From Euryarchaeota archaeon UBA59 (GTDB lineage: Archaea; Thermoplasmatota; Poseidoniia; Poseidoniales; Thalassarchaeaceae): 27,017 nucleotides of DNA. Every line of letters begins with the position of its first letter. The stretch's first letter is position 1. The notes beneath the pieces were generated by a model. That model saw nothing but the letters and a program-made list of their open reading frames with translations, searched no databases and had not been told where the DNA came from. The DNA lies in the NCBI GenBank assembly GCA_002505495.1, contig DAVI01000033.1, forward strand, positions 1 to 27,017. The letters run 5' to 3'. This document shows positions 1 through 27,017 of the stretch, piece by piece. Both the position numbers and the translations under genes were made by a program.

Positions 1-578
1 GGTTGGCTCGACTTTGTGATGTTGAGGGTCAAGTCCGCCGCCGAAATCGGTCCGTTCACGAGGTAGGGGAGTGACTCCAAACCGGTGCCATGGCTAACCA
101 CCGCGCCCAACTTGCGAACCGACTCCACCAAGGTCTCCGAATGCCTCCTACGCAGGGTGGCATCACCATCGAGCATCACCGGCGCATCAAGTCTTGCAGC
201 GGCCACTGTCAACAACCGCAGCGCGGTTCCGGAGTTGGCGCAGTTGAGAACGCTGATCGGTCGATTGAAGCCGTGTGCGCCGACGCCGTTCACCGTCCAA
301 ACTCCGGCCTCGCCGCCGACATCGATCTCGACTCCCATCTGGGCGAGGCAGCGGGCCATCGCGACGATGTCCTCCCCTGGCGTTCCATCGAATAGAATCC
401 GCACCGACTTTTCTCCTTGTGCCGCGAGTAGCAGCCAGCGAATCATGTGGCTCTTGGAGGGAGAGAGTCGCCAACTCACGGGGCTGACAACCGCCCTCGG
501 CTCGATGCGAGTGTTTCCACCCCTCCCCTCACTTCCGGGTGAGGAGAACCACGGCTTCCAACTCTCAAGGCCTGCCAT
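1..578 (-). CDS. aroA: EPSP synthase (3-phosphoshikimate 1-carboxyvinyltransferase), 5' part; runs off the left edge; not in the ORF track
   Basis: Manual translation from ATG 578: MAGLESWKPW...LSPSKSHMIRWLLLAA...LNCANSGTALRLL...LDGDATLRRR...ITKSSQ. Matches AroA motifs PxSKS, NxGNSGTAxR, GDxSLxxRP and SSQ. In-frame TAG at 599..597 bounds the start. Confidence 0.92.
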   Translation of the reverse strand, partial: MAGLESWKPWFSSPGSEGRGGNTRIEPRAVVSPVSWRLSPSKSHMIRWLLLAAQGEKSVRILFDGTPGEDIVAMARCLAQMGVEIDVGGEAGVWTVNGVGAHGFNRPISVLNCANSGTALRLLTVAAARLDAPVMLDGDATLRRRHSETLVESVRKLGAVVSHGTGLESLPYLVNGPISAADLTLNITKSSQ

Positions 579-644
579 GCGAATCGCCAACGGATGCTAC
601 CGGCCCGACTACAAGGGGATTACCTTCGTCGCGTATGGCCGTTC

Positions 645-1151
645 TCAAGAGGTCGAAGGTAGGGTTACCGCGGTGATTTCACCAGAACTTCGACCACCCA
701 AGCCCTCGTAGAGGAGTCGGAAAGTCCAGTCCCCCGAGCCGGAGCCAAGGGTGGCAGCGTCGATGACGAAGTAGTCACCTGTGTTGACCGTGAAGCCAGC
801 ATCCCTGTCTTGGAAGGATACGTTACCCCCTGAAATTCCGTACACGTCAGCGTCGGAGGTGAAGCCCGAGATGGTGGTGTAGTTCGAGTCCATTGGTGCG
901 ATGAGCTGAAATTTGCATCGGAAGGTCTCGATTTGCCCTGACATTTCGCTGATGGTCACAACTTGGTAGCCATTGTCGAGCGCCCTGACACTCAATTTGG
1001 CCGTTGGAACCCCTTTGTCCGGAGCCTGTACGCTGGTTGCCATCATCATGTAGACTCCACCAGCGAGCAGTACGGTGATTGCGAGCAGAAGAATCGTTGC
1101 GATTACCGGCGAAACAGCCTCTTCAGCGAGGACTCTTCTATGGTGTCTCAT
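645..1151 (-). CDS. Archaeal type IV pilin (class III signal peptide, DUF1628/Pilin_N-like)
   Basis: MRHHRRVLAEEA|VSPVIATILLLAITVLLAGGVY is a canonical archaeal prepilin N-terminus, followed by a beta-rich domain. Start moved from TTG 1214 to ATG 1151 because GAGGGTGGAGCC precedes it. Confidence 0.85.
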   Translation of the reverse strand: MRHHRRVLAEEAVSPVIATILLLAITVLLAGGVYMMMATSVQAPDKGVPTAKLSVRALDNGYQVVTISEMSGQIETFRCKFQLIAPMDSNYTTISGFTSDADVYGISGGNVSFQDRDAGFTVNTGDYFVIDAATLGSGSGDWTFRLLYEGLGGRSSGEITAVTLPSTS

Positions 1152-1210
1152 GGCTCCACCCTCGCTAGGCGAGAGAATGCTGTCCAGTTTCATGATTATC
1201 CCTGCCGACC

Positions 1211-2014
1211 TCAAATCACACGGTCCACAGTCTCGGGTGTGATTCCTTCCTCTGGAGTCACTCGATAGGTGTAAACCCGTAGGTTCTCCGGCGAATTTCG
1301 GAATTTCCTGATAACCATCCGAGTCTCGAAGGAGTTTCCAAGCTGCTTGACCTCGAATTCGAACACGATGTCCGAAATCAAAGATATCTCCCGCTCGATG
1401 CTATGTGCGACCGTCCCACTCGACACACTGAGGACCAGCAACCCTCGATTGAGTTGGGTGTGGGCCTGCATCACCCGCAACATCGAGATGACTCGTGCCG
1501 CCTCGTTTCTTTGGAAGAAGAAGTCAAGGTTGTCAATTGCGCAGCGGAAGAACGGCCCAAGCTGAGTGACTTGGTTGGCCATCTCAATCAGATAGTCAGT
1601 GGTGTTCTCTTCGACGAATCGGGTCTGTGCAAGTCGCTGTATGTCCTCCATCGAAAAACCTTCCAACCGAAATCGGCTCGCCTCCAACTCTTTCTCAAGA
1701 ACCGCCTCGTTGAACTCCTCTCCAAGGGTTCTCACCATCAGGTCGAGTGGCCACTTGTATCGCCTGTAAACTTGTAAGATCTCGTTCTCGGATTCTGCTG
1801 TTGAGAGCAGGATGGTGTTCTCAGGGTCTTCCGCAACCGATGCGAATTGCTTCATGAAGAGGTCCATTCCAGCGCCAGGTTCCCCAATGCAGAGAATAGT
1901 GAAGCCGCGTGGAATGCCTCCATTCATCATCTTGTCCAACTTAGGAGAACCAATGCTCCCCAAGTCGCCGAAGAACTCGACATCATCAGGGTCGAAATCA
2001 ATCTTGCGTGCCAT
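1211..2014 (-). CDS. KaiC/RAD55-family single-domain ATPase homolog with degenerate Walker A
   Basis: GSPKLDKMMNGGIPRG entry motif; P-loop GEPGAGMD (aa 44-51, K/T replaced by M/D); Walker B RCAIDN; ISLISD; RKFRNS arginine-finger segment; SD GGAGGTG 8 nt upstream. Confidence 0.85.
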   Translation of the reverse strand: MARKIDFDPDDVEFFGDLGSIGSPKLDKMMNGGIPRGFTILCIGEPGAGMDLFMKQFASVAEDPENTILLSTAESENEILQVYRRYKWPLDLMVRTLGEEFNEAVLEKELEASRFRLEGFSMEDIQRLAQTRFVEENTTDYLIEMANQVTQLGPFFRCAIDNLDFFFQRNEAARVISMLRVMQAHTQLNRGLLVLSVSSGTVAHSIEREISLISDIVFEFEVKQLGNSFETRMVIRKFRNSPENLRVYTYRVTPEEGITPETVDRVI

Positions 2015-2116
2015 CTACCACTCACCTCCGGATTCTTCACCTTGCATACTATGCCGGGCCCGCCCTACGTTGAGGCGCATCAGCGCAGTCGTCCAGTTGG
2101 ATGCCAGCCCTTTCAT
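2015..2116 (-). CDS. Candidate 33-aa small ORF MKGLASNWTTALMRLNVGRARHSMQGEESGGEW
   Basis: GAGGTG (overlapping the upstream TGA) lies 5 nt before ATG 2116. Its TAG (2017..2015) directly abuts the next ATG. No recognisable motif. Confidence 0.3.
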   Translation of the reverse strand: MKGLASNWTTALMRLNVGRARHSMQGEESGGEW

Positions 2117-2125
2117 TGACACACC

Positions 2126-2710
2126 TCAGGAGATGACCACCTGGCCCCGGTCGATGAGGTCGGTGCAGTAGAGGTCGAGGTTAGCGAGGACACTCGGCGG
2201 TGTCTGGTCGGGGACGGTCACGACGGCGGTGAGCACATCTCGGGCGCGGAAGGTGTTGATGAAGGTGTGAAGGTACTCAGCCAACATCCGCTCTTCGTTG
2301 TAGATTGCAAGTGCGTTGACCGAATCCAACACGACGAAGTTCTGCTCAGTCGGCATCTGCCGTAGATGGAACAGGGTTCGCAGCAGAATGCTCTCTAGCA
2401 TGATTGGGCTGTCGATGTAGGAGATGTTCGTGTATGGGTTATCAGTCCCTCCCAAGAGTGCGGAAGAAACACAGTCGATGAATTGGATTGAGCCGAGCGG
2501 CACTCCTATCTCAGTCAGCGTGTCGATGAGTTCAGGTGCCGGCCGACTCGCTGAAATGTAGATGCCGCCCATTTCAAACTCTGTCACGAGCGGCTCAAGC
2601 AGCGAGGCGGTCACGAGGAATGCGTTGCTCGTCCCACAGCGTACCTGTAGAGACGAGTTGAGGGTGATCTCAGTCAGTTGCTCGGCAATTCTCTGGTCGA
2701 GTTCAATCAT
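2126..2710 (-). CDS. Inactivated RecA/KaiC-fold protein (DUF835/DUF7504-like)
   Basis: No P-loop, but retains GIYISASRP, FIDCVS and the Walker-B-like FVVLDSVNAL; 4-nt overlap with the upstream KaiC gene. Confidence 0.7.
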   Translation of the reverse strand: MIELDQRIAEQLTEITLNSSLQVRCGTSNAFLVTASLLEPLVTEFEMGGIYISASRPAPELIDTLTEIGVPLGSIQFIDCVSSALLGGTDNPYTNISYIDSPIMLESILLRTLFHLRQMPTEQNFVVLDSVNALAIYNEERMLAEYLHTFINTFRARDVLTAVVTVPDQTPPSVLANLDLYCTDLIDRGQVVIS

Positions 2711-3468
2711 CTAGAACCAACCCCCCACTTCAGCATCGGAGTCAGCATCACTCCCATCGGAGTCAACTCGACAGCGTATTTTGCGCGCGAGTGGTCCGTG
2801 CCGCGCATCTTGATGACCTGAATGTAACGTAACAGGTGACCCATCCTGTCGATGTCACCCAACACCATGATGCCGTCCAGAATTGCCTCCTCCACACCGA
2901 AGGAGGACCAGTGCGCCTTGGCTCCCGCGCTGGTAATCTCAGCGACTAGGAACGAGGTGCAACCTTGGGTAGCTAGGGTCTTTCCTAGCGTGAACAGGAA
3001 GTCCCGGATGAGCTGGTCGTTGGGAACCTTGTAACAGAGGGTGGTGACCGAGTCAATCACCAGTCGGGTGACTCCGATGGTGTTGACGATGTCCGTGATG
3101 GCTTTCACCAGAGCGTCGATGTCATCTCTGTCGAAGGTCGCCTTCGTCAGCCCGAGCCACGAATATAGCACATCCATGTCGAATACATTGATGAGCCCCT
3201 TGTCGACCATCTCCATATCGAAAAATGAGTACTGTCTAACGTTCTCCAGCAACTTCACCGATGGCTCAGTCGCTGCGAAGTAGGCACACGCCTCACCCAT
3301 CTGCGCACCGTGGACGAGGAACTCGATGCACATCGTCGTCTTGCCAGAACCGCAGGTACCACCGATGAGTACCGTCGAGCCATAGGGAACCCCGCCACGG
3401 AGAATTTCATCCAAGCCGTGGATGCCTGTAACGCACCTGTCACGAGTGTACTGTGGTGTGCCGAACAT
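2707..3468 (-). CDS. KaiC/RAD55-family single-domain ATPase, intact
   Basis: TGIHGLDEILRGG, Walker A GTCGSGKT (aa 37-44), Walker B RLVIDS, GVEEAILDG, IKMRGT arginine finger. Confidence 0.92.
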   Translation of the reverse strand: MFGTPQYTRDRCVTGIHGLDEILRGGVPYGSTVLIGGTCGSGKTTMCIEFLVHGAQMGEACAYFAATEPSVKLLENVRQYSFFDMEMVDKGLINVFDMDVLYSWLGLTKATFDRDDIDALVKAITDIVNTIGVTRLVIDSVTTLCYKVPNDQLIRDFLFTLGKTLATQGCTSFLVAEITSAGAKAHWSSFGVEEAILDGIMVLGDIDRMGHLLRYIQVIKMRGTDHSRAKYAVELTPMGVMLTPMLKWGVGSR

Positions 3469-3500
3469 CTGAACCGAGATTCCTACCGTCCGACCCCTCC

Positions 3501-3506
3501 TAATAA
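3501..3506 (-). promoter_or_regulatory. Candidate TATA box for the KaiC genes
   Basis: TTATTA on the minus strand about 33 nt upstream of ATG 3468; the only AT-rich patch in this gap. Confidence 0.35.
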
Positions 3507-3561
3507 CTCGTTGGCGAAAAGCGGCTGAGATGGTTAGGATGAGAAGCCAAACGGATATCCG

Positions 3562-4671
3562 TCAGCGTACCCCGGGCGTGCCGCCGGAGACCCGGTCCCA
3601 ACTGGTTGAATTTTCAAGTTCACCACCATTCCAGTCGAGCGCTTGGTCACCGATTATTCCCCATGAGGTGTCCCAAGGCACCTCTTGGACGATGCTCGTC
3701 TCCGCACTACCGGGTGGATTCCATGTGAGTTGCAAGGTGTCAGTGTAGTTCCGCAAACCGTCGATTGCACCCCTGCCGAGGACTCCGGATGTGCCAAGGT
3801 CGAGGAGGATTACTGATCCTCCATTCTCCTGCAGAGAGGGCCGCCCCGAACAGAGCAATACCTCGCCGCCGGCAAGCGCTCCATCACCAATCAGGGAGTG
3901 AACCCCCCCTTCGGTCGTCCGCCCAAGTCCCCAGCCGGTCAAATTGGTCGCAAATCCGTCAGGATTCTGTAGCTCGACCCATTCCGGGAATCCGATTATT
4001 GGCTCTACCATGAACTCGGTGATGATGAGGTCGGTGGGCGTGCGCCCAGCGTCGTGTACCTCAAAGGTGATTTGCAGTGTTTCTCCGTCTGCCATCATCA
4101 GTCTGTTAGTGGTGGCGCTGTTGCCCGCTGAGCGACGGCTTGCGCCATCTTGAAAGAGCAAGATTCCGATGCGCTCGCTGTCTTCGCTTTCCACCACCTT
4201 CACGGTGAGGTTAACGCTGCACCAATCGGGAAGTCCGAGGCCACGGATGAACTGGTCTTGGGTGACATTAGAGAGGGCTGCCAACCGGCTTTCGTCTAGT
4301 TTTCCGAAGGCCCCCGAGAGACCCGGTTGCAAGTCGCCGCGGAGGAGGACGCTGGCGTTCAGCAGGTGCCAGTCCGCGGTAGCGTTGGAAATGTCCCGAT
4401 CTCCATAGGAGTCGAGGGGAACGAACCAGCCAGGGTCAGAAGTGAGTTTCTGGATGCTCTGGAGCGCATATTCGTCGAGTTGGTCTGACTTTGGATGGTT
4501 TGAGCCCAACATCAAGCCCGACAGGCTGAGAAAAGCGGTTACGATGATGAGAAACAGAACGAAAGCTGTCAGGAACTCGATGACCGCGGTGATGGCCTCC
4601 TCAGACGCCCGCAGGTCGTCCTCCTTCCGCTGCAGCCTTTGCACGCTACTGCCACACCGTCCAACAGCCAT
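3562..4671 (-). CDS. Prepilin-like (minor pilin) protein with C-terminal lamin-tail domain
   Basis: ASEEA|ITAVIEFLTAFVLFLIIV class III-like signal; C-terminal LIITEFMV...EWVELQNP...NLTGWGL fits the lamin-tail (LTD) signature. Start could be GTG 4644. Confidence 0.7.
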   Translation of the reverse strand: MAVGRCGSSVQRLQRKEDDLRASEEAITAVIEFLTAFVLFLIIVTAFLSLSGLMLGSNHPKSDQLDEYALQSIQKLTSDPGWFVPLDSYGDRDISNATADWHLLNASVLLRGDLQPGLSGAFGKLDESRLAALSNVTQDQFIRGLGLPDWCSVNLTVKVVESEDSERIGILLFQDGASRRSAGNSATTNRLMMADGETLQITFEVHDAGRTPTDLIITEFMVEPIIGFPEWVELQNPDGFATNLTGWGLGRTTEGGVHSLIGDGALAGGEVLLCSGRPSLQENGGSVILLDLGTSGVLGRGAIDGLRNYTDTLQLTWNPPGSAETSIVQEVPWDTSWGIIGDQALDWNGGELENSTSWDRVSGGTPGVR

Positions 4672-4692
4672 GAAACCTATGCCATGGACCGG

Positions 4693-4723
4693 TTCTGTTC
4701 CCTCACTTCCAAAGCGAACAGAA
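4693..4723. repeat. Perfect 8-bp inverted repeat with 15-nt spacer
   Basis: TTCTGTTC (4693-4700) and GAACAGAA (4716-4723) in the divergent intergenic region. Function unproven. Confidence 0.55.
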
Positions 4724-4752
4724 ACTGCCGAAACTCACACGCTCCGCCGTGC

Positions 4753-4760
4753 CCTATTTA
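4753..4760 (+). promoter_or_regulatory. Candidate TATA box CCTATTTA
   Basis: Ends 26 nt before ATG 4786; identical octamer and spacing recur at 19316-19323. Confidence 0.5.
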
Positions 4761-4785
4761 CGCCTCCCTAGGTTTAGGTTGGCTC

Positions 4786-7683
4786 ATGCGTGGGAGCGCG
4801 AGCCAGCGAGCGCGTCGCCGCGGAGCGGCGCAGTCACTCGTTATGTTGATGCTGTTCAGCAGTCTGCTCGCCCTCGTCCCCGCGACCTCGGCCTCCGGCG
4901 TCACAGGTAACCTTGCACTGGTCGAAGGATTAGATCCCATGCCGAATGCGACATACGACAGGGACACCTCGTTTATCGTGCCGAAGGCCATCGTTTACAA
5001 CGACCAGATGTCCACTCATGCATCGAGGCAGATTCGTTGGGAGATCTGTGCTGGCGACTATACTGCAGCACTCGATTGCCCCGGCAACCCTTCTAACGGA
5101 CTGACGAGCACCGGCAGTGTTCCAGGATATCAGAATGTCACAGTTACCTTCAGCAGTAATTTCTACCAGCCATTGGTTGCGGGCATCCATACAGCGGTCT
5201 TCTTCTTCGCTCTGACCGATAATAACGCCACTGATGACAAGTTGGCCTACACGTTCAATGTCTCAGCTCCGCTGCGGGACATCTCTGTGAATCAAGTCAA
5301 CTTCGACGAGAGTCAAGTCTACAACAGCAATGCATCCTATCCGATTTCAGTCGATTTTTACCGCCGTTCCTGGGAAATGGGGAATAATGCCACCTTCGGC
5401 TGGAGGCTTTACGATAACGGCAGCGAGATTGCATCTGAGTCAATTGTAACGATTCCCCCGGGAGCGACTGACCAGCATTATGTTCCCTGGATGCCAGACC
5501 TTGTCGTCCCTTACCCCGGAATCTTCGTCTTGGAGGTTGGTCTGCTTTCATCGCCTTGGGACATGAACGAATGGAACAACCTCGTTTCATTTACCCTCGA
5601 AGTGAACGATGACTTGGACGTCTGGGTTGAGACCATCGAACCGGCCCGTGGTTCGGGAGAGACCATTGAGGTGCAAGGGCAGAACAACACCCTCTATCCC
5701 TACGGTATCAACTCGATTAGAGTCAAGGTTGGCAACATCGGTCATGTTCTGGTGAATACAACCGTCTTGTTGTCCATTTTCGACTTGAATGGGATTTTAC
5801 TCGATGGTCCGACGGAATGCAATGTCACGATGACACCAGGTGAGCCGGCTATTTGCATCTATGAGATGCCGCTTACGGGGGAATTCATCTTGAATGCCTC
5901 ATTCCCCTTCGACATCGAAAGCCTTGACATCAATCCATCCGACAACTGGTTTGAGGTCGAAATCAGCAGCAGATTCATCAGCGCCAATCCGTCGATCAGC
6001 AACCCTACGGAGGGAGAGCGATTCGACTCAGGAGATGAGATACTATTCATTGGCCAGGTGAGTCAGATGTCAGCCATGCCACTGAACTTCACCTGGCGTC
6101 TAAACTATGAGGAGTTGATTGGCTACGGTCAGGTTTTCACCACTTCTCTACCGATGGGGGAGTGGCTGGTCACACTGACGACCAGAGACGCAAATGGCGA
6201 ACTCCAGACCGGAGTTCGAACAATTCGGATCCAAAACCGGATTTCACTCACCTCACTGCCATGGGTGGTCGGCGGTGAATCGGTCATGGGTGTGGAGATT
6301 GACTATCAGTTCAATGAACCGACATATCCTCCTGAAGGGTTCCAATACGAAGCAATTGAGTCCGAGGGGCTCTCCCCACTCCGTGTCCTCGACATTGACC
6401 TTGAACCGTTGGATTCGACCGTGGCCGATCCGGGAATCATCTTTACCGAGTCATGGATAGACCTCTCTTATCTACTTCCGATAGGATTTGACAGGAATTC
6501 GATTCGAGTTTATCGAATGACCTCCCTCGAGAGCGCCTTGGTTGAGGAAATCGAGTACCCGAGTACAGTCATCATTATTCCAGAAAATGACACATTGCTC
6601 CTCTATGACGAGGAGTTCACAAACGGACTCTACATGATTGCAGGCGATTTGCAACCAGCAAATGTCAGCGCCAACAATTTCCACATCGAACAGGGTGTGG
6701 GAGGTGGGATGACCCTCGTTTGGAGCCCGGAAGGTGACTTGGACAACCCCTACTTCGGAGGCTGGAGAATTTACCGTAGGACAACATATCCCTTTTTCTG
6801 GCCCTACGACACCGAGACACAATTCTGGTCCGTTGTAGGCACAGAAGTCGGCGACCTCGCCCCTCACGACTCAAGTTGGGTCGACCCCACGCCACTGCAG
6901 GATGGCACTTGCGCATCCTACCTAATCATCGCTCTCGACCGACAGTCGAATCCAGACCACACGCATGGCGCCGCTGCCGGCTTCGACGGCACCGATGTTG
7001 AATGGCAGTGCGGAGATGCGACTCCACCCCACATCGAAGTTGAAGACCTAGACTACAACCTCACCTTCGACAACAGTTCGGGACAGAACATCCACCATCT
7101 GAATGTCACTTGGACTTGGCCTGATTATGGGGTTGAAGAGAATGTCACTTGGATACTATATCGAGTCGAGGTCGTCCCGAGTTCACTCACTTGGATGGCG
7201 CCGATAGCGACCGGTCTTTCGGGTGAAACCGGTGAAGAGGCACGATTTCACGAGTGGGAGGGTCCGGCTCAGCACAGACTGAAGGTCGAGCGGACTTACA
7301 ACTACATCCTTCTGCCCGTCGACTCGGTAGGAAATGTCGACTATGCCCCTCTTGAGAATAACATCATCAGCGTCACCATCGAAAACCAATTCTGGGACTA
7401 CAACTCCCATCTAATTCCCATCCCCCCTCCCGAGGCGCCTCCACCTTACGGAATTCCATGGTTGAGAACACTATACGACTATCTCGATATCGGCGCATTC
7501 ACTATGACCGCGATGATGGCCTTCAGTATCCTGCTGCTCAATGTGGTGATGATTCCAGTGATAATCAATCAGACTCGCGGAGTGCGCCGCAGAATCAAGC
7601 GGGCGAAGTGGGAGTCCCAGGCGGAGCGAGAAGCGATGATGGCCGATGAGATGGGCGACGAACTCGAGGACCTCTTCTACTGA
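4786..7683 (+). CDS. Large membrane-anchored surface protein (signal peptide, three CARDB-like Ig domains, PKD-like and FN3-like domains, C-terminal TM helix)
   Basis: MRGSASQRARRRGAAQSLVMLMLFSSLLALVPATSA signal; domains ending DNNATDD, DMNEWNN, DINPSDN; YLIIALDRQSN and YILLPVDSVGN FN3-like ends; TM AFTMTAMMAFSILLLNVVMIPVII; many N-x-S/T sequons. Start moved from 4639 to 4786. Confidence 0.85.
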   Translation: MRGSASQRARRRGAAQSLVMLMLFSSLLALVPATSASGVTGNLALVEGLDPMPNATYDRDTSFIVPKAIVYNDQMSTHASRQIRWEICAGDYTAALDCPGNPSNGLTSTGSVPGYQNVTVTFSSNFYQPLVAGIHTAVFFFALTDNNATDDKLAYTFNVSAPLRDISVNQVNFDESQVYNSNASYPISVDFYRRSWEMGNNATFGWRLYDNGSEIASESIVTIPPGATDQHYVPWMPDLVVPYPGIFVLEVGLLSSPWDMNEWNNLVSFTLEVNDDLDVWVETIEPARGSGETIEVQGQNNTLYPYGINSIRVKVGNIGHVLVNTTVLLSIFDLNGILLDGPTECNVTMTPGEPAICIYEMPLTGEFILNASFPFDIESLDINPSDNWFEVEISSRFISANPSISNPTEGERFDSGDEILFIGQVSQMSAMPLNFTWRLNYEELIGYGQVFTTSLPMGEWLVTLTTRDANGELQTGVRTIRIQNRISLTSLPWVVGGESVMGVEIDYQFNEPTYPPEGFQYEAIESEGLSPLRVLDIDLEPLDSTVADPGIIFTESWIDLSYLLPIGFDRNSIRVYRMTSLESALVEEIEYPSTVIIIPENDTLLLYDEEFTNGLYMIAGDLQPANVSANNFHIEQGVGGGMTLVWSPEGDLDNPYFGGWRIYRRTTYPFFWPYDTETQFWSVVGTEVGDLAPHDSSWVDPTPLQDGTCASYLIIALDRQSNPDHTHGAAAGFDGTDVEWQCGDATPPHIEVEDLDYNLTFDNSSGQNIHHLNVTWTWPDYGVEENVTWILYRVEVVPSSLTWMAPIATGLSGETGEEARFHEWEGPAQHRLKVERTYNYILLPVDSVGNVDYAPLENNIISVTIENQFWDYNSHLIPIPPPEAPPPYGIPWLRTLYDYLDIGAFTMTAMMAFSILLLNVVMIPVIINQTRGVRRRIKRAKWESQAEREAMMADEMGDELEDLFY

Positions 7684-7840
7684 CCTCGATGTCGGAAAAT
7701 GTTCACCTCCTGAAGGGACCATCTTCGACGGAACCCCTTGGTAGTGTCTGGATGAAAGAAATGGAGCGAGGTCATGCGAGGGACTGTAGCCAGTTGGTGG
7801 GTTTTCAAGGTCGATTCGGTGTCCTCTTGTACAGTTTGGC

Positions 7841-7845
7841 TTAAG
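7841..7845 (+). promoter_or_regulatory. Candidate TATA-like element of tRNA-Ser
   Basis: TTAAG ending 27 nt upstream of the tRNA 5' end. Confidence 0.3.
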
Positions 7846-7872
7846 TCGGGTGGGCCGGTGGCCCGGCTCGCT

Positions 7873-7955
7873 GCGACGATCGCATAGCCTGGCCATTGCG
7901 CCGGATTGCTAATCCGGTGGGTTCACCCACGGGAGTTCGAATCTCCCTCGTCGCG
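7873..7955 (+). tRNA. tRNA-Ser (anticodon GCT)
   Basis: Acceptor GCGACGA/TCGTCGC, anticodon arm CCGGA-TTGCTAA-TCCGG, long variable arm TGGGTTCACCCA, T arm GGGAG-TTCGAAT-CTCCC, G discriminator; no intron; CCA not fully encoded. Confidence 0.97.
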
Positions 7956-8087
7956 CCTTCAACTCTCTCCAATTACATTCGTTGTACGGAGAATTGTTTG
8001 CGGTGGATATTGCGCAAAGGTCAGCCCAGAGAGGAAGGTGTGGTCAGAAGTTAAGGTTCACTTCTAAGAGGTGACCGCCTGACGGTT

Positions 8088-8933
8088 TCAGTCCGTTGGG
8101 TCCGCATCGGATTGAGTCTCGCCACCGGTCGATGTGACGGACGGATTTGTGTAGCCCAACATCTCCCATGCAGTCCTTAGATCTCTGAGGTTGATCAGCC
8201 CTCTGTCCGGCAGGCTGTAATCTTCGTCAAGAGTGGTGTAGACCATTGTCAGGTCCAGAAGTGGAGCGTGGATTCTCGGCCAATCACCGCCGATTCCCAT
8301 ACCCATGAGAGTGTAGGCTGGGGCATCAACCCCGCGCAGTTCCCAAGCTGCCTCAAAGAGGTTCAGTCCGTCGCCGTAACCTCTTGTTTGGTAGCAAAGT
8401 TTCAGCAGGTCTCCGACCTCCAAATTCTCCTCGACAGCAGCGAGTATCTCCTTTGAAGGGGGCGTCCCTGCCATGTCGTGAATTGAAGCAACCGTCGAGC
8501 AGCCGGCTTCTCTTGCAGCCTCAAACAGTTCTTCGCGGACCTTGTCGTCGATGTCCAACTCGAGGTTGATCCATGAGACTCCACTTGCAATCGCTTGCCG
8601 GAGCACTTCGATTCGGCCCTCCTCATCGTCTGGAAATTGTCCTCCTTGTCGGCGCGGCATACAGGTGAAGAGAACGGTCTTTTCGATACCTTTCTTGAGC
8701 TGCTCAATCGATGCAGCAACATCGACGGCAGCGAGTGGACGAGAGACAAATTCAACTGAGGTCTCTTGCTCACCCTCCTCATTCTTGACGGTCACTTTGA
8801 CCCTCTCGACATACAACCTGTCAAACCGGACTTCGACGAGTTCGACACCTTCCCCGGTCGCCTTTTCCGCCTGCTTCACCACCTCTGCCACAGTGTTCCC
8901 GCCAAGCGAGACGCAGACCTTCGGAACCGACAT
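8088..8933 (-). CDS. aroD: Type I 3-dehydroquinate dehydratase (with variant active-site positions)
   Basis: VCVSL, EVRFD, SIHD (His), LLKL (Schiff-base Lys), MGMGxxGxxPRI. Start moved to ATG 8933, with TTAAA 26 nt upstream. Confidence 0.85.
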   Translation of the reverse strand: MSVPKVCVSLGGNTVAEVVKQAEKATGEGVELVEVRFDRLYVERVKVTVKNEEGEQETSVEFVSRPLAAVDVAASIEQLKKGIEKTVLFTCMPRRQGGQFPDDEEGRIEVLRQAIASGVSWINLELDIDDKVREELFEAAREAGCSTVASIHDMAGTPPSKEILAAVEENLEVGDLLKLCYQTRGYGDGLNLFEAAWELRGVDAPAYTLMGMGIGGDWPRIHAPLLDLTMVYTTLDEDYSLPDRGLINLRDLRTAWEMLGYTNPSVTSTGGETQSDADPTD

Positions 8934-8958
8934 CGAGCGGCGCCACCGGCCAGTCCTG

Positions 8959-8963
8959 TTTAA
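8959..8963 (-). promoter_or_regulatory. Candidate TATA box for leaderless aroD
   Basis: TTAAA on the minus strand 26 nt upstream of ATG 8933. Confidence 0.4.
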
Positions 8964-9129
8964 CGGTGATGTATCGAAAAGCCCCCTCTGAATGAGTCTC
9001 TGGAGGACTCCGAAATCGGCTATATCAAGGTTCAAAAAGCAGCAATGTGATTTCCCTCGAAATGGCGGTTTCGGAGAGGAAATAATGCTAGGGTTAATAA
9101 CCTGTCAACGGCCCCATTTAGAGTGCGCA

Positions 9130-9150
9130 GGGGGTATCTATGATACCCCC
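9130..9150. repeat. Perfect 9-bp inverted repeat, 3-nt spacer, upstream of gyrB
   Basis: GGGGGTATC-TAT-GATACCCCC, ending 24 nt before the gyrB ATG. Confidence 0.7.
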
Positions 9151-9153
9151 TGA

Positions 9154-14050
<4,897 letters not shown>

Positions 14051-14076
14051 CCACCGCCTGCCGTAGCGGCTGGTGG
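14051..14076. terminator. Bulged GC-rich hairpin between convergent genes
   Basis: CCACC-gcct-GCCG-tag-CGGC-t-GGTGG immediately after the gyrA stop. Confidence 0.3.
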
Positions 14077-14105
14077 AACCGATTCAACAAGTCGAGTTCG
14101 CCTAC

Positions 14106-15110
14106 TCACGGCGGCGGCTTATCTGGAGCGAGTGATGCCTTTGCTCGAGTCTGTTCCGTTTCCATAAGCGGCATCAGGTCGACCCCCTCCGGCGAGTCGC
14201 CCTTTCCAGCGTTGACGAACTTGGTGTGCAACACAACTGGTGCGGCCATGAGGCTTAGGAAGAGCCCACAACAGAAGAGCGAAACCGTGAACTTGGGGAG
14301 AGTGAGCCTCTCCTCTGTCATGATGGTGAGGTCGACAGTGAAATTCCGGTGTGGTGGCGGCGTATCCGAGTCCCGCATGTTGTCCCACCCATCGATGACG
14401 ATGTACATCCATTCCGTCTCTGGTTCTGCAAGGCCGAAGAAGGCCCCACTCGTCTCATCCGCGTCGAGGCTTACCGTGAAGTCGAGCTGCCTCTTCCCCT
14501 CGTATGAGTGGACGTCGCGGTAGGGCATCCAAGCGACGATGTCTCTCCATTCTGGTGGAATCAGGTTGAGCAAGTCGCGGTCTTCCAGCGCGCGAATCTC
14601 GAAATCTCGCGTATAGAAGTCCCAATCGTATTCCTGCAAGAGGTAGAAATCCACGAGTGGCGGCGGGAGATGGGCGCTCTCATTGTCTGAATGAACGACG
14701 AAGCAGAATGTGTAGCGGTAACCGTAGGTGAGGTTTAGTCGGAGCCCGGAACTCGAGTCGTTGTCAACTAGGAAAGAGGCGTGGAAGTCGCTTCTGAGAG
14801 CTTTCAACTCGCTCCTGTTGTAGATGTTGTCACCCGACAATGCTGGGCCCCACCACCGTTGATCGCCCCACTCATCGTCAAAATCACCGTCATTTCCAGA
14901 AAAGCCATCGATCACGCCACTCATGTTGAAACTGTTCACCTGTTCGTGCCACTTAGCGGCATTCGAAGAGTCGTAACTGCAGTCCGAGGCGGCCTTCGCC
15001 GAGCCCATGTTGAGTGGTTCTGGCAGGGCCAAGAGTAGTGGGATTACAAACAGGGCAGCGAGCAGAATCGAAGGTCGCGGGTCGCTTGTTCTCGCGCCGA
15101 CTCTTGTCAT
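14106..15110 (-). CDS. Hypothetical secreted protein with beta-sandwich domain and C-terminal TM anchor
   Basis: N-terminal hydrophobic ILLAALFVIPLLLAL; beta-rich core; TM FTVSLFCCGLFLSLMAAPVVL. ATG 15110 has SD GGTGAGG (ORF track starts at GTG 15122). Confidence 0.75.
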   Translation of the reverse strand: MTRVGARTSDPRPSILLAALFVIPLLLALPEPLNMGSAKAASDCSYDSSNAAKWHEQVNSFNMSGVIDGFSGNDGDFDDEWGDQRWWGPALSGDNIYNRSELKALRSDFHASFLVDNDSSSGLRLNLTYGYRYTFCFVVHSDNESAHLPPPLVDFYLLQEYDWDFYTRDFEIRALEDRDLLNLIPPEWRDIVAWMPYRDVHSYEGKRQLDFTVSLDADETSGAFFGLAEPETEWMYIVIDGWDNMRDSDTPPPHRNFTVDLTIMTEERLTLPKFTVSLFCCGLFLSLMAAPVVLHTKFVNAGKGDSPEGVDLMPLMETEQTRAKASLAPDKPPP

Positions 15111-15118
15111 TGGTGGCC

Positions 15119-18100
15119 TCACCTGCGACGACGCGAGGTGACCGGACGCACATAACCCGATTCCTTGCTGCGCCGGTCATCCTTGGTCAGGTGCTTCGGC
15201 TTTGGTGGAGGGGCGTGGTGGTCCATGCCGAGCACACCGCCTTCGGTGACCACTTGCGAGACATCGTACGCATCCACTGCCTCTTGAGCGTCGATTTCAA
15301 CCTCGGTAGGCTGTCTCATCACAATCCAACCGAGAACGAGGAGAAGCATGAGTAGAACACCGAGCAGAATTCCGCTGTCTTCCGCTTTTGGTAGTAGGGA
15401 GTCGAGACTGAAATCAGCGAGCGAATCGTCCTTCTCTGCCGGGTCTCTGATTCTGAGCGGATAGCCTTTCTCTTCGCAGACTCCAATTCCGGTACAGACT
15501 TCCAAGATGACGTATATCTCTCCCGGACTCGACCAGTTGACGAAGACGAAGCCGTCCTCTGACTGGGGTTGCCAATCGTTGGTGGTATCTCCATCATCGT
15601 CGCTGTCAATCCTGTCATCAATATCCCAGTTGAAGACCAGTGCTTCGGCTCCGACGATCGAGTCAACGCTGTCGTGGTCGTCGTCTGTGATACCATTGTT
15701 GTCACTGTCGTTGGTCACGTCGTCATCATACCACGCACTCATTCCAAGGAGGCCGTCATGGTCGATGGCCGAGCCGCCTAGCATATAGTCGAATCCGGAG
15801 TATACTGCATCTTCAAACGGTGTGCTCGTCACGATTTCGGGAGCCTGTGAAACGACAACATCCCTCGTCGAATGATTGACGTCTCCGGTTCCAAAGCCGT
15901 CGCGTAGGGTGAGGGTCACAGTATAGGATCCCGGAGTGCTGTAGGTGTGCCAGGCGTTTGGTGAATTGGCAAGAGGCGAGCCATCGCCGAAGTCCCAGCT
16001 GTACTGTGTGATTCCGTTCCAATTGGGGTCACTCTCATCGAGAGGCACGTCCATTCCCAAGAACTGTGCATCTCCGTCCCTGCTACCGGTCGAGTCGAAG
16101 CGCAACCACGTCCCCGGTGCTGCAAAGATGGCTCCTGTATTGGTGAAGGTGTGCCGCCAGCTGAATTGGCTGAGGTCATCGCTGGGTGCGGTTATGGACG
16201 CTCCCGTGGTCGCATCCCGCCCCTCATAGATGGTCATCTGCGGGAGCGGCAGCGGATTTGCAATCTCGATGATATACGACTTGGGGAGAGATGCGCGCCC
16301 CAACTCATCGATTACCACCAGTTGCACAGAGTGGGTGCCCGGAGTGGTGAAAGTGTGGACGATTGCAGTCTGGTTGACGATTGTCTGGTTGAGGTCGGAG
16401 AGGGTCCAGATCGTCGTCATGTTACCGGAGTTTCCGTCCGGGTCAAACGATTGGCTTTGGAAGGAGTACGGGGTCACCGTATCACCCTCGTCAGGGCGAG
16501 CGAAAAGGGCTACTGGTCGCTGATTGTTGACAGTTATTTGGATGATTGCCACCGAGGTGTTTCCATAATTGTCAGTAGCGATCAAAGTGATGTTCTTGAC
16601 TCCCGGAGTTCGCCACGCAGGAGTTGGATTCTCATCGCTTGAGGTGGTGCTGGTGAACGAGTCAGCCATCGAAATCGTACCACCGTCGAGATTCACCCCT
16701 TCTGTGAAAATCCACTGCCAGATATCGATGCTTCCGTCGTCGTCGGTGAAGACGGTCGGCATCGGCAGAGGGGTGAGCGTGTCGACTTCGAGAGGCAGGT
16801 CGAAAATCTGTCTCGGTACGCGGTTGAGAATGAGGATGATGAGGCTCTCATTGACCGTGTGGGTGCCATCACTGACGGTCAGGGTGAGGGTGTAGAAGGT
16901 CCCATTCGAGGAACCATTACTCCAATCATGGGCAGCGCTGAGATAGCCGATTCCACCTTCATTCGTACCATCGCCCCAGTCCCATTGGAAGTCGAGGTAT
17001 TCGTCAGGCACATTGTCCTCCGTGAGATGAGCCCCAAACATCACCATCTGAGATGTGAGCAGCGTGATGCCGCCCTGCACCTCTTGCCCATCAACGCTGA
17101 TCTTGATGTCAGGAATGATGGAATCCGTGATGTTCATCGACCACATCTGTGGCTCGCTCTCGGCGCCTCCGATGTCAGTAACCACCAATGTCGCGTTGAA
17201 ATCTCCTACCATGGTATAGGCGCGGCTCGGTGTGCGGAGCCACGACTGGCCACCATCACCGAAGTCCCATAGGTAGGCTGTTGGTGATGCGTTGTGGGAA
17301 AACGATTGGTTGTTGCTCGAAAATCCCCAAATGTCGTAGCCAGCCCCATTGAACTGAATCGGCAACCAGGTTTGGGAGGTGTTGGAGGAGAGCGAGCCGG
17401 TGGAGATGGGGGCCATGTTGTAGGTGGTGGTTGGGAGGGTCAGCACTGCGGCGTTGTCAACCGGGTTTCCAATCTGGTCGAACATCTGTGCATACAGCTG
17501 CCAGTCTCCGTCCATCGGCGGGGTGAACCATATCGAGCGGTTCACCGTCGCACCTTGGCCGGCACCAACCGAGATGGTCATCGTATCGTAGAGCGTGTTG
17601 TTGTTGAACGCCTTCACTTCGATGTCGAGTATTTCCCAAAAGGCTGTGGAATTGACCCGAAGAGTCCACTCCATTGTGTCGGGAAGCGTGTCGTTGTCGC
17701 GGTCGTGGAGTCGAAGGGTCTGCTGGTTGATGGTGGCAGGTTGTGAGATGAGTGTCGCGTAGATGTCAATCGTGGCGGTTGGGTAAATTGCCGGCTGTCC
17801 TCCCGGCCAGCCGCAATTCGCCATTGCGTAGTCGCAGTCGTCGACCAGACTCTCGTACCAGGTGACGACATAGACGTCATCTGAGATGTTGCCAAATCCG
17901 CTCACCAGACCGGTCGCGGTCCCGCCGTTGAAGATGAGTGGCTCACTGGTCCAAGTGCCGGTCGCTATCTCTCGGTAGACCAGACGGCCTGCAAAGTTGG
18001 TCTCAGAAGCCTGTATCATCACATTGAGTGGTGAACCGGTCCCTCCAGTGAACTTGTATGCCCTGACCCCCCAACCGAACAGGGAGTCGCCTTGACGGTC

Positions 18101-19261
18101 CCAAATGCTGCCCCAATTGCTGTTGGTGTCGGTCAGTTGCAACTTGCAGAATTGCGAACTCCCACAGTTATCGAACATGTCGATGTTGTCGAGCCCGTAG
18201 GGATTCTGTGAATCATCGAGCAGGGTCGCTACGGAGAAGTTGGCGAAGATGTCCGGCATGGAATTTCCAATTTGGCCCGGTGAGCCGGGTACTGGATTGT
18301 TAGCGATGTTGACTATTCCAGCGCCACCGGTCGCAGTGTCAGCGACCAGACTCTGGATTGCCTGCCCGCCGCCCAATTTGGAGGCGAGGTAGAGCATGAA
18401 GAGGAAGCCGGCACCATAGTCAGCGAGTGACTGATTCCACCAGCGAACCGAGATGTGCGGTTGTTGGGCCCAGGAGTTGGCGTGTCCGATGACCGTGTTG
18501 GTCGCCCCGAAGCAGAGGTATGCGGCCATGTCGGCATTTCCTTCGTCGATCCAGATGTACTCGAATGGGTCCCGAGCGTTGTGTAGTAGGTGCTGCAACT
18601 CGTGCGCAAGAATCGTGTTTGCCCAACCCAAGTCGTTCACGTCGACATAGAGCACTTCACGCTGACCAGACATGCTGGGTGAGAAATATCCACCGATGTT
18701 TGCAGGGCCATCGATGTTGTAGATCACCACCTCAATCTGGCAGTTGTTATCCACATCGGGAGCGGCTCCGAAATAGGTCGTGTCAACCGAATAGATGGTT
18801 GAAGACCAGGCGGAGGCCAAGTTGTTCAGAACCGCCGAAGAGACGGACTGAGAATTCTCGACGATGAATGCCGCGTTTGGAGTCGTCTTTTCCACCGTGG
18901 CCGCAATCTGCCCTCCGCTTGTCGATATCGTGAGGCCAGTTCCTTCGCTGTGAGGGATGCAGGCCTTGCTGGTCGACTTGCCGTTCCCACCTTGTTCAAA
19001 CGGCATCACAAGGCCCGGGTATTCCGCCTCGGCCCATGCGAACTTGTGGAGTCGAGTGGCAGACCAGAGAGGTTCATCGTCATCGACGAAGAGGTATCGC
19101 TTGCCATTTATCGCCGGGTCGAAGTTGGCGATGTCACCGATGACAACTCCGCCGGCGTCTAGCACTTCGGGCTCCGCCGCGTCAGCAGCACCCGCAAACA
19201 GCGGTGCTAGCACAGATGCCAGCATCAACAAGACAAGGAAAACTGGGGTTTGGGTCTTCAT
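15119..19261 (-). CDS. 1380-aa surface metallopeptidase (M30/gluzincin-like HExxH domain) with multiple PKD domains and C-terminal TM anchor
   Basis: Signal peptide; AHELQH...WIDEG zinc motif; PKD signatures WDFGDG (twice) and WDWGDG; several DxDxDG-type acidic motifs; TM GILLGVLLMLLLVLGWIVM; basic cytoplasmic tail. Confidence 0.88.
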   Translation of the reverse strand: MKTQTPVFLVLLMLASVLAPLFAGAADAAEPEVLDAGGVVIGDIANFDPAINGKRYLFVDDDEPLWSATRLHKFAWAEAEYPGLVMPFEQGGNGKSTSKACIPHSEGTGLTISTSGGQIAATVEKTTPNAAFIVENSQSVSSAVLNNLASAWSSTIYSVDTTYFGAAPDVDNNCQIEVVIYNIDGPANIGGYFSPSMSGQREVLYVDVNDLGWANTILAHELQHLLHNARDPFEYIWIDEGNADMAAYLCFGATNTVIGHANSWAQQPHISVRWWNQSLADYGAGFLFMLYLASKLGGGQAIQSLVADTATGGAGIVNIANNPVPGSPGQIGNSMPDIFANFSVATLLDDSQNPYGLDNIDMFDNCGSSQFCKLQLTDTNSNWGSIWDRQGDSLFGWGVRAYKFTGGTGSPLNVMIQASETNFAGRLVYREIATGTWTSEPLIFNGGTATGLVSGFGNISDDVYVVTWYESLVDDCDYAMANCGWPGGQPAIYPTATIDIYATLISQPATINQQTLRLHDRDNDTLPDTMEWTLRVNSTAFWEILDIEVKAFNNNTLYDTMTISVGAGQGATVNRSIWFTPPMDGDWQLYAQMFDQIGNPVDNAAVLTLPTTTYNMAPISTGSLSSNTSQTWLPIQFNGAGYDIWGFSSNNQSFSHNASPTAYLWDFGDGGQSWLRTPSRAYTMVGDFNATLVVTDIGGAESEPQMWSMNITDSIIPDIKISVDGQEVQGGITLLTSQMVMFGAHLTEDNVPDEYLDFQWDWGDGTNEGGIGYLSAAHDWSNGSSNGTFYTLTLTVSDGTHTVNESLIILILNRVPRQIFDLPLEVDTLTPLPMPTVFTDDDGSIDIWQWIFTEGVNLDGGTISMADSFTSTTSSDENPTPAWRTPGVKNITLIATDNYGNTSVAIIQITVNNQRPVALFARPDEGDTVTPYSFQSQSFDPDGNSGNMTTIWTLSDLNQTIVNQTAIVHTFTTPGTHSVQLVVIDELGRASLPKSYIIEIANPLPLPQMTIYEGRDATTGASITAPSDDLSQFSWRHTFTNTGAIFAAPGTWLRFDSTGSRDGDAQFLGMDVPLDESDPNWNGITQYSWDFGDGSPLANSPNAWHTYSTPGSYTVTLTLRDGFGTGDVNHSTRDVVVSQAPEIVTSTPFEDAVYSGFDYMLGGSAIDHDGLLGMSAWYDDDVTNDSDNNGITDDDHDSVDSIVGAEALVFNWDIDDRIDSDDDGDTTNDWQPQSEDGFVFVNWSSPGEIYVILEVCTGIGVCEEKGYPLRIRDPAEKDDSLADFSLDSLLPKAEDSGILLGVLLMLLLVLGWIVMRQPTEVEIDAQEAVDAYDVSQVVTEGGVLGMDHHAPPPKPKHLTKDDRRSKESGYVRPVTSRRRR

Positions 19262-19272
19262 TCAATAACCAC

Positions 19273-19298
19273 CGTGAGGATACCTACGGTATCTCACG
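19273..19298. repeat. 11-bp hairpin (one bulge, 3-nt loop) in the peptidase leader
   Basis: CGTGA-g-GATACC-tac-GGTATC-TCACG. Confidence 0.55.
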
Positions 19299-19315
19299 CT
19301 TGCTCACTCTCAAGA

Positions 19316-19328
19316 CCTATTTAATAGG
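19316..19328. promoter_or_regulatory. Palindromic TATA element, candidate bidirectional promoter
   Basis: CCTATT-T-AATAGG between the divergent peptidase and glutaminyl cyclase genes. Confidence 0.55.
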
Positions 19329-19348
19329 CCTTGGTGCATCGTTCATAC

Positions 19349-20359
19349 ATGATTCCGGGCGGTTCTGTGACCTTCCTCCGAAATCACGCCCTCATCCTCG
19401 CCGCCACACTTCTCCTGATGGTCGCTGCACCACTTCCAAACGCGGCGTCGGACGGCCACCCAATTTTCGGCGTTGATTACTACGAGTTTGGAGTCAATCA
19501 GACCATCGCGCACGACGATTCCGCCTTCACTCAAGGACTCGCAATCCATGAGGGTAGGATGTACGAGAGCACCGGGATGTACGGCCAGTCGGAACTTCGA
19601 GAAATCGACATGGAGACGGGTGAAGTCCTGCGCTCCATCTCATTGAACGAGTCTGAGTTCGGCGAGGGGTTGGCGGTGGTCGGCGACGAACTGATTCAAC
19701 TGACTTGGAAGGCAGGCGTGGCTCACCGCTATTCGATTGAGACCTTTGAGGAGGTTGGCAACTACACCTACGAGGGCGAAGGGTGGGGGTTGTGTTCAGA
19801 TGGGGGTGAACTGCTCTACATGTCGAATGGTACGAGCACCTTGACATTGCGTAATTCGACCGATTTCACAGTCGTCGGTGAACTCAATGTCACGCTCGAT
19901 GGTGAACCCCTTGACCGGTTGAACGAACTCGAGTGCGTCGGTGGGGGGATGATCTATGCGAATGTCTGGTATGACGATTCCATCTACATCATCAGCAGAG
20001 ATTCGGGTGCTGTTTGGGATGTGATTGATTGCAGTGCCCTGATTCCTGAGGAAGCGGAGCCTAATCATGTTCTCAATGGAATTGCCTTCATGCCGGGTCA
20101 CAACACGACACTCTACATCACCGGGAAATATTGGCCGGTGATGTACGAAGGCGGCATGAGAGAAGTTGCTGAAGACCCTGTTGAGTGGCAAGAACCTCTC
20201 GATGACGATGAAGTTGCAGGCTGGCTGATATTCCTCATCGGGCTCATCGCGGCGGCGCTCACCTACCTCCTGTGGGGGAAAGGCTTCGACAGCCTCACCA
20301 AGAGCCGAGGGGTTCACAATCCCCCCGATGGCACGGTCTACTCGGAGGGTGAGGAATGA
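19349..20359 (+). CDS. Glutaminyl-peptide cyclotransferase (plant/bacterial beta-propeller type), secreted, C-terminally anchored
   Basis: FTQGL, ESTGxYGxS, FGEG, QLTWK, EGWGL, LNELE, ANVW, LNGIA, TGKxWP; signal peptide; TM WLIFLIGLIAAALTYLLW. Start moved to ATG 19349. Confidence 0.92.
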   Translation: MIPGGSVTFLRNHALILAATLLLMVAAPLPNAASDGHPIFGVDYYEFGVNQTIAHDDSAFTQGLAIHEGRMYESTGMYGQSELREIDMETGEVLRSISLNESEFGEGLAVVGDELIQLTWKAGVAHRYSIETFEEVGNYTYEGEGWGLCSDGGELLYMSNGTSTLTLRNSTDFTVVGELNVTLDGEPLDRLNELECVGGGMIYANVWYDDSIYIISRDSGAVWDVIDCSALIPEEAEPNHVLNGIAFMPGHNTTLYITGKYWPVMYEGGMREVAEDPVEWQEPLDDDEVAGWLIFLIGLIAAALTYLLWGKGFDSLTKSRGVHNPPDGTVYSEGEE

Positions 20360-21318
20360 GCGCTGACTCTGACAGGCAGAAGCGTCTTGACGCGCTTCGC
20401 TCAAGAGTTCGAGAGGAGCTCGTCGATGAGGGCGTCATCGAAGACGACGAGGAACTTGAAGTGGTCATCGAGGACGAAGATGCAGCGTCATCAATTTCTC
20501 TCAGTGACAGGATTGCCCGCCGCCGTCGGCGCACGGGACGCGCTAGGCAGAAGCGCAAGGAGGCGGCATACGATGCAGTCCGCGACGGCGGCGACCCATC
20601 GATTGTCAGACTTCCAGCAGCACTGCGCGAGAGAGCCGAGGAGAGCTGGGTCCTCAACCTCGCAGTCCTTCTCATCATAGTCGGAAGCGTGCTCGGTGCC
20701 GCGAGCGGCGCTCTGCTGCTCAGCACCGACCCGCGAGACCTCGTCTCAAGTTCACTATTCGAATCATCAAACGAAGCCTATGTCCACGGTCTGTTACTCA
20801 CCCAACTCGACGCTGAAAACGGAACTGGCGGAGACGGCATGGAAGGGGTGCAAATCGATCTCATCAGGCTCTCTGACGACAGCTCAGAGGCGCGCACGGA
20901 GAGCAACGAGCAGGGTAGGTTCACCCTATCGGATGTGGCGAGAGAACCGATGTTGCTTCGCATCCAACACGAGGGCTACGTCACCGTCGAGCGGACCCTA
21001 ATTCCCGGCGAGGTTCCAGACCTCACAATCACCATGGTGTCAGGCGAGGGGGTCGATGCCGCCGACCTTCGCACCGAGAGTTATCTCGAGGCGGCACTGC
21101 AACTTTCAACCGCGATCGCAGTCCTCACCCTCATCAGCGCCGCCACTGGAGTCATCGGAGGATTGGAGGCGAGAAAAGGCGAGAGGTATCGACGGACACA
21201 GTGGTTGTGCGGGCTCGGCCTGTTCAGCCGCGGAGGCATTTTCTTCGGGCCGCTGCTGATTCTACTCGGGATGGCCCTACTCATGCTTGCGAGACCTCAA
21301 TTCGACGACCAAAGTTGA
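20356..21318 (+). CDS. Membrane protein with carboxypeptidase-regulatory-like (prealbumin-fold) domain
   Basis: Charged N-terminal region, one TM, GVQIDL...SNEQGRFTL...HEGY beta-domain, two further C-terminal hydrophobic segments; ATGA overlap with the cyclase gene. Confidence 0.7.
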   Translation: MSADSDRQKRLDALRSRVREELVDEGVIEDDEELEVVIEDEDAASSISLSDRIARRRRRTGRARQKRKEAAYDAVRDGGDPSIVRLPAALRERAEESWVLNLAVLLIIVGSVLGAASGALLLSTDPRDLVSSSLFESSNEAYVHGLLLTQLDAENGTGGDGMEGVQIDLIRLSDDSSEARTESNEQGRFTLSDVAREPMLLRIQHEGYVTVERTLIPGEVPDLTITMVSGEGVDAADLRTESYLEAALQLSTAIAVLTLISAATGVIGGLEARKGERYRRTQWLCGLGLFSRGGIFFGPLLILLGMALLMLARPQFDDQS

Positions 21319-21422
21319 ATCTTGGTCCCGATAACTCTCAGCACTTCAAAACCGAGTGGTTAGAATCGATGGAAGTGGAGTTTATCGCCCCCGGCGTTTT
21401 GTGAGTATACGGAGGCGGTGCC

Positions 21423-22778
21423 ATGTATCTAATCACGGTTGAGGGAGGCGATGGTAGCGGCAAAGGGGTAGCCACCAAAATCATCGCTGAAATCTGCGAC
21501 GAGTTCTCCTTCACCGATGTTGCCATCACGGCCGAACCTCGTCGTGACCACCCATTGGGGCAGTTGGCGGTGGAGGCCGTACGAACCGGAGAGGCAGGAC
21601 CGGTTACTGAGGCTAGCATGTTTGCAGCAGACCGTTTGGACCACTCGCACGCGTGGATCATCCCGAAACTCAAGGAGGGGCAGGTGGTCATCAGTGAGCG
21701 AAATGTGCATTCTTCACTCGTCTACCAGGGTATCGTCGGTGACTTGGGGCTTGAGGAGGTGGCGCGGCTCAACTCGGCGGCCTGTGTTCCCGACCTCTGT
21801 GTGTGGGTAGATTGCGACCCCGAGATGGCTTTGAACCGCATCTCAGAAGAAGGTCTCAAACTGGCGATTTCCACTCGCACAGACGACACTGAATACTTCG
21901 AGACAGACGAGTACCAAGTGAAGATTCGAGCAGGTTACACCCGCTTGCTCGGTGGTCAGGTTCCGATGCCGAAACCGTTCGACAAGGGAGTTGTGGTCGG
22001 GCCAATAGTCAACGATGGTACGAAAGACCAACTGAAAGAGAAGTTGAAGACTGCGCTTAGGGATTTCATCAACCGGAAGATGCTACCTCTGAATGTCGAC
22101 TCCGAGGTGGTTGACAGGCACCTGCTCACTGCGGCGTTGCAATGGCAGAAGCAGCAGCGTCGACTCGACGTGCTCGATTCCTCACCAGGCCGATTCAACG
22201 AAGATTGGCTGGGTAATGTGGCACCTTGGCGTGTGGTGAAGGAAGCGCACGCTATCTATCTCGAGGCACGCGATAATTGGGACGACGACCGCAGAGATGT
22301 ACCCCTGAATCCACTGCTTCATCCGATATTGTCGATTGTCGGGACATTATCTCTGATTCCCGGTGCTGAGGTTGTCAGTCTCCGTCGCTGGCTCGGTCCC
22401 GTTCGAATGGTGACCTATCGACACACCCAGCGGATGTTGAGATTCTTTGAGAAACAATCGGGATGGGTGCGCAAACACTCACCTCTTCTCGGTCGTAGCG
22501 GTCACAGTTACGAACTTCGGGCTGATTGGCAGGCATACGGGCGGCTTGGGTTGGCCATCTGGCCTCTGAAGGAAGAATTGGCAACTTGGCGCTCAGAGAA
22601 CCCTGAGGGAGGGTGGAAGCACTCGATATCGGCGATTCTCGGAAGAAACCCGAGCAAGGAGTTGCGAACGAAAGTCGACGCTTGCAACAAGCGACTTGAG
22701 CTGCTCGGCTCCGGCGTTGGGGAAACCGCCGCACCAACCGAGCTCGATGAGTTCCGAAACTGGTGGCGAGGCGGGTAG
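21423..22778 (+). CDS. tmk: Thymidylate (dTMP) kinase with about 230-aa C-terminal extension
   Basis: ITVEGGDGSGKG P-loop, TAEP, FAADR, SERNVHSSLVYQG, PDLCVWVD, FET; SD GGAGGCGGTG. Confidence 0.85.
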   Translation: MYLITVEGGDGSGKGVATKIIAEICDEFSFTDVAITAEPRRDHPLGQLAVEAVRTGEAGPVTEASMFAADRLDHSHAWIIPKLKEGQVVISERNVHSSLVYQGIVGDLGLEEVARLNSAACVPDLCVWVDCDPEMALNRISEEGLKLAISTRTDDTEYFETDEYQVKIRAGYTRLLGGQVPMPKPFDKGVVVGPIVNDGTKDQLKEKLKTALRDFINRKMLPLNVDSEVVDRHLLTAALQWQKQQRRLDVLDSSPGRFNEDWLGNVAPWRVVKEAHAIYLEARDNWDDDRRDVPLNPLLHPILSIVGTLSLIPGAEVVSLRRWLGPVRMVTYRHTQRMLRFFEKQSGWVRKHSPLLGRSGHSYELRADWQAYGRLGLAIWPLKEELATWRSENPEGGWKHSISAILGRNPSKELRTKVDACNKRLELLGSGVGETAAPTELDEFRNWWRGG

Positions 22779-22781
22779 AGT

Positions 22782-23561
22782 TCACTCTTCAGCGTCATCG
22801 GTTTCAGCATCATCAACTGATGGCACCAAACGGGCGTTGAGTGGGAGCAGAACTCTCCCGGCATCGAACTCAAACGACTTTGGATGAGCAGCGAACATCG
22901 CCGAGAACAAGAGCCCTATGCCTAGGCCCATCGGGAAGCCGGTCAGGAGCCGCTTCAAGTTCGTCGATTCATAGTCAGTGATGGCTTGCAGTCCACCATC
23001 GAGTGCGGTCGGCAGCAGGAGAAGTGCGATGCCGCCGAAGGCGACCATGAAGCGTTTGTCAGGGAGGTAGCACCACTCAACCCGTTCGTCGGGGAATACG
23101 GAGAGAATGGTGTCACGAATTGTCCAGCGATTGGCTCCCCGTCTGCTGAACAGAAGTGCAGCGAAGGCAATTCCGGCGAAAATCCCGATGTCGCGGGTGC
23201 AAACCGGCATCTGGTTGCCGTTGATAATCCACGAGCGCTCATATTTCTGATGGCAGTTGAGGTCGCCGAAGCCGTACACAAAGGCCGAAAATGGGTCCAA
23301 TTCGAGCCATGAGAACTTCCCCCCATGCTCCGCTTGATCGTGCCCCACACTCCCTTCATCGGAATGGGGTTGGTTGCCCCAACTGCTGTCGGATGCGTAG
23401 TCGAACAGATTCGCCCGGCCCGAGAGTTCTGGAATGGTTCCAGTGGGCAGTAGGGCCGGCACTAGAAAGGAGGCGACGAGGTAGCCGAACGAGAGTCCGA
23501 ACACCCAGTAGGATACTTTCACCTCGCGAACTCGGTCTTCAAGGCCACTGCGTTCGCTCAT
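22782..23561 (-). CDS. DUF2085-family membrane protein
   Basis: CHQKYERSW...GNQMPVCTRDIGI signature and several TM helices; start ATG 23561 (or 23582). Confidence 0.8.
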   Translation of the reverse strand: MSERSGLEDRVREVKVSYWVFGLSFGYLVASFLVPALLPTGTIPELSGRANLFDYASDSSWGNQPHSDEGSVGHDQAEHGGKFSWLELDPFSAFVYGFGDLNCHQKYERSWIINGNQMPVCTRDIGIFAGIAFAALLFSRRGANRWTIRDTILSVFPDERVEWCYLPDKRFMVAFGGIALLLLPTALDGGLQAITDYESTNLKRLLTGFPMGLGIGLLFSAMFAAHPKSFEFDAGRVLLPLNARLVPSVDDAETDDAEE

Positions 23562-23692
23562 GTGAGGAGGGCAGCGCACCATTCGTCATCATCGTTTGGC
23601 CGCGCGGGGTCGCTCCATCTTGCCTCTCAGATGGTTACATCGCGACATGAGTCAGCCGCAATCGCTTTCACGCGTGGGCAACAGGAGGTGCC

Positions 23693-24466
23693 ATGGTGGA
23701 GGTCGGCGTCAAGGACCTGATCGGCATCAGCATCGCACTCGGTGTGATGGTGGCGACGATGGGTTCCTTCCTCGCATTGTTCACCATCGGATTGCAGGGC
23801 GACCTTCTCGAAGCGGTCCGAGTCGGTGTCACCTTCGGGGCTTCTGTCACGGTCATCACGCTACTCTACGGAGGTTGGCGCCTGTTCGAAATCAAGCAGG
23901 GCGGAGGCGAGGAAGAGGGGGTCGACAAGGTCGCGTACATCCAAGATTTGCTTCGTCCAGTCGAGGCCCACGCGGCTGGTCTACCGTGGGCCTCGGAGAA
24001 GCCCTGGAGAGTCTCCACCCATGTCCGAACGGAGAGGGGTACCTTGAGCATCGACCTGCACGACATGGACTTGCCAGGGACTCGCAGAATACTCGATCTA
24101 CTGATAGTGAACAGGCCAGAAGTGGGAAGAATCCGCCTCATCACAGGGCGAGGAACTCACTCGATGGGCGAGCCGAAAATTCGACCGATGGTACACGAGC
24201 GGCTGAACCTTGTAGCCACGGCACTCGACTGGCAGATGTTGGTGAAGCCGGGATCAGTCACGCTGCGACCGATGGGGAAACGCCCCACCCTCAAGAAATG
24301 GCTGCTCCGATTCATCGTATTCGTAGGACCCATCACGGTCTCGATGGCCCTCTCCTTCCAAGACCTCGCAGGCAGCGGAGCCCGCGAACAGGGATTCTAC
24401 TTCGGACTCATCGCCGGCATCATCCTGACCGGGTTGCTCGCCTCCTACCGCCAGCGTTCTGCCTGA
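23693..24466 (+). CDS. Four-TM membrane protein with a central Smr domain
   Basis: Two N-terminal TMs; IDLHD (D121-H123) and LITGRGTHS (G152-G154) Smr motifs; two C-terminal TMs; SD GGAGGTG (start ATG 23693 or GTG 23696). Confidence 0.8.
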   Translation: MVEVGVKDLIGISIALGVMVATMGSFLALFTIGLQGDLLEAVRVGVTFGASVTVITLLYGGWRLFEIKQGGGEEEGVDKVAYIQDLLRPVEAHAAGLPWASEKPWRVSTHVRTERGTLSIDLHDMDLPGTRRILDLLIVNRPEVGRIRLITGRGTHSMGEPKIRPMVHERLNLVATALDWQMLVKPGSVTLRPMGKRPTLKKWLLRFIVFVGPITVSMALSFQDLAGSGAREQGFYFGLIAGIILTGLLASYRQRSA

Positions 24467-24548
24467 GTAGAGAGCGAGGCCGACTAATCGAGTGGCATCG
24501 GCGGAAGGTCGGGGCGAGACATGAGAACGCGGGAATCGCTTGACAGCG

Positions 24549-24626
24549 TGGTGCTCCTGTCGGGATTCGAACCCGAGTCGCCGGGATGAAAACCCGGAAT
24601 GATGGGCCGTGCTACACCACAGGAGC
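24549..24626 (-). tRNA. tRNA-Glu (anticodon TTC)
   Basis: Acceptor GCTCCTG/CAGGAGC, anticodon arm CCGGG-TTTTCAT-CCCGG, T arm TCGGG-TTCGAAT-CCCGA, discriminator A plus encoded CCA; no intron. Confidence 0.97.
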
Positions 24627-24672
24627 GACAACGCGGCGGGGATGGGTATAGTGCATGAACGGTTCGGTCCGC

Positions 24673-25272
24673 TCACTCCTCTTCATCACTGATGTCAAGA
24701 CCATCCCACCAGCGCCAGGCGGGGTATGCGAGAAGCGCTCCCGCAAGTGTGGTAAGAATGAATCCCGGCCCCAACAGGAAGTCGAGAAACTGCTCGCCGT
24801 AGAGCCCGACAACCGCGACCTCGACACCAAATCGGAGAGAGCGGCCAACGAATCCGGCTAGCACGAACGAATACTTGTCCATCTTGCCGATGCCGGCGCA
24901 CCAGCCGAGCACTTTGTAGGGAATCGGTGAGAATGCGGCGATGAAAATTCCGAAGGTGCCGTACTTCGTGACTAGCAAGTTGAACTTGGCGACCGCAGTT
25001 GGACTGGCGAACCTCTCGAGGAGGGGGTTGCCGAACTTGTCACCCATCCACCAAGCCACCAGCGAGCCGAGCACACTTGAGAGGGTGACAACCAAAAAAA
25101 TGGAGATCAGCCAAGACGGCTCTGCTGAGATTGCAGCCATTGGAATCACCAACGCATCGGGAGGGATCGGCTGGATGAACGCCTCCGTGAAGGAGAGCGC
25201 GCCGAGGCCTGCCAAGCCGAATTCACCGAACCAATCGGTTCCGTTTGAGATGAACTCACTCCAACTGCTCAC
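24673..25272 (-). CDS. DedA/YqaA-family (VTT domain) membrane protein
   Basis: SFTEAFIQPIPPD, SVLGSLVAWWMG, AAFSPIPYKV, GRSLRF. Start GTG 25272 (SD GAGGTGG) or ATG 25299; the 25446 extension overlaps nob1 and is rejected. Confidence 0.85.
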   Translation of the reverse strand: MSSWSEFISNGTDWFGEFGLAGLGALSFTEAFIQPIPPDALVIPMAAISAEPSWLISIFLVVTLSSVLGSLVAWWMGDKFGNPLLERFASPTAVAKFNLLVTKYGTFGIFIAAFSPIPYKVLGWCAGIGKMDKYSFVLAGFVGRSLRFGVEVAVVGLYGEQFLDFLLGPGFILTTLAGALLAYPAWRWWDGLDISDEEE

Positions 25273-25373
25273 GAGGCGTACGCCACCTCTGGTCCGCATG
25301 AAGGTTGCCGGTCCAGAAACAGATGCGAGGGGAAACCGACACTCTGATGAGCGTCCCAAGATGCCCGCTGACC

Positions 25374-25853
25374 ATGCGAGTGTTGGATACCGCCGCCCTC
25401 CTACACCTGCCGTTGCCCGAGTTGGACGGTGTCGTCGCCGACTCACAGAGAGATGAGATTGAACGTCTCTCCCCCGAACGGGCCTTCGCCCTCACCGCCA
25501 CCAAGTTGGTCTGGCAGCCCCCAACGCCGGCCTCACTCCAACGCGCTCGCGAGGTGGCGACTGAAACCGGTGACATCGCCGGCCTCTCACCGGTAGACCT
25601 CGACCTGTTGGCGCTTGCCATCGAGTTGGAGGCGGTCTTGGTCACCGATGACTATCGGTTGCAGAACTGCTGTGCAGCGGCAGGATTGGCCTGTGAAACC
25701 GTGCTGACTGATGGGATTCAGGAGAGCTGGACTTGGTATCTCAAGTGCGCCGGTTGCGGGGCTGAGCAGGAGGGTGCTTCGGAGTCTCCAGCGAAAGGGG
25801 AGCACGGCAGTTGCGATGTCTGCGGCTCGCCGCTGAGATTGCGCAAGAAGTGA
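25374..25853 (+). CDS. nob1: Nob1-family PIN endonuclease (16S rRNA maturation) with Zn ribbon
   Basis: MRVLDT, LSPVD, VTDDYRLQN, CAGC...CDVCGSPL. Confidence 0.92.
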   Translation: MRVLDTAALLHLPLPELDGVVADSQRDEIERLSPERAFALTATKLVWQPPTPASLQRAREVATETGDIAGLSPVDLDLLALAIELEAVLVTDDYRLQNCCAAAGLACETVLTDGIQESWTWYLKCAGCGAEQEGASESPAKGEHGSCDVCGSPLRLRKK

Positions 25854-25854
25854 G

Positions 25855-25889
25855 TTTCAGCCGAGTTGGGTGGCCCCGAACGGCTGAAA
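25855..25889. terminator. Strong hairpin between convergent nob1 and tatA
   Basis: TTTCAGCCG/CGGCTGAAA perfect 9-bp stem plus inner GGG/CCC pairing, 1 nt after the nob1 stop. Confidence 0.45.
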
Positions 25890-25935
25890 TCGCAGTTCGG
25901 TATTCTTGTGTGGAACCATGCGCCTGCGGCGATGT

Positions 25936-26211
25936 TCACTCCTCTTCGAGTTCCGCTTCGACTTCGGCGACGCTCTTCCCTTCGACTTCCACACCGACCT
26001 CTTCCGCGGCCTCGGTGATTGCTGCCGCCTCAGTCCGGCCGCCCCTCTCAAGGTCAGCCTCTGTGTTCTCAGTGTGGCTGTCGGTCAGCCCCTGTTGGAA
26101 CTCGCCCTTTGCCATTCCCAAAGAGCGGGCGATCTTGGGCAGCTTGTCGACTCCGAAGAAGAGCACAAACAGTGCTAGAATAATCAGCATCTCTCCTGTT
26201 GATGGCATCAT
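25936..26211 (-). CDS. tatA: Twin-arginine translocase subunit TatA/E
   Basis: MMPSTGEMLIILALFVLFFGVDKLPKIARSLGMAKGEF; acidic tail. The 26406 extension overlaps the MoaD-like gene and is rejected. Confidence 0.92.
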   Translation of the reverse strand: MMPSTGEMLIILALFVLFFGVDKLPKIARSLGMAKGEFQQGLTDSHTENTEADLERGGRTEAAAITEAAEEVGVEVEGKSVAEVEAELEEE

Positions 26212-26287
26212 CTGCGGTTCCCTCTGCATCCTTCGAGCCGGCCTCATCCATTCAATGATTCGCCCGTCAACTCCCTTCGAATTGGGT

Positions 26288-26548
26288 TCAACCGCCCGAA
26301 ACCGGCGGCAGGAAGGCGACTTCCGCAGCATCGGGAATCTCCTCGTCCGGCGAGCAGAGGACTCCATCAAGCGCCACCCGAGTACCCTGTTCGAGTGAAC
26401 TGCCAAGTTCGAGGCGAATGGCGAGGTCTCGGATGGTGGAGCCTAGCAGGAGTGCAATTTCGAGAGTAGGGGTGCCGAAGGCTTCCGCAAGTGGCCCAAA
26501 AAAGCGCACTGTGACCTTCACCGCCTCGTTGAACTCCGCCTCGCTCAT
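26288..26548 (-). CDS. MoaD/ThiS/SAMP ubiquitin-like protein
   Basis: VTVRFFGPLAE...EVAFLPPVSGG-stop; C-terminal diglycine; 86 aa. Confidence 0.9.
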   Translation of the reverse strand: MSEAEFNEAVKVTVRFFGPLAEAFGTPTLEIALLLGSTIRDLAIRLELGSSLEQGTRVALDGVLCSPDEEIPDAAEVAFLPPVSGG

Positions 26549-26574
26549 CCGATTGACGGGGGGCCTAACATGGG

Positions 26575-26581
26575 TATAATA
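26575..26581. promoter_or_regulatory. Candidate bidirectional TATA box (TATAATA / TATTATA)
   Basis: Lies midway between ATG 26548 (-) and ATG 26605 (+), 24-27 nt from each. Confidence 0.55.
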
Positions 26582-26604
26582 GGTGCTTCCGACACCACCG
26601 CTGC

Positions 26605-27017
26605 ATGACTACGGTACTGGAGGCGAAGGGGCTCTGGAAGGTCTACGACATGGGCTCGACTAAGGTTCAGGCCTTGCGAGGTGTTGACCTTTCGATTGAA
26701 GCGGGAGAGATGGTCGCCATCATGGGTCCGTCCGGCTGTGGCAAGACGACGCTGCTGAACTGTGTGTCGAGTCTGGATGAGTTTTCTGCCGGCGAAGTCT
26801 TGGTCGATGGTCGCCCGCTTTCCGAGATGTCGGACCGTGAACGGACGACGATGAGGGCAGAGCGCCTCGGATTCGTCTTCCAGTCGTTCAACCTCTTGCC
26901 AGTCCTCTCAGCTGCCGAGAATGTCGAAATGCCCCTCTTGATAGTCGGGGTCCCACCCAAGGAGGCGAGGGAGAGGGCGCTTGGCGCGTTGGAGTCAGTC
27001 GGTCTGCGCGACTGGGC
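26605..27017 (+). CDS. ABC transporter ATP-binding protein, LolD/MacB-like, 5' part; runs off the right edge; not in the ORF track
   Basis: Manual translation MTTVLEAKGLWKVY...ALRGVDL...GPSGCGKTTLL...GFVFQSFNLLP. Confidence 0.93.
   Translation, partial: MTTVLEAKGLWKVYDMGSTKVQALRGVDLSIEAGEMVAIMGPSGCGKTTLLNCVSSLDEFSAGEVLVDGRPLSEMSDRERTTMRAERLGFVFQSFNLLPVLSAAENVEMPLLIVGVPPKEARERALGALESVGLRDW

Follow-up and report, generated by a model that had tools for sequence, protein, structure and literature searches.

What does an Smr domain do when it is built into a membrane protein, and on which side of the membrane does it do it? The question is raised by a gene of Euryarchaeota archaeon UBA59, located in a stretch of 27,017 nucleotides (contig DAVI01000033.1, assembly GCA_002505495.1, positions 1 to 27,017 of the forward strand), the whole of which is called the window below. 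The Smr proteins treated in the literature that we cite are soluble, and SmrB, MutS2 and Cue2 reach their ribosomal targets by means of dedicated N-terminal or accessory domains. A sequence-only reading of the window had proposed that this protein is a nuclease tethered to the membrane. We describe here the gene, its fold, its motifs, its topology signal, its phyletic range and its synteny, and discuss which function they suggest.

A gene for a membrane protein with a central Smr domain

The gene and its parts are arranged as follows.

23684..23690, + strand: Shine-Dalgarno-like GGAGGTG, 2 nt before the ATG (3 nt if taken as GGAGGT)
23693..24466, + strand: gene for a 257-aa membrane protein of 2TM-Smr-2TM type (ORF and translation; orthologues across the order)
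23717..23788, + strand: TM1, residues 9-32 (hydropathy; AlphaFold helix 6-32)
23813..23875, + strand: TM2, residues 41-61 (hydropathy; AlphaFold helix 38-69)
23921..24037, + strand: helical extension with the LPW..PWR..TH segment ahead of the Smr core, residues 77-115 (alignments, hhalign)
24038..24274, + strand: Smr core, beta-alpha-beta-alpha-beta-beta, residues 116-194 (Pfam, PDB profile match, VIA-align, AlphaFold DB)
24053..24061, + strand: DxH motif D121-L122-H123 on the first strand, codons GAC CTG CAC (read from the sequence)
24143..24154, + strand: TGRG (GxG) motif, residues 151-154 (sequence; aligned with the TGRG of N4BP2)
24146..24154, + strand: codons GGG CGA GGA for G152-R-G154 (read from the sequence)
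24299..24361, + strand: TM3, residues 203-223 (hydropathy; AlphaFold helix 200-226)
24362..24388, + strand: short outer loop with the F-[RQE]-[DE]-L-A-G-S motif (invariant residues in the family alignment; conservation score)
24389..24448, + strand: TM4, residues 233-252, followed by a basic C-terminal tail (hydropathy; AlphaFold helix 231-250)

Close homologues with 58-97% identity and distant ones with 37% occur in metagenomes and in genomes named Euryarchaeota archaeon or Candidatus Thalassarchaeaceae, and the MVEV N-terminus is kept among homologues in the alignment. Sequence comparison thus marks the ORF as a genuine gene, a chance ORF being ruled out by intact orthologues at 25-97% identity. 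The four hydrophobic segments, called by Kyte-Doolittle hydropathy with approximate limits, coincide with the long AlphaFold helices listed above and flank the central Smr domain, so that the order of two helices, Smr domain and two helices, as first read from the letters, holds, and the DLH and GRG triplets are found exactly where that reading had placed them (24053-24061 and 24146-24154).

Identity of the domain and its fold

Over the 257 aa of the protein Pfam recognises Smr and nothing else, and taken singly the match is a weak one: PF01713 gave an E-value of 0.0057 and 17.2 bits against a curated cut-off of 25.7. NCBIfam had no match for the protein, and the whole-model Foldseek E-values against the PDB were weak. 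It might be suggested from these three results that the Smr match is spurious and that we deal with a four-helix membrane protein carrying an unrelated loop. We consider this hardly credible, as PF01713 was matched by 19 of 19 homologues (best E-value 7.5e-8; a precomputed match is present on four homologues among those listed), as solved Smr domains were found by VIA-align over residues 85-195, and as both motifs align with a solved Smr domain. The Smr profile search called for in the sequence-only reading has a divided outcome: the homologues all match, and the window protein alone stays under the curated cut-off.

Among PDB sequences, the family profile found the Smr domain of N4BP2 (2d9i) as its best solved-structure match (E 0.022), with DLH falling on LDLHG and ITGRGxxS..IRP on ITGRGNHS..IKP. 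The AlphaFold model, whose mean pLDDT is 74 (83-89 at residues 81-150, 58 at 151-160, 79-84 at 161-190 and 71 at 191-200), shows in the loop a beta-alpha-beta-alpha-beta-beta core together with an additional N-terminal strand and two helices. VIA-align placed residues 85-195 on residues 688-801 of 8ras_G with Z 8.0, a chain which we take to be the PPR-SMR subunit of the plastid RNA polymerase complex, and on E. coli YdaL (3qd7) with Z 6.0; Foldseek gave a probability of 0.96 to the same YdaL structure. Matched clusters of the AlphaFold DB and shape neighbours in the ESM Atlas, which also speak against a spurious match, are mostly named Smr, and some database entries bear the automatic name 'Smr domain-containing protein'. 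The prediction of structure, which had been recommended as a check, thus returned the Smr fold. According to these models and alignments, the Smr fold with its DxH and GxG motifs can be taken as established and nuclease activity as a prediction; by structure and motifs the protein lies within the Smr fold family and outside the SmrB, MutS2 and Cue2 subfamilies.

Orientation, charge and tethers

Lysine and arginine residues were counted over 29 relatives, taking as inner flanks the N-terminus, 15 residues after TM2, 15 before TM3 and the C-terminus. On these proposed inner flanks their mean number is 11.0 with a minimum of 6, and in the two short outer loops it is 0.6 with a maximum of 1, a bias which by the positive-inside rule puts both termini and the Smr loop in the cytoplasm. 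The basic runs KRPTLKK (residues 196-202) and RQR (residues 253-255), on which the cytoplasmic placement had been argued before, are indeed there, and the count across the relatives bears the argument out. Residues 97-200 have a net charge of +7 (family mean +7.1), as expected of a nucleic-acid binder.

Linkers on both sides of the domain are short. The N-terminal tether comprises about 9 low-confidence residues (70-78) after helix 2 of the AlphaFold model, and the C-terminal one about 6 residues (194-199), linking the last strand (188-193) to helix 3, which starts at residue 200; on the TM3 side, zero indels were seen across 29 sequences. The model therefore predicts a cytoplasmic loop of about 120 residues with both ends pinned to the membrane by short linkers.

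This geometry bears on the mechanism suggested in the sequence-only reading, by which the Smr domain would cleave mRNA on ribosomes stalled and collided at the Sec translocon. The domain is at the membrane and on its cytoplasmic side, collided ribosomes are where SmrB and Cue2 cut (PMC11806357), and the window encodes large PKD-domain proteins which are probably secreted. On the other hand, the Smr domain of SmrB occupies a cavity between the two 30S subunits of a disome (PMC11806357), and from general ribosome geometry the 30S-30S interface should be well beyond 100 angstroms from the bilayer, which with tethers of such a length, and without length variation at TM3, would make the mechanism sterically unlikely. 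Conserved neighbours of the gene include no translocon or ribosome gene. We regard cleavage at the translocon as quite improbable. Action on free polysomes that meet the membrane, or a general membrane-localised decay of mRNA, would be compatible with the short tethers.

Conservation and loss of the motifs

The residues tied to cleavage by SmrB and Cue2 are those of DxH and GxG (bioRxiv 10.1101/2021.08.16.456513; PMC11806357), and in the archaeal family they are kept in most members: D121 in 28 of 29 relatives and H123 in 27, R146 and G152 in all 29, with R164 present in at least 27 of the 29. W105 of the helical extension is invariant (29/29), as are the outer-loop residues L225, A226, G227, S228, G229 and A230 in the family alignment. 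By region, the outer LAGS loop has the family's best conservation score (0.68), TM3-loop-TM4 ranges over 0.55-0.68 and the Smr core stands at 0.59. A passive anchor would not need to be conserved like the Smr core, as TM3-loop-TM4 is.

In some lineages the motifs have degenerated. Two members of genus g5 (L028 and L029) have IDLIGLD or LNLIGLS in the place of DxH and TGAE or IGSE for TGRG, a member of genus g17 (L040) has VSLSDSE with FSRS, and several further relatives have lost the second glycine of GxG; TGKS, VGRN and IGSG variants also occur. Genera g9 and g13 lack the Smr gene altogether: the locus, conserved in other respects, is without it, and so is the rest of the genome. Some relatives can accordingly do without catalysis, and even without the gene.

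It would be reasonable to ask from these data whether the Smr domain is a non-catalytic module that binds RNA, ribosomes or another ligand and serves as a sensor or scaffold together with TM3-loop-TM4 and the neighbouring DUF2085 protein discussed below. Some lineages that have lost the catalytic motifs keep the membrane parts and the LAGS loop; the TM3-loop-TM4 segment equals the Smr core in conservation; the pairing with DUF2085 is invariant; and in B. subtilis MutS2 the Smr domain can act without cleavage, binding collided ribosomes that it does not cut (PMC11806357, PMC13602936). Nevertheless, the window protein and most relatives retain intact DxH and TGRG motifs with strong conservation, which argues for selection on catalysis, and we hold the non-catalytic reading to be doubtful, though deserving attention. 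If the domain proves non-catalytic, or acts on DNA, the family would still stand for a novel way of using the Smr fold, coupled to the membrane.

Distribution and relatives

A profile of the full-length protein found it in 89 of 201 genomes of the order, of which 68 were among the 99 of the window's family and 20 among the 99 of the other large family, and in none of 238 genomes elsewhere in Thermoplasmatota. With a domain-only (tail-anchored) profile, which recognises the window protein with an E-value of 1.7e-32, matches were obtained in 17 of 21 and 35 of 42 sampled genomes of the two main families, and no match elsewhere in the Thermoplasmatota sampled. The weak matches of the second family are positional orthologues of the 2TM-Smr-1TM type; they form a long branch nested among the 4TM forms, and the 2TM-Smr-1TM form is derived. 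The phyletic census that had been advised thus finds the 2TM-Smr-2TM and 2TM-Smr-1TM architectures only in the window's order (Poseidoniales-like). The window's genome gave no second Smr match. As far as the genomes compared can tell, the order has the gene in one copy per genome, in a syntenic position and by vertical inheritance.

An exhaustive search of 1.8 billion representative proteins gave 107 matches. Most of those that are not of the archaeal type, by a helix count made over the 107 representatives, are proteins of 150-190 aa which begin with the same module and end in one or two hydrophobic helices, and we call them tail-anchored Smr proteins. The Atlas gives the label Myxococcota to one of their clusters, a cluster of 179 aa is labelled Thermoplasmatota, and one tail-anchored relative carries a Peptidase_M23 envelope domain as a fusion. 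Archaeal and tail-anchored sets have in common the LPW..PWR..TH extension and the motif forms DLH[DE] and TGRG, and hhalign joins them with a probability of 99.8% and an E-value of 2.2e-28 over residues 77-200. The same cytoplasmic orientation of the Smr domain is predicted for the tail-anchored relatives and for the 2TM-Smr-1TM form.

In a domain tree, which did not include E. coli SmrB itself, the archaeal proteins group as a single clade (98% SH-aLRT), and the archaeal and tail-anchored proteins together are split from nine Smr matches that have no TM helix and carry DLHG/HGxG motifs (96% SH-aLRT); the inner order is poorly resolved because the alignment offers only 125 columns. We propose on this comparison a distinct membrane-anchored Smr clade that would unite the tail-anchored forms, at least partly bacterial, with the archaeal family. 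The window protein has the LPW..PWR..TH segment, DLH[DE], TGRG and at least one C-terminal TM helix, which are the marks of the proposed clade.

SMR domains are uncommon in Archaea and are known mainly from Asgardarchaeota and Thermoplasmatota, their architecture there having been left undescribed (Saito et al., bioRxiv 10.1101/2021.08.16.456513). Since the sampled Thermoplasmatota matches to the clade are all membrane proteins, the clade may explain a part of that signal. Our full-text literature searches returned no description of the family, either under Smr with membrane terms or under DUF2085, and in the literature searched a membrane-embedded Smr architecture has not been characterised, as had been surmised at the outset.

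The divergent DUF2085 partner

Upstream of the Smr gene lies a second membrane gene, which is read in the opposite direction.

22782..23582, - strand: 266-aa DUF2085 membrane protein, the divergent partner (Pfam PF09858, E 6.3e-23)
23583..23692, no strand: divergent intergenic region of 110 bp (from the coordinates)

This head-to-head arrangement was present in every fetched locus with enough flank, the most diverged included, and in 29 of the 30 genomes with both coordinates listed, the exception having the two genes on separate contigs. The gap between them is 34-138 bp in relatives, and the 110 bp in the window presumably hold back-to-back promoters. No conserved sequence was noticed by eye in the intergenic region across the relatives' extracted, unaligned sequences, and a scan for sigma-70 promoters and terminators, of a bacterial type that is unsuited to archaea, gave nothing relevant. 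DUF2085 is the sole conserved neighbour of the Smr-membrane gene.

The two genes differ in range and in rate of change. DUF2085 occurs in 210 of the 301 Thermoplasmatota genomes sampled, the two main families have it throughout (63 of 63 genomes), and its identity among relatives is 44-70% vs 25-65% for the Smr protein. It is the older and more widespread partner, and the Smr gene arose or arrived beside it in the ancestor of the order and then stayed. The model of the DUF2085 protein (pLDDT 82) gave generic helical-bundle matches with Z up to 5.4, together with the uncharacterised MJ1492 and MTH_518, and NCBIfam had no match for it. A complex prediction for the two proteins scored 0.00 against a mark of 0.32 and weighs neither way.

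The outer-loop motifs SWGN and GH[DN]Q of DUF2085 are lost in six of six genomes of the 3TM type. We rejected this co-variation with the Smr form as evidence of contact, since it amounts to one phylogenetic event and since the motifs persist in genomes that lack the Smr gene.

Other genes around the locus change from genome to genome. The window has a nob1-like PIN protein, TatA and tRNA-Glu nearby, which had been pointed to as suggestive context; in relatives other genes stand there, the downstream gene being GH57 in a 65%-identical orthologue and a HEAT-repeat gene in a 37%-identical one, and nob1, tatA and the tRNA are therefore ruled out as functional context. Expression data touch the partner: a metatranscriptome contig of 225 nt matches the DUF2085 gene with about 98% likeness, matches near the tRNA were obtained too, and no RNA run holding the Smr gene was found. 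PADLOC matched neither the Smr protein, nor DUF2085, nor a tail-anchored relative, and we discarded a reading as a defence system. The Smr gene's GC content of 59.8%, near that of the window (56.1%), this lack of a PADLOC match and the single-copy, syntenic, vertical inheritance point to a housekeeping role and away from a mobile element.

DUF2085 often, though not always, has a dTMP-kinase fusion gene as a convergent neighbour; an Atlas look-up of that gene's C-terminal half was uninformative.

Smr domains of MutS2 are reported to nick DNA, and a membrane enzyme of MutS2/YdaL kind that nicks the membrane-attached chromosome, or intermediates of its replication and segregation, may be envisaged here. 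To such an enzyme the dTMP-kinase neighbour and the Peptidase_M23 fusion of one tail-anchored relative could be related. The neighbour's lack of universality and a conserved context with no partner from DNA repair or recombination count against it, as does the fact that stand-alone Smr proteins are mainly linked to RNA and ribosomes in recent work (bioRxiv 10.1101/2021.08.16.456513; PMC11806357). We find DNA nicking unlikely.

Comparison with known Smr systems

E. coli SmrB resembles the archaeal protein in being small and in having an Smr core with DxH and GxG behind an N-terminal helical extension (bioRxiv 10.1101/2021.08.16.456513). SmrB is soluble, however, and binds uS2 by an acidic-aromatic hook helix, whereas in the archaeal family the Smr domain is fixed between membrane helices and the extension is of the LPW..PWR..TH kind; no hook of the pattern acidic-acidic-x-x-x-aromatic was evident in the family consensus by inspection. 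The motifs differ as well, being DLHG and GHG in SmrB and DLH[DE]xD and TGRG in the archaeal family.

With the group of Cue2, N4BP2 and NONU-1 the likeness is in the second motif, TGRGxHS and the following I-[RK]-P segment being common to N4BP2 Smr (2d9i) and the family, and the Atlas shape neighbours are DUF1771-Smr proteins. The family, in contrast, lacks CUE, UBA and DUF1771 modules as well as a ubiquitin system, and recruitment would be by the membrane and not by ubiquitin. MutS2 of B. subtilis and T. thermophilus shares the fold in its C-terminal domain and, as in the archaeal family, has repeatedly lost catalytic residues in some lineages (bioRxiv 10.1101/2021.08.16.456513); its MutS ATPase, clamp and KOW domains have no counterpart here.

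The uncharacterised tail-anchored Smr proteins of 150-190 aa, from the Myxococcota-labelled cluster and other metagenomic sequences, also combine the extension with the Smr module and would likewise hold a cytoplasmic Smr domain on a membrane anchor. Their one or two C-terminal helices are weakly conserved, unlike those of the 4TM form, they have neither the N-terminal hairpin nor the LAGS loop, and in the two loci that we read no DUF2085 gene stood beside them.

Proposed function and its significance

We propose, giving it about an even chance, that the protein is a membrane-restricted RNA endonuclease that faces the cytoplasm. Its basic Smr domain with DxH and GxG, preceded by the helical extension, would be pinned at the inner surface of the membrane and would cut RNA that reaches this surface. 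Candidate substrates may be the mRNA of polysomes or collided ribosomes which can freely orient their small subunits towards the membrane, or mRNA generally. The protein probably works with the divergent DUF2085 membrane protein or is co-regulated with it. Nuclease activity, the RNA substrate and the link to DUF2085 are what we infer in this proposal.

We may even suggest a narrower role, namely that of an archaeal counterpart of SmrB and Cue2, a membrane-confined mRNA endonuclease that senses collisions or stalls and is gated through the TM3-loop-TM4 hairpin and DUF2085, which we judge rather unlikely. Were it true, mRNA surveillance in these archaea would be organised spatially at the cell membrane, and the protein would become the first candidate no-go-decay nuclease in Archaea. 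We know of no endonuclease assigned to archaeal no-go decay, which makes the Smr-membrane protein a concrete and testable candidate.

What is new is a membrane-embedded variant of Smr with a fixed DUF2085 partner in Marine Group II archaea. In place of domain-based recruitment, the archaeal family would rely on a permanent and close tethering to the membrane. It is near-universal in one abundant group of ocean archaea, with tail-anchored relatives that are at least partly bacterial. The connection with Smr would, in addition, give DUF2085, for which no role is known, a first lead to its function.

The proposed membrane-restricted endonuclease would resemble in its mode the membrane-bound bacterial RNase E, held by an amphipathic helix, and RNase Y, held by an N-terminal TM helix. 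The principle of a membrane-held RNA endonuclease facing the cytoplasm is common to all three, whereas the families and the catalytic chemistry are unrelated, and the comparison is to be read as an analogy. As a separate observation on the fold search, the catalytic domain of RNase E stood among the VIA-align neighbours of the model (Z 5.7).

Loss of the catalytic motifs in membrane-bound Smr orthologues

Three orthologues of the Smr membrane protein, belonging to two genera, have other residues in the places where DxH and GxG are expected:

L029, 2955-3731, genus g5: LNLIGLS and IGSE instead of DxH and GxG
L028, 2961-3779, genus g5: IDLIGLD and TGAE instead of DxH and GxG
L040, 764-1450, genus g17: VSLSDSE and FSRS instead of DxH and GxG

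Both motifs are gone from these proteins, and the membrane helices are kept, as is, where it is present, the LAGS loop, the short outer loop between TM3 and TM4. This marks separate losses of the predicted catalytic residues in g5 and g17.

The DUF2085 partner and the form of the Smr protein

We compared the outer loop of the protein encoded by the conserved partner gene, DUF2085, with the form of Smr in the same genome, the 3TM-type (2TM-Smr-1TM) being represented by six genomes (loci L036-L039, L043 and L044). In all six, where Smr lacks TM4 and the outer loop, the DUF2085 loop is devoid of the SWGN and GH[DN]Q..HGG motifs, which are kept in genomes with the 4TM form and likewise in genomes that have no Smr gene. 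Since this joint loss represents one phylogenetic event, it is only a hint of a relation between the two.

Neighbouring genes

A dTMP kinase fusion gene lies next to DUF2085, and the other features listed here are on the far side of the Smr gene:

21423-22778, plus strand: dTMP kinase fusion protein, 451 aa, kinase domain at residues 1-176
24549-24626, minus strand: tRNA-Glu (UUC)
24673-25446, minus strand: VTT/DedA-family membrane protein, weakly similar to the undecaprenyl-phosphate transporter UptA
25305-25853, plus strand: Nob1-like PIN plus zinc-ribbon gene
25936-26406, minus strand: TatA ORF, 156 aa, TatA domain at residues 69-116
26288-26548, minus strand: ThiS/MoaD-like ORF

The dTMP kinase fusion gene is convergent with DUF2085 and ends 3 bp from its stop, and a gene of similar size occupies this position in most relatives of both main families of the order. 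No family match was obtained for the approximately 270 residues beyond the kinase domain.

The sequence-only reading had regarded a nearby tRNA as only suggestive context; the tRNA-Glu gene, located 82 bp past the Smr stop codon and read from the other strand, is not conserved as a neighbour in relatives, and this part of the context falls away. In the listed coordinates the VTT/DedA gene and the beginning of the Nob1-like gene share about 140 bp, which makes an internal start likely for one of them. The TatA ORF shares 119 bp with the ThiS/MoaD-like one, and the true start of TatA is probably an internal codon.

Tail-anchored relatives

In the clade of mostly short Smr relatives with one or two C-terminal hydrophobic helices, one metagenomic protein (P0064, 392 aa) begins with an Smr domain, continues through one hydrophobic helix and ends in a Peptidase_M23 domain. 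If genuine, this architecture would connect an Smr domain in the cytoplasm with a hydrolase of the envelope; as P0064 is alone in its cluster and comes from a contig of 3.2 kb, it may be an artefact of assembly or gene calling. Another member of the clade is found on a contig of 72% GC, yet the record is titled 'uncultured Enterobacterales bacterium', a label that looks wrong:

L059 (CAZFLE010000034.1), 4022-4498: tail-anchored Smr gene
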